Part shown: one piece after another, positions 1 through 64,000 of the stretch
Position numbering within the stretch: position 1 is the first letter of the stretch
How the letters are laid out: the number at the start of each line of letters is the position of its first letter
Assembly (NCBI RefSeq): GCF_016463295.1
Contig: NZ_JAEMRO010000003.1
Coordinates: forward strand, 5,474 to 69,473
From: Brevundimonas sp.
GTDB lineage: Bacteria > Pseudomonadota > Alphaproteobacteria > Caulobacterales > Caulobacteraceae
DNA: 64,000 nt
Reading direction: 5' to 3'
Program-made: the position numbers and the translations under genes
Notes under the pieces: model-generated
What the model was told of the DNA's origin: nothing
Databases searched by the model: none
What the model saw: the letters and a program-made list of their open reading frames with translations, nothing else

Positions 1-243
1 ATACTGCTCCAGCTTGGCCTCCAGCCGCTCGATCAGGGTGAAGGCGTCGGCGGTGGCCCCGGCGAACCCGGCCACGACCTTGCCGCCCGCCAGGACACGT
101 ACCTTTCGGGCCGCCCCCTTCACGATGGTGGGTCCCATGGAGACCTGGCCGTCACCGGCGATGACCGTGCGACCGTTCTTGCGCACCGCCAGGATGGTCG
201 TGCCGTGCCAGCCGGGGGAGGGGGTGTCGGATGTCTGCGTCAT
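1..243 (-). CDS. hslV: ATP-dependent protease subunit HslV (5' part only, runs off window)
   Basis: Manual translation from ATG at 243: [37 protein letters not shown]...[21 protein letters not shown] (catalytic Thr) and GDGQVS are HslV signatures. Not in the ORF track. Confidence 0.96.
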
Positions 244-326
244 CCCGCTCAGATGGCGACCGAAATGCGGCGTGCAAGACGAAACCGGAACGAATTCAAA
301 GTCTCTTTGACGCCACATTTGGACCA

Positions 327-342
327 ATGTAACGGGTTACAT
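327..342. promoter_or_regulatory. Perfect inverted repeat ATGTAAC-GG-GTTACAT, candidate operator
   Basis: Seen directly in the AT-rich divergent intergenic region between hslV and the BLUF gene. Cognate regulator unknown. Confidence 0.35.
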
Positions 343-385
343 AAGCACTTAATTACCCCACAAATGTTCGAATTGAGAGAACGTC

Positions 386-775
386 GTGCTTCATCGCGTA
401 GTCTACGTGAGCGAGTCTGTCGGAGCGACCGGTGTCTCGACCCAGTCGCTGGCCGAGATTCTGGGTGCGTCCGATCGCAACAATCGCCGCGACCACCTGT
501 CGGGCTGCGTGATGTTCCATGAGGGTCGGATCGTCCAGGCGATCGAGGGTGGGCGGGTTGATATCGACCGTCTGATCCGCCGCCTGCTGGTCGATCCGCG
601 TCATACGGGGATGCGGATCATCGTCGATACGCCGATCTCCGAGCGGCTGATGCACGAGCCCATGGCGCTGTGCCGCGATCCGGCGACCATGATGCGCCGC
701 ACCGGCCTGACGACCCTCAGCCGACTGACCGCCGGCGATGTGCAGGTCATGCTGGACTATCGCCTGGCCGCCTGA
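386..775 (+). CDS. Stand-alone BLUF (blue-light flavin sensor) domain protein
   Basis: VVYVS (Tyr), RNN, IVQAIEG (Gln), DPRH and terminal Met follow the BLUF pattern. GTG start. Confidence 0.88.
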   Translation: MLHRVVYVSESVGATGVSTQSLAEILGASDRNNRRDHLSGCVMFHEGRIVQAIEGGRVDIDRLIRRLLVDPRHTGMRIIVDTPISERLMHEPMALCRDPATMMRRTGLTTLSRLTAGDVQVMLDYRLAA

Positions 776-832
776 TGGGGCGTGACCCCAAACGAACGTG
801 ACCGATGGGGTCGATAGGGCTAGGCAGGAGCC

Positions 833-1573
833 GTGACCTTTTCCGACGACGAGATCGAACGCTATGCCCGGCACCTGATGCTGGCCGAAATCGGCGGGCC
901 GGGTCAGCAACGGTTGAAGGCCGCGCGCGTCGCTCTTGTCGGCCTCGGCGGTATCGGCGCTCCGGCCAGCCTGTATCTGGCGGCGGCGGGTGTCGGGACC
1001 TTGCGGCTGATCGACGACGACGCGGTCGCCTTGTCCAATCTGCAGCGGCAAATCCTGTTTCAGACCACAGACGTGGATCGTCCCAAGGTGGATGTCAGCG
1101 AGGAGCGCCTGACGGCGCTAAACCCTCATGTTCTGATCGAGCCCGCGGCCGAACGGCTGACTAGCGACAACGTGGCGGCTCTTTTGGCCGATTGTGATGT
1201 CGTGATCGACGGTACGGACGACTTCGAAACCCGCTTCACCGTCAACACCGCCTGCGTGGATGCAGGCGTACCTCTGGTCTCCGGTGCCCTGGGCCGATGG
1301 AGCGGGCAGGTCGGCGTCTTCTCCGGTCGCCCCTGCTATCAATGTCTGTTGCCCGACATACCCCCCGACGCCGAAACCTGCGCGCGCGTCGGTGTGGTCG
1401 GGGCGCTGGCCGGCGTGATCGGAGCCATGGCGGCGATGGAGACGATCAAGCTGATCACGCAGGTGGGCGAGCCGCTGACGGGGCGATTGCTGATCTACGA
1501 CGGACTTGCCGCGACGACCCGGGTGGTCACGATCGCCGCCGACCCGCACTGTCCGACCTGCGCCGTTGGCTGA
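833..1573 (+). CDS. moeB: MoeB/ThiF/HesA family adenylyltransferase
   Basis: ERYARH, GLGGIG nucleotide-binding loop, SNLQRQ, DGTDDF, two Zn CxxC motifs (CYQC, CPTC). GGAG SD before GTG. Confidence 0.85.
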   Translation: MTFSDDEIERYARHLMLAEIGGPGQQRLKAARVALVGLGGIGAPASLYLAAAGVGTLRLIDDDAVALSNLQRQILFQTTDVDRPKVDVSEERLTALNPHVLIEPAAERLTSDNVAALLADCDVVIDGTDDFETRFTVNTACVDAGVPLVSGALGRWSGQVGVFSGRPCYQCLLPDIPPDAETCARVGVVGALAGVIGAMAAMETIKLITQVGEPLTGRLLIYDGLAATTRVVTIAADPHCPTCAVG

Positions 1574-3616
1574 TTAGGCAAAGGCCTGTTTGAGCAAGGC
1601 GATGTAGCGGGACATCAGTGCCTTCTCTTGCGCGGCCGGCCAGTCGGCGTGGCCGTGTTTTTCGATTTCGATCAGTTCGACGGACTTTCCTGCGCTGCGC
1701 AGGGCATCCCGCATCCGACGGGACTGGATCACGGGCACGACCCCGTCGTCCTCGCCATGAACCAGCAGCACCGGACAGGCGATCTCTGAGGCGCGGCGGC
1801 GCGGTGACGCCCGATTCAGACTGGCACCCGCCGTCTCGGGATCGCCGATCCGCTTCGTCCAGAAGTCGTAGATCTGCTTGCCCGGCGTGTCGTCCTCGCG
1901 GCTTTCCCAGGCCAGCATGTCGGGCAGGTCGGCCACGCCACAGATGGCGATGCAGGCCTTGTAGAGTTCGGGTCGGCGCACCGCGCCCATCAGGGCCGCA
2001 TAGCCGCCGTAGCTGGTGCCCATGATGGCCACACGACCCGCGTCCAGGGCCTTGGCGGAGATGACCTGGGCCACCGCATCCTCGACGTCCTCCTGCATGC
2101 GCTCGCCCCAGCGGGTCCATCCCTGGCGGGCGAAGTCCAGGCCATAACCGCCAGAGCCTCTGAAGTTGGGACGCAGCACCCACCACCCCTGGGCGGCGAG
2201 GATTTGCACCTGCGTATCCCAGGCGCGCGTATCGCGGATTTCCGGCCCGCCATGCGGCAGGACGACCAGCGGGCCGGCCCGGCCCCCGGGCGGAGCGGTC
2301 AGATAGGCCTCGATCTCTGCCCCGTCGCGCGTGCGCACGCTCACCGTCTCCGTCGCGCCCAGCCGCGCTATGTCCAGCTGAATGACCGCCCCGACGTTCA
2401 CGATGGCGCGGGCCGTCTTGTCATAGAAGAACCAGGCGCCCGGCTCGGTGGGACCCGTCACGTGCAGCATGAAGCGGTTCCGATCCGCGTCGACGTCGGT
2501 CAGATGGACATCGCAATCGTTGTCGAAAAAGCGGTTCAGACCGGCATGCAGTGGCACCAAGGCCGGCTCGCTGAAGTCGTACTCCAGACGTGCACCGTAG
2601 TAGGCCGCACCCATGTAGCGCCCCGCCGTATCCTTCAGGCCATACAGCACATCGCGACCGGGACGGCCACTGATCGGCGGCCCGACCGCCAGACTGCCCA
2701 GATCCAGTTCGCGGATGCTTTCCGTATCCTCGCCCTCGGCGCGGGCCGAGACCAGAACCGTGCCGGGTCTGTCCGTTTCGCCGATCCACGAGAAATCGGG
2801 CGCGTCCTGCACGCGCGACCGACGCAACAGCTTCCATTCCGTCTCGCCTGGCATGCGCGCAAAGACGGTTTCCATCGTGCCGCGTGCGTTGATGTCGTGC
2901 CGCAGCACGGGCACGCCGCCCTGGGTATTCCAGAAATAGGTCGTGGTGTTGCCACGCTCGATGATGCTCGCGCTGCCCGTATTGATGTTGACGCGATGCA
3001 GGGCCAGCCGGCCGTCGGCCTCCCACGCCGTCATCAGGACGTGATCGGGATCGTTGTGCAGCATGTCGATGACGCGGCCCATGTCGAAGGTGCGACGCAG
3101 GCGATTGCGCTGATCCTGAAACAACAGGACTACGTCGCCGCGATCCGCGCCGATCGAGATGACACGACGTGAAGTGAACTCGACGCCCGGCAGGCGGACA
3201 TTCGATCCGGCCTGTGATCTGGAGTCCGTCTTGTTGGTGATCGCGACGCGGATCAGCAGGCGGTCGTCATTTCCCCAGTCCATCGCTTCGGCGCGGATCG
3301 GGCCCAGGTCTACCCGCTTGCGTTCGCCCTCGGGATCGTCGGCAGCGATCAGGTCGACAACACCGTGTGGCTCGTCTTCGGTGCCGATCTCCTGCAGCAC
3401 CGCAATGCGCCGACCGGACGGCGACAGGGACGCGGACCGGGTGTGCGGGCCGGGGAAGAAGGCGTCGATCGGATAGGGTGTGGAGGCGTCAGCGGCCTGG
3501 CCCGACAGAGCGCGTGCCGGCTGGACCAGCCCGGACAGGGACAAGGCCCCCGCCCCGCCCAGCACCATGCGACGCGACAGCGCAATCTGCGCCGCCTTGC
3601 TCAAACCACACGTCAT
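1574..3616 (-). CDS. S9 (prolyl oligopeptidase family) peptidase, Tat-exported
   Basis: SRRMVL twin-Arg leader, PHGGP, GTSYGG nucleophile elbow, HGEDD and HGH completing the triad. Confidence 0.88.
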   Translation of the reverse strand: MTCGLSKAAQIALSRRMVLGGAGALSLSGLVQPARALSGQAADASTPYPIDAFFPGPHTRSASLSPSGRRIAVLQEIGTEDEPHGVVDLIAADDPEGERKRVDLGPIRAEAMDWGNDDRLLIRVAITNKTDSRSQAGSNVRLPGVEFTSRRVISIGADRGDVVLLFQDQRNRLRRTFDMGRVIDMLHNDPDHVLMTAWEADGRLALHRVNINTGSASIIERGNTTTYFWNTQGGVPVLRHDINARGTMETVFARMPGETEWKLLRRSRVQDAPDFSWIGETDRPGTVLVSARAEGEDTESIRELDLGSLAVGPPISGRPGRDVLYGLKDTAGRYMGAAYYGARLEYDFSEPALVPLHAGLNRFFDNDCDVHLTDVDADRNRFMLHVTGPTEPGAWFFYDKTARAIVNVGAVIQLDIARLGATETVSVRTRDGAEIEAYLTAPPGGRAGPLVVLPHGGPEIRDTRAWDTQVQILAAQGWWVLRPNFRGSGGYGLDFARQGWTRWGERMQEDVEDAVAQVISAKALDAGRVAIMGTSYGGYAALMGAVRRPELYKACIAICGVADLPDMLAWESREDDTPGKQIYDFWTKRIGDPETAGASLNRASPRRRASEIACPVLLVHGEDDGVVPVIQSRRMRDALRSAGKSVELIEIEKHGHADWPAAQEKALMSRYIALLKQAFA

Positions 3617-3682
3617 GAAAATCCCCCGGACAATGACAATCAGGGGACCTCAGGACGGCAATTCCGTCAAGATGGCCCGCTA

Positions 3683-4669
3683 TCAGAACATCGCCGGGAT
3701 GACCCGGTCCGGCGGGCGGTGGCCGTTCTGGAAGGTCATGATGTTGGCGATGACGCGGTCGCCCATGTCCTGACGCGCCTCCAGGGTGGCGGAACCCAGG
3801 TGGGGCAGGAGCACGACATTGGCGTGGCCCAGCAGGCCCGGATGGATGGCCGGTTCGTTCTCATAGACGTCCAGCCCGACGCCGGCGATGCGCCGCCCCG
3901 CGACCGCCTCGGCCAAGGCCGCCTCGTCGATCAGTTCGCCGCGTGCGGTGTTGATCAGGATGGCATGGGGCTGGAGGCGCGCCAGACGCTCGGCCGACAG
4001 CAGGTGGTGGGTGTCTTTGGTCGCGGGGCAGTTCAGGGAGACAATGTCCATCCGGGACAGCATCTGGTCCAGATCGTCCCAGTAGGTCGCGCCCAGGTCC
4101 TCGGCGATCAGGGGGCTGACGGCCTTGCGGTTGTGGTAGTGGACCTGGAGGCCGAAGGCCCTGGCCCGGCGCGCCAAGGCCTGGCCGATGCGGCCCATGC
4201 CGACGATGCCCAGCCGCTTGCCCCACAGCTTGCGCCCGCACATCCAGGTGGGGGTCCAGCCTTCGAACCTGCCGTCGGCGACCACTTGCGCGCCCTCGAC
4301 GATGCGGCGGCTGGCGGCGAGGATCAGGCCCATGGCCAGGTCGGCGGTATCCTCGGTCAGGACGCCGGGGGTGTTGGTGACGATCAGGCCGCGCCCGACG
4401 GCGGCGTCGATATCGATATGGTCCACGCCCGCGCCGAAGCTGGCGATCATCTTCAGCTGCTCGCCTGCACTCCCGATCAGGCCGGCGTCGATGGTGTCGG
4501 TGATGGTCGGGACCAGGACATCGGCACGCTGAACGGCGGCTTCCAGCGCAGCGCGGTCCATGGGGCGGTCGGTAAGATTCAGCTCGGTATCGAACAACTC
4601 CCGCATCCGCGTTTCGACCGCGTCCGGCAGACTTCTGGTTAATACGACCTTAAGTTTGGGCGCGGACAT
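3683..4669 (-). CDS. D-isomer-specific 2-hydroxyacid dehydrogenase (glyoxylate reductase/D-glycerate dehydrogenase)
   Basis: Real start MSAPKLKVV at 4669 inside the longer track ORF. NTPGVLTEDTAD, GMGRIG, INTARG, GLDVYENEP, PHLGSAT. Confidence 0.92.
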   Translation of the reverse strand: MSAPKLKVVLTRSLPDAVETRMRELFDTELNLTDRPMDRAALEAAVQRADVLVPTITDTIDAGLIGSAGEQLKMIASFGAGVDHIDIDAAVGRGLIVTNTPGVLTEDTADLAMGLILAASRRIVEGAQVVADGRFEGWTPTWMCGRKLWGKRLGIVGMGRIGQALARRARAFGLQVHYHNRKAVSPLIAEDLGATYWDDLDQMLSRMDIVSLNCPATKDTHHLLSAERLARLQPHAILINTARGELIDEAALAEAVAGRRIAGVGLDVYENEPAIHPGLLGHANVVLLPHLGSATLEARQDMGDRVIANIMTFQNGHRPPDRVIPAMF

Positions 4670-4699
4670 TGGCAGCCTTCGATTCAACGAGCGTATCCG

Positions 4700-5263
4700 G
4701 TGTCTAGCAAAGCACGCTCCCGCTTCCAAAGACTGGCTGTCGTCACGGCGATCATGGGTGCCGCCGTAATGGCGGGCGCGGGCCAGGCCATGCCCGATGG
4801 TCGGCCCACGCCATCGGGTCAGCCGGTGCCGCGCTGGCTGTCGCTGAAATCGGACGAGGTGCGTGCCCGTTACGGCCCCGGTCTGGATTACCGCATCCTG
4901 TGGGAATATCGCGCGCGCGGCCTGCCGGTGCAGGTGATCGCCGAGACCAAGGAGTGGCGCAAGATCTGCGACCCGGACGGGGCCGTGGCCTGGGTCCACC
5001 GCAGCGTGGTGTCCAGCCGCCGCAGCGTCCTGAACCGCTCGGACGCCGAGATCGGCATCCATGCCCGCCGATCCGATGGCTCGCCCCTGCGTGCCCGCCT
5101 GTCGCCCAACGCCCTGGTGTCGGTCAACGAATGCGAGGAGGGCTGGTGCCAGGTTCAGGCGGGTCGCCGCCGAGGCTGGGTGCGCCAGTCCGCTGTCTTC
5201 GGCACCCAGGACCGCGCCCTGTGCAATGCGGCGCGCCCGGCCGGGACGGGGCGCGCCACCTAA
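4700..5263 (+). CDS. Exported bacterial SH3-domain protein (two SH3b-like repeats)
   Basis: Signal peptide, then [14 protein letters not shown]...R.GPG.DY.I.W.Y...[19 protein letters not shown]; C-terminal GWV motif. Confidence 0.82.
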
Positions 5264-5331
5264 ATCATTTGAGCGGGAGGGGCGGGTCGTGTAACCCCAC
5301 GGCAACACCGCACCGTCCGGAGCCCGCCGTC

Positions 5332-5871
5332 TTGAGCCTGTCGAAGTATCCGTCGTCGTTCGATTACGAAGCCCTGCTGGCCTCGGGCCGGGGAGAGCTG
5401 TTCGGGCCGGGCAATGCCCAACTGCCCGCGCCGCCGATGCTGATGTTCGATCGGATCACCCAGATCAACGCCGACGGCGGCGCCCACGGCAAGGGCTATG
5501 TCGAGGCCGAGCTGGATATCCATCCGGACCTCTGGTTCTTCCAGTGCCACTTCATCGGCGACCCGGTCATGCCCGGTTGCCTGGGCCTGGACGCCATGTG
5601 GCAGCTGGTCGGCTTCTACCTCGGCTGGATCGGCGGTCCCGGCAAGGGCCGGGCCCTGGGTGTCGGCGAAGTCAAATTCACCGGTCAGGTCCAGCCCGAC
5701 GTCAAGAAGGTCGTCTACAAGATCGACCTGAAGCGCGTGATCAACCGCCGCCTGGTCATGGGCATCGCCGACGGCGTGCTGGAGGCCGACGGACAGGTGA
5801 TCTACACCTGCAACGACATGCGCGTCGGCCTGTTCGGCGGCGGCGAGACCGTGGACGCGGCAGCCGGCTAA
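5332..5871 (+). CDS. fabA: 3-hydroxyacyl-ACP dehydratase/isomerase
   Basis: [42 protein letters not shown]. Probable TTG start at 5332 with GGAG upstream. Confidence 0.96.
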
Positions 5872-5932
5872 CCCCATTTGCAGACAGACCGCGGGCAACG
5901 CGGCGACTGATGAAAATTTGAAGGAAACCACC

Positions 5933-7162
5933 ATGCGTCGTGTCGTCGTTACCGGACTGGGCATCGTCTCCTCCATCGGCACGGGCCAGGACGAGGTCGC
6001 GGCCTCCCTGCGCGAGGCGAAGTCGGGTATCAAGGCCGCGCCGGACCACATCCAGCATGGCTTCCGCAGCCAGGTCTGGGCCCCGCCCTCGCTGGGCGTC
6101 ACGGCCGAGGACTGGGCCCCGCACGTCGATCGCCGCGCCGCCCGCTTTCTGGCCAATGGCACGGCCTGGGGTCACATCGCCTTCGAAGAGGCGCTGAAGG
6201 ACTCCGGCCTGACCGCCGACGAGATCAAGTCCGACCGCATCGGCCTGATCGTCGGCGAGGGCGGACCCTCGACCCAGGTCATCCTGCAGGCGGCCGCAAC
6301 GACCGTCGAAAAGAACTCCCCCAAGCGCATCGGGCCGTTCGCCGTGCCCAAGGCGATGGCCTCGGGTCCTTCGGCGGTTCTGGCGACCTGGTTCCAGCTG
6401 AAGGGCATCAACTATTCGATCAGCTCGGCTTGCGCGACCAGCGCCCACTGCATCGGGGCGGCGGCGGAACAGATCGCCTGGGGCAAGCAGGACGTCGTCT
6501 TCGCCGGCGGCGTGGAGGACATCGACTGGTCGATGTCCAACATGTTCGATGCGATGGGGGCCATGTCGTCGAACTTCAACGACACGCCCTCGGTCGCCAG
6601 TCGCGCCTATGACAAGGACCGCGACGGCTTCGTCATCGCGGGCGGCGCGGGCATTGTGGTGCTGGAGGAATACGAGCGGGCGGTGGCGCGCGGCGCGACC
6701 ATCTATGCCGAGGTCACCGGCTATGGGGCCAACTCCGACGGCTACGACATGGTCGCGCCGTCGGGCGAGGGTGCCGAGCGCTGCATGAAGATCGCGCTGG
6801 AAATGGCCGGCAATCCTAAGATCGACTATCTGAACCCGCACGGCACCTCGACGCCGGTAGGCGACAGCAAGGAGATGGGGGCGGTGCGCAACGTCTTCGG
6901 CGACCAGATGCCGATGATCTCCTCGACCAAGTCGCTGACGGGCCATTCGCTCGGCGCGGCGGGCGCACAGGAAGCCATCTACTGCCTGCTGATGATGAAA
7001 CACGGCTTCGCCGCCGAAAGCGCCCACATCGAAAACCTCGACCCCGAGTTCGAGGGCATGCCCATCCTGCGTGAACGTCACGACGGCGAGCTAACACACG
7101 TCATGTCCAACAGCTTCGGCTTCGGCGGCACGAACGGAACGCTGATCCTGTCGAAGGTGTGA
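5933..7162 (+). CDS. fabB: Beta-ketoacyl-ACP synthase I
   Basis: [17 protein letters not shown] (catalytic Cys), [24 protein letters not shown]; follows fabA. Confidence 0.95.
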
Positions 7163-8031
7163 TCGGGATGCCGGAGCGAATGATCCACGCCGACGGTATT
7201 GATCTGTGCGCTGAAGACTTTGGCGATCCGGCTCAGCCTGCTCTGCTTCTGGTCATGGGGGCTCAGGCTTCCATGCTGTGGTGGCCAAAGGATTTCTGTG
7301 AGCGACTGGCTGAGCGAGGGTTTCATGTCATTCGCTATGATCACCGCGATATCGGCCGCTCGACCACCTATGGCCTCGGCCAGGCGACTTATGATCTGAG
7401 CGACCTGGCACAGGATGTTTTCCGCGTGCTGAATGGCTTCGGTATTCGGAGCGCCAATCTCGTGGGCTTCTCCATGGGGGGCTATCTGGTGCAGGCAGCA
7501 GCCATCGCCCAGCCGGACCGCGTCGCCAGCCTGACAATATGGGGGGCGGGACCTCTGGACGACGTGCCGGGGTTGCCGGAAATGGACGCGGATCTGCTGA
7601 ACTTCCTGATGTCGGCCATGCCGCAGGACTGGACCGACGAAGACGCAGTCGTCGCTTTCCATGTCGAGGGGGCGCGCCGTATGCGGGGCGACCGGTTTCC
7701 TTTCGATGAACCGGCCCATACGGAGCTGGCGCGTGCGGAGTTCAATCGCGCCCGGGATCGCGCCAGCGCGTTAAACCATGCCAGTTACGACACGCAACAT
7801 CCCGGCGGGGCAGCCACGTTGCGCATGCCGACGCTGATCATTCACGGCGACAGTGATCCCGTCACGCCGGTCGAGCACGGACAGGCATTGGCGGCATTGA
7901 TACCCGACGCGCGGCTGATGGTGCTGGACGGTGTCGGCCATGAGCTTCCTGCACCAATCTGGTCAACCGTGATCGATGCGGTTGTCACCAATGCTGACCG
8001 AGCTAACATCGGATGCGAGGCCAGCTCTTAG
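7159..8031 (+). CDS. Alpha/beta hydrolase (esterase-like)
   Basis: GFSMGG nucleophile, HGDSD, GVGHE triad. GTGA overlap with the fabB stop (alternative ATG at 7168). Confidence 0.85.
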
Positions 8032-8048
8032 CGGCGAACGACGGGCGC

Positions 8049-8073
8049 GGAACCGATCCCGCTACGAAACGTC
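8049..8073 (+). promoter_or_regulatory. Candidate SigT/EcfG general-stress promoter GGAAC-N16-CGTC
   Basis: One mismatch to the alphaproteobacterial GGAAC-N16/17-CGTT consensus, about 45 nt upstream of the antiporter start. Confidence 0.45.
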
Positions 8074-8116
8074 TGCGTCACCATCGTGCACGGGCGCGAC
8101 CTGAGGAGGCTGCTAG

Positions 8117-9358
8117 CTGACATTCGATCCCTACATTCTGTTCCTGCTCGGTCTAGGTCTGGTGATCCTGCTGGTCAGCTGGGCACCAGTGGGCTTGAAG
8201 CGTCTACCGCTGACGCTGGCGATCCTGTGCGTGGGCGTGGGCGTCGTTGTCTTCTCCAGCGGGCTGTTGGCCTTCAATCCTGATCCGCGGACCTGGGACA
8301 CGGTAACGGAGAAGCTGACGGAGCTGGTCGTCATCATCAGCCTGATGGGCTGCGGGCTGAAGCTGGATCGAAAGCTGGGATGGAAACGCTGGAACGTGAC
8401 CTGGCGGCTGTTGGCCATCGCCATGCCCCTGACCATCGGGGCGGTCCTGCTGCTGGGTATCTGGGGCCTGGGCCTCGCCTTGCCGATGGCCATGCTGCTG
8501 GGCGCAGCCATGGCCCCGACCGATCCCGTGCTGGCTTCGGACGTGCAGGTCGGCCCGCCTGGATCCGGCGAGGAGGACGAGGTGCGGTTCGGTCTGACGT
8601 CGGAGGCGGGATTGAACGACGCCCTGGCCTTCCCTTTCGTGCACCTGGCCATTCTGGCGTCGGTGGGCGGACTGGCGACGAGCCAGGGGCTGATCGACTG
8701 GGGGCTGGTCAAGGTGGGCTGGAAGATCGCCGCGGGGCTGGGCATGGGCTGGCTGGTCGGGGCCGCTTTCGGCTGGCTGCTGTTCCGAGATTCCAGTCGC
8801 CAGCTGTCGCATCTGGGTGATGGCCTGATTGCCCTGGCCGCCACCTTCTTGGCCTATGCGGTGACCGAGCTGGCGCATGGCTATGGCTTTCTGGCGGTGT
8901 TCGTGGCGGCGGTGACCATCCGCAACTGGGAGCGGGACCACGATTTCCACGAGGAGATGCACGACCTGTCGGATCAGATCGAGCGCCTGTTGATGATGCT
9001 GCTTCTGGTCCTGTTCGGCGGGGCCTTGGCCAATGGCCTGCTGGCCAGCCTGACCTGGATCGATGTGGCGGTGGCGCTGGTCATCCTGCTGATCGTGCGA
9101 CCGGTCGCGGGGCTGTTGTCGCTGATCGGCGCGCCCCAGCCGTTCCGAGAGAAGGTGCTGCTGGCCTTTCTGGGCATACGCGGCGTCGGATCGATCTATT
9201 ATGTCGCCTATGGGCTGAACCATGGCGAGTTCGGAGACAGCGAGCGGCTGTGGGCCCTTGTCGGTTTCATCGTCCTGGCGTCCATCATCATCCATGGTGT
9301 GACGGCGACGCCGCTTCTGGAGCGTCTGGCGAAGTGGCGGACGGCGAAGACGGCCTGA
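8117..9358 (+). CDS. Cation:proton antiporter, CPA1 family
   Basis: Multi-TM protein with APTDPVLA and SEAGLNDALAFPF motifs. Frame is open back to CTG 8117 (in-frame TAG at 8114), with SD GAGGAGG 7 nt upstream. Confidence 0.9.
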   Translation: MTFDPYILFLLGLGLVILLVSWAPVGLKRLPLTLAILCVGVGVVVFSSGLLAFNPDPRTWDTVTEKLTELVVIISLMGCGLKLDRKLGWKRWNVTWRLLAIAMPLTIGAVLLLGIWGLGLALPMAMLLGAAMAPTDPVLASDVQVGPPGSGEEDEVRFGLTSEAGLNDALAFPFVHLAILASVGGLATSQGLIDWGLVKVGWKIAAGLGMGWLVGAAFGWLLFRDSSRQLSHLGDGLIALAATFLAYAVTELAHGYGFLAVFVAAVTIRNWERDHDFHEEMHDLSDQIERLLMMLLLVLFGGALANGLLASLTWIDVAVALVILLIVRPVAGLLSLIGAPQPFREKVLLAFLGIRGVGSIYYVAYGLNHGEFGDSERLWALVGFIVLASIIIHGVTATPLLERLAKWRTAKTA

Positions 9359-9414
9359 GGCTTTCGCCTTCCTGCAGCCCCTGCTAACTCTCCGCTTCGA
9401 TTGCGAGGAGACAT

Positions 9415-10239
9415 ATGATGGCCACCGAATCCGCCTGGATCATGCCCACCGGTGAACTGATGAAGGGCAAGAAGGGCCTGATCATGGGGGTGGCGAACGC
9501 CAACTCCATCGCCTGGGGCATCGCCTCGCAACTGGCCGCCCAGGGTGCCGAGCTGGCCTTCACCTATCTGGGCGAGGGGCTGGAGCGCCGGGTGCGTCCG
9601 CTGGCCGAAAGCGTCGGGGCCAAGCTGCTGATCCAGGCCGACGTCACCGACGACGCCTCCATGGACAAGGCCTTCGAGGAGCTGGAGCGCGAGTTCGGCA
9701 CCATCGACTTCGTCGTCCACGCCATCGCCTTCGCCAACAAGGACGAGCTGAAAGGCAGCTTTGTCGATAACACCAGCCGTGACAGCTTCCTGCTGGCCAT
9801 GAACATCTCGGCCTTCAGTTTCGTGGATGTCGCCAAACGCGCATCGAAGCTGATGCCCAACGGCGGCAGCCTGGTCACCCTGACCTATCTGGGGTCGGAG
9901 CGGGCCATTCCGAACTACAACACCATGGGCGTGGCCAAGGCCGCGCTTGAAGCCGCGACCCGCTACATCGCCCGCGACCTGGGGCCCAAGGGCATTCGCG
10001 TCAACGCCATCTCGGCCGGGGCCATGCGCACCCTGTCGCTGGCGGGCATCTCGGGCGGTCGCGGCATGATCGCGCAAGGTCGCGCCATGTCGGCCATGAA
10101 GGAAGACACCTCCATGGAGGGCGTCGCCGGGGCCGCCTTGTGGCTGTGCTCGGATCTGGGCCTCTCGACCACGGGCGAAGTCGTCCACGTCGACGCCGGC
10201 TTCCACATGATGGGCATGACGGCGGACGAAGAGGGTTGA
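9415..10239 (+). CDS. fabI: Enoyl-ACP reductase
   Basis: GKKGLIMGVANANSIAWGI, YNTMGVAKAALE, RVNAISAG. Confidence 0.95.
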   Translation: MMATESAWIMPTGELMKGKKGLIMGVANANSIAWGIASQLAAQGAELAFTYLGEGLERRVRPLAESVGAKLLIQADVTDDASMDKAFEELEREFGTIDFVVHAIAFANKDELKGSFVDNTSRDSFLLAMNISAFSFVDVAKRASKLMPNGGSLVTLTYLGSERAIPNYNTMGVAKAALEAATRYIARDLGPKGIRVNAISAGAMRTLSLAGISGGRGMIAQGRAMSAMKEDTSMEGVAGAALWLCSDLGLSTTGEVVHVDAGFHMMGMTADEEG

Positions 10240-10347
10240 TCGACACAGCGGCAGTCTCACGATCCTGTGTATGATAGCCGACATTTGAGCGTTGACGCCC
10301 CTGATGGGTGTGCCAGCTTCACCGTGTCCAAACGAGGGAGTGGTCAT

Positions 10348-10527
10348 ATGGCCCACAAGTTCGAAATCTACAAAGACAAGGCTGGCGAGTTTCGAGTCCG
10401 CTTCAAGCACAACAGCGAGACCATGTTCTCGACCGAAGGCTATGCGTCCAAGGCGTCAGCCAAGAACGCCATAGAGTCGATCAAGAAGAATGGCCCTGAC
10501 GCGCCGATCGACGATACGACGGATTGA
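10348..10527 (+). CDS. YegP/DUF1508 family small protein
   Basis: MAHKFEIYKDKAGEFRVRF...STEGYASKASAKNAIESIKKN pattern. GGGAG SD before ATG 10348. Confidence 0.85.
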   Translation: MAHKFEIYKDKAGEFRVRFKHNSETMFSTEGYASKASAKNAIESIKKNGPDAPIDDTTD

Positions 10528-11052
10528 TCAGTCCGGCTCGCGCTCGCCGATCTCGACGGGACGAACGACCCTCAGCCAGCCGTCGGCGATGTGCAGGTCG
10601 GGGACGCAGTCGCGGGTGAAGGGCAGGTACCAGGTCTGGCCACCCTCGGCGGGCGCGATCTCCAGCATGTCGTCGGCCCCGAAATTCTGGACGGATTTGA
10701 CAGTGCCCAGAACGACGTCGTCCGGGTCGCGGGCCTCCAGGCCGATCAGATCGGTCAGATAGAATTCGTCCTCGTCAGGGGCGGGCAGCAGGTCGCGCGG
10801 TACGTGCAGCTTCAGCCCGCGCAGGGCGTCGGCCTGTTCCTTGGTGGTGATTTCCCTGGCGCGTCCGACGATGGCGGATTTCTCGGGCCGGGCGCTGGTC
10901 AGGGTCAGGCCGACGCTGCCGTCGGCGCGCAGCAGCGGGCCATAGGCCAGCAGCGACATGGGGTCGGCGGTATAGGCGGTCACCCGCACCTCGCCCTTGA
11001 CGCCGAACCCGCCGGCGACCTGGCCGACGAGGATGAGTTTCTGATCCGTCAT
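10528..11052 (-). CDS. rimM: Ribosome maturation factor RimM
   Basis: GQVAGGFGVKGEVRV, DEFYLTDLIGL, NFGADDMLEI; downstream of rpsP. Confidence 0.95.
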   Translation of the reverse strand: MTDQKLILVGQVAGGFGVKGEVRVTAYTADPMSLLAYGPLLRADGSVGLTLTSARPEKSAIVGRAREITTKEQADALRGLKLHVPRDLLPAPDEDEFYLTDLIGLEARDPDDVVLGTVKSVQNFGADDMLEIAPAEGGQTWYLPFTRDCVPDLHIADGWLRVVRPVEIGEREPD

Positions 11053-11070
11053 GACGGGCTCCGACAGCAA

Positions 11071-11098
11071 AAGGGCGGCGCCATCCGACGCCGCCCTT
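11071..11098 (-). terminator. Intrinsic terminator/attenuator between rpsP and rimM
   Basis: 10-bp stem AAGGGCGGCG/CGCCGCCCTT; on the minus strand the stem ends in a TTTT tract. Confidence 0.65.
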
Positions 11099-11124
11099 GT
11101 CTCATATAGCAGGATCGAAGCGGA

Positions 11125-11727
11125 TCAGGCCTCGGTCTTCTCTTCAGCGGCAGGCTCTTCAGCAGCCGGGGCGTCCTCAGCGGCGGCTTCGGCCGGAGCC
11201 TCTTCCGCGGCGGCTTCAGCAGCGGGCGCGTCTTCAGCAGCCGGGGCCTCTTCGGCAGCAGGCTCTTCAGCCGGCGGCGCGTTCTTGGCGGCTTCAGCGG
11301 CAGCGGCGGCTTCTTCCTTGGCGCGGGCGGCGGCTTCGGCAGCCTCGATCTTGGCGGCAGCTTCGGCCTCGGCGCGGTCGGCTTCACGCTGGGCGCGCTC
11401 GGCGGCGCGTTCCTGGGCCTTCTTGCCGGGCTGGGCCTTGTTCGGGTTGTTGCCTTGCGTCCACTTGACCTTGTCGGCCAGGGTCTCGTCCTGGCTCAGG
11501 AAGCGGGCGACGCGGTCGGTGGGCTGAGCACCCTTGCCCAGCCATTCGGCGATGCGGTCGGCCTTCAGCACGACGCGCTTCTGCTCGCCGTCACGCGGCA
11601 GCATGGGGTTGTAGGTGCCGACGCGCTCGATGAACTTGCCGTCGCGCGGCGAGTGGCTGTCGGCAACGACGATGTAGTAGTAGGGGCGCTTCTTGGCACC
11701 ACCGCGGGCCAGACGAATCTTCAGCAT
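11125..11727 (-). CDS. rpsP: 30S ribosomal protein S16 with long acidic Ala/Glu/Pro tail
   Basis: [41 protein letters not shown]. Confidence 0.97.
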
Positions 11728-11754
11728 TTTCAGTCTCTTTCTAGGAAATCGAAG

Positions 11755-13281
11755 TCAGTTCTTCTTGGTGGGTAGGCCGGGCAGGCCAGGCAGCCCCCCC
11801 GGGAGTTGTCCGCCGCCCAGACCCGCAAAGCGGTCCTGGAGGGCTTTCATCTGTTCGGCGTCGGTGTCGGGCAGCTTGCCGCCGCCCATGGCCTTCAGCC
11901 GGGCCATGTCGGCCCCGCCAGGCGCACCGCCGCCCAGACCGCCCATCATGGCGGCCATCAGTTTCAGGCCCTTGCCGCCGCCCTTGGACATGGACTTGAC
12001 CATGTCGGCCATCTGGCGGTGCTGTTTCAGCAGGCGGTTGACGTCCTGCACCTCGACCCCAGCCCCCGCCGCGATCCGCTTCTTGCGCGACGCATTCAGC
12101 AGGTCGGGCTTCTTGCGCTCGACCTTGGTCATCGAGGAGATGATGGCTTCCTGGCGCAGGATCATGCGGTCGTCGATGTTCGCATCGGCCATCTGGGCCT
12201 TCATCTTGGCGACGCCGGGCAGCATGCCCATGATCCCCTGCAGGCCCCCCATCCGCTTCATCTGCTGAAGCTGGGCGGCCAGGTCGTTCAGGTCGAACTG
12301 GCCCTTGGCCAGCTTGCGCGCCATGGCCTCGGCCTTGGAGGCGTCGAGGTCCTGCGACGCCTTTTCGACCAGGGCGACGATGTCCCCCTGACCCAGGATG
12401 CGACCGGCGACGCGGCGGGCGTCGAAGACTTCGAGCTGATCGACCTTCTCGCCCGCGCCGATGTATTTGATCGGCAGGCCGGTGACGGCCCGCATGGACA
12501 GCATGGCCCCGCCGCGCCCGTCGCCGTCGGCGCGGGTCAGAACGAGGCCCGTGAGGGGCAGGCGCTCATGGAAGGCGCGGGCCGTACGAACCGCATCCTG
12601 GCCGGTCAGGCTGTCGGCGACCAGCAGGGTCTCGACCGGTTTGGCGATGGCGGCGACCTCGGCCACCTCGGCCATCAGGGCTTCGTCCAGCGTAATGCGA
12701 CCGGCGGTGTCCAGGATCAGGACGTCGAAACCCTGAAGCTTGGCCGATTGCAGCGCCCGGCGCGTGATCTGGACGGGGCTCTCGCCCGCCACGATCGGCA
12801 GGGTGGCGACCTCGATCTGCTTGCCCAGGGTGGCCAGCTGTTCCATCGCCGCCGGACGACGCGTGTCCAGCGAGGCCATCATGACCTTCTTGCGGTCGAA
12901 CTTGGTCAGGCGCAGCGCCAGCTTGGCCGAGGTCGTCGTCTTGCCCGAGCCTTGCAGGCCGGACATCAGGATGACGGCGGGCGGGGCGGCATTCAGATTG
13001 ATCGGCGTCGGCTCTTCGCCGCCCAGCATCTCGACCAGGCCGTCATAGACGATCTTGACCACCTGATCGGCCGGCTTGACCGAACGGATGACGTCCTCGC
13101 CCGTGGCGCGCTCGGTCGCGAAGGCGATGAAGTCCTTGACGACCGGCAGGGCGACGTCGGCCTCGAGCAGGGCCACGCGCACTTCGCGCATCGCCTCCGT
13201 CACGTCCTTTTCGGACAAGGCACCGCGACCGGTGATCCGGTCGAAGACGCCTGACAGTCGCTCGTTCAGAGCCTCGAACAT
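11755..13281 (-). CDS. ffh: Signal recognition particle protein
   Basis: GLQGSGKTTT, DTRRPAA, DTAGR, GRILGQGD, Met-rich M domain. Confidence 0.97.
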   Translation of the reverse strand: MFEALNERLSGVFDRITGRGALSEKDVTEAMREVRVALLEADVALPVVKDFIAFATERATGEDVIRSVKPADQVVKIVYDGLVEMLGGEEPTPINLNAAPPAVILMSGLQGSGKTTTSAKLALRLTKFDRKKVMMASLDTRRPAAMEQLATLGKQIEVATLPIVAGESPVQITRRALQSAKLQGFDVLILDTAGRITLDEALMAEVAEVAAIAKPVETLLVADSLTGQDAVRTARAFHERLPLTGLVLTRADGDGRGGAMLSMRAVTGLPIKYIGAGEKVDQLEVFDARRVAGRILGQGDIVALVEKASQDLDASKAEAMARKLAKGQFDLNDLAAQLQQMKRMGGLQGIMGMLPGVAKMKAQMADANIDDRMILRQEAIISSMTKVERKKPDLLNASRKKRIAAGAGVEVQDVNRLLKQHRQMADMVKSMSKGGGKGLKLMAAMMGGLGGGAPGGADMARLKAMGGGKLPDTDAEQMKALQDRFAGLGGGQLPGGLPGLPGLPTKKN

Positions 13282-13450
13282 TCACTACCTCGTCAGACCA
13301 TTTTCGCTTCAGGGCGGGACGACCTGAATCCAGAACAATGGGCCACCAGCCCTTCGCAGGCGAAACGGCTCCATACGACAACGGCCCCCGGCGACGATCA
13401 CGTCGGCGGAGGGTTCTCGCCCACCTCGTCCTGAACTGTCAGGGGTCGTG
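13282..13450 (-). promoter_or_regulatory. Structured 5' leader of ffh (candidate cis-regulatory RNA)
   Basis: About 170 nt with successive hairpins on the sense strand: CCTGA-cagt-TCAGG, CGACG-tgat-CGTCG, TTCGC-ct-GCGAA. Confidence 0.35.
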
Positions 13451-13636
13451 TGGGAGGAGACGCGAGGTTCACTTGCGTCGGAAGCGGCGGCTTATGGGGG
13501 AAAAGCGGCGGCTTGTCGACTCTGGTCGATCAGGTTGCGCATCACACACTCCGTTTCAGGGCCACCGTTTGCCATGGCCAGGCTGAAAACCCCTGATACG
13601 GTGGCCGCTCCAGCCTCCCCGCTGAGAGAACAAGCC

Positions 13637-16333
13637 ATGATGCAAGCCGCCGACGACCGACTGCGTGATGAAGTCCGCCTGCTGGGCGGGCTTCTGGGCG
13701 AGGTGATCCGCGACGAGGGCGGGCAGGATCTGTACGACCGGATCGAGGCGGTGCGGCAGGCTTCGGTCGCCTATCACCGCGATGCGGGCTCGCAGGATGC
13801 GTCCCGCCTTGAGGCCTTGCTGGCCGAACTGTCGCTGGATCAGGCGGTGGGGCTGGCGCATGGGTTCGCGGCCTTCTCCCTGCTGGCCAATGTCGCGGAA
13901 GATCGCGCGGGCAAGCGTCGGGCGAAGGATCAAAGCGCTGCCGGGGCCCGGGCCGATACGCCGGAGGGTGCGCTGGAGCGATTGAAGGCGGCGGGACGAT
14001 CGCGGGAGGATGCCAAGGCTCTGCTGGATGAGGCGCTCATATCGCCGGTGTTGACCGCCCATCCGTCCGAGGTGCGGCGCAAGAGCGTGATCGACCGGAT
14101 CACGGCCGTATCGGACCTGCTGGATGCCTGCGATCGCGAGGGAGACGCCTGTTCGCCCGAGGTGCTGAACGACCGATTGCGGAGGCAGGCCACCATCCTG
14201 TGGACCACGCGACTGGTGCGCCAGACGGGACTGGTAGTGCAGGACGAGATCGACACGGTGGTGTCGTTTCTGGAGCGCATCTTCCTCAAGGTCGCGCCGG
14301 CACAGCTGGCTGATTGGCGCCGTCGCCTGGACGCGCCCGATCTGGCCCCCTTCATCCGGATCGGGGCCTGGGTCGGCGGCGACCGGGACGGCAATCCCAA
14401 TGTCGATGCAGCGGCGCTGAAGGCGGCCTTTGCGACGGCGGCGCGGGCGGTGCTGCGCTTCTATCTGGACGAGGTGAACACGCTGGGGGCGGAACTCAGC
14501 CTGTCGGGATCGCTGGCGACCGTGTCGCCCGAACTGGCAGCGCTGGCGCAAGGCTCCGGCGATGCTTCACCGCACAGGGCAGACGAACCCTACCGCCGGG
14601 CGCTGAGCCAGATCTATGCGCGGCTGTCGGCGACGCACCTCAGGCTGACCGGCCGCCCCGCGCCACGTCCCGCGCCCTTCGAGGCCGCTCCCTACGACGG
14701 GCCGCAGGCGTTCCGCGCCGATCTGGCGGTGCTGCACGACAGCCTGGTCGCCAACCACGGGCGCGTCTTTGCCGACGATAGCCTGGCCGGGCTGATCGCT
14801 GCGGTCGATGTGTTCGGCTTTCACATGGCGACGCTGGATATGCGTCAGAACTCGGACGTCCATGCGCGGGTGGTGGCGGACCTGCTGAAGGTCGCCGGGG
14901 TGTGCGATGACTATGAAGCGCTCGATGAGGCGGCGCGGCTGAGCCTGCTGGAGGCCGAACTGGCGTCAACGCGGCCCCTGTTCAATCCGTACGCGGAGTA
15001 TCAGTCCGAAACGCTCAAGGAGCGGGCCATTCTGGAGGCGGCGGCCCGGGCGCTGACCGACTTCGGGCCACAGGCGATCCGCACCCATGTGGTGTCCAAG
15101 ACCGATGCGGCGTCCGATCTGCTGGAGGTCTATCTGCTGCTCAGGGAGGTCGGGCTGTATCGACCCGGCGCGCCCGAGGCCTGTCCCATCCAGGCGGTGC
15201 CGCTGTTCGAGACGATCGACGATCTGCGGGCCGCGCGCTCGACGCTGGATCGGCTGCTGCAAGCGCCATCGGCCCTCGCCGTCGCCAAGGCCCGCGGCGT
15301 TCAGGAAGTCATGATCGGCTATTCGGACTCCAACAAGGACGGTTCCTACCTGACTTCGACCTGGGAGTTGCATGAGGCGTCGCGGGCCTTGCTGGAGGTC
15401 ACCGACAAGGCCGGGCTTCGGCTTCAGCTGTTCCACGGTCGCGGCGGGGCGGTGGGGCGCGGCGGCGGCTCCAGCTTTTCGGCCGTCCTGGCCCAGCCGG
15501 AGGGCACGGTCGCGGGTCGCATCCGCGTGACGGAACAGGGCGAAGTCATCGCCAACAAATATGGCGAGCCGGAAGTGGCGCGGCGCAATCTGGATGCCCT
15601 GACCTGTGGTGTTCTGCTGGCGTCGCTGGCCCCGCCGCCGGATGCGGACCTGACCCGGCGGCATGGATCGACCCTGGCGCGACTGTCCACGGCCTCCATG
15701 TCGGCCTATCGGGCGCTGGTGTACGAGACAGAGGGCTTCGTCGACTATTTCCGCGCCGCCACACCGATCGCCGAGATTGCCGACCTGAAGATCGGTTCGC
15801 GTCCGGCGTCGCGGACATCCTCCACCGCGATCGAGGATCTACGGGCCATTCCGTGGGTCTTCAGCTGGAGCCAGTCACGCGTCATGCTGCCCGGCTGGTT
15901 CGGTTTTGGGTCGGCCATTGCGGGCGAGGATATGGACGAGCTTCAGGCCATGGCCCGCGACTGGCCCTTCTTCCGCACCCTGATCCAGAACATGGAGATG
16001 GTGATGGCCAAGGCGGACATGACCCTCGCCCGCCGCTATGCCTCGCTGGTGCCGGACAGGGCGCTGGCCGACCGCGTTTATGGGGCGCTGCTGCAGGAGT
16101 GGGAGCGGACCCACGCGGCAGTGCTGGCCATCACCCGGCAGGACCGTTTGCTGGGCGGCCAGCCGGAACTGGACCGCCTGATCCGTCTGCGCATGCCCTA
16201 TGTCGAGCCATTGAATCACGTTCAGATCGAATTGATCCGTAGACGGAGGAACGGTGACGATGATCCTCGGGTGCGCGAGGGAATTCTGCTGGCCCTGAAC
16301 GGCGTGGCCGCGGGTTTGCGCAACAGCGGCTGA
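13637..16333 (+). CDS. ppc: Phosphoenolpyruvate carboxylase
   Basis: VLTAHPSE, WVGGDRDGNP, QEVMIGYSDSNKDG, FHGRGGAVGRGG, LRAIPWVFSW, terminal RNSG. Start uncertain (13574 or 13637). Confidence 0.96.
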   Translation: MMQAADDRLRDEVRLLGGLLGEVIRDEGGQDLYDRIEAVRQASVAYHRDAGSQDASRLEALLAELSLDQAVGLAHGFAAFSLLANVAEDRAGKRRAKDQSAAGARADTPEGALERLKAAGRSREDAKALLDEALISPVLTAHPSEVRRKSVIDRITAVSDLLDACDREGDACSPEVLNDRLRRQATILWTTRLVRQTGLVVQDEIDTVVSFLERIFLKVAPAQLADWRRRLDAPDLAPFIRIGAWVGGDRDGNPNVDAAALKAAFATAARAVLRFYLDEVNTLGAELSLSGSLATVSPELAALAQGSGDASPHRADEPYRRALSQIYARLSATHLRLTGRPAPRPAPFEAAPYDGPQAFRADLAVLHDSLVANHGRVFADDSLAGLIAAVDVFGFHMATLDMRQNSDVHARVVADLLKVAGVCDDYEALDEAARLSLLEAELASTRPLFNPYAEYQSETLKERAILEAAARALTDFGPQAIRTHVVSKTDAASDLLEVYLLLREVGLYRPGAPEACPIQAVPLFETIDDLRAARSTLDRLLQAPSALAVAKARGVQEVMIGYSDSNKDGSYLTSTWELHEASRALLEVTDKAGLRLQLFHGRGGAVGRGGGSSFSAVLAQPEGTVAGRIRVTEQGEVIANKYGEPEVARRNLDALTCGVLLASLAPPPDADLTRRHGSTLARLSTASMSAYRALVYETEGFVDYFRAATPIAEIADLKIGSRPASRTSSTAIEDLRAIPWVFSWSQSRVMLPGWFGFGSAIAGEDMDELQAMARDWPFFRTLIQNMEMVMAKADMTLARRYASLVPDRALADRVYGALLQEWERTHAAVLAITRQDRLLGGQPELDRLIRLRMPYVEPLNHVQIELIRRRRNGDDDPRVREGILLALNGVAAGLRNSG

Positions 16334-16470
16334 AGCTGGGCCAAGCGTGTCGGCGATTTAACGAAGACGTCGCCGTTCCGACTTGGAAGTCGAAAGCCAC
16401 TGCCACAGACCGTCGGTATCTCCCGCTGCGTCGCCGCCAAGAGCGACGTTGACCTCCGCAGGAGTTCGCC

Positions 16471-16776
16471 ATGAAGACGCTTATCTCTCTCTCCGTCCTG
16501 ATTCTGGCTGCTGTATCCAGCCCGGCCATCGCCCACTCCACCGTGATGGCCGACGGTCGCGTTCAGGTCCGTATCGGCGATCTGGACATCTCGACGGTCG
16601 CAGGTGCCGCCGCCCTCGACCGTCGCATTGATCGGGCCGCACGTTCGGCCTGCGCCGGGGGTCTGGGGCTTCAGGTGCATCGCTGCCGCGCGATGGTTCG
16701 CAACGATCTTATGGATGCCCTGCCGGTCGCGCGCCGTCAGGACTATGCCCGCGCTCGCGGTGCGAACCAGGTGTAG
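16471..16776 (+). CDS. UrcA-family small exported protein
   Basis: Signal peptide, V.IGDLDIST.AG...LDRRI..AAR..C and a second Cys; AGGAG SD. Confidence 0.8.
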   Translation: MKTLISLSVLILAAVSSPAIAHSTVMADGRVQVRIGDLDISTVAGAAALDRRIDRAARSACAGGLGLQVHRCRAMVRNDLMDALPVARRQDYARARGANQV

Positions 16777-16788
16777 GGTTCGAAAAAA

Positions 16789-16814
16789 GGCCCGGGGGAT
16801 TGCTCCACCGGGCC
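16789..16814 (-). terminator. Intrinsic terminator between convergent urcA-like and M3 peptidase genes
   Basis: GGCCCGG...CCGGGCC stem with an A6 run on the plus strand (U tract on the minus strand). Confidence 0.6.
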
Positions 16815-16838
16815 CATTCTTCTCTCGGCCTGACCGAC

Positions 16839-19019
16839 TTAGTTGGTCGGGAAGCCCCGGACCTTCAGCAGTGCCGCCACGTCGGGGTCGCGTCCGCGGA
16901 AGGCGCGGTAGGCCTCGGCGCGGTCCGTGGTGTTGCCCGGGGCCAGCATGATCGACTTGAAGCGGCCGGCGATTTCGGGATTGAAGACGTCGCCCGATTC
17001 CTCGAAATAGGCCCAGGTGTCGGCGTCCATCGTTTCGGACCACAGATAGCTGTAGTAGCCCGCCGAATAGGCGTCCGAGGTGAACAGGTGATTGAACTGC
17101 GGCAGGCGGTGCCGCATCACGATCTCCTTTGGCATGCCATAGCGTTCCAGCGAAGCCTTCTCGAAGGCGTCGATGTCGGTCGGCGGCGTGGCCTGCGTAT
17201 GCAGGTCCATGTCCACCAGGGCCGAGGACAGATAGCTGACCGTGGCATAGCCCTGGTTGAAGGTAGACGCGGCCTGAACCTTGTCCACCAGCGCCTGGGG
17301 CATGGGCTGGCCGGTCTCGTTGTGCTTCAGGAAGCCGTCCAGGATTGGACGCGACAGCACCCAGTGCTCGTGCACCTGTGACGGATACTCCACGAAGTCG
17401 CGGGGCGTATTGCCATACGACGGATAGGTCACATTGGAGCTGTAGTAATGCAGGGTGTGCCCGAACTCGTGGAACAGGGTCTCGGCGTCGTCCAGCGAGA
17501 TCAGCACCGGCTGGCCAGGCTCGGCCTTGGTGAAGTTGTTGTTGTTCGATCCCAGGATCGCCTTGGAGCCGTCCAGCGTCGAGAATGAGCGATAGGTGGT
17601 CATCCACGCACCCGACCGCTTTCCAGGACGGGCATAGTCATCGACGTAGTAAAGCCCGATCAGGCGACCGGTGGGCTTGTCGTACAGTTCATAGACCTCC
17701 ACGTCGGGATGGAAGGTCGGCACCGTGCCTTTGGCCAGCGGGCGGAACTCGAAGCCATACAGACGCTCGGCCATGGCGAAGGAGCCGGCGCGGACGGCGT
17801 TCAGTTCGAAGTAGGGCTTCAGCTCGTTCTGATCGAGGTCGTACTTGGCCTTGCGGACCTTCTCGGCGAAGTAGAGGTAATCCCACGGCTCGATGTCGAA
17901 ACCGGCCAGGGCCTTCATGTCGGCGACCTCTTCGGCCACGCGGGCCTTGGCCGGGGCCCAGACCCGGTTCATCAGGGACATGGCCGCCGCGGGCGTCTTG
18001 GCCATGGTGTCCTGCATGCGCAGTTCGGCATGGTTGCGATAGCCCAGCAGCTTGGCCCGCTGGTCACGCAGGGCCACAATCTCGGCGATGATCGCATTGG
18101 TGTCGTTGGCCCCGCCGTTGTCGCCACGGTTGACGAACTTGCGCCAGACCTGCTCGCGCAGGGCCCGGTCATCGGCGAAGGTCAGGAAGGGATCGACGTC
18201 CGAGCGGGTGTTGACGATGACCCAGCCCTGCAGATTGCGCGATCGAGCGGCCGCAGCTGCGGCGGCCTTGTTCGAGGCGGGCAGACCGGCGACGCCGGCT
18301 TCGTTCGGAATGACCGTCCAGGTGTTTTCGTCGGCGACGACGCGCTGGCCGAAGCGGGTGAAGGCGGTGGACAGGGCGGTGTTGATCCGGCCCAGCTCGG
18401 CCTTGCCGGCGGCGTCCAGATTGGCACCGGAGCGGATGAAGCTGTCGCGGCTGCGCTCGGCCAGGCGCTTCTGCTGGGCGCTCAGGCCCATGGCGTCGGC
18501 GTTGTCGGCGACCGTCTTGACCCGCTGGAACAGTGGTTCGTTGAAGTTGATCTCGTCGAAGAAGGCCGACAGCAGGGGCGACATTTCGGTGTCGACCGCG
18601 TCATAGGCCTCGCCGCCGATGTTGCCGGTCATCACGCTGTAGATGTTGACTATCCGGTCCAGCGGCGCGCCCCACAGCTCTATGGCGACCATGGTGTTGG
18701 CAAAGGTCGGCGGCTCGGGATTGTTGGCGACGGCAGCCACGTCGGCGCGGGCCAGGTCCATGGCCTCGATCATCGCCTCGCGCAACTTGGGTGCCGTGAC
18801 CTTGTCCCACGGCGGCACGCCGTCGTACGGGCCGGTCCAGGGCTGCAGCAGTTCCGCGCGTGGGGTCTGGGCGGGCAGGACGGCCCGGGCGATGCGCGCC
18901 TCCTCGGCCAGGGACGCCGCGCTGGGGGCATCGGCACCGTTCATCGACATGCCGTTGGAGGCGCAGGCCGACAGCGCCAGAAGGCTGCCCCCGGCGATGA
19001 GGAGTTGGCGTCTGTGCAT
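16839..19019 (-). CDS. M3 family metallopeptidase (peptidyl-dipeptidase Dcp-like), lipoprotein
   Basis: Start MHRRQLL with LSAC lipobox; FHEFGH zinc motif, DFVEYPSQ, YSAGYYSYLW. Confidence 0.92.
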   Translation of the reverse strand: MHRRQLLIAGGSLLALSACASNGMSMNGADAPSAASLAEEARIARAVLPAQTPRAELLQPWTGPYDGVPPWDKVTAPKLREAMIEAMDLARADVAAVANNPEPPTFANTMVAIELWGAPLDRIVNIYSVMTGNIGGEAYDAVDTEMSPLLSAFFDEINFNEPLFQRVKTVADNADAMGLSAQQKRLAERSRDSFIRSGANLDAAGKAELGRINTALSTAFTRFGQRVVADENTWTVIPNEAGVAGLPASNKAAAAAAARSRNLQGWVIVNTRSDVDPFLTFADDRALREQVWRKFVNRGDNGGANDTNAIIAEIVALRDQRAKLLGYRNHAELRMQDTMAKTPAAAMSLMNRVWAPAKARVAEEVADMKALAGFDIEPWDYLYFAEKVRKAKYDLDQNELKPYFELNAVRAGSFAMAERLYGFEFRPLAKGTVPTFHPDVEVYELYDKPTGRLIGLYYVDDYARPGKRSGAWMTTYRSFSTLDGSKAILGSNNNNFTKAEPGQPVLISLDDAETLFHEFGHTLHYYSSNVTYPSYGNTPRDFVEYPSQVHEHWVLSRPILDGFLKHNETGQPMPQALVDKVQAASTFNQGYATVSYLSSALVDMDLHTQATPPTDIDAFEKASLERYGMPKEIVMRHRLPQFNHLFTSDAYSAGYYSYLWSETMDADTWAYFEESGDVFNPEIAGRFKSIMLAPGNTTDRAEAYRAFRGRDPDVAALLKVRGFPTN

Positions 19020-19141
19020 AAGAAGCTCCGGTATTTCATGGGGTCTGAACCCTACATAAGCCGTTTGCGACGGATGTGTCACATGACAGGGTCGAAATCT
19101 TGAACGTGGACGTCGCGCGGCCCCGACGGTAAAGCCGCGCC

Positions 19142-20002
19142 ATGGCGATTGGCGTATTCGACTCCGGGGTTGGCGGGCTGACGGTCCACCGCGAACTGAC
19201 GCGGCGGTTCCCCGACCGCGACTTCGTCTATCTGGCCGACCAGGCCAATGCCCCCTATGGCGGGCGCGGCGGAGAGGAGATCGTCGATCTGACCCGCGCC
19301 GGCTGCGAGCGACTGTTCGAGGCCGGGGCCAATGTCATCGTCCTGGCCTGCAACACCGCCAGCGCCATCGCTTTGCGCCGGCTGCAGCAGACCTGGGTGC
19401 CCGATGCGAGAGCCAGGCATGGCCGTCCGGTCAATGTGCTGGGCATTATCGTGCCGACCATCGAGGCGGCGACCGGTCTGCCCTGGACCTATGAGAGCGA
19501 GCGCGACCGGGCCGAAGGCGAGAAGAAGCAGGCGATCGAGATCACCGGCGTCTTCTCCACCGCCGCCACGGCCATGAGCCGGGTCTATGAGATCGAGATC
19601 GACAAGCGGCGCGAGGATTTGGCGGTCTTTTCCGAACCCTGCCCCGGCCTGGCCGGCCTGATCGAGCTGGGCGCGCCGACCGAGGAGTTGACGGTGGTGG
19701 TCAACGACCATGTCGACGCCCTGCGCCGCCGGATCGGTCGCCATCCTGACAAGGCTATCCTGGGCTGCACCCACTACGAGATCGTGGCCGATCTGTTCGC
19801 CGCTGCCCTGCCCGACGGCACACCGATCATCCATCAGCCGCAGGCCGTGGCCGATGCCCTGGATCGCTATTTCGCGCACCATCCGGAGTACGGTCTGGGC
19901 GAGACGGGGCGCCGTGATTTCCTGACCACCGGCACGCCCGGCCCGCAGTCCGACCGTGTCAGCCAGTTCTGGGGCGCGCCGCTGAGCTTCGCCGCCGCTT
20001 GA
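19142..20002 (+). CDS. murI: Glutamate racemase
   Basis: MAIGVFDSGVGGLTV, ACNTAS and GCTHY catalytic cysteines. Confidence 0.95.
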   Translation: MAIGVFDSGVGGLTVHRELTRRFPDRDFVYLADQANAPYGGRGGEEIVDLTRAGCERLFEAGANVIVLACNTASAIALRRLQQTWVPDARARHGRPVNVLGIIVPTIEAATGLPWTYESERDRAEGEKKQAIEITGVFSTAATAMSRVYEIEIDKRREDLAVFSEPCPGLAGLIELGAPTEELTVVVNDHVDALRRRIGRHPDKAILGCTHYEIVADLFAAALPDGTPIIHQPQAVADALDRYFAHHPEYGLGETGRRDFLTTGTPGPQSDRVSQFWGAPLSFAAA

Positions 20003-20046
20003 CGCGCGGCACCGCGCGTCGGCCTATGACGACGGGAGGATTGCAC

Positions 20047-20589
20047 ATGATCAGGACCATTCTGGTTGCGCTGGCCCTCGGTTGTCTGGCGACACCTGCC
20101 GCGGCCGAGGTGGTGTCAAAAAGCGCCAACGCCTTCACCCTGCGGTTTGCCGTCGGTCTGGAGACCACACCCGAAGACGTGATCGTCACGGTCGGGGACC
20201 TGCCGAAATGGTGGGATCCGGCCCATACCTACACCGGCGATGCAGCGAATCTGTCGCTGGCTCTGGAAGAAGGCGGCTGCTGGTGCGAGCGGTTGGCCGA
20301 CGGTTCGATTTTCGAGCATGCGACGGTCACGGCGGTCGAGCCGCAGCGGGTGGCGATGAACGCTGCCCTGGGGCCACTTCATGACACGGCGACCCGATCC
20401 GACCTGACGTTTGCTGTCGGGCCGGAAAATCGGGGTTGGCTGGTGTCGATGGACTTCGTGGTCGAGGGACCGGGGGTCGGGGCCTATGCCGAGGCGGTCG
20501 ATGGCGTCATGAGCGGGGCCTGGAATCGGTTCATCCGTTATGTCGAATACGGAGAGGACCCGGCCACGTCGGACGTGACGGTGGACTAG
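20047..20589 (+). CDS. Exported SRPBCC/START-like protein
   Basis: Signal peptide; LPKWWDPAHTY.GDA.NL.L...GGCWCE pattern resembles SRPBCC family members. Confidence 0.6.
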   Translation: MIRTILVALALGCLATPAAAEVVSKSANAFTLRFAVGLETTPEDVIVTVGDLPKWWDPAHTYTGDAANLSLALEEGGCWCERLADGSIFEHATVTAVEPQRVAMNAALGPLHDTATRSDLTFAVGPENRGWLVSMDFVVEGPGVGAYAEAVDGVMSGAWNRFIRYVEYGEDPATSDVTVD

Positions 20590-21119
20590 TCCGCCAGCGC
20601 CGTCTCCGACGCCACGATCCGGCTGGCGGCGTGAACAACGGCCCCGATGCGCAGGGCGGCCTGGACCTGGGTCGCGGGCACGCCATGCTTGCGCAGCACG
20701 CCTTCATGCGCGTCCAGGCAACCGCCGCAGCCGTTGATCGCGCTGACCGCCGTCGCCCACAGTTCGAAGTCCATCTTCTCGACACCCGGATTGGCCAGGA
20801 CGTTCATCCGCAGGCGCGCGGAGATGGTCGTGTATTCCTGGTTCTTCATCAGGTGCAGGGCGCGATAGTAGACGTTGTTCATGCCCATGATGGCGGCGGC
20901 GGACTTGGCCGCATTCATCGCTTCGGGCGACAGGACGGTCGCCGCCTGCGCTTCGATCACCTTCACGACGGGAGCCACGCCGATGGCGTGGGCGGAGGCG
21001 AGGAAACAGCCCCATTTCTGCTGATCGTTCAGAACCGTCTCGGAGGCGAGCGAGCCGAGGTTCAGGGAGATGTCCTTGGCATAGGCGGGGATCAGGTCGC
21101 GAAGGGCGTCGATCGACAT
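20586..21119 (-). CDS. ahpD: Alkyl hydroperoxide reductase AhpD
   Basis: SAINGCGGCLDAHE CxxC motif; immediately downstream of ahpC. Confidence 0.92.
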   Translation of the reverse strand: MSIDALRDLIPAYAKDISLNLGSLASETVLNDQQKWGCFLASAHAIGVAPVVKVIEAQAATVLSPEAMNAAKSAAAIMGMNNVYYRALHLMKNQEYTTISARLRMNVLANPGVEKMDFELWATAVSAINGCGGCLDAHEGVLRKHGVPATQVQAALRIGAVVHAASRIVASETALAD

Positions 21120-21128
21120 GGTTGTCTC

Positions 21129-21200
21129 AGATTCGAGGGATGAGGGACGAGGTTCGAGGGGTGGCTTGACGAGGATACTCATCCCTCGCCCCTCGAACCT
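21129..21200. repeat. Heptamer-periodic inverted-repeat element, copy 1 (ahpC-ahpD)
   Basis: Left arm AGATTCG AGGGATG AGGGACG AGGTTCG AGGGGTG; reverse complement of right arm AGGTTCG AGGGGCG AGGGATG AG. Confidence 0.85.
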
Positions 21201-21208
21201 CTTTGGCC

Positions 21209-21763
21209 TTACGCCGCCAGCACGTCACCGCCGACGGGGCGGTTGCAGGCGCACAGTTCGTCGGTCTGAAGCGCGTCGACGACACGCAGGGTGTCGGCGG
21301 GGGCGCGGCCGACGTTCAGATTGGTGACATAGACGTGCTGCACGACATTGTGCGGATCGACCACGAAAGTGGCACGCAGGGCGACGCCCTCGGCCTCGTC
21401 CAGGATACCCAGATCGCGGGCGAACTTGCCGCCGTTGTCGGCGAACTGCCAGATCGGCAGCTTGTTCAGATCGGCGTGGTCGCGGCGCCAGGCCAGTTTG
21501 ACGAACTCATTGTCGGTCGAGCCGCCCAGGACGACGGTGTCGCGGTCGTCGAAATCGCGGGCCAGCGAGGCGAACTCGGCGATCTCGGTGGGGCAGACGA
21601 AGGTGAAGTCCTTCGGATAAAAGAAGATGACCTTCCACTTGCCCTCGAAGCTGTCCTGGGTGACCGTTTCGAACGCCGAGACGCCGTTCTCCTCATGGCT
21701 GTTGAAGCCCGGCTTGACGCCGATGATCTTGAATTCCGGCAGTTTTTTACCGACGCCCAGCAT
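21209..21763 (-). CDS. ahpC: Peroxiredoxin AhpC
   Basis: FFYPKDFTFVCPTE peroxidatic motif; resolving Cys region DELCAC. Confidence 0.95.
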   Translation of the reverse strand: MLGVGKKLPEFKIIGVKPGFNSHEENGVSAFETVTQDSFEGKWKVIFFYPKDFTFVCPTEIAEFASLARDFDDRDTVVLGGSTDNEFVKLAWRRDHADLNKLPIWQFADNGGKFARDLGILDEAEGVALRATFVVDPHNVVQHVYVTNLNVGRAPADTLRVVDALQTDELCACNRPVGGDVLAA

Positions 21764-21870
21764 AGGGTGCTCCTGAAACGATGATGATTTTGGGGACGGC
21801 GGGGGAGCGCCGTTTGCAGGTGCGAAATGGGCGCTGCACTGCACAAAGTCAATCGTTCGCGGCGACAGGG

Positions 21871-21908
21871 TTGATCAATAATATCTATAGGCACCATAGC
21901 CTGATCAA
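21871..21908. promoter_or_regulatory. Candidate OxyR (LysR-type) operator upstream of ahpC
   Basis: TTGATCA...TGATCAA terminal inverted repeat enclosing CTAT-N7-ATAG, a partial match to ATAG-N7-CTAT-N7-ATAG-N7-CTAT. Confidence 0.55.
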
Positions 21909-21983
21909 GTCTGACGTCTTGACCGAACCGCTTTACGATCACGCCGCCTGGGGCCAGTGTCCGAAGACATTCGGAGGATTGCC

Positions 21984-22889
21984 ATGCGTCGCCTGCTCAC
22001 CACCCTGACCCTTGCCGCCGCCGCCGCATCGACGGGCCTCACGGCTGTTCCGGCTCACGCCCAGACGCCGCCCGCGACCATCGGTGATCGCTACGTGCCG
22101 GCGCCCTGGTGGATGCGCGATCCGGTGATCGCCTCGGTCGGCTATGTCCGCACCGAGGTCACGGCCAACCGCGCCGGATTTGGAGCCAGCTTCCAGTCGG
22201 TCGAGCGCACCGCAGCTGAGGCTTCGCGCAAGGCCGCCGATCAGGTTCGCGCCCTCAGCCAGGCCCTGGCGGCCTATGGCGAAGACGTCGTCCGCGTCGA
22301 GACGACCGTGTCCACCCGCCCCCTGTACGACCAGTATCGCGACGAGGCCGGTAACCTGCGTGATAATGTCCGTGCCGACCGGATCGAACGCTATGAGGCC
22401 CAGGCCAATGTCAGCGTGACCCTGCGCGACGTGCGGGTGCTGGAGCGTGTCTATGCCACCGTGGTGGCGTCCCAGCCAACCTCGATCAGCCCGGTCAACT
22501 TCAACCTTCAGCCTGACAATGCGACCAAGACCTGGCTCCAGGCCGAAGCTGTCAAGGACGCCGCCCGGCGTGCGCGCGAAGCCGCTTCGAACGCCGGCGC
22601 GACACTGGGCGGGGTCCGCGTGATCGACCCGACGGGCCGCGCTTGCCAGACTGATGTCTTGGCGGGCTGGCCGTCCTATGGTGCCGGAGCGTCGCAGGCG
22701 ACGGATGTCGCGTACGACATGGCAGAAGCCGCCTATGTGCCACCGCCCGCACCTCCGCCCTCGCCCGTTACGGTCACCGGATCGCGGATCGCGCCTTCGG
22801 AAGATCAGATCGCGGCCGCAACGCTGGCCCTTCAACCGCCGCGGCGGGAACTGACGGATCAGGCCTGCGTCATCTATTCTATCAACTGA
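21984..22889 (+). CDS. SIMPL (DUF541) domain exported protein
   Basis: Signal peptide; EAVKDAARRAREAASNAGATLGGV helix typical of SIMPL; GGAGG SD. Confidence 0.8.
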   Translation: MRRLLTTLTLAAAAASTGLTAVPAHAQTPPATIGDRYVPAPWWMRDPVIASVGYVRTEVTANRAGFGASFQSVERTAAEASRKAADQVRALSQALAAYGEDVVRVETTVSTRPLYDQYRDEAGNLRDNVRADRIERYEAQANVSVTLRDVRVLERVYATVVASQPTSISPVNFNLQPDNATKTWLQAEAVKDAARRAREAASNAGATLGGVRVIDPTGRACQTDVLAGWPSYGAGASQATDVAYDMAEAAYVPPPAPPPSPVTVTGSRIAPSEDQIAAATLALQPPRRELTDQACVIYSIN

Positions 22890-23317
22890 TGGGCATCGCG
22901 GATGAGTTCCGGGCGGACGCGGCGTTCGAGTCTGGCTCGGTAGAAGTCGCCGACTGGGCGCTTAGTCAGGTCCGGCTGCAGGATGACGCGCGATTTCCGT
23001 GGCTGATCCTGATCCCGCGTCGGGCCGGTCTGACCGAGCTGGACGAGCTGGAGCCGTCCGATCTGAGCATGCTGATGTCCGAGGTCCTGATCGCGGGCGA
23101 CGCCGTGCGCGCGCTGGGACGAATGATCGACCGCCCGGTCGAGAAGCTGAACGTCGCGGCCCTGGGCAATGTCACCGCCCAGCTGCATGTGCACGTCATT
23201 GGCCGTCGGGCGGATGATCCGGTCTGGCCCGATCCGGTCTGGGGTCGTGGGTCGGCGGTGCCATGGGCTCCCGATCTGCGCGAAACCCTGATCCAGGCCC
23301 TCCGCCGTCCCGCCTGA
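22889..23317 (+). CDS. HIT family hydrolase
   Basis: DARFPWLILIPR, KLNVAALGN..AQLHVHVIGR..DD..WP.PVWG. Confidence 0.88.
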   Translation: MGIADEFRADAAFESGSVEVADWALSQVRLQDDARFPWLILIPRRAGLTELDELEPSDLSMLMSEVLIAGDAVRALGRMIDRPVEKLNVAALGNVTAQLHVHVIGRRADDPVWPDPVWGRGSAVPWAPDLRETLIQALRRPA

Positions 23318-23351
23318 GCGATCACTGATCACCCCGCGACGGTCTGGTGCG

Positions 23352-23380
23352 TTGACCCCCGGTCCCCTGCTGACTAAAGC
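23352..23380 (+). promoter_or_regulatory. Candidate sigma70 promoter of sdhCDAB
   Basis: TTGACC-N17-TAAAGC about 55 nt upstream of sdhC. Confidence 0.45.
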
Positions 23381-23434
23381 CTGTTCACTGGCGTCCGCGC
23401 CTGAATTTTCACGGCTTTTTTGAGAACCGTTCGC

Positions 23435-23908
23435 ATGTCAAGCTCCCCCCTGACGGGCGACCCCAGCAACGACCCTTCTGACGATCAGACCGGCCGCCTG
23501 GTGATCCAGCCCAATGGCCGGCCGCGTCCGCTGTCGCCGCACCTGCAGGTGTGGCGCTGGCACGTGACCATGACCGCCTCCATCCTGTTCCGCTTCACCA
23601 TCGGGGCGGCCAGCGTCGGCGCGGTGTTTCTGGTGGCCTGGCTGGCGGCGGTGGCCTTCGGACCGGAGGCTTTCGACGGCGCGGCTGCCTTCGCCGGTTC
23701 GCCTTTGGGTCTGATCGTCGGTTTCGGCCTGACGGTGGTGCTGTTCTCCCTGCTGCTGAACGGCGGGCGCCACCTGATCAACGACACGGGCAATGGCCTT
23801 CAGATCAAGCCTGCCGACCTGCTGTCCAATATCGCGGTCTGGGGCCCGGTGCCGCTGGCGGTGCTGTTCTGGGTCGTCCTGTTCTCCACCGGGAGGGTGT
23901 CGCTGTGA
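23435..23908 (+). CDS. sdhC: Succinate dehydrogenase cytochrome b556 subunit (heme-ligand His absent)
   Basis: RPLSPHLQVWRW, S-I-L-F-R, NGGRHL; first gene of sdhCDAB. Confidence 0.93.
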   Translation: MSSSPLTGDPSNDPSDDQTGRLVIQPNGRPRPLSPHLQVWRWHVTMTASILFRFTIGAASVGAVFLVAWLAAVAFGPEAFDGAAAFAGSPLGLIVGFGLTVVLFSLLLNGGRHLINDTGNGLQIKPADLLSNIAVWGPVPLAVLFWVVLFSTGRVSL

Positions 23909-24309
23909 GCGGTCGGGCTACATACAGAAACGGCGTCAAGGTTTCCGAGCACCACGGCGCCGGCGAATGGGCGACCGAGCGCGTGGCCCTGCTGCTGCTG
24001 ATGCCGCTGGGCGTCTGGGTCGCGTCGAGCGCATTTACCCTGGCCGGGGCCGACTACGATACCGTCATGGCCTGGTTCGCCAGCCCGCTGAACGCCATCC
24101 TTGCGGCGGTGACGGCCGTGGTCTTCTTCGGCTTCGCCAGCCTGGCGTGGAAGGTCATCATCGAGGACTACATCCACAAGCCCGGCACCAAGGGCTTGCT
24201 GATCGGCCTGTTGAATCTGATCTGTTTCGCGCTGGCCGCCGCCAGCGTCTTCTTCATCGTGCGGGTGGCGCTGGGTTCAGCGCCGCTGCCGGCTGGTTTC
24301 GGAGTCTGA
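23905..24309 (+). CDS. sdhD: Succinate dehydrogenase hydrophobic anchor subunit (heme-ligand His absent)
   Basis: GTG start overlapping the sdhC stop (GTGA); three TM helices; VIIEDYIH motif. Confidence 0.9.
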
Positions 24310-24313
24310 CCGC

Positions 24314-26098
24314 GTGACCGCATACGAATTCGTCGATCACGAATATGACGTCGTCGTCCTGGGCGCCGGGGGCTCGGGCCTGCGCGCCGCGCTGGGGGCC
24401 GCGCAGCAAGGTCTGAAGGTCGCCTGCGTCACCAAGGTCTTCCCGACCCGCTCGCACACCGTGGCGGCCCAGGGTGGTATCTCGGCCAGCCTCGGCAACA
24501 TGGGCGAGGACTCGTGGCAATGGCACATGTACGACACCGTCAAGGGGTCGGACTGGCTGGGCGATCAGGACGCCATCGAATACCTGGTCCGCAACGCGCC
24601 CAAGGCGGTCTATGAGCTGGAACACTGGGGTGTGCCGTTCAGCCGGACCGATGAAGGCAAGATCTATCAGCGCGCCTTCGGCGGCATGACCCGCAACTTC
24701 GGCGAAGGCCCGGTGCAGCGCACCTGTGCTGCCGCCGACCGCACCGGCCACGCCATCCTGCACACTTTGTACGGCCAGTCGGTGCGACGCGAGGTCGAGT
24801 TCTTCGTCGAATATTTTGGCCTGGACCTGATCATGCAGGACGGTGTCTGCACCGGCCTGACGGCGCTGAAACTGGACGACGGCACCCTTCACCGGTTCCG
24901 CGCCAAGCTGGTGATCCTGGCCACAGGCGGATACGGCCGCGCCTATTTCAGCGCCACCAGCGCCCATACCTGCACGGGCGACGGCAATGCCATGGTGCTG
25001 CGCGCGGGCCTGCCGTTGCAGGACATGGAGTTCGTCCAGTTCCACCCGACCGGCATCTATGGTGCAGGTTGCCTGATCACGGAAGGCGCGCGCGGCGAGG
25101 GCGGCTATCTGACCAACTCCGAGGGCGAGCGCTTCATGGAGCGCTATGCGCCCACTGTGAAGGACCTGGCTCCGCGTGACATGGTTTCGCGCTCCATGAC
25201 CATCGAAATCCGCGAGGGGCGCGGCGTGGGCCCGAACAAGGACCACATCTTCCTGCACCTGGATCACCTCGATCCGAAGGTGCTGCACGAGCGCCTGCCG
25301 GGCATTTCGGAAAGCGCCAAGATCTTTGCGGGCGTGGATGTGACCAAAGCCCCGATCCCGGTCCTGCCGACCGTCCACTACAATATGGGCGGCATCCCCA
25401 CGAACTATCACGGCGAGGTCCTGACCAAGGTCGGCGACAATGCCGACACCGTCGTGCCGGGCCTGATGGCCGTAGGCGAGGCGGCCTGTGTGTCCGTACA
25501 CGGTGCGAACCGTCTGGGCTCCAACAGCCTGACCGATCTGGTCGTGTTCGGCCGCGCGGCCGGTCTGCGCGCCGGGGAGGTCGTGGACAAGGCGTCTCGC
25601 GTGCCCGATGCCCCGGCCTCCACGACGGATGCCCATCTGGCCCGCCTTGATCGTTTCCGCCACGCCAATGGTTCGACCCCGACCGCCAAGCTGCGCATCG
25701 AGATGCAGCGCGCCATGCAGTCCGACGCCGCCGTGTTCCGCACCGGCAAGACGCTGGAAGAAGGCACCGCCAAGCTGCGCGCAATCCATGCGCAGGGGGC
25801 TGACATCAAGACCACTGACCGCGGTCTGATCTGGAACACCGACCTGGTCGAGACGCTGGAATACGACAACCTGATCGATCAGGCCCTGGTCACGATAGAG
25901 AGCGCGCTGAACCGCACGGAATCGCGCGGGGCTCATGCGCGTGAAGACTATCCGGATCGTGACGACGTCAACTGGATGAAGCATACCCTGTCCTGGAAGG
26001 TCCCGGGCGATGCGGTGAAGATCGACTACCGTCCGGTCCACAACTACACGATGTCGGACGACATCGCCTACATCGAGCCCAAGACAAGGGTGTACTGA
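24314..26098 (+). CDS. sdhA: Succinate dehydrogenase flavoprotein
   Basis: [16 protein letters not shown] (covalent FAD His), [23 protein letters not shown]. Confidence 0.98.
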
Positions 26099-26100
26099 AG

Positions 26101-26898
26101 ATGGTTCAGCTTACTCTCCCCCGGGGGTCGAAGCCCTCGACCGGCAAGGTTCACAAGGCCCCCGCCGGTGCCAAGAACGTCAAGACCTACAAGGTCTATC
26201 GCTACGACCCCGAGGTCGATGCCGACCCACGCTGGGATACGTTCGAGGTCTCCAGCGACGACCACGGCCCCATGCTGCTGGACGCCCTGATCCACATCAA
26301 GAACGAGATCGACCCGACGCTGGCGTTTCGCCGGTCGTGCCGCGAGGGCATCTGCGGTTCGTGCTCGATGAACATCGACGGGCGCAACACCCTGGCCTGC
26401 ACCAAGGGCTGGGATGAATGTTCGTCGCACAACATCTCCATCGCCCCCCTGCCGCACCAGCCCGTTGTCAAGGATCTGGTGACGGACCTGACGCTGTTCT
26501 ACGCCCAGTACGATAGCATCCAGCCTTATCTCCAGTCCGACGAGCCGGATCCGGAGAAGGAGCGTATCCAGCTGCCCGAGGACAGGGCCAAGCTGGACGG
26601 GCTGTACGAATGCATCCTGTGCGCCTGCTGCTCGACCTCCTGCCCCAGCTACTGGTGGAACCAGACGGAATATCTGGGCCCGGCGGCCCTGCTTCAGTCC
26701 TACCGCTGGATCGCCGACAGCCGCGATGATGCCACGGACAAGCGGCTGGACGACCTTGAGGACCCGTTCAAACTGTACCGCTGCCACACCATCATGAACT
26801 GCGCCCAGGTCTGCCCCAAGGGCCTGAACCCCGCCAAGGCCATCGCCGAAACCAAGAAGCTGATGGTCGCCCCGGGTCGGAAGAAGCAGGCGGCCTGA
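26101..26898 (+). CDS. sdhB: Succinate dehydrogenase iron-sulfur subunit
   Basis: [34 protein letters not shown]. Confidence 0.98.
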
Positions 26899-26899
26899 G

Positions 26900-27220
26900 T
26901 TGGCGAAGGTTACCTACATCGAGCACGACGGCCGCGAGCATGTCGTGGAGGTCAAGACCGGGCTTTCCATCATGGAGGGCGCGATCCGGAACAATGTGCC
27001 CGGTATCGACGCCGACTGCGGCGGAGCCTGTGCCTGCGCGACCTGTCATGTCTATGTGGACGAGGCCTTCGCTGCCGAGACGGGACGGCCTTCGGCGATG
27101 GAGGAGTCCATGCTGGACTTCGCCGAAAATGTTCAGCCGAACAGTCGCCTGTCCTGTCAGATCCGGGTCAGGGACGAGCTGGACGGGCTGATTGTGCGCC
27201 TGCCCGAGAACCAGCACTGA
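26900..27220 (+). CDS. 2Fe-2S ferredoxin (adrenodoxin/putidaredoxin type)
   Basis: [11 protein letters not shown] and SRLSCQ. TTG start 1 nt after the sdhB stop. Confidence 0.93.
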
Positions 27221-27543
27221 GCCAGACACCCGAGCGGCGGTTCGAGCCGCGCAGGCCGTCGCACACTCGCGCCCTGATCGTCGCGCCTGGTGTCGAGCTG
27301 GCCTGTCTGATCGTGGACCGGTCCGCTCGCGGGATGAAAATCCGCATGGATCGCGCCCTGTCCCTGCCTGCGCACGTCACGGTTGTGGATATGGAACAGG
27401 CCGTCGCCATAGAGGCTGAGGTCGTCTGGAGCAAGGGGACAGAGGCGGGGCTCAAGGAGGGTTCGCGCGCATTGTTGCGCGGGCTGGTGCCCTCTCGACT
27501 GGCTGCGGCCCGGGCGGCGTGGCTGAGGGCCGGGGGCCGTTAG
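27217..27543 (+). CDS. Single-domain PilZ protein (c-di-GMP receptor), probable CTG start
   Basis: From CTG 27217: [13 protein letters not shown]...[10 protein letters not shown]. Both RxxxR and DxSxxG present; RxxxR lies upstream of the track's GTG start at 27313. Confidence 0.8.
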
Positions 27544-27546
27544 ACC

Positions 27547-27765
27547 TCAGTGACCCTTGTGGCCGGCAGGCTGGGCGGTCTTGCTCATGGAAATCGCGTC
27601 GTGCTCCAAGACAGGGTCGTCCTCTGCCTTGGCATTGTGGGGGTTGAGGCCGGACTTGCGCGCGGTCTTCGATAGCTGTGAGGCGCGCCCGAAACTCTTG
27701 TCCTCGCCGATATGGTTCGCGGCCGGGGGCGTCTGTGTGGTGCCCGTTTTCCTGATCGTCGCCAT
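27547..27765 (-). CDS. Small hydrophilic hypothetical protein (72 aa)
   Basis: GGGAGG SD before ATG; fills the gap convergent with pilZ; no recognisable domain. Confidence 0.6.
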   Translation of the reverse strand: MATIRKTGTTQTPPAANHIGEDKSFGRASQLSKTARKSGLNPHNAKAEDDPVLEHDAISMSKTAQPAGHKGH

Positions 27766-28003
27766 CACGTCCTCCCTTCGTGTTCGCCCGGACGGTCGGA
27801 TCGGGCCCCGCCCGACCCGGTCAGCGAACGCGCGGTAAGACAGCGTCTGCTCCGTCCATCATGGAAATCCCCTCGATCTCCAGCGCCAGCATCGGGCAAA
27901 GCCATGGTCCCCCGACCCAAGCCTCTCCGCGCAATCCTGAAGCGCATTTGGCCGTACACCGAGGCTCGCCGGCGCGTTAGGACGACCGTCGCTGAATCTT
28001 GTA

Positions 28004-28990
28004 TCAGCGTTCAGGGGCGGTGCTGGTGCGCATCACCTGTAGATTGGTCGCCACAAGCTGACGGTATTCGCGCGGCGTCATGCCGTAGCGGGCGCGGAAG
28101 GAGCGACTGAGGTGAGCCGCGTCGCTGAAGCCCAGCCTGTGAGCGATCGTGCCGATCGTCTCGTGCCGATAGATGTCGGCCAGGGCCGCACGCGCGTTGT
28201 CCAGCCGCCGGGTCAGGACGAAGGCCTGAACACCGCCATCCTTCTGAAAGGCCGCGAACAGGCGCGCGCGCGATACGCCCAGGATTTTGCACAGCGCCTC
28301 GACACTCACATCGCCCTCCACCAGACGCCGCTCGATCGCTTCAGAGGCTCGCAGATGCAGGGCCTCGTCTGCGCTGATCAGGGGGGTCGTCGACGGTCGG
28401 GCCGCCTTAAGGACCGTAGCGATAAGCTCCAGCGCACTGCGTCCCAGCGGCTCGGCCTGGGCCTGGGTCAGGGTCGGCATGGCCCTGTGGATCGCCGCCG
28501 CGAAATCGATCAGCAGGGCCGCCTGATCCGCCGTCAGAACCAGGGCCCGAAGGTCGTGAAGGGGCGCGAACCAGGCCTCGGCCACGGGCCGCGGCAGGAT
28601 GAAACTGTAGGTAAAGCTGCCGGTCGACATGTGCAGCGACGGGAGGGACAGGTCGTGGAAATGGCCCATGCCGGCGGTCTCGTGAAAGGGCAGGCCGTCG
28701 ATCTGACCCTGCGCCTCGCCGCGCACCATCAGGTTCAGGATGATCGGGTCGAAGTCCGAGTCACGGATGTCCTGGATGTGACGTTCCCACCGCATCGCCG
28801 TGATGGTGGCGGCGGCAAATATGATGGAGCCCAGCTGAGCCGTTTCCCAAGAGGTATCGAACGGCTCGGTCGGCTGGGTGCGATAGATCGGGCGCTGGCG
28901 CGGCCAGTCCCTGAGATACCATCTCGCATAGCGTTCTTCCGGCGGAAACGCCTCTGTCGAATAGCGCAGGATCGGCAGCGGCTCCGACAT
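28004..28990 (-). CDS. AraC family transcriptional regulator
   Basis: N-terminal YSTEAFPPEER..W ligand domain; C-terminal HTH ...IGTIAHRLGFSDAAHLSRSFRARYGMTPREYR. Confidence 0.92.
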   Translation of the reverse strand: MSEPLPILRYSTEAFPPEERYARWYLRDWPRQRPIYRTQPTEPFDTSWETAQLGSIIFAAATITAMRWERHIQDIRDSDFDPIILNLMVRGEAQGQIDGLPFHETAGMGHFHDLSLPSLHMSTGSFTYSFILPRPVAEAWFAPLHDLRALVLTADQAALLIDFAAAIHRAMPTLTQAQAEPLGRSALELIATVLKAARPSTTPLISADEALHLRASEAIERRLVEGDVSVEALCKILGVSRARLFAAFQKDGGVQAFVLTRRLDNARAALADIYRHETIGTIAHRLGFSDAAHLSRSFRARYGMTPREYRQLVATNLQVMRTSTAPER

Positions 28991-29022
28991 TCGGGCTCCC
29001 TTGGTTAAGACAACCGGAGCAA

Positions 29023-29047
29023 TACGCCGTCCGACGAACTATGTTCC
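29023..29047 (-). promoter_or_regulatory. Candidate SigT/EcfG promoter GGAAC-N16-CGTA upstream of araC
   Basis: Minus-strand match with one mismatch to GGAAC-N16/17-CGTT. Confidence 0.35.
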
Positions 29048-29059
29048 GAATGCGGCGCG

Positions 29060-29899
29060 TCAGATCCCGGCGGGCATGGTCCCGGCGTTGATGGCGATAC
29101 GCCCGATCAGCCCCTTGACGATCAAATCCAGCGCCGTGCCCTCGCGATAGTCGGCGGCGGCGACGAAGTTCACCCGGTCCTCGGAGATCAGGGAGTAGAC
29201 CTTCTTCTGATCGCGTTCGTTGGAGCGCGGGTCATAGACGGCGATCGAGAACCCACCCTTCGTGTGCATCATCTTCATGGTCGGTACGTCGGTGTCGCCG
29301 TCGCCGAGGAAGATCATTCGGTCGAAGGGGACGCGGCGGTCTTCGTCCGGGATGAAATGGTTGATCCGCTCGTTCTCCCAGTGATTGTTCACGCCCTTGT
29401 TGATGCGGAACAGGTATTGGGTCTTGGTCGTGTAGTTGACGCCGACGGCGGGCCAGGCCGCCTCCCCCTTTTCGTCATAGACATAGTGTGAGGCAAAGAC
29501 GTGCGTCAGAGCGGGCCGGATCGGCGTGCCCTCGATCATCTCCTCCAGCCCGGCGGAGATGATGTAGTGCTCGATATCCAGGCCGTACTGGGCCCCGAAG
29601 GCGTTCATCCGGTCGAACCAGGACAGGTCCTTCAGGCCCTCGAACAGCGCCACCTCGCGCCCCTGTTCGGCCAGGGTCTCGCGCGTGATCGGCGCGCCGT
29701 TGTCGCGCGCATGGCGCAGCATCAGCTGCATATACATCAGGATTCCGTCGGCATCGGCGGCTTGGGTCAGGGCCTCGGCCTCGGCCCAGAAGGCTCCGAT
29801 GTCCATGCCGATGGACGGGATGAAGCTGACCTCCTGCATGTTCCCGCGCGCGAGGGTGCCGTCGAAGTCGTAGATCAGGGCGGTCTTGAGGGGCTTCAT
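29060..29899 (-). CDS. HAD-superfamily hydrolase
   Basis: Motif I YDFDGTL, IISAG, K, and GDGDTD motif IV. Confidence 0.88.
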   Translation of the reverse strand: MKPLKTALIYDFDGTLARGNMQEVSFIPSIGMDIGAFWAEAEALTQAADADGILMYMQLMLRHARDNGAPITRETLAEQGREVALFEGLKDLSWFDRMNAFGAQYGLDIEHYIISAGLEEMIEGTPIRPALTHVFASHYVYDEKGEAAWPAVGVNYTTKTQYLFRINKGVNNHWENERINHFIPDEDRRVPFDRMIFLGDGDTDVPTMKMMHTKGGFSIAVYDPRSNERDQKKVYSLISEDRVNFVAAADYREGTALDLIVKGLIGRIAINAGTMPAGI

Positions 29900-29904
29900 A
29901 GGGA

Positions 29905-30004
29905 AGGTTCTAGGTTCTAGGGACGAGGTTCCAGGGAAGTGCAGCGGACGAGATTTCGAGCGTGCCTTTTCTCCCTAGCACCTAAACCCTAACCCCTAGA
30001 ACCT
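29905..30004. repeat. Heptamer-periodic inverted-repeat element, copy 2 (divL-HAD)
   Basis: Left AGGTTCT AGGTTCT AGGGACG AGGTTCC AGGGA; reverse complement of right arm AGGTTCT AGGGGTT AGGGTTT AGGTGCT AGGGA. Confidence 0.85.
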
Positions 30005-32325
30005 AATCCCAGCTCCGGTGCGGCCGCTGACACCGTCGCCTCCAGCGGCAGATGCAGGATGAAGGCCGCGCCCTTGCCGGGCTCGCTCTCGACCTCGGCC
30101 CACCCGCCGTGCAGCTCGACCAGGGCCTTGACCAGCGCCAGGCCGACGCCGGGGCCGCCCCGCTCGCGGCGGACGAAACGGTCGAAGACATGGGCCTGCA
30201 GATGATAAGGAATGCCGCGACCCGTATCCTCGACCCGGATGCGGACTTCCGATGTCGTCGCCTCAGCGGCCAGGGTGACGGTGCCGCCCTCGGATACCGC
30301 GCGCGTGGCATTGTCCAGCAGATGGTCCAGGCACTGGGCGATGCGGCCGGCATCGGCGCGGATGGGTTTCAATCCAGTGGGGCAATCGACGACGAGCGTA
30401 GCCCCGCGTCCCTCGATCCGTGCACGGACCTTCGACGCGGCGTCGTCCAGCAGGTCGCTGAGGCGGATGTCGCCCAGCGTCAGCTCCATCTCGCCCGCGT
30501 CGATCTGGCTCATGTCCAGAACGTCGTCGATCGAGCGGGCCAGCTGGCTGGCGGCGATGCGGATGGCACCGGCATGCTGGCGGCTTCGCTCGGGCAGGTC
30601 GCCCAGGGTTTCCAGCAGTTCGGAATAGCCGACGATGGTCGTCAGCGGCGTGCGCAGCTCATAGGACACACTGCCCACGAACTCGCGCTTCAGGGCTTGG
30701 CTTTCGTCAAGTGCGGCGGCCTTTGCAGCCAGGGCCTGTTCCAGATCGCGCCGGGCCGTCACATCGGAGAAAGCCACAAGTGTCGCACCGTCTGGCAGAG
30801 GGCGCGTCTGCCAGGCCGCCACGCGACCATCCAGCGTGCGGCCTTCGCCGGAAATCGGCACGCGACTTTCGGGGTCGGGGTCGGCGACGCGGGCCTTCAA
30901 CCCCAGCCACAGGGCCGGGTCGGGCATGGTCTGCTGACACAGGGCGGCGATGGCGTCGAACTCACCGGCCGTCTCAAGCTGATCGGGACGGAGGGCCCAG
31001 AAGGTCTCGAACGCCTCATTGTGAAGGCGCAGGCGTCCGTCGGAGCCGAAAACGGCCACCGCATCGTTCAGCTTGTCCAGGGTGGCGGTCTGGACCTGAA
31101 GCTGGGCGTTGAATCGGCTGCGCAACTGAAGTTCGTCTGTGATGTCGGAGAACAGCAACAGCACGCCGCCCAGCGGGTGCGGCTGGCGCACGATGCGCAG
31201 GGTGCGACCGTCGGGCAGGGACCAGCTGTCGTCCGGTGCCGCCTCCGTCGCCCCATAGAACTCCAGCTCATTGGCCTTCCACCCGGCATAGTCGATGACT
31301 TCGGGGAGCTGGCGGCGCTGACGCAAAGCGTCCAGCAGTTCGGCATGGGTGGGGCGCTCATCCAGCCAGGCCGGATCGATGTTGAACAGCTGCTGGAAGG
31401 CGGTGTTGTGAAAGGCCAGTCGCTTGCCGGGACCGAAGATGGCCACGGCGTCGGCGAGGTGGTTCAGGGTCTCGTCATGGGCCTCGACGTGACGGCGCAG
31501 GGTATCGCGCGTTTCCTCGGCCTCGGTCATGTCCAGGGCGAAGGCCAGCACCGCTCCGGCCCCGCCCTGTACCGGCTCGGCCATGATGCGCCATGCTCGC
31601 CTGCGACCATCGCCAGTGGTCCAGCGAAACCCTTCTTGGTGTTGCCGCAGACGACTGGCCTCGGCCACGATGGCGTCGGCCCCACGATCGAAGCTCAGGC
31701 CCTGTTCGCACGCCGCCTCGATCGTGTCGACCTTCAGTTCTGCCAGCCACGCCTTGTTGGCCCAGGCCAGTTTGCCCGACGCGTCGGTGATCCAGGTCGG
31801 GGCCGGATAGGCCTCGGCCAGCAAACCCAGACCGCTCTCGGCCGCCGTGCCCATCAGGGCCAGTCGCGACAGTCGCAACCAGGCGGCTCCGGCCGAGGAT
31901 CGGCCCTCGACCGTCCAGGCGGCGGTCGACCCCTCCAGCACGGCATCGAAGGCCTCGCCCCGCGCGATCAGGGCGTCGAGCCGCTCGGCCTCCATGCGAC
32001 GCACGGCATCCAGCACGACCAGCGCCGGATCGGTGTCGGGGGCGGGTGGCTTCAGGGCCAGTTCGCTGACGATGGTGCGCCATGCCCCCTCGGACCCCAG
32101 TCGTCGCGTCTGGCCGTCGGTTGTCAGGGCCAGGCGAACATCCTCGAACGCGGCCAGGGCACCATCGCGATCCGCCAGATCGACGCGGGCTGCGGCCAGA
32201 TCGGCCTCGGCCTTCGCCGCACGCCTGGCCAACTGGCCGCGCAGCCGCGCGGCCCAGGCGCTGAGCGCGAGCGCCAGACCTGCGGCACCCGCGGTCGCGA
32301 CATAGGCGATGTCGGCGTCGGCCAT
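29989..32325 (-). CDS. divL: Cell-cycle pseudokinase DivL
   Basis: N-terminal TM, several PAS-like segments, H-box VSYELRTPLTTI with Tyr replacing His, HATPase domain (DTGRGI, GVGLALV). Confidence 0.9.
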   Translation of the reverse strand: MADADIAYVATAGAAGLALALSAWAARLRGQLARRAAKAEADLAAARVDLADRDGALAAFEDVRLALTTDGQTRRLGSEGAWRTIVSELALKPPAPDTDPALVVLDAVRRMEAERLDALIARGEAFDAVLEGSTAAWTVEGRSSAGAAWLRLSRLALMGTAAESGLGLLAEAYPAPTWITDASGKLAWANKAWLAELKVDTIEAACEQGLSFDRGADAIVAEASRLRQHQEGFRWTTGDGRRRAWRIMAEPVQGGAGAVLAFALDMTEAEETRDTLRRHVEAHDETLNHLADAVAIFGPGKRLAFHNTAFQQLFNIDPAWLDERPTHAELLDALRQRRQLPEVIDYAGWKANELEFYGATEAAPDDSWSLPDGRTLRIVRQPHPLGGVLLLFSDITDELQLRSRFNAQLQVQTATLDKLNDAVAVFGSDGRLRLHNEAFETFWALRPDQLETAGEFDAIAALCQQTMPDPALWLGLKARVADPDPESRVPISGEGRTLDGRVAAWQTRPLPDGATLVAFSDVTARRDLEQALAAKAAALDESQALKREFVGSVSYELRTPLTTIVGYSELLETLGDLPERSRQHAGAIRIAASQLARSIDDVLDMSQIDAGEMELTLGDIRLSDLLDDAASKVRARIEGRGATLVVDCPTGLKPIRADAGRIAQCLDHLLDNATRAVSEGGTVTLAAEATTSEVRIRVEDTGRGIPYHLQAHVFDRFVRRERGGPGVGLALVKALVELHGGWAEVESEPGKGAAFILHLPLEATVSAAAPELGLGSRG

Positions 32326-32422
32326 CCCTGATCCGTAAAGCGGAGCCCCACGCCCCGATTCGGTAACCATAACCCGCGTGGCGCGATTTGCGAGCGGGCG
32401 ACGGACATCCGATATGGACGCC

Positions 32423-32842
32423 ATGACCGACGCAGCCTCTTCACCCTGGACTGACCAGACAGCCCCGTCGCTGGACGACTTTGCCCGACTGGCCCGCGAG
32501 GCGTTCGACGCGCTGCCTGAGCCGTTCGGGGCATTGGCCGGCGATGTCGTCATCCGCATCGACGATTTCGCCGACGAGGAGACGCTGGCCAGCTTCGGCA
32601 TGGATGACCCGTTCGAGCTGACGGGCCTGTACCACGGAGTCGATATCGGCCTGCGGGACGGCATGGGAGCCGCGCCGGAGCCGTCGCGGATATTCCTGTA
32701 CCGTCGTCCGATCCTGGACGAATGGTGCGAGCGCGGGGATGTAGGATTGTCCGAGATCATTGCCCACGTCCTGATCCATGAGATCGGCCATCATTTCGGG
32801 CTGGACGACGACCGGATTCACGAGGTGGAGGGGGATGACTGA
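32423..32842 (+). CDS. Zincin-like metallopeptidase (minimal zincin)
   Basis: ELTGLYHG, IFLYRRPIL, HVLIHEIGHHFGL. Confidence 0.85.
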   Translation: MTDAASSPWTDQTAPSLDDFARLAREAFDALPEPFGALAGDVVIRIDDFADEETLASFGMDDPFELTGLYHGVDIGLRDGMGAAPEPSRIFLYRRPILDEWCERGDVGLSEIIAHVLIHEIGHHFGLDDDRIHEVEGDD

Positions 32843-32909
32843 CCCTGCCTTAAATCCTGCCCGATCTGTGCTATAAGGCCCGCCTCCCGCCCGTTCAGGA
32901 TATCGCCCT

Positions 32910-34064
32910 TTGAGCCTCTCGCTCGACCTTACGCGCACGACCGCCGCCACGCCCGGACCCGTCAATCTGGCGGGACTGACGCGTGCAAGCCTGCGTCAGG
33001 CGCTGGTCGATGCGGGTGTCTGTCCGCCCGAGAAGGCCAAGATGCGGGCGAGCCAAATCTGGGGCTGGATCCACCATCACGGCGTCACCGACTTCGCCCT
33101 GATGAGCAATGTCGCCAAGGATATGCAGGCGAAACTGGCCGAGGCCTTCACCCTGGCCCGGCCCGAGATCGTCGAGCGGCAGGTATCGAAGGACGGCACC
33201 CGCAAATATCTGATCCGGACCGCCCCGGGCATCGAGGTCGAGGCCGTCTATATTCCCGACGTGGGCCGTGCGGGTGCCCTGTGCGTGTCGTCCCAGGTCG
33301 GATGCACCCTGAACTGCACCTTCTGCCACACGGGCACGCAGAAGCTGGTGCGCAACCTGACCGCCGCCGAGATCGTGGCTCAGGTTCAGGTCTGCCGCGA
33401 CGACCTGGGCGAATGGCCGTCGCCGATGGAGGACCGCCGCCTGTCCAACATCGTCTTCATGGGCATGGGCGAGCCGCTGTACAATCTGGACCACGTCGCC
33501 GACGCCATCGAGATCATTTCGGACCCCGAGGGCATCGCCCTGTCGCGGCGCCGGATCACGGTCTCGACCAGTGGCGTGGTGCCGCAGCTGGGTCCGCTGG
33601 GCGACCGGACGCAGGCCATGCTGGCCATCAGCCTGCACGCCACCAACGACGCCCTGCGCGATGTACTGGTACCGCTGAACAAGAAGTATGATCTGGAAGC
33701 CCTGATGGCGGGCATCCGGGCCTATCCGGGCCTGTCGAACGCCCGGCGCGTCACCTTCGAATACGTCATGCTCAAGGGCGTCAACGACAGCCCAGACGAG
33801 GCGCGGGCCCTGGTCAAGCTGATCGAGGGCATTCCGGCCAAGGTCAATCTGATCCCGTTCAACCCCTGGCCCGGCACGGATTATCAGTGTTCGGACTGGG
33901 GCACGATCGAGCGGTTCGCCGCCATCCTGAACAAGGCCGGTTTCGCCAGCCCGATCCGCACCCCGCGCGGTCGCGATATCCTGGCCGCGTGCGGTCAGCT
34001 GAAGTCCGAAAGCGAGAAGCTGCGGGCGTCGGCCGTGCGCAAGGCGGAGCAGGCGGCGGCTTGA
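32910..34064 (+). CDS. rlmN: 23S rRNA/tRNA adenine C2-methyltransferase (radical SAM)
   Basis: [38 protein letters not shown]. Confidence 0.96.
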
Positions 34065-34124
34065 AGCCTTCCTCCTTGGCTGGCAGTGACTGGCCGGTCT
34101 CCCTGTTGTGATCCCAGGCTATCT

Positions 34125-34910
34125 ATGACCGAGTTTGAACTGTTCGCCATCGATCTGGCCCGCGAAGCGGCGCGGGTCAGTCTGCCGTTCTTTCGGGGCG
34201 ATTATGAGCAGGTCGACAAGGGCGGACCGGGCGCGTTCGATCCGGTCACCCAAGCCGATCGCGAGGCCGAGGTGGCGCTGCGTCGCATGATCGCCAACCG
34301 TTATCCCGACCATGGCGTGATCGGCGAGGAGTATGGCGAGGACCGGCCCGACGCGGAGCATGTCTGGGTGCTGGATCCCATCGACGGCACGCGCGCCTTC
34401 ATCGCCGGTCTGCCGCTCTGGACGAATCTGATCGGGCTGCGTGTGGTGGGGCGACCGACGGTCGGCATCATCGGTCAGCCGTATCTCGACGAGATATTCG
34501 TCGGCGGGCCTTCGGGCGCGCGGTTGCTGAAAAGCGATCAGACTTCTGTACTCAAGGCGCGCCCCTGCTCGCGCCTGACCGAGGCGGTGATCGCCACGAC
34601 AGACCCCGACATCTTCACCGGTGCCGAGCTGGGGGCCTGGACCCAGGTGCGGGCGGCGGCACGCCTGGCCCGACTGGGGTGCGATGCCTATGCCTATGCC
34701 ATGATCGCGGCGGGGCGGATCGATCTGGTGGCCGAGACCAGCCTGAAGGTCTGGGACTGGTCGGCCCTGGTACCCATTGTCGAAGCGGCGGGCGGGGCAG
34801 TGACCAACTGGCGGGGCGAGGCGCCCGACGGCAATGGCCAGATTCTGGCTGTCGGGGATGTGTCGATCCGCGAGCAGGCTCTGGTCACCCTGAGGCGCGC
34901 AGCGCTTTAG
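34125..34910 (+). CDS. hisN: Inositol-monophosphatase family histidinol-phosphatase
   Basis: DPVTQADREAE, GEE, WVLDPIDGTRAFI, WDWSAL. Confidence 0.75.
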   Translation: MTEFELFAIDLAREAARVSLPFFRGDYEQVDKGGPGAFDPVTQADREAEVALRRMIANRYPDHGVIGEEYGEDRPDAEHVWVLDPIDGTRAFIAGLPLWTNLIGLRVVGRPTVGIIGQPYLDEIFVGGPSGARLLKSDQTSVLKARPCSRLTEAVIATTDPDIFTGAELGAWTQVRAAARLARLGCDAYAYAMIAAGRIDLVAETSLKVWDWSALVPIVEAAGGAVTNWRGEAPDGNGQILAVGDVSIREQALVTLRRAAL

Positions 34911-35908
34911 CCTGTTGGCGTGCCATTCTCCGGCGAGACGGTCGCGGCCATCACATCGAACTCCTCCAGAAAGACAGCCCGCTTGTCGTCGGTCTCCATG
35001 ATGACCTCATGCTTGGCCCCCGGGACCTCGACATAGCGGCCGCGCGGTATGCGCCGGGCGGCCCACTGGCTGCTCTGTTTCCAGACCCTGTCATCGTCCG
35101 AGGCCTGAACGATGCAGACCGGGATCCGCACGGACCTCAACGCCCCCGTCTTCAGCGCGCGTTCGCCCACAGTCAGTCCGAACGCCAGCCAGCCCCAGGT
35201 CGGGCCGCCGACGGCCAGATGCGGGCAGGCATAGAGCTGCTGTCGCCACTGGTCGTAGCGGGCTTCGTCCGTTGTCAGGGCGTCCTTTTGGAAGGTGTGG
35301 TCGAAGGGGTCGTCGGCATCGTCCAGCACATAGTCCCCGGCCCGCCCATGGCGCAGGTTCCAGCGCACGGCCAGCTTGACCGACCACATGGCCCGCTTGC
35401 CCGTCTTGATGCGCAGCATGGGACCCGAAAGGACCGCGCCGGCAAAGCGGGTCTCGCCCTGTTCCAGGCTCATCAGGTTCAACACGCCGCCCATGGAGTG
35501 GCCGACCATGATCCAGGGCTTGGGAGCGCGGCTCTCGAAGGCATCCAGCAAACGGTCGTAGTCGTCCAGAAACTCCTCGACCGCGCGAGCATGGCCTTTC
35601 AGCCGATCGGGCAGCAGACGGGCCGACAGGCCCTGGCCGCGCCAATCGTGCGCAATGACGCACCAGCCCCGTGCCAGGAAGTTGCCGATGACCTCGTAAT
35701 ACTTCTCGATGGGCTCGGTGCGACCCGGACTGACCACCACAGTGCCATGCGGTTTGGACGCAACGAGCGTCGAAGGCGTCCAGAAGGCAGCGCGGAGCCG
35801 AAGCCCCCCGGCCCCGCGAAACCATTCGCCCTTGCCGCCGGGCGGAGGCGCAGCGCCTGGAACGCCCATCAGGGGCGCATCGGGGGTGAAGGCGGCGGTG
35901 TCGGTCAC
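34907..35908 (-). CDS. Alpha/beta hydrolase, lysophospholipase L2 (PldB)-like
   Basis: PGRTEPIEKY, DWRGQGLS, GHSMGG, AKHE. Confidence 0.85.
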   Translation of the reverse strand: MTDTAAFTPDAPLMGVPGAAPPPGGKGEWFRGAGGLRLRAAFWTPSTLVASKPHGTVVVSPGRTEPIEKYYEVIGNFLARGWCVIAHDWRGQGLSARLLPDRLKGHARAVEEFLDDYDRLLDAFESRAPKPWIMVGHSMGGVLNLMSLEQGETRFAGAVLSGPMLRIKTGKRAMWSVKLAVRWNLRHGRAGDYVLDDADDPFDHTFQKDALTTDEARYDQWRQQLYACPHLAVGGPTWGWLAFGLTVGERALKTGALRSVRIPVCIVQASDDDRVWKQSSQWAARRIPRGRYVEVPGAKHEVIMETDDKRAVFLEEFDVMAATVSPENGTPTG

Positions 35909-36825
35909 TCGGGCTTCCTGAACTTCAAGGTCATGCGATCGCTCTCGCCGATGGCGTCGTATTCGGTGCGGTCGAACTCGGGGTCGGCGGGTTCTCCCCG
36001 CGGCGCGGTCAGACGCAAGGGGGCCAAGGTCTCGACGCCGAAAGGGTGGTCGGTGTCGTCGTCCGGATTGGCATTGATCTCGGACGCCGCCACGAAGGCG
36101 AAACCAGCCTCTGCGGCCAGCTGCTTGACGAAGGCTTCCTGCACATAGCCGCTGGCGGCGGCGGGGTCCTGATCCTGCTCGGGGCCCAAGCGGTGTTGCT
36201 CGACGCCCAGGATGCCGCCGGGCTTCAACGCCGCGAACGCATCGGCAAAGGCCTTCTCGGCAATGCCCGCGGCCATCCAGGCATGGATGTAGCGCATGAA
36301 CAGGACCATGTCGGCCGTCCCGGCTTCGGCCACGGGGCCGGAGGTGGGACCGAAGGCACTGAGGACGATCTCGCCGTAAAGCCTCTTGTCGGTGGTGAAG
36401 CGCTGCTCGAACGCCGCCATCAGCTGACTCTGCGCCGGGTCGGTCAGCGGACCGGTCTGGAAACCGGCGGCAATGTATTGGCCGTCACCTTCGGCCAGAT
36501 AAGGGGCCAGGATTTCGGTGTACCAGCCGCTGCCCGGCCAGAAATCGACGACGGTCATGGTCGGCTGAAGGCCGAAGAAGCGCAGGGTCTCCATCGGGTG
36601 CCGGTCGCCGTCCCGGGCGCGGTCGCTGGCCGAGCGCCAGGGTCCGGCGATGGCCCATTCCAGCGACCCCTCGGGCGGACCGCTGGGCGTCTCGGGGACG
36701 GCATCGCGGGCCGAAGGCTCCTCGCGGCCACACCCCGCGACGGCGACGAGACCCAGCGCCGCCGAGCCCGCGAGCCAGGATCGGCGAGAGATCGCAAGCC
36801 TGCCGTTCGTCCTCGCCTCAGTCAT
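35905..36825 (-). CDS. Exported predicted SAM-dependent methyltransferase (COG4798-like), copy 1
   Basis: SRRSWL twin-Arg plus VAGC lipobox; RHPMETLRFFG, VVDFWPGSGWYT, LKPGG.LGVEQHR, GESDRMTLKF. Confidence 0.8.
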   Translation of the reverse strand: MTEARTNGRLAISRRSWLAGSAALGLVAVAGCGREEPSARDAVPETPSGPPEGSLEWAIAGPWRSASDRARDGDRHPMETLRFFGLQPTMTVVDFWPGSGWYTEILAPYLAEGDGQYIAAGFQTGPLTDPAQSQLMAAFEQRFTTDKRLYGEIVLSAFGPTSGPVAEAGTADMVLFMRYIHAWMAAGIAEKAFADAFAALKPGGILGVEQHRLGPEQDQDPAAASGYVQEAFVKQLAAEAGFAFVAASEINANPDDDTDHPFGVETLAPLRLTAPRGEPADPEFDRTEYDAIGESDRMTLKFRKPE

Positions 36826-36892
36826 CAAGCCTCCCGCCGGAAACGGTCCGTCCGGAAGTAGACAGGTTCACCGTCAGGGTCAAAACCGAAGC

Positions 36893-37699
36893 CTATTCCG
36901 GCTTGCGGAAACGCAGGGTCATGCGATCGCTTTCGCCGATGGCGTCGAAGGCGGCGCGTTCCTCGGCGGTCAGGGTGCGGCCGTCCTGTTCGGAGCGACG
37001 CACGGGCGGCAGGGTCCAGACCCCGAACGGATGATCGCGGTCGTCGGCGGCGTTGGCGTTCAGCTCGCTGCGGGCATCCAGGACGAAGCCGGCGTTCTGG
37101 GCCGCGCGAATGACCCAGCTTTCGGGCATGTAGCCGGTCGGGGCGGTCTGATCGGGGTTCAGGCCATCGACGCTGCGGTGCTGTTCGACGGCCAGGACGC
37201 CGCCGGGCTTCAGCGCCTTGAAGAAGGCGGCCAGATAGGCATCGGTCCGCCCCGCCCGGTGCCAGTTGTGAAAGGCACGCGCGACGATGATCATATCGGC
37301 CTGGCCGTCCTCGACACCCATGGTTTCCAGCGGGCGGTTGACGGCGACGTAGCGACCGCCGGTCGCCTCGGCATATGGCTGCAGGATCTGGCTCCACCAG
37401 CCGGCGCGGCCGGGCTCGATCTCCACCACCGTCAGACCGGGTTGGAGGCCCCAGAAGGTCAGGGTCTCATATGGATGGCGATAAGCGTCGCGGGCCACGT
37501 CTGCGGCGGGCCGGGTTTCTGAACCGATGGCGGCTTGAAGTGCGGCGTCCTCCTGGGCGACCGGCGGGGTCATGGCGGCTCGGCGCTCGGCCCGCTGGGC
37601 CGGCGTCTCGTTGGCGGTCGGCATGGCGGGCAGGGCCTGGGCCAGGGCGGTGGAAGGCAGGACGACGGCGGTCAGGGCGGCGATGGCGAGCAGGCGCAT
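36893..37699 (-). CDS. Exported predicted SAM-dependent methyltransferase (COG4798-like), copy 2
   Basis: Sec signal MRLLAIAAL...AQA; RHPYETLTFWG, VVEIEPG..GWWS, LKPGG.LAVEQHR, GESDRMTLRF. Confidence 0.8.
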   Translation of the reverse strand: MRLLAIAALTAVVLPSTALAQALPAMPTANETPAQRAERRAAMTPPVAQEDAALQAAIGSETRPAADVARDAYRHPYETLTFWGLQPGLTVVEIEPGRAGWWSQILQPYAEATGGRYVAVNRPLETMGVEDGQADMIIVARAFHNWHRAGRTDAYLAAFFKALKPGGVLAVEQHRSVDGLNPDQTAPTGYMPESWVIRAAQNAGFVLDARSELNANAADDRDHPFGVWTLPPVRRSEQDGRTLTAEERAAFDAIGESDRMTLRFRKPE

Positions 37700-37807
37700 G
37701 GGGTCGGTTCCGGATGCGGTGAGCGGTGGCGCTACCCTGACCATCCCCGGCCAGCGGGGCAAGTGTCCATCCGCGGGTCAGGACAGAAGGACGCGCTTTC
37801 CAGACCC

Positions 37808-37835
37808 CTTGACGCCGAAAAACCGTTTCCCACCT
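37808..37835 (+). promoter_or_regulatory. RpoH (sigma32) promoter of ibpA
   Basis: CTTGAC-N15-CCCACCT, matching the alphaproteobacterial CTTGAA-N15/16-CC(T/C)ATNT pattern. Confidence 0.65.
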
Positions 37836-37843
37836 TGTCTCTC

Positions 37844-37979
37844 GAGGATGCCGATATCGGGTCCTCCAGACCGGACGGGGCCGAGCATCGGGCCGTGCGG
37901 GCTGATCCCCAACCGCCGTTCCGGGCCATGAAAAACGCGGGAACGGTTCAACCTTGCTGATCCTCAGGAGGATGACATG
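37844..37979 (+). promoter_or_regulatory. ROSE-type RNA thermometer in the ibpA 5' UTR
   Basis: 5' hairpin GAGGA...TCCTC (37844-37866); 3' hairpin CCTTGCTGA-tcc-TCAGGAGG with the UUGCU bulged-G motif pairing the SD. Confidence 0.8.
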
Positions 37980-38441
37980 CGTACTGTCGACTTTACCCCC
38001 CTCTATCGTTCCGCCGTCGGCTTCGACCGTCTGGCCAGTCTGCTTGAAAGCGCCGCGCGCACCAGCCAGGAAAACGGCTGGCCGCCCTACAACATCGAGA
38101 CGACGGGCGAGAATGCCTATCGGATCGAGATCGCCGTGGCCGGCTTCAAGCCCGAAGAGCTGAACCTGGAGGTCAAGGAAAACCTGCTGACCGTCACGGG
38201 TCGCAAGACCGCCAATGACGACGTCGAGCAGCGCACCTATCTGCATCGCGGCCTGGCCGAGCGCGATTTCGAGCGCCGGTTCCAGCTGGCCGACTATGTG
38301 ATCGTGAAGGGCGCGGACCTGGTCAACGGCCTGCTGTCCATCGAACTGGCCCGCGAACTGCCCGAGGCCCTGAAGCCCCGCCGCATCGAGATCGGTTCGG
38401 GCAAGGCCCTGATCGAAGGCAAGAAGACCAAGGCGGCCTAA
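37977..38441 (+). CDS. ibpA: Small heat-shock protein (Hsp20)
   Basis: [45 protein letters not shown]. Confidence 0.93.
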
Positions 38442-38472
38442 GCTCTCAAGTCGCGCGACCGCGCGATAGGGC
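38442..38472 (+). repeat. CAA-bulge hairpin repeat, copy after ibpA
   Basis: GCTCT-CAA-GTCGCGC-gacc-GCGCGAT-AGGGC. Confidence 0.75.
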
Positions 38473-38481
38473 AACCAGGAG

Positions 38482-38509
38482 AGGGGTGGCGTTCGCGCCG
38501 CCCCTTTTT
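38482..38509 (+). terminator. Intrinsic terminator of ibpA
   Basis: AGGGGTGGCG-TTCG-CGCCGCCCCT followed by TTTT. Confidence 0.85.
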
Positions 38510-38513
38510 CGTG

Positions 38514-39785
38514 TCAGGCGTTGAGCGCCGCTTCCAGTCCGTGGGTGCCATGAGTGTCGGCATCCGTCAGCTCGGCCTGACGCAGGCAGGCCCCGTGCAG
38601 TTTGGCGCGGCTGAGGTCGGCCCCGGTCAGCACGGCACGCTTCATGTCGGCCCCCGACAGATCGACGCCGCGCAAGGTCGCGCCGGTCAGGTCCGCCGGC
38701 AGCAGCCGGTCCGCCGCGATCATCAACGGACCGAGCTGAGCTCCGCGCATGTCCGAGCCATTGAGCCGCGCGTTCTTCAGGCGGGCCCCCCGCAGGTCGG
38801 CGCCCTTCAGATTGACCGAGCGCAGATCGGCTCCTTCCAGATGCGCGCCCTGAAGCTGCACCCCCTCCATGTCCAGGCCATAGAAGACGGCGCCCTTGGC
38901 CGACAGGGCGGTGAGATTGTAGCCGGTGATCGACCGCAGGGCCCGCAGATCGACCCCGTCAAACACGGACGGCTGACCGGACGCCCCACCGGTCTCGCAC
39001 CACTGGGCGTGTTCGGCCAGCATGCTGGCGGCGGGCATGCGCGAAACGGGCTCGCCCGCGGACTTGGTGTCGGTCAGGGCTCCGGACATGTCGGCCCCGT
39101 CGGTGCGCCACATGGCCGATTTCACGCCCACCAGAATGGCGTCGCGCAGGTCGGCGCCTGACAGGTCGGCCCCCGACAGATCGGCCCCGGCCAGGTCGGC
39201 ACCGCGAAAACTGGCCTGTTTCAGATTGGCCCGGACCAGCTTGCAGTCCTTCATGATGGCATCGGAGAAGTCGGCGGCGACGGCGACGACGCCGGTCAGC
39301 TTGGATCGCTCAAGATTGGCCCCGGCCAGACAGGCCCCCTGCGCCTGGGTTTCGTTGCGCGAGCGGGCCTCGATGACGCGATAGCCCATCTTGGCGTCCG
39401 CCGAGGCGATGGTGCCTTCGCGCAGGTCGGCCTCGAACAGATCGGCCCCGGTCAGGTCGGCCCCGCGCAGGCAGGCGCCGCGCAGGTCGGCACGCCGCAG
39501 GCTGGCCTCGGACAGATTGCAGTCCTGCATGTCGGTGCCGAAGAAGACGGCATTGTCCAGCCGCGAGCCGGACAGGTTCGCCCCGATCATGCAGGCGGCG
39601 GAGAAGTCGGCATCGGCCAGATGACGGTCGCTGAGGTCCAGGCCCGACAGATCCATCCAGGCGAAGACGGCGCGGGCCCCGCCCGGCTTGGCCTGCCACA
39701 GGCGGTCGTGCCGGGCGCAGATGGCGTCCAGTTCGGCCTGTTCGATGCGCCTTCTGGCGACCGTGTTCGCGGTTTCCCCCGTCAT
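38514..39785 (-). CDS. Pentapeptide-repeat protein
   Basis: Many A(D/N)LxGA pentapeptides in two blocks. AAGGA SD favours ATG 39785 over 39794. Confidence 0.9.
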   Translation of the reverse strand: MTGETANTVARRRIEQAELDAICARHDRLWQAKPGGARAVFAWMDLSGLDLSDRHLADADFSAACMIGANLSGSRLDNAVFFGTDMQDCNLSEASLRRADLRGACLRGADLTGADLFEADLREGTIASADAKMGYRVIEARSRNETQAQGACLAGANLERSKLTGVVAVAADFSDAIMKDCKLVRANLKQASFRGADLAGADLSGADLSGADLRDAILVGVKSAMWRTDGADMSGALTDTKSAGEPVSRMPAASMLAEHAQWCETGGASGQPSVFDGVDLRALRSITGYNLTALSAKGAVFYGLDMEGVQLQGAHLEGADLRSVNLKGADLRGARLKNARLNGSDMRGAQLGPLMIAADRLLPADLTGATLRGVDLSGADMKRAVLTGADLSRAKLHGACLRQAELTDADTHGTHGLEAALNA

Positions 39786-39837
39786 GGCGTTCATCCTTAA
39801 CGGCGAGGCTTTAAGGAAGCCTTGCAGGGAATGAGGA

Positions 39838-40476
39838 TCAGGCGGTCAAAAGGCCCTGTTCGGCCAGGGCCTCGGCCAGGTCGCCCGGCCCCACCCAGAC
39901 ACGGGTGTAGCCAGCCTCGCCCAGGCGTTTCAGTTCGGTGGTCAGATCGGCCTTGGCCGAGGCGGCGAAGCGGGCGTCGAACCCCTCTCCGTCGGCGCTG
40001 ATGCGGACCATGGGCCGCCCCGTCTCGACACGGTGCAGATAGCCCTCGTACAGAACCGCCGCCTGATCAGACAGAAGACCCGTCTCGACCTCCAGCCCGG
40101 CCTTCTTCAACCGCTCCACGCCACGCCCGGAGGCGAACGGTGAAGGATCGACTGCGGCGATCACCACACGCGCCACGCCCGCCTCGATCAGAAAGTGCGA
40201 GCAGGACGTGCGGCCCGAAGAGCGCGCCCCGCAGGGCTCCAGCGTCACATAGGCGGTGGCCCCACGTGCCCTGTCGCCCGCGGCGGGGACGGCCTGTTCC
40301 TCGGCATGAGGGCGCCCGCCCGCCGCCGTCGCGGCCTCCGCCACCACCTCGCCGTCCCTGACGATGACGCAGCCGACCGACGGATTGGGCCATGTCTGAC
40401 CCATGTGGCCGCGCGCCAGGGCGATGGCGCGCCCCATGAACCGGATGTCGTCGGAGGCGGCCTGGGCGTCCGTCAT
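39838..40476 (-). CDS. RibD-like zinc-dependent deaminase lacking the reductase domain
   Basis: TWPNPSVGCVIV, PHAE, TLEPC-x9-C; only 212 aa. Confidence 0.8.
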   Translation of the reverse strand: MTDAQAASDDIRFMGRAIALARGHMGQTWPNPSVGCVIVRDGEVVAEAATAAGGRPHAEEQAVPAAGDRARGATAYVTLEPCGARSSGRTSCSHFLIEAGVARVVIAAVDPSPFASGRGVERLKKAGLEVETGLLSDQAAVLYEGYLHRVETGRPMVRISADGEGFDARFAASAKADLTTELKRLGEAGYTRVWVGPGDLAEALAEQGLLTA

Positions 40477-41198
40477 GATGCGTGTCCTGGAAGGGGCGGC
40501 AGCTCGGTCGCCCGCGCCGCATCCAGATACCGCGCGGCGGTCGGGCTCAGGTCGGCGTCGAGATCGATCTCCAGCGGATTGCCGGTTGGAATCTCCACGC
40601 CCACGATCCGGTCATCCGGCACGGCGAACAGGTGTTTGACGATGGCCCGCAGCGAGTTGCCGTGGGCCGCGATCATCACATCATCGCCCGCCTTCAGACG
40701 CGGCGCGATCGCCTCGTTCCAATAGGGCAGGACGCGGTCCAGCGTCGTCTTCAGGCTTTCGGTGTCGGGAATGGCCTTGCCGGCATAGCGGGGATCGCCC
40801 GCGAAATCCCATTCGCCGCCGGGGGCCAGAGGCGGCGGCGGGATGTCGTAGCTGCGCCGCCAGATTTTTACCTGGTCCTCGCCATGCTTGGCCGCGGTCT
40901 CGGCCTTGTCCAGCCCGGTCAGGCCGCCATAGTGACGCTCGTTCAGACGCCAGTCCTCAACCACCGGCACATCCTTCAGGCCCGCCGCATCCAGCGCCAG
41001 CGCCCCGGTCCGCGTCGCGCGTTTCAGCACCGAGGTGAACATCACCGCCGGGTGGAAACCGGCCTGGGCGATCAGTTCGCCGCCCTTGCGGGCCTGGGCC
41101 TCGCCCTCGGCGGTCAGGTCGACATCGACCCATCCGGTGAAGCGGTTTTCCAGGTTCCACTGGCTCTGGCCGTGTCGCAGCAGGATCAGGCGGGGCAT
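40473..41198 (-). CDS. gpmA: 2,3-BPG-dependent phosphoglycerate mutase
   Basis: LRHGQSQWN, RLNERHYG, WRRSYD, AHGNSLR. Confidence 0.96.
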   Translation of the reverse strand: MPRLILLRHGQSQWNLENRFTGWVDVDLTAEGEAQARKGGELIAQAGFHPAVMFTSVLKRATRTGALALDAAGLKDVPVVEDWRLNERHYGGLTGLDKAETAAKHGEDQVKIWRRSYDIPPPPLAPGGEWDFAGDPRYAGKAIPDTESLKTTLDRVLPYWNEAIAPRLKAGDDVMIAAHGNSLRAIVKHLFAVPDDRIVGVEIPTGNPLEIDLDADLSPTAARYLDAARATELPPLPGHAS

Positions 41199-41336
41199 TC
41201 AACTCTCCGAACAGGTCCGTTTTGGGTAGGCCGCGCCTAGAGACCGGTCAAGGTTTGCAGCACTTGTGCCGCTCTCGCGTTGTGACGGTCCCGACGCCCG
41301 GTCTATACCAAGGGCGAAACGCATCAGGACCACACG

Positions 41337-42836
41337 ATGATCAAGCCCCGCCAGGATCTGAAACCCAATACGGCCGACTATGAGACGACGCCCCTGGTCA
41401 AGCCGACGGGGTTTCGTGAATACGACGCCCGCTGGATCCTGGAAAAGGAGATCAATCTTCTGGGCATCCAGGCGCTGGGCCTGGGCCTGGCCACCTATGT
41501 GCATGAGATCGGTCAGACGCCGCGCATCGTGGTGGGCCACGACTTCCGCTCCTATTCGCTGTCGGTGAAACAGGCGCTGATCCTCGGCCTTCTGGAAGGC
41601 GGAATGGAGGTGCTGGATATCGGCCTAGCCCTGTCGCCTACGGCCTATTTCGCCCAGTTCGAGCTGGAGGCGCCCTGCGTGGCCATGGTCACCGCCAGCC
41701 ACAACGAGAATGGCTGGACGGGCGTCAAGATGGGGGCCCAGCCGCCGCTGACCTTCGGCCCTGACGAGATCGGGCGGCTGAAGGACATCGTGCTGAACGG
41801 CGAGGGCGTGGGTCGCACGGGTGGATCGCTTACCCGCGTCGAAGGGTTCCGCGAGGCCTATATCGCCGACATCGTCTCCAAGGTGAAACTGACGCGCCCG
41901 ATCAAGGTCGTCGCCGCCTGTGGCAACGGCACGGCCGGGGCCTTCGCGCCCGAGGCCCTGCGCCGGATGGGGGCCGAGGTGATCGAGATGGACACCGAGC
42001 TGGACTACACCTTCCCCAAATACAATCCGAACCCCGAAGACCACGCCATGCTGATGCAGATGGCGGCGAAGGTGCGCGAGACGGGTGCTGACCTGGCCCT
42101 GGGCTTCGACGGCGACGGCGACCGCTGCGGCGTGGTCGATGACACGGGCGAGGAAATCTATGCCGACAAGATCGGCCTGATGCTGGGCCGCGACCTGTCG
42201 GTCCTTCACCCCAACGCCACCTTCGTCGTCGATGTGAAATCGACGGGTCTGTACAAGACCGACGAGGTGCTGAAGGCCAACGGTGCCGAGACTGTCTACT
42301 GGAAGACCGGTCACAGCTATATCAAGCGCAAGACCGCCGAACTGGGGGCCCTGGCCGGGTTCGAGAAGTCGGGGCATTTCTTCTTCAATGCGCCGCTGGG
42401 CCACGGCTATGACGACGGCATCGTCGCGGCAGGTGCGGTGCTGGCCATGCTGGACCGCAATCCCGGGAAAAAGCTGTCGGAACTGAAGGCCGCCCTGCCA
42501 GACGCCTGGACCAGCCTGACCATGTCGCCGCACTGCGACGACGAGCTGAAGTATGAGGTGCTGGAGCGGATCGTGGCCGAATATCAGGCGCTGGCCGATT
42601 CAGGCGGCCAAATCCTGGGTCGCAAGATCGTGGAAGCCATCACTGTGAACGGCGTGCGCGTGCATCTGGAAGACGGGTCGTGGGTCCTAGTCCGCGCGTC
42701 GTCCAACAAGCCGGAGCTGGTGGTGGTGGTCGAGAGCATGCGCTCGGCCGACGACATGCGCGCCCTGTTCCACGACGAGGTGAAGCCGCGACTGGCCAAA
42801 TACTCCGAGATCGGCGCGTACAATCAGGAAATCTGA
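41337..42836 (+). CDS. Phosphomannomutase/phosphoglucomutase
   Basis: FREYDAR, TASHN, FDGDGDR, FEKSGH, RASSN. Confidence 0.93.
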   Translation: MIKPRQDLKPNTADYETTPLVKPTGFREYDARWILEKEINLLGIQALGLGLATYVHEIGQTPRIVVGHDFRSYSLSVKQALILGLLEGGMEVLDIGLALSPTAYFAQFELEAPCVAMVTASHNENGWTGVKMGAQPPLTFGPDEIGRLKDIVLNGEGVGRTGGSLTRVEGFREAYIADIVSKVKLTRPIKVVAACGNGTAGAFAPEALRRMGAEVIEMDTELDYTFPKYNPNPEDHAMLMQMAAKVRETGADLALGFDGDGDRCGVVDDTGEEIYADKIGLMLGRDLSVLHPNATFVVDVKSTGLYKTDEVLKANGAETVYWKTGHSYIKRKTAELGALAGFEKSGHFFFNAPLGHGYDDGIVAAGAVLAMLDRNPGKKLSELKAALPDAWTSLTMSPHCDDELKYEVLERIVAEYQALADSGGQILGRKIVEAITVNGVRVHLEDGSWVLVRASSNKPELVVVVESMRSADDMRALFHDEVKPRLAKYSEIGAYNQEI

Positions 42837-42864
42837 GCCAGACAGGCTCGGGTTCGGGGGAGCC

Positions 42865-44187
42865 ATGACAGGCAGACACATCGCCATCGTCGGCGGCGGC
42901 TTTTCTGGAGCCATGCTTGCGGCGAGGCTGGCTGAGGTCGGTATGGCGTCAACCGTCATCGACCGGGGTGGCGATTTCGGCCTGGGTGTCGCCTATTCGA
43001 CGCCGTTCGACGGGCACCTGCTGAACGTCCGCTCCAACCGGATGAGTGCGGTCGAGGGGCGGCCCGACGATTTCGTGGACTGGCTGAAGGCCCATCATCC
43101 CGACCGCGCCGCGCCCGAAAGCTTCGCACCCCGGCGGCTGTACGGCCTGTATGTGCAGGATCGGCTGGCGGGCATCGAAGTGGCGCATCCGGGCCTGATC
43201 AATCGCATCGTCGGCGAGGCCGTAGCAGTCGAGGACACCGCCGTGCGACTGGCCGACGGTCGTTTGATCGAGGCTGACGCTGTCGTGCTGGCTACCGGAA
43301 ACCCGGCCCCGAAGACGGCTGCGCTGGGTGAGGTCGAGGGCCGTGTCATCGGCAATCCTTGGGCCACCGGAGCGCTGGACCGGGTCAAGGACGAAGACGA
43401 CGTGATCATCGTCGGCACCGGGCTGACCATGGTCGACATGGTTCAGTGGCTCGTGGCGCGGGGCTGGAGGGGCAAGGCGACGGCCCTGTCCCGGCGAGGG
43501 TTGAAGCCGCGCGCGCATGAGGCTCTGCCCGACATCCCGGTGCCCCCCACCGGCATGCTCAAACTCGCCCCCGCCTCGCGCCGTCTGGCCGAGGCGCGGC
43601 GTATGGCGGACGAGAGCGGCTGGCGCTCGGTGATGGAGGGTCTGAGGCCGGTCACAGCCGATCTGTGGGCGGCGGCGGACAGCGAGTTGAAGGCGCGGTT
43701 CGTGCGCCACCTGCGCCCCTGGTGGGATGTGCATCGACACCGCATCGCCGACAGTATCGCCGTCTCGCTGGAGGCGCTGGAGGCCGAAGGCCGGCTGACG
43801 ATCGTGGCAGGGCGCGTCCGGCGGATCGATCAGGATGCGGATCGCGTGACCCTGGACTGGCGGCCCCGGCGCGGACCAGAGCAGTCGCCGATTACCGGCC
43901 AATGGCTGATCGACTGCACCGGGCCGGGGCATGATCCCGCGACGGATGTCCTGACCGGGCCGCTGATCGCGACAGGCAGGGCACGGCTGGATGCGTTGCG
44001 GCTGGGGCTGGATCTGGATGCGGAGGGGCGCGTGCTGGATGCGGACGGCGTGCCGGATGACCGGCTTCTGGTCCTGGGCCCGCCGGCTCGAGCCGCCTTC
44101 TGGGAAACCATCGCCGTGCCCGACATCCGCAAGCGGATCGAGGATTTGGCGGCGACGTTGGGCGCGATGACCACGGAGCCGGCGTGA
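42865..44187 (+). CDS. FAD/NAD(P)-binding oxidoreductase (COG4529-like)
   Basis: GGGFSG, G.GVAYST...HLLNV..RMSA, VLATGN, GTGLTMVD, WWDVHRHR, WETIAVPDIR. Confidence 0.8.
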   Translation: MTGRHIAIVGGGFSGAMLAARLAEVGMASTVIDRGGDFGLGVAYSTPFDGHLLNVRSNRMSAVEGRPDDFVDWLKAHHPDRAAPESFAPRRLYGLYVQDRLAGIEVAHPGLINRIVGEAVAVEDTAVRLADGRLIEADAVVLATGNPAPKTAALGEVEGRVIGNPWATGALDRVKDEDDVIIVGTGLTMVDMVQWLVARGWRGKATALSRRGLKPRAHEALPDIPVPPTGMLKLAPASRRLAEARRMADESGWRSVMEGLRPVTADLWAAADSELKARFVRHLRPWWDVHRHRIADSIAVSLEALEAEGRLTIVAGRVRRIDQDADRVTLDWRPRRGPEQSPITGQWLIDCTGPGHDPATDVLTGPLIATGRARLDALRLGLDLDAEGRVLDADGVPDDRLLVLGPPARAAFWETIAVPDIRKRIEDLAATLGAMTTEPA

Positions 44188-44951
44188 TGAGACGGACTGG
44201 ACCGATCAGCCTGCTGGCGTCCGCCAGCCTGGCCCTGGCGTCGTGCGAGGCGCGACTGCACCCCGTGCCAGACGCCCGCGTCACCGCGGCGGCGGGACCC
44301 GAGACCTGCGTCCTGCCCGAGCGCATCGCCCTGCCCGAGATGGAAGAGGTACGTCCGGACGAGGTCGTGGCCGACCGGACCATCCTGTTCCACATGCTGG
44401 CCGTCACCTGGATGCCCCAGACCTGCAAGACCAGAGGTGATGGTGCGGGCGATCTGGCCTGCGGCAGCACCAACCGCTTCGGCTGGACCCTGCACGGCCT
44501 GTGGCCCAATGCGGACGGGCGGCCCTATCCCCGCTACTGCCGCCCGGCAACGCAGGTGCCAGAGGCCACCATCCGCGCCAATCTGTGCCGCACGCCCTCG
44601 GCCAGTCTGGTTCAGCATGAATGGGCGGCGCACGGCACCTGTGGCTGGGATACGCCGGAAGCCTATTTCGCAGATGCCGCGCGCCTTTATGACGGGCTGA
44701 ACCGGCCCGATCCGACGACCCTTGCCCCCGGCGCGCGCGGACCCACCGCAGGCCAACTTCGGGACGCCTTCGTGGCGACCAACCCCGGTCTGCCCCGCGA
44801 TGCTCTCTATATCGCCGTGGCTTCCGGCAACCGCCTGCGCGAGGTTCGCATCTGCCATGATCTGGAGCTTAAGGCAGCGCGGTGCCCGGTTGGCGGGCTG
44901 GGGACGCCGGACGATGTTGTGCTGACGGTCGAACCGGTCGGTGAGCGTTGA
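44187..44951 (+). CDS. Ribonuclease T2 family lipoprotein
   Basis: LASC lipobox; CAS I TLHGLWP, CAS II HEWAAHGTC. TGATG coupling to the upstream gene. Confidence 0.87.
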   Translation: MRRTGPISLLASASLALASCEARLHPVPDARVTAAAGPETCVLPERIALPEMEEVRPDEVVADRTILFHMLAVTWMPQTCKTRGDGAGDLACGSTNRFGWTLHGLWPNADGRPYPRYCRPATQVPEATIRANLCRTPSASLVQHEWAAHGTCGWDTPEAYFADAARLYDGLNRPDPTTLAPGARGPTAGQLRDAFVATNPGLPRDALYIAVASGNRLREVRICHDLELKAARCPVGGLGTPDDVVLTVEPVGER

Positions 44952-44996
44952 TCATTCACTTCGCCCTGGCCTGCCGGAAGCCCAGGTCGCTGTGGA

Positions 44997-45473
44997 TCAC
45001 ACTTCCGGTTGAGGCGGGGCGGTGATGACTTCGACGTTGTCGTTGAGCAGATAAACCAGTTCGTCCAGCGCGACGCGGCGCTCGGCGGTCGTGGTGGCGG
45101 TCTCTACGGCAGACACCTTTTTCGGCATGTCCTCGGAAATGCCACGCAGGATGCATTTCAGGTCGCCGTCGGTGCCGCGCTCCTTGAGGACCAGATGGCC
45201 CTGCATGTCCATCTCGGCCAGGGCATTGGCCTGGACCTTGAAGTCGGCGAAGGCAGCGCCGTTCACAAAGCCGTCCTGATCGATCAGGCCCGAGGTGCCC
45301 CAGCCCTCGACCATCGTCTTGAGCGTGGTCGAGCGGGTGACGATATCGACGAACAGAGGCTCGCCCGCGACCGACACCGGAGCCGAAGCCACGGCGGGCG
45401 GCTGGGCCGCGGCCAGGGCCACCTTCGGATCGCTGAGCAGAAGGGAAACGGCCAGGGCGACACCACAGGACAT
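44997..45473 (-). CDS. Exported hypothetical protein
   Basis: Signal peptide and helical domain (GDLKCILRGISED). Start 45473 has GAGG SD; alternative start 45485. Confidence 0.65.
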   Translation of the reverse strand: MSCGVALAVSLLLSDPKVALAAAQPPAVASAPVSVAGEPLFVDIVTRSTTLKTMVEGWGTSGLIDQDGFVNGAAFADFKVQANALAEMDMQGHLVLKERGTDGDLKCILRGISEDMPKKVSAVETATTTAERRVALDELVYLLNDNVEVITAPPQPEV

Positions 45474-45578
45474 GGCGAACCTCATCTCTATCCGGGCCGA
45501 ATCACAAATCGGCGGTTGAACCCCTCTACGCCTCACCCGTAAACGAGGGTTTACCCGCCCCGTAACAGAGTGTTGCCC

Positions 45579-47204
45579 GTGACCCCTCGCACCCAGGCCC
45601 TAGACATGCTTCGCGCCGTCGCGCGCAAGGACGAGGGCACCCGCATCGTGCACCACTTCGCCACCGATCCCGGCCGGGTACAGCGCATGGGGATCGAGGC
45701 GGCGGGGCTGTATCTCGACGTCTCCAAGCAGTCGTGGAGCCTGGAGGGCTTCGAGGCGGCACTGGACCTGGCGCGGACCTGCGACATCGAAGGGCGACGC
45801 GATGCCCTGTTCGCGGGCGAGGCTGTCAATGTCACGGAAGGGCGGGCGGTGCTGCACCCCGCACTGCGCGCCGCCGACGATGCCGACTTTCATGCCCTGG
45901 GCGAGCCGGTCTCGCAGGAAGTGACCGAGACCCGCAACCAGATCGCCACCTATGCCCAGGCCATCGGCTCGGGGGCCGAGGTCGGCGGCACGCGCCAGCC
46001 GTTCAACGCCATCGTCCACATCGGCATCGGCGGATCGGATCTTGGGCCGCGTCTGCTATGGGAGGCGCTCAAACCCCTGGAGCCGACGATCCAGCTGCGC
46101 TTCGTGGCCAATATCGATCCGCGCGACATGGCCGAGGCCCTGGCCGGGCTGGACCCGGAGACGACCCTGATCGTGGTGGTGTCCAAGACCTTCACGACCC
46201 AGGAGACGTTGGCTAATGCCGAACTGGCCAAGGCCTGGCTGGCCGAAAGCCTGTCGCCGCGCCGCATGGTCAAACATCTGGTGGGCGTCACCGCTGCGCC
46301 GGAGAAGGCCGAGGCCTGGGGCTGCAGTCGCACCTTCGGGTTCCGCGACTGGGTCGGCGGGCGTTATTCACTGTGGTCGTCGGTCAGCCTGTCGGTCGCC
46401 GTGGCCCTGGGCTGGGACGTGTTCCAGCGTGTGCTGGACGGCGCGCGGGCCATGGACCAGCATTTCCTGGAGGCCTCGCCAGAGGTGAATGCGCCGATCG
46501 TGCTGGCCTTGGCCCAGATCTACAATGTCGAGGGCCGCGGGAGACACGCCCGTACCGTTGCCCCCTATGCCCACGGCCTACGTCGCCTGCCCGCCTTCCT
46601 GCAGCAGTTGGAGATGGAATCGAACGGCAAGCGAGTGAAGCGCGACGGCACTCCCGTTGATACCGCCACCGGCCCCGTCGTCTTCGGCGAGCCGGGGACC
46701 AACGGCCAGCACGCCTTTTTCCAGCAGATCCATCAGGGACCAATGGTCGTCCCGGCAGAATTCGTCGTGGTTGGCCATACGTCCGAGGCCGCCGTGGACG
46801 CCCGCGAAGGCGATGCGCCCCTGTGGTCCAATGCCCTGGCCCAAGCCCAGGCCTTGATGATCGGCAAGACCGAGGCCCAGGCACGTGCCGAGCTGATCGC
46901 GGCGGGCGCGGACGAGGCCGAGGCGGATCGCCTGGCCCCGCACAAGACCTTCCCCGGCGACCGGCCGTCGACCACCATCCTGATGGACTCCCTGAGCCCC
47001 GAGGCGGTGGGGGCCCTGCTGGCGCTGTATGAGCACAAGACCTTCGTCGAGGGTGTGATCTGGGACATCAACAGCTTCGACCAGTGGGGAGTCGAACTGG
47101 GCAAGCAACTGGCCAGGGCGGTGCTGACGGACGTGCAGAACGGCGAACCGTCAGAGGGACTGGACGCCTCGACGGCGGAATTGATGAAGCGTCTTATGGT
47201 CTGA
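45579..47204 (+). CDS. pgi: Glucose-6-phosphate isomerase
   Basis: IGIGGSDLGP, SKTFTTQET, VGGRYSLWS, QQLEMESNGK, FDQWGVELGK. Start uncertain (45570, 45579 or 45606). Confidence 0.96.
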   Translation: MTPRTQALDMLRAVARKDEGTRIVHHFATDPGRVQRMGIEAAGLYLDVSKQSWSLEGFEAALDLARTCDIEGRRDALFAGEAVNVTEGRAVLHPALRAADDADFHALGEPVSQEVTETRNQIATYAQAIGSGAEVGGTRQPFNAIVHIGIGGSDLGPRLLWEALKPLEPTIQLRFVANIDPRDMAEALAGLDPETTLIVVVSKTFTTQETLANAELAKAWLAESLSPRRMVKHLVGVTAAPEKAEAWGCSRTFGFRDWVGGRYSLWSSVSLSVAVALGWDVFQRVLDGARAMDQHFLEASPEVNAPIVLALAQIYNVEGRGRHARTVAPYAHGLRRLPAFLQQLEMESNGKRVKRDGTPVDTATGPVVFGEPGTNGQHAFFQQIHQGPMVVPAEFVVVGHTSEAAVDAREGDAPLWSNALAQAQALMIGKTEAQARAELIAAGADEAEADRLAPHKTFPGDRPSTTILMDSLSPEAVGALLALYEHKTFVEGVIWDINSFDQWGVELGKQLARAVLTDVQNGEPSEGLDASTAELMKRLMV

Positions 47205-47218
47205 TCCGGATGCAGAAA

Positions 47219-47245
47219 GGGCGGGGACCCGAAGATCCCCGCCCC
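47219..47245. terminator. GC-rich hairpin between convergent pgi and glycine-zipper gene
   Basis: GGGCGGGGA...TCCCCGCCC stem. Confidence 0.5.
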
Positions 47246-47294
47246 ATCCTCGCCTTCGACGGCCGGTCCTACTCACGCGACCGACAGGAGGCTG

Positions 47295-47729
47295 TTACCA
47301 GCGACGGTCGTAGCGATAGTCGCGGTTATAGCGGCGCTCCTCACGACGATCGCGGCGATATTCGCGGTAGTCGCGGCGCTGTTCCCAGCGGGGTGCATTG
47401 CGGTCGATGCCGTGCTCGCGTTCCCAGTGACCCTGGTTCCGATAGCAGCGCCCACCACGGTAGTAGCTGCAGTCCGAGCTGTTGTTGGACGAGACGGCAC
47501 CCAAGGCGGCACCGGCCAGAGCGCCACCGGCGATATAGCTGCCGTCGCCTTGACCGATCAGGGCTCCGGCCAGACCGCCGACGACAGCGCCGACCACGGC
47601 GTCGCGGCCCGTGTTGTTGTCGCGGTCGCGATAGCTTTGGGCGTCGGCCGGGCTGGCCGACATCAGGGTGAGGGCCGCCGCACCGATGACGGCCGGCGAA
47701 GCGAGAGCGATCTTGGAAAACGGGTTCAT
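47295..47729 (-). CDS. Glycine-zipper exported protein with Arg/Asp/Tyr-rich tail
   Basis: Signal peptide; GAVVGGLAGALIG...GGALAGAALGAV; AAGGA SD. Confidence 0.75.
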   Translation of the reverse strand: MNPFSKIALASPAVIGAAALTLMSASPADAQSYRDRDNNTGRDAVVGAVVGGLAGALIGQGDGSYIAGGALAGAALGAVSSNNSSDCSYYRGGRCYRNQGHWEREHGIDRNAPRWEQRRDYREYRRDRREERRYNRDYRYDRRW

Positions 47730-47896
47730 GATCATTCCTTCCGGACTGTTTCGTGCGGCACCATGCCGAACATGAGATCACCCTAGAGGGACGAGCCTGA
47801 ACGCCTCGCGAGACGGTCGTTCATTGCGCGTTCATCGCAAAATACGACGTAGAGCCGGGGTCTTCGGATCAATGCAGGCAAGAATGCCCGGCGGCG

Positions 47897-47925
47897 CTTG
47901 ACGTCAGCAGGCACCCCACCTACTT
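47897..47925 (+). promoter_or_regulatory. RpoH (sigma32) promoter of groESL
   Basis: CTTGAC-N16-CCTACTT. Confidence 0.7.
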
Positions 47926-47935
47926 CCCCGGCGCG

Positions 47936-47962
47936 TTAGCACTCTCGGGTAGCGGCTGCCAA
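47936..47962. promoter_or_regulatory. CIRCE element (HrcA operator), right arm degenerate
   Basis: TTAGCACTC-N9-GGCTGCCAA versus consensus TTAGCACTC-N9-GAGTGCTAA. Confidence 0.75.
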
Positions 47963-48023
47963 AACGGCCGATCCGGGGGAACTGGCGAAGAAACCTTAGA
48001 AGACTTCATCGGAGAACACACAG

Positions 48024-48311
48024 ATGGCGTTTCGTCCTCTCGGCGATCGCGTGCTGGTCAAGCGCGTGGAAGAAGAATCCAAGACCAAGGGCGGGATCAT
48101 CATCCCCGACACCGCCAAGGAAAAGCCCCAGGAAGGCGAAGTCGTCGCTGTCGGGCCCGGCGTTCGTGACGAACGCGGCACCGTCAACGCCCTGGAGCTG
48201 AAGGCCGGCGACCGCATCCTGTTCGGCAAATGGTCGGGCACCGAGGTCAAGCTGGAAGGCGAAGACCTGATCATCATGAAAGAGTCGGACGTGCTCGGAG
48301 TGCTGAGCTAA
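48024..48311 (+). CDS. groES: Co-chaperonin GroES
   Basis: [30 protein letters not shown]. Confidence 0.98.
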
Positions 48312-48324
48312 GGCTCGGACTTTC

Positions 48325-50074
<1,750 letters not shown>

Positions 50075-50100
50075 TCCACGCTCAGCTCACGCTGAACGAA

Positions 50101-50135
50101 CAGAAGGGCGGGTCCGCGAGGGCCCGCCCTTTCTG
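50101..50135 (+). terminator. Intrinsic terminator of groESL
   Basis: GGGCGGGTCC-GCGA-GGGCCCGCCC stem followed by TTTC. Confidence 0.75.
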
Positions 50136-50195
50136 CTGTCCGACGGATTCAGCCGTCGCGCCCGTTTGAACTTCGGGGCGGCAAGGAGACGGCGG

Positions 50196-51752
50196 ATGTC
50201 ACAGAGTGCCAGCCTGAACGCAGCCATTGCCTTGACCCGGTTCGGGCTGGGTGCGCGAGCCGGCGAGATCGAGGTGGTCGGCGACGACGCCCGAGGTTGG
50301 CTGACGGCGCAGATCCGGCCTGAGGGCGCGCCCTCGCCTCAGGGCGACCTGCCGACCACTGATGAGCGGGTGCAGGACTGGCTGGCCTATCAGCAGACGG
50401 GGCAGCAACGGCGGCAGATACGCCGTCAGGAAGGCGCGGCCTCGAATGCCCCGCCTGGGGCTATGGCTGAGCCCATGGCCGAGGGCGCGGCGATGTCGGC
50501 CATGGGGCAGCAGGGGCAGACTCCGGCTCAGACCGCGCCCATGTCGGACGAGGCCCAGGCCGCCTTTGATGCGCGGCGCGAGAGCCGGCGCGATCTGGCC
50601 CAGGAGACGGCGAGGGAGTTCGTGGCCCGCGCCGATCTGGCCGCAACGACGCCGGATGGCTTTGCGGAACGCTGGGCCCTGTTCTGGGCCAATGCCTTCA
50701 CGGTCTCGGCGACCAAGTTTCAGTCCGGCATCTTCATCGGCCCCTATGAGCGCGAGGCGATCCGGCCGCATGTGTTCGGACGGTTCGAGGACTTGGTCTT
50801 GGCGGCCGAGAGCCACCCAGCCATGCTGACCTATCTGGATCAGGCCCAGTCGGTCGGTCCCGGCAGCGTCGCAGGCCAGAGGCGCAATGCCGGGCTGAAC
50901 GAGAACCTGGCGCGGGAAATTCTTGAACTGCACACCCTGGGCACAGACGGCGGCTATACCCAGGCCGATGTGACGGAACTGGCGCGGGCCCTCACCGGCT
51001 GGTCGATCCCGACCAATCGCGGAGGGGTTGGTCAGGGCCAGGGCCAGGGTCGTCGAGGACGACGGGCCGCCGCCCTGGCGGAACCTGAGAGCGAGAACGG
51101 CTTCGTCTTCCGCACCATAATTCACGAGCCGGGCACACGGACGGTGCTGGGCAAGACCTATGCGGACGGCGGAGCCGAACAGGGCCGGGCCATCCTGCGC
51201 GATCTGGCGAATGCGCCCCAGACGGCCCGGCGTCTGAGCTACAATCTGGCCCGGCATTTCGTGGCCGACGAGCCACCGCCCTCCTTGGTCCAGAAGCTGG
51301 AGGCGGCCTGGACTTCGTCGCGCGGCGACCTGGCCCAAGTGGCGCGCGCCCTGATCGAGGCCCCCGAGGCGTGGGAGCCGCAAGGCTCCAAGATCAAGAC
51401 GCCCTATGAGTTCATCGTCTCCACCCACCGCGCGCTCGGCACCCGGCCGCAGCGCCCGCAGCCCTTGCAGCAGGCGCTGATCCAGATGGGGCAACCGGCC
51501 TTTTCCGCTCCCTCACCTGAGGGCTGGCCCGACACGGCGGCGGACTGGGCGGGTCCCGATGCCTTGGTCAAGCGATTGAACTGGGCCAAGACGGTCGGCG
51601 ACCGGGCCGCCGAAACCGATGCGGACGCCGTGGCCACCGCCGCGCTGGGGCCGCGCCTGGGTGAGCGGAGCCGCTTGGCCATCGCCCGCGCCGAAAGCCG
51701 CCCCGAGGCCCTGACCCTGTTCCTGATGTCGCCGGAGTTCCAACGTCGATGA
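50196..51752 (+). CDS. DUF1800 family protein
   Basis: ALTRFGLGAR, ERWALFWANAF, HPAMLTYLD, NENLAREILELHTLG, YTQADV. Confidence 0.88.
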   Translation: MSQSASLNAAIALTRFGLGARAGEIEVVGDDARGWLTAQIRPEGAPSPQGDLPTTDERVQDWLAYQQTGQQRRQIRRQEGAASNAPPGAMAEPMAEGAAMSAMGQQGQTPAQTAPMSDEAQAAFDARRESRRDLAQETAREFVARADLAATTPDGFAERWALFWANAFTVSATKFQSGIFIGPYEREAIRPHVFGRFEDLVLAAESHPAMLTYLDQAQSVGPGSVAGQRRNAGLNENLAREILELHTLGTDGGYTQADVTELARALTGWSIPTNRGGVGQGQGQGRRGRRAAALAEPESENGFVFRTIIHEPGTRTVLGKTYADGGAEQGRAILRDLANAPQTARRLSYNLARHFVADEPPPSLVQKLEAAWTSSRGDLAQVARALIEAPEAWEPQGSKIKTPYEFIVSTHRALGTRPQRPQPLQQALIQMGQPAFSAPSPEGWPDTAADWAGPDALVKRLNWAKTVGDRAAETDADAVATAALGPRLGERSRLAIARAESRPEALTLFLMSPEFQRR

Positions 51753-52939
51753 CCCAGATGATCCAGATGAACCGCCGCCTGCTGCTGGGCGGCCTCGGGG
51801 CCGCCGGTGTCGGCCTGGCCTATGCCGGGCGTGTGGCGGCACAATCCGCCTCGACCCGGCCCAAGCTGGTGGTCGTCATCGCACGCGGGGCCATGGACGG
51901 GCTGTCGGTGACGGTGCCCTATGGCGATGCCAACTATCGCGCCCTGCGCGGGACACTGGCCATCGCTGCGCCCGGCGAGACAAACGGGGCGCTGGCCCTG
52001 TCAGAGAGCTTCGGCCTGCACCCGGCCCTGACGACCCTGCATCAGATGTATGGCGAGGGTCAGATGCGGTTCGCCCCTGCCGTCGCTATTCCGGTCCGCA
52101 TCCGCTCGCATTTCGACGCCCAGGACGTGCTGGAGAACGGCGGCGAGGGCATCCGGGCGCAAAGCGACGGCTGGCTGAACCGGGCGTTGGTTTCAGCGGG
52201 CGGGCAAGGCGCGCTGAAAGGCCTGTCGATCGGGGCCCAGACGCCGCTGATCCTGCGCGGTCGGGCCGAGACCTCCAGCTGGGCCCCCGGCGGTCAGGTC
52301 AAGGGCGAGGACCGCATCGCCTCGTTGCTTCAGGACCTCTACGTCGACGATCCCACGTTGGGCACGAGCTTGGCGCGCGGGCTGGAGACCGAGGCGCTGG
52401 CCTCGGCCATGAGCGACGGCACGCCTCTGCGCCGCGCCGATGTCGCCGGTCTGGGCCAGGCGGTGGCGCGGCTGATGACCGGCGATCAGGGGGCCGATGT
52501 CGTGGCCCTGTCGGTCGATGGCTGGGACACCCACGCCCGTCAGAATGCGCAGATGCAGACCCGGCTGGACGGACTGGACGCCCTGATCGGCGGCATCCGC
52601 ACGGGCCTAGGGCCGCAATGGAGCCAGACCGTGCTGGTGGTCGCCACCGAGTTCGGACGCACGGCCCGCGCCAACGGGACCCAGGGCACGGATCACGGCA
52701 CGGCCTCGTCCCTGCTGCTGGCCGGCGGGGCGCTGAAGCCGGGCGGGCCCATCGGCGACTGGCCGACCCTGGCCGACAATCGTCTGTTCGAGGACCGCGA
52801 CCTGGCCCCGACGCTGGACGTACGATCAGTGTTCAAGGGCGTGCTTCGCGACCATCTTGGCGTGGACCGGGCTGCGCTGGACGCTCGCATCTTCCCCGAC
52901 AGCGCGGCCGAGGCTCCGGCCCTGACCGGGCTGGTCTAG
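51749..52939 (+). CDS. DUF1501 family protein, Tat-exported
   Basis: NRRLLLG twin-Arg; LVVVIARGAMDGL, RSHFDAQD, GWDTH, TEFGRT, GTDHG. ATGA coupling to DUF1800. Confidence 0.88.
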   Translation: MTQMIQMNRRLLLGGLGAAGVGLAYAGRVAAQSASTRPKLVVVIARGAMDGLSVTVPYGDANYRALRGTLAIAAPGETNGALALSESFGLHPALTTLHQMYGEGQMRFAPAVAIPVRIRSHFDAQDVLENGGEGIRAQSDGWLNRALVSAGGQGALKGLSIGAQTPLILRGRAETSSWAPGGQVKGEDRIASLLQDLYVDDPTLGTSLARGLETEALASAMSDGTPLRRADVAGLGQAVARLMTGDQGADVVALSVDGWDTHARQNAQMQTRLDGLDALIGGIRTGLGPQWSQTVLVVATEFGRTARANGTQGTDHGTASSLLLAGGALKPGGPIGDWPTLADNRLFEDRDLAPTLDVRSVFKGVLRDHLGVDRAALDARIFPDSAAEAPALTGLV

Positions 52940-52942
52940 GCC

Positions 52943-53095
52943 TCAGTCCTCTTCAAGCGGGGGCAGGCCGGCTTCCTTGCGGGCGGCGGCGGCGGCTTTC
53001 TTCTCGGCTTTGGCGGCGGCTTTTTCGGCGGCCTTCTTGGCGTCGGCGCGCTCGCGTTCCTGACGCTCGAAACTGTAGTTGGGCTTACGGGCCAT
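52943..53095 (-). CDS. Small basic/helical protein, 50 aa (below ORF-track cutoff)
   Basis: Manual translation MARKPNYSFERQERERADAKKAAEKAAAKAEKKAAAAARKEAGLPPLEED; AGAGAG SD upstream; strong GCC/AAG codon bias. Confidence 0.8.
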   Translation of the reverse strand: MARKPNYSFERQERERADAKKAAEKAAAKAEKKAAAAARKEAGLPPLEED

Positions 53096-53170
53096 GGATG
53101 GTGGTCTCTCTATTTTCAGACAAAGTGGGGCAAGCGGGCGTCGGGGACAACCTCTGCCGTGCGCGGAAGA

Positions 53171-53647
53171 TCAATCGACAGCGATGATCTCGACCGTCTG
53201 ACCCGCGATCACGGCCTCGTCGCCGACCTGTTTGCCCATCAGGGCAACTGACAAGGGCGAGACGTGGCTGACGGAGCCGGTGGCAGGATCGGCCTCGTCT
53301 TCGCCGGTGATGCGCCAGGTCTGGGTACGGCCGTCGTCACGTTCGATGGTGACCGAACCGCCGAAGCGGACGCGGTCGTCTGGCTGGGTTTCGACCAACT
53401 GAGCCGAGGCGCGGCGGGCGGACCAGTAGCGCAGGTCGCGCGTGGCGCGGGCCATGGCCGTGCGGTCGACCTCGATATCCCCGTGCGCCTGGGCCGCGGA
53501 ATAGGCGGCACGCGCGGACATCAGGGCGTCGTCGATCGCGGCAAGGCCCTCAGGCGTAACCAGATTGGGATGGGGCGAGATCGGGCGGTCGGGAAGATCG
53601 GCGGCCGTGGCCTCCAGATCCTCCTCGCGGGTGAAGGCAACGCTCAT
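53171..53647 (-). CDS. GreA/GreB-family elongation-factor-like protein
   Basis: MSVAFTREED, PNLVTPEGL, VRFGGSV, ITGEDEADP..G.VSHVSPL..AL.GK. Confidence 0.85.
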   Translation of the reverse strand: MSVAFTREEDLEATAADLPDRPISPHPNLVTPEGLAAIDDALMSARAAYSAAQAHGDIEVDRTAMARATRDLRYWSARRASAQLVETQPDDRVRFGGSVTIERDDGRTQTWRITGEDEADPATGSVSHVSPLSVALMGKQVGDEAVIAGQTVEIIAVD

Positions 53648-53693
53648 GCGACAGAAGATAGGCGTTGATGACGCTTGCCGCTAGGAAGACGCC

Positions 53694-54929
53694 ATGACCG
53701 ACCCCGCCACGCCCTCTTCGACCGTCCACGTCATCGGGGCCGGACCTGCAGGGTTGATGGCGGCCGAGCGGCTGGCGCGGGCCGGGGTTGCGGTCGTGCT
53801 GCACGACGCCATGCCGTCGGTGGGGCGCAAGCTGCTGATGGCCGGACGCGGCGGGCTGAACCTGACCCATTCCGAAGGGATCGAGGCCTTTACGGCGCGG
53901 TACCGCGAGGCGTCAGCAACGGCGGCCTCGTGGCTGGAGCGGTTCTCGCCGACACATCTGATCGGCTGGGCCGAGGGGCTGGGCCAGCCGGTCTTCACGG
54001 GGTCGTCAGGGCGGGTCTTTCCGCGCGCGATGAAGGCCTCGCCCCTGCTGAGAGCATGGCTTGGACGACTGGCGGAGTTGGGGGTCGAAGTGCGAACGCG
54101 CTCGCGCTGGGTCGGTCGCACGGAGGGCGGATTCGTCTTTGCCACGCCCGACGGGGAGCGGATCGAGCGACCCGACGCGGTGGTGCTGGCGCTGGGCGGA
54201 GCGAGCTGGCCAAGGCTGGGGTCCGACGGGGCCTGGCGCGAGGGCTTGACCGCCGACGGCGTCGAGGTCGCGCCCTTCCGGCCCTCCAACGTCGGCTTCG
54301 ACGTGGCCTGGACCGAGATCTTTGCGGAGCGCTTTGCCGGTCAGCCGCTGAAGCCCATTGCCCTGACGCATGGTGGCGACACCGTGCGCGGCGAGGCGAT
54401 GATCACGCGCTATGGGCTGGAAGGCGGAGCAGTCTATGCCCTGTCGGCGCGCCTGCGCGAGGCCATAGAGCGGGACGGCACCGCCGCCGTCGTGATCGAC
54501 CTGCGTCCCGACCTGAGCGAGGAGGCCCTGGCCCAGCGGCTGGCGAAACCGCGCGGCAAGGACAGCGTGACCAACTGGCTGAGGAAGGCGGGGGGCCTGT
54601 CGCCCGTCGCGGTCGGTCTGCTGCGCGAAATCCCCGGCGACCTGCCGCTGGGCACCGAAAAGCTGGCCAAGCGGATCAAGGCGGTGCGCCTCACCCTGAC
54701 CGGAGTGCAGGGACTGGAGCGGGCCATATCCTCGGCGGGCGGCGTCCGTCTGGATCAGATCGATGAGGGCCTGATGCTGAAGGTCCTGCCCGGCGTCTTC
54801 GTGGCCGGCGAAATGCTGGACTGGGAGGCCCCGACCGGAGGCTATCTGTTGCAGGCGACGATGGCCTCGGGCGTCGTGGCGGCGGACGGGGTGCTGGCCT
54901 GGTTGGCCGGTCAACGGCTGGCGGATTAA
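53694..54929 (+). CDS. Flavoprotein, YhiN/HI0933 (BaiN-like) family
   Basis: IGAGPAGLMAA, GRKLLMAGRGGLNLT, GSSGRVFP, SSAGGV, GEMLDWEAPTGGYLL. Confidence 0.88.
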   Translation: MTDPATPSSTVHVIGAGPAGLMAAERLARAGVAVVLHDAMPSVGRKLLMAGRGGLNLTHSEGIEAFTARYREASATAASWLERFSPTHLIGWAEGLGQPVFTGSSGRVFPRAMKASPLLRAWLGRLAELGVEVRTRSRWVGRTEGGFVFATPDGERIERPDAVVLALGGASWPRLGSDGAWREGLTADGVEVAPFRPSNVGFDVAWTEIFAERFAGQPLKPIALTHGGDTVRGEAMITRYGLEGGAVYALSARLREAIERDGTAAVVIDLRPDLSEEALAQRLAKPRGKDSVTNWLRKAGGLSPVAVGLLREIPGDLPLGTEKLAKRIKAVRLTLTGVQGLERAISSAGGVRLDQIDEGLMLKVLPGVFVAGEMLDWEAPTGGYLLQATMASGVVAADGVLAWLAGQRLAD

Positions 54930-54939
54930 GGACAACGGC

Positions 54940-55620
54940 ATGCGCGGCATCGATCTGAGTTCGTGGGAAAGCGTGGTGGCCAGTCTGGTCGGCCTGGCCC
55001 TGTTCGCCCTGATCGGGGTGGGCATCCGCCTGGTCATGATGATGACCTTCCAGCAGCGCCAGCAGCGCATGAACCGCCAGATCAACGAGCGGCTGAAGAC
55101 CCTGATCGCCGCCTATAAGGTGCTGGGCGGGTCGTTCACGGGCGACCTGGCCGTCGATCCGCGCCACATGCGCGACCTGAGGCGGGCGCAGGCCGAAACG
55201 AACGAAGGCGCAGCCGTCGACGCTTCGGCCAGTGGCTCCGATCGGGCCCGGCGCATCCGCGACGCGGTAGAGGCGGCCCTGTCCGACATCATCCTGCTGG
55301 GGACGGAAGAACACGTGCGGCTGGCTCAGAGGGCGGCGCTCGATCTGGTGGAGGGCCGACCTGCGCAGATGCATGAGCTGGTGGTGTCGCTGAGAGACTT
55401 CATCCGCCATGCCCTGGACCTCAATCCCATTCCCGCCGGGCTGACGATCCCGGCCCAAGGCCCGTCACGCCCATCCGGCTCCGGCGGGGGCCGAGGCGGC
55501 GGGGGTCAGGGCGGAGGCGGAGGCGGCCAGGGTGGCGGTGGCGGAGGCATGGGCGGAGCAATGGGTGGCGGCATGGGCGGCGGTGTCGTTCTGGGCACCG
55601 ACGATCGCACAGCCGGGTGA
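54940..55620 (+). CDS. Hypothetical membrane-anchored protein with Gly-rich tail
   Basis: One N-terminal TM, helical core, Gly-rich C-terminus; AAGGA SD. Confidence 0.75.
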   Translation: MRGIDLSSWESVVASLVGLALFALIGVGIRLVMMMTFQQRQQRMNRQINERLKTLIAAYKVLGGSFTGDLAVDPRHMRDLRRAQAETNEGAAVDASASGSDRARRIRDAVEAALSDIILLGTEEHVRLAQRAALDLVEGRPAQMHELVVSLRDFIRHALDLNPIPAGLTIPAQGPSRPSGSGGGRGGGGQGGGGGGQGGGGGGMGGAMGGGMGGGVVLGTDDRTAG

Positions 55621-55651
55621 CGTCCCGTCTCGCCGTGGCTAGAACCTCCCC

Positions 55652-56785
55652 ATGACCGACCTGCCTGAAATCCAGGGCCTGTGCCCGCCGCGCTTCGACG
55701 CCGTGAAGGACGCCTTCGCCGCCAACTTCACCGATGCGCCCGAGGGGTTGAACGAACAGGGGGCGCGGTTCAGCGTCTGCATCGATGGCGAACTGGTCGT
55801 AGATCTGATGGCCGGCTGGGCCGATGCGGCGCGGACGGTGCCGTTCGGCGAGCGGACGCTGACGCCCGTCTTCTCGACCGGCAAGGCGGGGATGGCGACC
55901 CTGATCGCGACCTGTGTGGAGCGCGGCCTGCTGGACTATGACGCGCCGGTCTCTCGCTACTGGCCCGCCTTCGGCCAGAACGGCAAGGATGCCATCACGG
56001 TCGGCCAGATGATGAGCCATCAGTCGGGCCTGCCCGGCTTTTCGGAGACGGTCGATCCGACGATCTGGTTCGACCGGCAGGCGGTGCTGGATCAGCTGTG
56101 CGCCCAGGCCCCCATGTGGCCGCCGGGGACGGCCAGCGGCTATCACCCCATCACCATCGGCTATCTGGCGGGCGAGCTGTTCAGCATCGTGGATGGGCGA
56201 ACCATGGGCACCGCCCTGCGTCAGGATTTTCCCGGACTGGACCTGTGGATCGGCCTGCCCGAGGCCGAGCACGGGCGGGTGGCCCAGATGCGCAAGCCCG
56301 CCTCGGCTCCCGACCTGGGTGTCATCGATGCGGTCAAGCGCGCCGCCTTTCTGGACAATGGCTCGGCCCCCGGCGGGCGCGGCTCGACCGAATGGCGGAC
56401 CATGGAGATTCCGTCAGCCAACATGCACGCCACCGCCGCCGATCTGGCGCGGTTCATGAGCGTGCTGACGACGGGTGTGCTGGGCGAGCGGACGGTTCTG
56501 TCACCCGACACTCTGAACCAGATGCGCCGCGAGCGGATCGCGGGACTGGACCGGGTCGTGCCGTTCGACGTCAGCTGGGCCGCCGGGGTGATGCGCAACG
56601 AACGGCTGAACATCTTCGGCCCCAATCCTGAGACGCTGGGCCATTGCGGCTGGGGTGGCAGTTGCGCCCTCGCCGATCCGGACGCGCGAGTATCGGCGGC
56701 CTATGTCATGACCCGCCAGTCGCCGCACCTGCTAGGCGACCCGCGGGCGACGCGGCTGATCGAGGCGCTTTATTCGGCCGTCTGA
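55652..56785 (+). CDS. Serine hydrolase, beta-lactamase/esterase family
   Basis: FSTGK (SxxK), LDYDAPV, SHQSGL, GYH, GHCGWGGS. Confidence 0.88.
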   Translation: MTDLPEIQGLCPPRFDAVKDAFAANFTDAPEGLNEQGARFSVCIDGELVVDLMAGWADAARTVPFGERTLTPVFSTGKAGMATLIATCVERGLLDYDAPVSRYWPAFGQNGKDAITVGQMMSHQSGLPGFSETVDPTIWFDRQAVLDQLCAQAPMWPPGTASGYHPITIGYLAGELFSIVDGRTMGTALRQDFPGLDLWIGLPEAEHGRVAQMRKPASAPDLGVIDAVKRAAFLDNGSAPGGRGSTEWRTMEIPSANMHATAADLARFMSVLTTGVLGERTVLSPDTLNQMRRERIAGLDRVVPFDVSWAAGVMRNERLNIFGPNPETLGHCGWGGSCALADPDARVSAAYVMTRQSPHLLGDPRATRLIEALYSAV

Positions 56786-58284
56786 AATTTTCCTGGCGCG
56801 GTCAGGGCCCCGATGACCCCGGCCAGCACGGCGCAGGCCGCGCAGGTCAGGATCACGACACGAAACGCCGTATGGAAGGCGTCGGTGGCGGCGCTGTCCA
56901 GATCGCCCCCGGCCATGACCTGGCCCAGCAGGGCGCGGGCGTCGGAGCTGTCGGCCTGCGAGACGAAGACGGCGGACAGAATCACCCCCAGCAAGGCCAC
57001 AGCCAGCAGGCCCGCGACCCGGGCCACGGCATTGTTCACGCCCGAGGCCACGCCGGTATGGCTTGGCTGGACCGCCCCCATGACGGTGGCGGTCAGGGGA
57101 CCGACGGCCAGGGTCATGCCGATGGCCAGCATCGTCATCCCCGCCAGCGGCCCATCGACATAGCCCGCGCCCGGTCCCGGCCAGGCCAGCAGGGCCAGAC
57201 CTATGCCCGACAGGATCGGCCCGAGGCTGAGCGACAGCCGCGCCCCGAACAGGTCGGCCAGCCGCCCGGCGACGCCCGAGAACAGTCCCATGACCACCGC
57301 GAACGGCAGCATGGCCGCCCCGGCCATGGTCGCGCTGAACCCCTGCACCCGGATCAGGTCGAACGGCAGGAAGAACATGGCTCCGCCCAGGGCGAAATAG
57401 AGCAGCAGCGTCAGCAGGTTCACGCCGCTGAACACCGCCGACCGGAACAGGGTCAGCGGCATCATCGGATGGCTCTGCCGCGCTTGCGAAATCAGAAAGC
57501 CCACCAGCATCACGACACCGCCCGCCATGCCGGCGATAATGGCAGGGCTGGTCCAGCCCAGGTCGGGCGCGGCGGTCAGGGCCCAGGTCAGGGCGGCCAG
57601 ACCTGCGACGGCCAGCAAGGCTCCGATCCAATCCAGCCCCCGCGCGTCGTCGTCCCGGCTTTCGGGCACGGCCTTCAGGGTGACGGCAATGGTCAGGGCG
57701 GCCAGCGGCAGGTTGATCCAGAAGATGAAGCGCCAATCGGCCTGATCCGCCAGCCAGCCGCCGATCAACGGGCCGACCATGCCGAACAGCGCCCCGGCTC
57801 CGGCCCAGGTACCGAAGGCCTTGCCCCGCTCTTCTGGCGGAAAGGTCGCGCCGATGACGGCGAGTGCTCCGGGCGTCAGAAGGGCTGCGCCGATGCCCTG
57901 CAGCGCCCGCCCTCCGATCAGCAGCTCGACCGTCGGGGCCAGGCCGCAGGCCAGCGACGCCAGGGCGAAGACGACGACGCCGATCAGGAATATTTTGCGC
58001 CGCCCGAACCGGTCCCCGGCCGCACCGCCGGTCAGGACCAGGGCACCCAGTGTCAGCAGATAGGCGTTGGACACCCATTGCACGGCGGCGGGGCCTGCAC
58101 CCAGATCGCGCTGGATGGCGGGCAGGGCCACGCCCAGAGCCGAGCCGTCAATGAAGGTCAGGCTGGAGCCCAGGACGGTGGCGACCAGTATCCAGCGCTT
58201 GCGAGAGGCAGACAGGGCCTGCGTCGGCGGCGGGGCCGCCTGGACCTGGCCTTCGTTACAGGGGCTTCGGTGCGGGCCGTCCAT
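56770..58284 (-). CDS. MFS drug-efflux-type transporter (DHA2-like)
   Basis: QWVSNAYLL, GAAGDRFGRRK, RALQGIGAA, WRFIFWINLP, ASGVNNA. Confidence 0.9.
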   Translation of the reverse strand: MDGPHRSPCNEGQVQAAPPPTQALSASRKRWILVATVLGSSLTFIDGSALGVALPAIQRDLGAGPAAVQWVSNAYLLTLGALVLTGGAAGDRFGRRKIFLIGVVVFALASLACGLAPTVELLIGGRALQGIGAALLTPGALAVIGATFPPEERGKAFGTWAGAGALFGMVGPLIGGWLADQADWRFIFWINLPLAALTIAVTLKAVPESRDDDARGLDWIGALLAVAGLAALTWALTAAPDLGWTSPAIIAGMAGGVVMLVGFLISQARQSHPMMPLTLFRSAVFSGVNLLTLLLYFALGGAMFFLPFDLIRVQGFSATMAGAAMLPFAVVMGLFSGVAGRLADLFGARLSLSLGPILSGIGLALLAWPGPGAGYVDGPLAGMTMLAIGMTLAVGPLTATVMGAVQPSHTGVASGVNNAVARVAGLLAVALLGVILSAVFVSQADSSDARALLGQVMAGGDLDSAATDAFHTAFRVVILTCAACAVLAGVIGALTAPGKFQTAE

Positions 58285-58336
58285 CGCTTGTCCCCCAATC
58301 GAGAGCCGAACGTTACGCCGCCTTCCCGTCGGTGGT

Positions 58337-59299
58337 CTAGCGTCCGGCCTCGCGGCTCCGGTCCTCGGCGGGATCGTCCAGCAGGCCAGGCTCGGGGGCG
58401 ACGACGACGGACCTGCGCCGCGACCGGACGGCCGCGATGGCGAAGACGACGGCTCCGGCCCAGATGAAGCCGAACGATATGGCCCGCAGCAGGCCGAAGG
58501 GTTCACCTTGGCTCACCCCGATGACGAAGACGATGGTCGGGGCCAGGAACTGCAGGAAGCCCATGGTCGACAAGGGCATGCGCCGCGCGGCCCAGGCGAA
58601 CAGCACCATGGGCACCACGGTGATCGGCCCTGCCGCCAGGAGCCACAGGGTCGCCGCCGTGGACTGGCCGAAATGGCCCTGACCCTGGGACGCAATCCAC
58701 AGCACCCAGGCCAGGCCGGGCCCGGCCAGCAGCAGGCATTCCAGGAACAGGCCGCTCTGGGCATCGACCGCCACGCGCTTGCGGATTACGCCATAGGCAC
58801 AGAAGGTCGTGGCCAGCAGCAGCGATACCCAGGGCAGATGCCCCAGGGCCACGGCCTGAAGCACGACGCCGCACCCGGCCAGGGCGATGGCGACCAGGCC
58901 GGTGCGTGAAATCTTCTCGCGGAACAGCCAGGCCCCCGCCGCCATGTTGAGCAAGGGGTTGAGGTAGTAGCCGAGGCTGGCATCCAGCGTCCGGCCGTTG
59001 TTCACGGCGATGACATAGGTGGTCCAGTTCACCGCGATCAGCGTCGTCGACAGGGCGATCCAGCCCATGACGCGCGGCGAGCGCAGGGCCTGCATCACCT
59101 GCCCGCCCTGACGCACCACCAGCACCAGCGCCCCGGCCCACAGCACGGCCCAGGCGGTGCGGTGGGCCATGATCTCGAACGCATCGGCCCCGGCACGGTC
59201 CATCGCCTGGAACACCAGGGGGATGAAGCCCCAGATGGCATAGCAGGCGACGCCCGCGATCAGGGCCTTGCGATCCTCCCCGGCCGGGGCGGTGGTCAC
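58337..59299 (-). CDS. rarD: EamA-family transporter RarD
   Basis: CYAIWG, SLGYYLNPL, GFLQFLAPT. Confidence 0.88.
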   Translation of the reverse strand: MTTAPAGEDRKALIAGVACYAIWGFIPLVFQAMDRAGADAFEIMAHRTAWAVLWAGALVLVVRQGGQVMQALRSPRVMGWIALSTTLIAVNWTTYVIAVNNGRTLDASLGYYLNPLLNMAAGAWLFREKISRTGLVAIALAGCGVVLQAVALGHLPWVSLLLATTFCAYGVIRKRVAVDAQSGLFLECLLLAGPGLAWVLWIASQGQGHFGQSTAATLWLLAAGPITVVPMVLFAWAARRMPLSTMGFLQFLAPTIVFVIGVSQGEPFGLLRAISFGFIWAGAVVFAIAAVRSRRRSVVVAPEPGLLDDPAEDRSREAGR

Positions 59300-59303
59300 G
59301 GCC

Positions 59304-60350
59304 TCAGACCGTGATGGTGCGATAGCCCGAGGACGGCTTGATCATGCCGGTCTCGTCCAGCAGCTGGGCGATCTGGACGGCATTCAAGGCCGCCCCCTTG
59401 CGCAGGTTGTCGCCCACGATCCACAGCATCAGGCCGTTCTCGACCGAGGGGTCCTTTCGGATGCGGCTGACATAGACCGAGTGCTCGCCGGCGGCATCGA
59501 CGGGGGTGATGTAGCCGTCGTGCTCCTGCTTATCGACCACCTGGATGCCGGGCGCGTCACGCAGGATGGCGCGGGCCTCGTCAGGGGTGATCGGCTTGTC
59601 GAACTCCAGCGCCACCGCCTCGGAGTGGCCGACGAAGACCGGCACGCGCACGCAGGTGACGGTCAGCTTGATGTCGGGATCCAGCATCTTGTGGGTCTCG
59701 TCCCACATCTTGGCCTCTTCGTCGGTGAAGCCGTCGTCACGGAAGCTGCCGATGAAGGGGATGACGTTGAAGGCGATCTGTTTGGGGAACAGCTTGGGCC
59801 GCGCGTCGCCCAGACCGTAGATGGCCTTGGTCTGGTTCCACAGCTCATCCATGCCCGCCTTGCCCGCGCCCGACACCGATTGATAGGTCGAGACCACCGC
59901 GCGCTTGATCCTGGCCGCGTCATGCAGGGGCTTGAGCGCCACGACCAGCTGCGCCGTCGAGCAGTTGGGGTTGGCGATGATGTTCTTCCTGGACGCCAGC
60001 TTGATGTCGTCAGGGTTCACCTCAGGCACGATCAGCGGCACGTCGGGGTCCATGCGGAAGGCTGACGAGTTGTCGATCACCATCGGCCCGGCCTTGCCGA
60101 TCTTCTCGGACCAGGCGCGCGAGGCGTCGCCACCGGCGCTCATCAGGACCAGATCGACCTGCGAGAAATCGAAGCTGTCGATGTCTTCGCATTTGATCGT
60201 CTTGTCGCCCCACGACACCTCGACGCCCTTGGACTTGCGCGAGGCGACGGCGTGCATTTCGGAGACCGGAAACTCCAGCTCTTCAAGGATGTTCAGCATC
60301 TCGCGCCCGACGTTGCCGGTAGCGCCCACGATGGCGACTTTATAGCTCAT
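59304..60350 (-). CDS. asd: Aspartate-semialdehyde dehydrogenase
   Basis: VGATGNVG, IDNSSAFRM, NPNCST, STYQSVSGAG, CVRVP, DNLRKGAALNA. Confidence 0.96.
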   Translation of the reverse strand: MSYKVAIVGATGNVGREMLNILEELEFPVSEMHAVASRKSKGVEVSWGDKTIKCEDIDSFDFSQVDLVLMSAGGDASRAWSEKIGKAGPMVIDNSSAFRMDPDVPLIVPEVNPDDIKLASRKNIIANPNCSTAQLVVALKPLHDAARIKRAVVSTYQSVSGAGKAGMDELWNQTKAIYGLGDARPKLFPKQIAFNVIPFIGSFRDDGFTDEEAKMWDETHKMLDPDIKLTVTCVRVPVFVGHSEAVALEFDKPITPDEARAILRDAPGIQVVDKQEHDGYITPVDAAGEHSVYVSRIRKDPSVENGLMLWIVGDNLRKGAALNAVQIAQLLDETGMIKPSSGYRTITV

Positions 60351-60369
60351 TTTAGTCAGTCCTTCGGAC

Positions 60370-60409
60370 GCGCTAACGCTCGCCACGCGGTGGCTCGCTG
60401 CTTGAGCGC
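60370..60409 (-). repeat. CAA-bulge hairpin repeat, copy upstream of asd
   Basis: Minus strand GCGCT-CAA-GCAGCGAGCCAC-cgc-GTGGCGAGCGTT-AGCGC. Confidence 0.75.
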
Positions 60410-60568
60410 GGAATGTGCGGTGGTAGGAGGTCACTGCATGTAGGCCTTCGCAGGCGCGAAGCAACGGTTTTCAGATATCGAACGGCCAAGTTCGCGATTG
60501 GAAAGCATTTGCCGGCCTTATGTCCCCACCGGCTTCCCCCTCCCGCCGCGCGCCGCTAAGCGAGTGCC

Positions 60569-61672
60569 ATGACGTCCCGCATTCGTTCCGCCTATGACAT
60601 CCGCATCGAGGAAGGGGTCATCGCGCCCGATCCGGCCCAGGCTCCGCTGATCGCGGCGATGGAGCGGCTGGAGGAGGATCTGGCCAGGCGCGGCCTCTTC
60701 GGCGGACTGCCCGAGGTGCGGGGCCTTTACATCTGGGGCCCACCGGGGCGGGGCAAGTCCATGCTGATGGACCTGTTCGTCACCTCGACGCCCGAGCCGA
60801 AGAAGCTTCGCGCCCATTTCCACGCCTTCATGGCCCGTATCCACGACCTGGTCCGCCAGTGGCGCGAGGGGGATGCCAAGGCCCGCAAGGCTGTCTTCGG
60901 CACGCATAAGGGCGACGACCCTATCGCGCCAATCGCGGCCCTGATCGCCTCGGAGGCGCGGCTGCTGTGTTTCGACGAGCTTCAGGTCACCGACATCGCC
61001 GACGCCATGATCCTGGGGCGGCTGTTTGAGGCCCTCTTCGAGAAGAAGGTGGTGCTGGCCGTCACCTCCAACCGCGCGCCGGACCAGCTGTATCTGAACG
61101 GCATCAACCGCCAGCTGTTCGTGCCCTTCATCGAACAGATCGAGGCGCGGTGCGAGGTCGTCTCCCTGAACGGAGACCGCGACTGGCGCCTGCATCGTTT
61201 GACCGGCGGCAAGGTCTGGTTCTCGCCGGTGGACGAGGCGGCGCGACAGGGGTTCGAGGACCTGTGGTCCGACCTGCGCGGCGGCGAGCCGGAGGAGCCC
61301 GCGCACCTGACGGTGCTGGGACGCGATGTGGTCGTTGAGCGTACCGCCGGCAGCATGGCCCGCGCCACCTTCGCGGACCTTTGCGGCAGGCCGCTGGGCC
61401 CGCAGGACTATCTGGCCATAGCCGAGCGCTTCCATACCCTGTTCCTTGAGGATGTGCCGCTGCTCAGCCCCGCCAATCAGCAGGAGGCGCGGCGTCTCGT
61501 GACCCTGATCGACGCGCTCTATGAAGCCGGTACGCGGCTGGTGACGTTGGCGGCGGCCGCGCCCGAGAGCCTGTATCCCGAGGGTGTCGGGGCCTTCGAG
61601 TTCGAGCGCACCGCCTCGCGCCTGAACGAAATGCAGGCCGCCGACTGGATGACGCGCGAGCGTTCGGCCTAG
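60569..61672 (+). CDS. zapE: AFG1/ZapE family ATPase
   Basis: GLYIWGPPGRGKSMLMD, LCFDELQVTDIADAMIL, TSNRAP, FERTASRL. Confidence 0.92.
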   Translation: MTSRIRSAYDIRIEEGVIAPDPAQAPLIAAMERLEEDLARRGLFGGLPEVRGLYIWGPPGRGKSMLMDLFVTSTPEPKKLRAHFHAFMARIHDLVRQWREGDAKARKAVFGTHKGDDPIAPIAALIASEARLLCFDELQVTDIADAMILGRLFEALFEKKVVLAVTSNRAPDQLYLNGINRQLFVPFIEQIEARCEVVSLNGDRDWRLHRLTGGKVWFSPVDEAARQGFEDLWSDLRGGEPEEPAHLTVLGRDVVVERTAGSMARATFADLCGRPLGPQDYLAIAERFHTLFLEDVPLLSPANQQEARRLVTLIDALYEAGTRLVTLAAAAPESLYPEGVGAFEFERTASRLNEMQAADWMTRERSA

Positions 61673-61738
61673 GCTGGCCTTAATTCTGCTGGACCCTGCG
61701 GTGCACCGTTGTCGCCTGATATCACGAGAGATCCGCCC

Positions 61739-62251
61739 ATGCGCCTGCCCGCCTTGTTCGCCGCCCTCGCCCTGAGCGCCGCCTTGCCGACCGTGGCGCT
61801 GGCCCAAACGCCTGGGCCCGCCGCCGCGCCAGCCCCCGCCGTCGGCGTCACGGTTGCGGACGCCCGGACATGGCTGACCGGCCTGGGCGGATCGGTGGGG
61901 GAGCCGGAAGCCGTGACCGGGGCCCAGATCCTGCGCGTGGCCGACGAGCCCCTGCCGTGGAACCTGACCTTCTATGCCTGCACGACCCTGTGCGACGACC
62001 TGCAGTTCAGCGCGGTCTTCACGGGTCCGCTGACCATCGAGCAAGCCAATCAGTGGAACCTGCAAAGCCGTTATCTGAAAGCCGCCTTCTCCCCGGCACC
62101 CGCGACCGGCGGCGAGCCCAGCATCGTGCTGCAGTACGACGTCCTGTTGACCCAGACCGGCACCGCCCAGCTTCAGGAACCGACCGTGATCTGGCTCCAG
62201 CAGCTACGCGGCTTCGCCCAGATGCTGACCGGCCAACCGCCAGCCCAGTAA
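61739..62251 (+). CDS. Exported YbjN-like domain protein
   Basis: Signal peptide; W.L.FY.C..LC..LQF.A.F...NQWN...RY.KA pattern. Confidence 0.6.
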   Translation: MRLPALFAALALSAALPTVALAQTPGPAAAPAPAVGVTVADARTWLTGLGGSVGEPEAVTGAQILRVADEPLPWNLTFYACTTLCDDLQFSAVFTGPLTIEQANQWNLQSRYLKAAFSPAPATGGEPSIVLQYDVLLTQTGTAQLQEPTVIWLQQLRGFAQMLTGQPPAQ

Positions 62252-62260
62252 GCAAGATAA

Positions 62261-62286
62261 AAGGCCGCAGATCGCTCTGCGGCCTT
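62261..62286. terminator. Bidirectional terminator between the YbjN-like gene and mdh
   Basis: AAGGCCGCAGA-tcgc-TCTGCGGCCTT, 11-bp stem, flanked by A-rich and T-rich tracts. Confidence 0.75.
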
Positions 62287-62313
62287 CTTCTTTGAGCGGT
62301 ATCGCTCGCCTGC

Positions 62314-64000
<1,687 letters not shown>

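Follow-up and report, generated by a model that had tools for sequence, protein, structure and literature searches.

A Brevundimonas succinate dehydrogenase anchor without the heme b histidines: a candidate natural heme-free complex II in bacteria

Here, we report that the sdhCDAB operon in a 64,000-nucleotide stretch of Brevundimonas sp. DNA (the whole stretch analysed, hereafter the window) encodes a membrane anchor in which both of the histidines that hold heme b are lost, and that the enzyme is therefore likely a natural heme-free bacterial complex II. In our best explanation, which we consider probable, the operon encodes a functional heme-free succinate:ubiquinone oxidoreductase (SQR), the only one of the organism, and its SdhC and SdhD would be a derivative of the type C (E. 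coli/mitochondrial) anchor. Succinate-derived electrons would travel via FAD, [2Fe-2S], [4Fe-4S] and [3Fe-4S] and reach ubiquinone at an unchanged proximal quinone site, formed by SdhC Ser49/Arg53, SdhD Asp88/Tyr89 and the SdhB Trp/His residues; the heme b of canonical complex II lies off the electron pathway. We infer both the absence of heme and an activity equal to that of the canonical enzyme.

The operon and the positions of the heme ligands

The operon occupies positions 23435-26898 of the window, and its neighbouring genes overlap or sit 2-5 nt apart. The four genes are:

23435..23908, + strand: sdhC, large anchor subunit, His-less allele (157 aa; open reading frame and translation)
23905..24309, + strand: sdhD, small anchor subunit, His-less allele (134 aa; GTG start)
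24314..26098, + strand: sdhA, canonical flavoprotein (TIGR01816, sdhA_forward)
26101..26898, + strand: sdhB, canonical iron-sulfur subunit (NF004616)

The sdhC product matches PF01127 with 66 bits and TIGR02970 with 74.9 bits (cut-off 52.3), and the sdhD product, whose GTG start sits within a GTGA overlap with the sdhC stop, matches PF01127 with 35.9 bits and TIGR02968 with 57.7 bits (cut-off 41.8). SdhA scores 962 bits against TIGR01816 (cut-off 727) and its translation carries the covalent-FAD histidine motif; SdhB scores 370 bits against NF004616 (cut-off 228), with three Cys motifs as well as CPSYWWN and RCHTIMNC, which hold the equivalents of E. coli Trp164 and His207. The features of a type C SQR are thus found here, i.e., the four-gene operon, two Sdh_cyt anchors, the proximal quinone site, a covalent-FAD SdhA and three Fe-S clusters, with the exception of bis-His ligation of heme b, as Leu106 and Phe77 occupy the positions of E. 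coli SdhC His84 and SdhD His71. The anchor would also share what defines the heme-free subgroup of type C (the fold, the quinone site, at least one ligand replaced and the pocket closed by side chains), where pocket closure in the window SdhC/SdhD was judged from the E. coli contact positions and helix periodicity. An anchor of type D (FrdC/FrdD) was considered and rejected, since a scan of the whole of Pfam at E <= 0.01 gave PF01127 only for both anchors, and a flavoprotein of the fumarate-reductase type was likewise rejected, since such models score far under their cut-offs on the window SdhA.

Residue equivalence to the E. coli and pig enzymes was taken from HMMER alignments, beyond motif counting. 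Briefly, window SdhC 29-119 aligns without a gap to E. coli 1NEK chain C 7-97, which pairs Ser49 with Ser27, Phe52 with His30, Arg53 with Arg31, Leu106 with His84 and His113 with His91, and MYHTWNGIRH of pig 1ZOY chain C is aligned over the window SdhC stretch LFSLLLNGGRH. SdhD used as a single query found no solved relative; it was aligned through a profile built from 24 Caulobacteraceae SdhD sequences, whose consensus 'slwhmklglrviieDY' aligns to ILIHAWIGMWQVLTDY of E. coli 1NEK chain D. The pairs in SdhD are Phe77 with His71, Arg26 with Arg20, Leu29 with Ala23, and Asp88-Tyr89 with Asp82-Tyr83. Leu106 stands seven residues ahead of His113 in SdhC, and Phe77 twelve residues ahead of Tyr89 in SdhD. 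The residues and coordinates that the sequence-only reading had given for the SdhC Phe and Leu and the SdhD Phe, and the Trp that it had noted nearby, are all exact in the reading frames and alignments, and the prospect it had raised that a histidine is shifted rather than lost does not hold, with Leu and Phe lying exactly on the ligand positions in the alignments to 1NEK and 1ZOY. The codons concerned are listed here together with their columns in a comparison of 37 His-less with 27 other (canonical) Brevundimonas SdhCD sequences:

23588..23590, + strand: SdhC Phe52 (SILFR), E. coli His30 position; Phe in 37/37 His-less, H/N/T/V in other Brevundimonas
23600..23602, + strand: SdhC Ile56, E. 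coli Gly34 position, one helical turn from His30; Ile in 37/37 His-less, Gly in 27/27 canonical
23750..23752, + strand: SdhC Leu106 (LLLNGGRH), E. coli His84 position, axial heme ligand; Phe 32 and Leu 5 in the His-less clade, His in 27/27 canonical
23759..23761, + strand: SdhC Asn109, E. coli Val87 position, heme contact (list of PMC3290573); Asn in 37/37 His-less, G/A/S in canonical
23771..23773, + strand: SdhC His113, E. coli His91 position; retained, invariant in all groups compared
23989..23991, + strand: SdhD Leu29, E. coli Ala23 position, heme contact; Leu in 36/37 His-less, Ser/Ala in canonical
24133..24135, + strand: SdhD Phe77, E. coli His71 position, axial heme ligand; Phe 21 and Tyr 16 in the His-less clade, His in 27/27 canonical
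24145..24150, + strand: SdhD Ala81-Trp82 (Trp82 at 24148-24150), E. coli Gly75-Met76 positions; the changes Gly to Ala and Leu to Trp are fixed in the His-less clade

The loss of the ligands is no sequencing accident, because the best 120 SdhC and the best 120 SdhD homologues in a database of 5.8 billion proteins (at least 69% identity) are all without the histidines; nearly all of the organism-named entries among them are Brevundimonas.

The former heme pocket and the function of the enzyme

There are 22 aligned SdhCD positions at which the His-less and the other Brevundimonas sequences have no residue in common. In SdhC (E. coli numbering throughout) these are His30 to Phe, Gly34 to Ile, 37 Leu to Ala, 80 Ala to Val, 83 Tyr/Leu to Ser, His84 to Phe/Leu, 86 Ala/Thr to Leu, 87 Gly/Ala/Ser to Asn, 89 Val/Ile to Ala/Gly and 94 Trp to Asn, plus positions 118 and 121; in SdhD, positions 18 and 22, 23 Ser to Leu, 35 Trp to Ser/Ala, 68 Ser/Thr to Phe, 70 Trp to Gly/Leu, His71 to Phe/Tyr, Gly75 to Ala, 76 Leu to Trp, and 97, which becomes Asn. 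In E. coli, the side chains facing heme within 5 Å are those of SdhC His30, which packs on the heme ring, Thr37, Phe38, Val85 and Val87 and of SdhD Val19 and Ala23 (PMC3290573). When these seven contacts and the two axial ligands are taken as nine heme positions, six of the nine (C30, C37, C84, C87, D23 and D71) fall among the fixed differences versus 16/218 elsewhere (Fisher one-sided p = 2.9e-5, with sequences taken without regard to phylogeny), and most of the other fixed changes are within one helical turn of a ligand. The sequence-only reading had proposed that both axial ligands were lost in concert and that bulky residues took up the cavity, and this enrichment at E. coli heme contacts supports it. 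The net effect would be that small residues making room for the porphyrin have given way to large hydrophobic ones: the heme space in the four-helix core would be filled in SdhC by His30 to Phe, Gly34 to Ile, His84 to Leu/Phe and Ala86 to Leu, and in SdhD by Ala23 to Leu, His71 to Phe/Tyr, Gly75 to Ala and Leu76 to Trp. The new Asn and Ser residues would be available in the heme-free anchor for hydrogen bonds between helices and could tie them together.

The residues around the former heme are not all replaced. The propionate-binding SdhC Arg31 and His91 are kept in the His-less anchors, as is the SdhD Lys that stands six positions ahead of Tyr83; SdhD Arg20 is Arg in 25 and Lys in 12 of the sequences, and SdhB retains its Trp/His quinone residues, including the equivalent of E. 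coli His207, along with every cluster cysteine. E. coli SdhC His91 binds the distal heme propionate (PMC3290573). Several of the propionate-binding residues also build the quinone site. Retention of the whole set (SdhC Arg31 and His91; SdhD Arg20 and the Lys at -6; SdhB His207) would fit heme still being present.

It may then be asked whether heme b is still bound by non-canonical ligation: SdhC His113 could serve as the ligand after a shift of the heme to the cytoplasmic side, the heme could be five-coordinate or, in the sub-group with Tyr77, ligated by Tyr, or its binding could be weak and sub-stoichiometric. The persistence of the His91 equivalent, which the sequence-only reading had noted as a caveat, is real, and an invariant His113 together with the kept propionate residues would suit such binding, as would the Tyr, a possible ligand, at the His71 position in 16/37 His-less SdhD and the single axial-ligand mutants of E. 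coli SQR, which reportedly can retain heme (Maklashina et al. 2001). Against these points, both ligands and His30 are missing together, and the commonest replacements are Phe and Leu. The heme face also becomes bulkier, with Ile at Gly34, Ala at Gly75, Trp at Leu76 and Leu at Ala23. The same His-to-Tyr change in yeast excludes heme (by spectra and cryo-EM), and the helices of the 37 His-less Brevundimonas SdhCD have no new conserved His, Met or Cys. We therefore regard a bound heme as unlikely, with some small weight left to it.

A related thought is that the former pocket is not simply collapsed and holds another non-protein occupant, e.g., the tail of a lipid, a second quinone or some other cofactor, much as has been suggested for E. 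coli fumarate reductase (QFR). That enzyme has unassigned density at the heme-equivalent place (PMC10238741), and in our sequences the side chains at the fixed positions have gained less volume than a heme takes up (a hand estimate from standard residue volumes), with three Trp lost at fixed positions. On the other side, no sequence feature indicates a specific ligand, and yeast compensates with side chains, hydrogen bonds and one conserved phospholipid only. We give this possibility rather less credence than that of a bound heme, and a pocket closed by side chains remains our preferred reading.

The missing ligands, taken alone, could also be read as an anchor that is degenerating or non-functional while succinate is oxidized elsewhere. 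The genome (2.74 Mb, 95.6% complete) leaves little room for this. Above threshold it holds no further PF01127 pair and no other full SdhA; its other matches are two sub-threshold PF01127 hits inside long unrelated open reading frames and one NadB-like relative of SdhA. The canonical sdhCD elsewhere for which the sequence-only reading had left room is thus not found, and the window copy is the only complex II. The quinone-site residues SdhC Ser49/Arg53 and SdhD Asp88/Tyr89 are invariant in 37/37 diverse His-less sequences, so that the retained Ser, Arg and Tyr, like the intact SdhA and SdhB motifs, are borne out by alignments and translations. Pairwise dN/dS is below 1: the His-less clade gives 0.39 (sdhC) and 0.46 (sdhD), versus 0.43 and 0.25 in other Brevundimonas. 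Purifying selection on the His-less anchors holds, with some relaxation in SdhD. The allele is furthermore carried by 147 species in a single copy each (see below), and we consider a degenerate anchor highly improbable; that the enzyme is still functional is, at the sequence level, supported. A general heme deficiency of the organism was rejected as well: ferrochelatase and cytochrome b are found in the genome, so heme is made and used.

Distribution and history of the anchor allele

The His-less anchor is not peculiar to the window genome and is the majority allele of the genus Brevundimonas. The DNA pattern of the His-less SdhD (A-W-K-V-[IV]-x-E-D-Y) is found in 147/276 species-representative Brevundimonas genomes with one match each, and in 130/218 of the high-quality ones, and the reversed-pattern control gave zero matches in the 276 genomes. 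The canonical SdhD signature (H-x3-G-x2-V-[IV]-[IV]-[DE]-D-Y) is found in 102/276, and no genome has both signatures when the lists of 147 and 102 are compared by hand. The named species with the His-less form include B. vesicularis (with its type strain NBRC 12165), B. intermedia, B. bullata, B. huaxiensis, B. kwangchunensis and B. lutea; both histidines are kept in B. denitrificans, B. aurifodinae, a B. vancanneytii MAG and Peiella.

In the gene tree, the His-less SdhCD form a single clade (SH-aLRT 100), which persists after dropping the 24 fixed columns and their neighbours, 56 trait columns in total (SH-aLRT 92). Convergence as the source of this clade is thus less likely, as it is recovered without the trait columns. 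The RpoB tree of 27 genomes scatters the nine His-less genomes over at least five positions between canonical ones, and its AU test against His-less monophyly (p = 6e-5) rejects vertical inheritance within a single subclade. The RpoB clade is rejected by the trimmed SdhCD alignment (p = 0.005). The adjacent SdhA+SdhB follow the species pattern over the allele class (His-less monophyly rejected, AU p = 0.011); please note that the SdhA N-terminus is too conserved to resolve His-less monophyly. The window operon is itself a mosaic at sdhC. Its 5' end (23432-23562), which encodes an N-terminal extension typical of the genus, is 82% identical to the canonical B. denitrificans and 48-74% to the His-less B. 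vesicularis and B. kwangchunensis, whereas the region of about 23600-24280 is 73-86% identical to His-less alleles versus 52-71% to canonical ones, and over sdhA all compared alleles are about equally similar to the window, at roughly 80-97%.

With one SdhCD clade, a scattered RpoB and SdhAB placement and a mosaic sdhC, the anchor allele therefore appears to have been moved by recombination. Most simply, the His-less anchor allele would have arisen once, and its core (about 23600-24280) would have passed between Brevundimonas species by homologous recombination, with breakpoints predicted near 23560-23600 and near 24280; anchors of the heme-type and heme-free kinds would then be alternative alleles within the genus. 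Less likely explanations are that two ancestral copies were sorted over a long time, or that change ran in parallel on a large scale. A plasmid vehicle for the allele was rejected for want of a plasmid match, and the ferredoxin gene after sdhB was rejected as a linked trait, being present in both allele classes and in other genera.

The wider family was sampled with 79 genomes from 24 GTDB genera of Caulobacteraceae, and ligand losses were seen in three further genera:

Caulobacter (genus g27), 7/10 genomes: SdhC Gly34 to Leu/Val, His84 to Asn/Thr, Gly88 to Ile/Thr/Ala/Val, His91 to Gln; SdhD His71 kept, Gly75 to Ala, Lys77 to Gln
Genus g12, 5/8 genomes: SdhC His84 to Tyr; SdhD Ala23 position to Trp, Gly75 to Ala/Val in 4/5
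Genus g26, 1/1 genome: SdhC Gly34 to Ile, His84 to Leu, His91 to Arg; SdhD Arg20 to Gln, His71 to Tyr, Gly75 to Ala

The affected Caulobacter records bear the names C. vibrioides, C. segnis, C. flavus, C. zeae and C. endophyticus. Caulobacter and the two other genera seem to have lost ligands independently of Brevundimonas. An alignment across the family had been suggested for dating the loss; the comparison finds the loss in more than half of the Brevundimonas species, with independent repeats in other genera, and not in the window genome alone. The replacement of SdhC Gly34 by Ile/Leu/Val recurs in Caulobacter and g26, and that of SdhD Gly75 by Ala/Val/Gln in Caulobacter, g12 and g26; recurring in lineages that lost ligands separately, these changes are therefore argued to compensate for the missing heme. 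Beyond Caulobacteraceae, His84 is found in 111/125 representatives (50% identity) that cover the column, and the only full-length exceptions of neither the Brevundimonas nor the Caulobacter type have Gln (P0534) or Lys (P0542). We tentatively put forward a broader picture, which we hold as possible rather than probable: recombining heme-type and heme-free alleles would be kept by ecological or balancing selection, heme b would have been discarded at least four times in Caulobacteraceae, including Caulobacter, and some feature of the family would make heme dispensable or costly.

Possible motives and comparison with known complex II

As for the motive, the sequence-only reading had suggested iron sparing or an adaptation related to reactive oxygen species. 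We find iron sparing weak, because heme is 1 of about 10 iron atoms in complex II and because a Fur-box-like site upstream of sdhC is common to both allele classes, being conserved in His-less and canonical Brevundimonas:

23420..23436, no strand assigned: Fur-box-like palindrome TTGAGAACCGTTCGCAT, abutting the sdhC start codon (ATG)

It is the one such site in the window (0.18 expected) and stands one mismatch from a consensus that we drew up from the C. crescentus Fur boxes of PMC2724300, where a footprinted C. crescentus sdhC Fur box resembles it. An effect on reactive oxygen species, an effect on stability, or a neutral loss in a permissive family background are all possible.

The role of heme b in complex II has long been debated: the heme is conserved and redox-active, the route of the electrons does not run through it, and both yeast and an E. 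coli mutant do without it. The finding here amounts to a bacterial natural experiment on that role with built-in controls, in that heme-type or ligand-less anchors adjoin near-identical SdhA/SdhB (about 86-95% identity) in one culturable genus, and in the genetically tractable Caulobacter the SdhC ligand seems to have gone in a separate event. Exchanging alleles could show directly whether heme matters for stability, for holding down reactive oxygen species, for assembly or for fumarate reductase activity in the reverse direction. If the recombining alleles and the repeated loss of heme are true, Caulobacteraceae would be a natural system for settling the role of the complex II heme. Public records and annotation models that call these proteins 'cytochrome b556 subunit' are probably mistaken in over half of Brevundimonas and in a large part of Caulobacter.

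Compared with type C SQR, represented by E. coli SdhCDAB (1NEK) and mitochondrial complex II (1ZOY), the window enzyme has the same sdhCDAB operon, two three-helix PF01127 anchor subunits, proximal quinone site, covalent-FAD 'forward' SdhA and three Fe-S clusters. In contrast to that type, the bis-His ligands (SdhC His84 and SdhD His71) and the ring-packing His30 are replaced, and the room-making small residues Gly34, Gly75 and Ala23 are enlarged. E. coli FrdCD (type D) likewise has two anchor subunits and no heme, but belongs to a different sequence family; the window enzyme is not of type D, because its anchors match PF01127 only and its SdhA is of the kind that oxidizes succinate. A heme-free E. 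coli SdhCDAB engineered by ligand substitutions (Tran et al. 2007, cited in PMC3290573) assembles, keeps activity and supports growth on succinate. It is a laboratory mutant without compensating pocket changes, unlike the window allele, which has about 20 further fixed changes. The engineered variant is reportedly less stable.

Natural heme-free complexes of the type C lineage are documented in S. cerevisiae (Sdh3/Sdh4; cryo-EM 2025-2026), Tetrahymena and Perkinsus, the latter two being divergent; a literature search, thin on subscription journals, gave no report of a bacterial natural case, nor of one for Brevundimonas or Caulobacter. The naturally heme-free yeast enzyme has Tyr at the SdhD ligand position, a more hydrophobic core and extra inter-subunit hydrogen bonds (PMC12508127, PMC13066397). 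The window enzyme resembles it in the type C fold and quinone site, in having an aromatic side chain where SdhD would otherwise carry its ligand (Tyr in yeast, Tyr/Phe in the window group) and in a more hydrophobic core. Heme-independent activity has been demonstrated, among the natural heme-free cases, in yeast only. Yeast, furthermore, keeps the SdhC-side His, hydrogen-bonded to the Tyr, whereas the window anchor loses both ligands; the window case is also bacterial and coexists within its genus with a heme-type allele, with which it is seemingly exchanged by recombination. We thus see the window complex, which is probably heme-free, as a new bacterial member of the known heme-free complex II group, and what would be new against the known cases is that both ligands are lost and that heme-type and heme-free anchors appear to be exchangeable alleles in one genus.

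Heme-pocket changes in other Caulobacteraceae

In most SdhC of Caulobacter (GTDB genus g27; genomes L036 and L125-L133, database homologues P0243-P0300 and P0397), the heme ligand His84 is replaced by Asn, the propionate-binding His91 by Gln, and Gly34 by Leu, Val, or Ile (E. coli numbering throughout), and SdhD His71 is kept. Entries under the names C. vibrioides, C. segnis, and C. flavus are among these ligand-less SdhC. Judging by these replacements, Caulobacter, a model genus, has probably undergone a second, independent loss of the SDH heme. Remodelled heme pockets were also found in two further genera of the family, g12 and g26. In g12, five of the eight genomes (L029, L134-L140) carry SdhC His84 to Tyr together with a Trp at the SdhD Ala23 position; in g26 (L028), both ligands are replaced, by Leu and Tyr, along with SdhC His91 to Arg and SdhD Arg20 (another propionate-binding residue) to Gln. 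Among the 50%-identity cluster representatives of the database search, P0534 and P0542 are full-length SdhC in which Gln and Lys, respectively, take the place of His84, and they are of neither the Brevundimonas nor the Caulobacter type; a Lys at this position could still ligate heme.

Mosaic structure and accessory parts of the operon

23435-23530: SdhC N-terminal extension of about 25-30 residues, starting MSSSPLTGDPSNDPSDDQTGR...
About 23560-23600 and about 24280: sites where the operon appears to have recombined, from sliding-window identities
26900-27220: [2Fe-2S] ferredoxin gene, starting 1 nt past the sdhB stop

By sliding-window identities, sdhA and the 5' end of sdhC are similar to those of canonical neighbour species (both ligands kept), and the sdhC core and sdhD are similar to His-less alleles from distant species, the changes lying at the two apparent breakpoints.

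The N-terminal extension is present in Brevundimonas SdhC, whereas it is absent from the 135-aa Caulobacter protein, and it tracks the species tree rather than the anchor class. The third codon position is its most variable (0.90 vs 0.56 and 0.58), which indicates that the extension is translated. In part of the His-less clade, i.e., B. bullata and relatives (L069, L077, L078, L091, L093, L097, L098, and L101), the conserved PLSPH at the SdhC N terminus is changed to PMSPF, so that this His is lost too.

A tie between the ferredoxin gene and heme-ligand loss was considered and rejected, because the gene follows sdhB in Brevundimonas of either allele class, His-less or canonical, as well as in genera g2, g17, and g26; the Caulobacter genomes sampled did not show it.

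A Fur-box-like site at the sdhC start

23420-23436: Fur-box-like palindrome TTGAGAACCGTTCGCAT, its 3' end within the sdhC ATG

This palindrome is the single such site in the whole window, vs 0.18 expected by chance, and is kept upstream of sdhC in both Brevundimonas allele classes. In C. crescentus, a footprinted Fur box lies ~100 nt upstream of the sdhC start and serves to activate transcription (PMC2724300). The window site, in contrast, adjoins the start codon, where there is no Shine-Dalgarno sequence, and this arrangement suggests that iron control of sdhC here is of a different mode than in C. crescentus.
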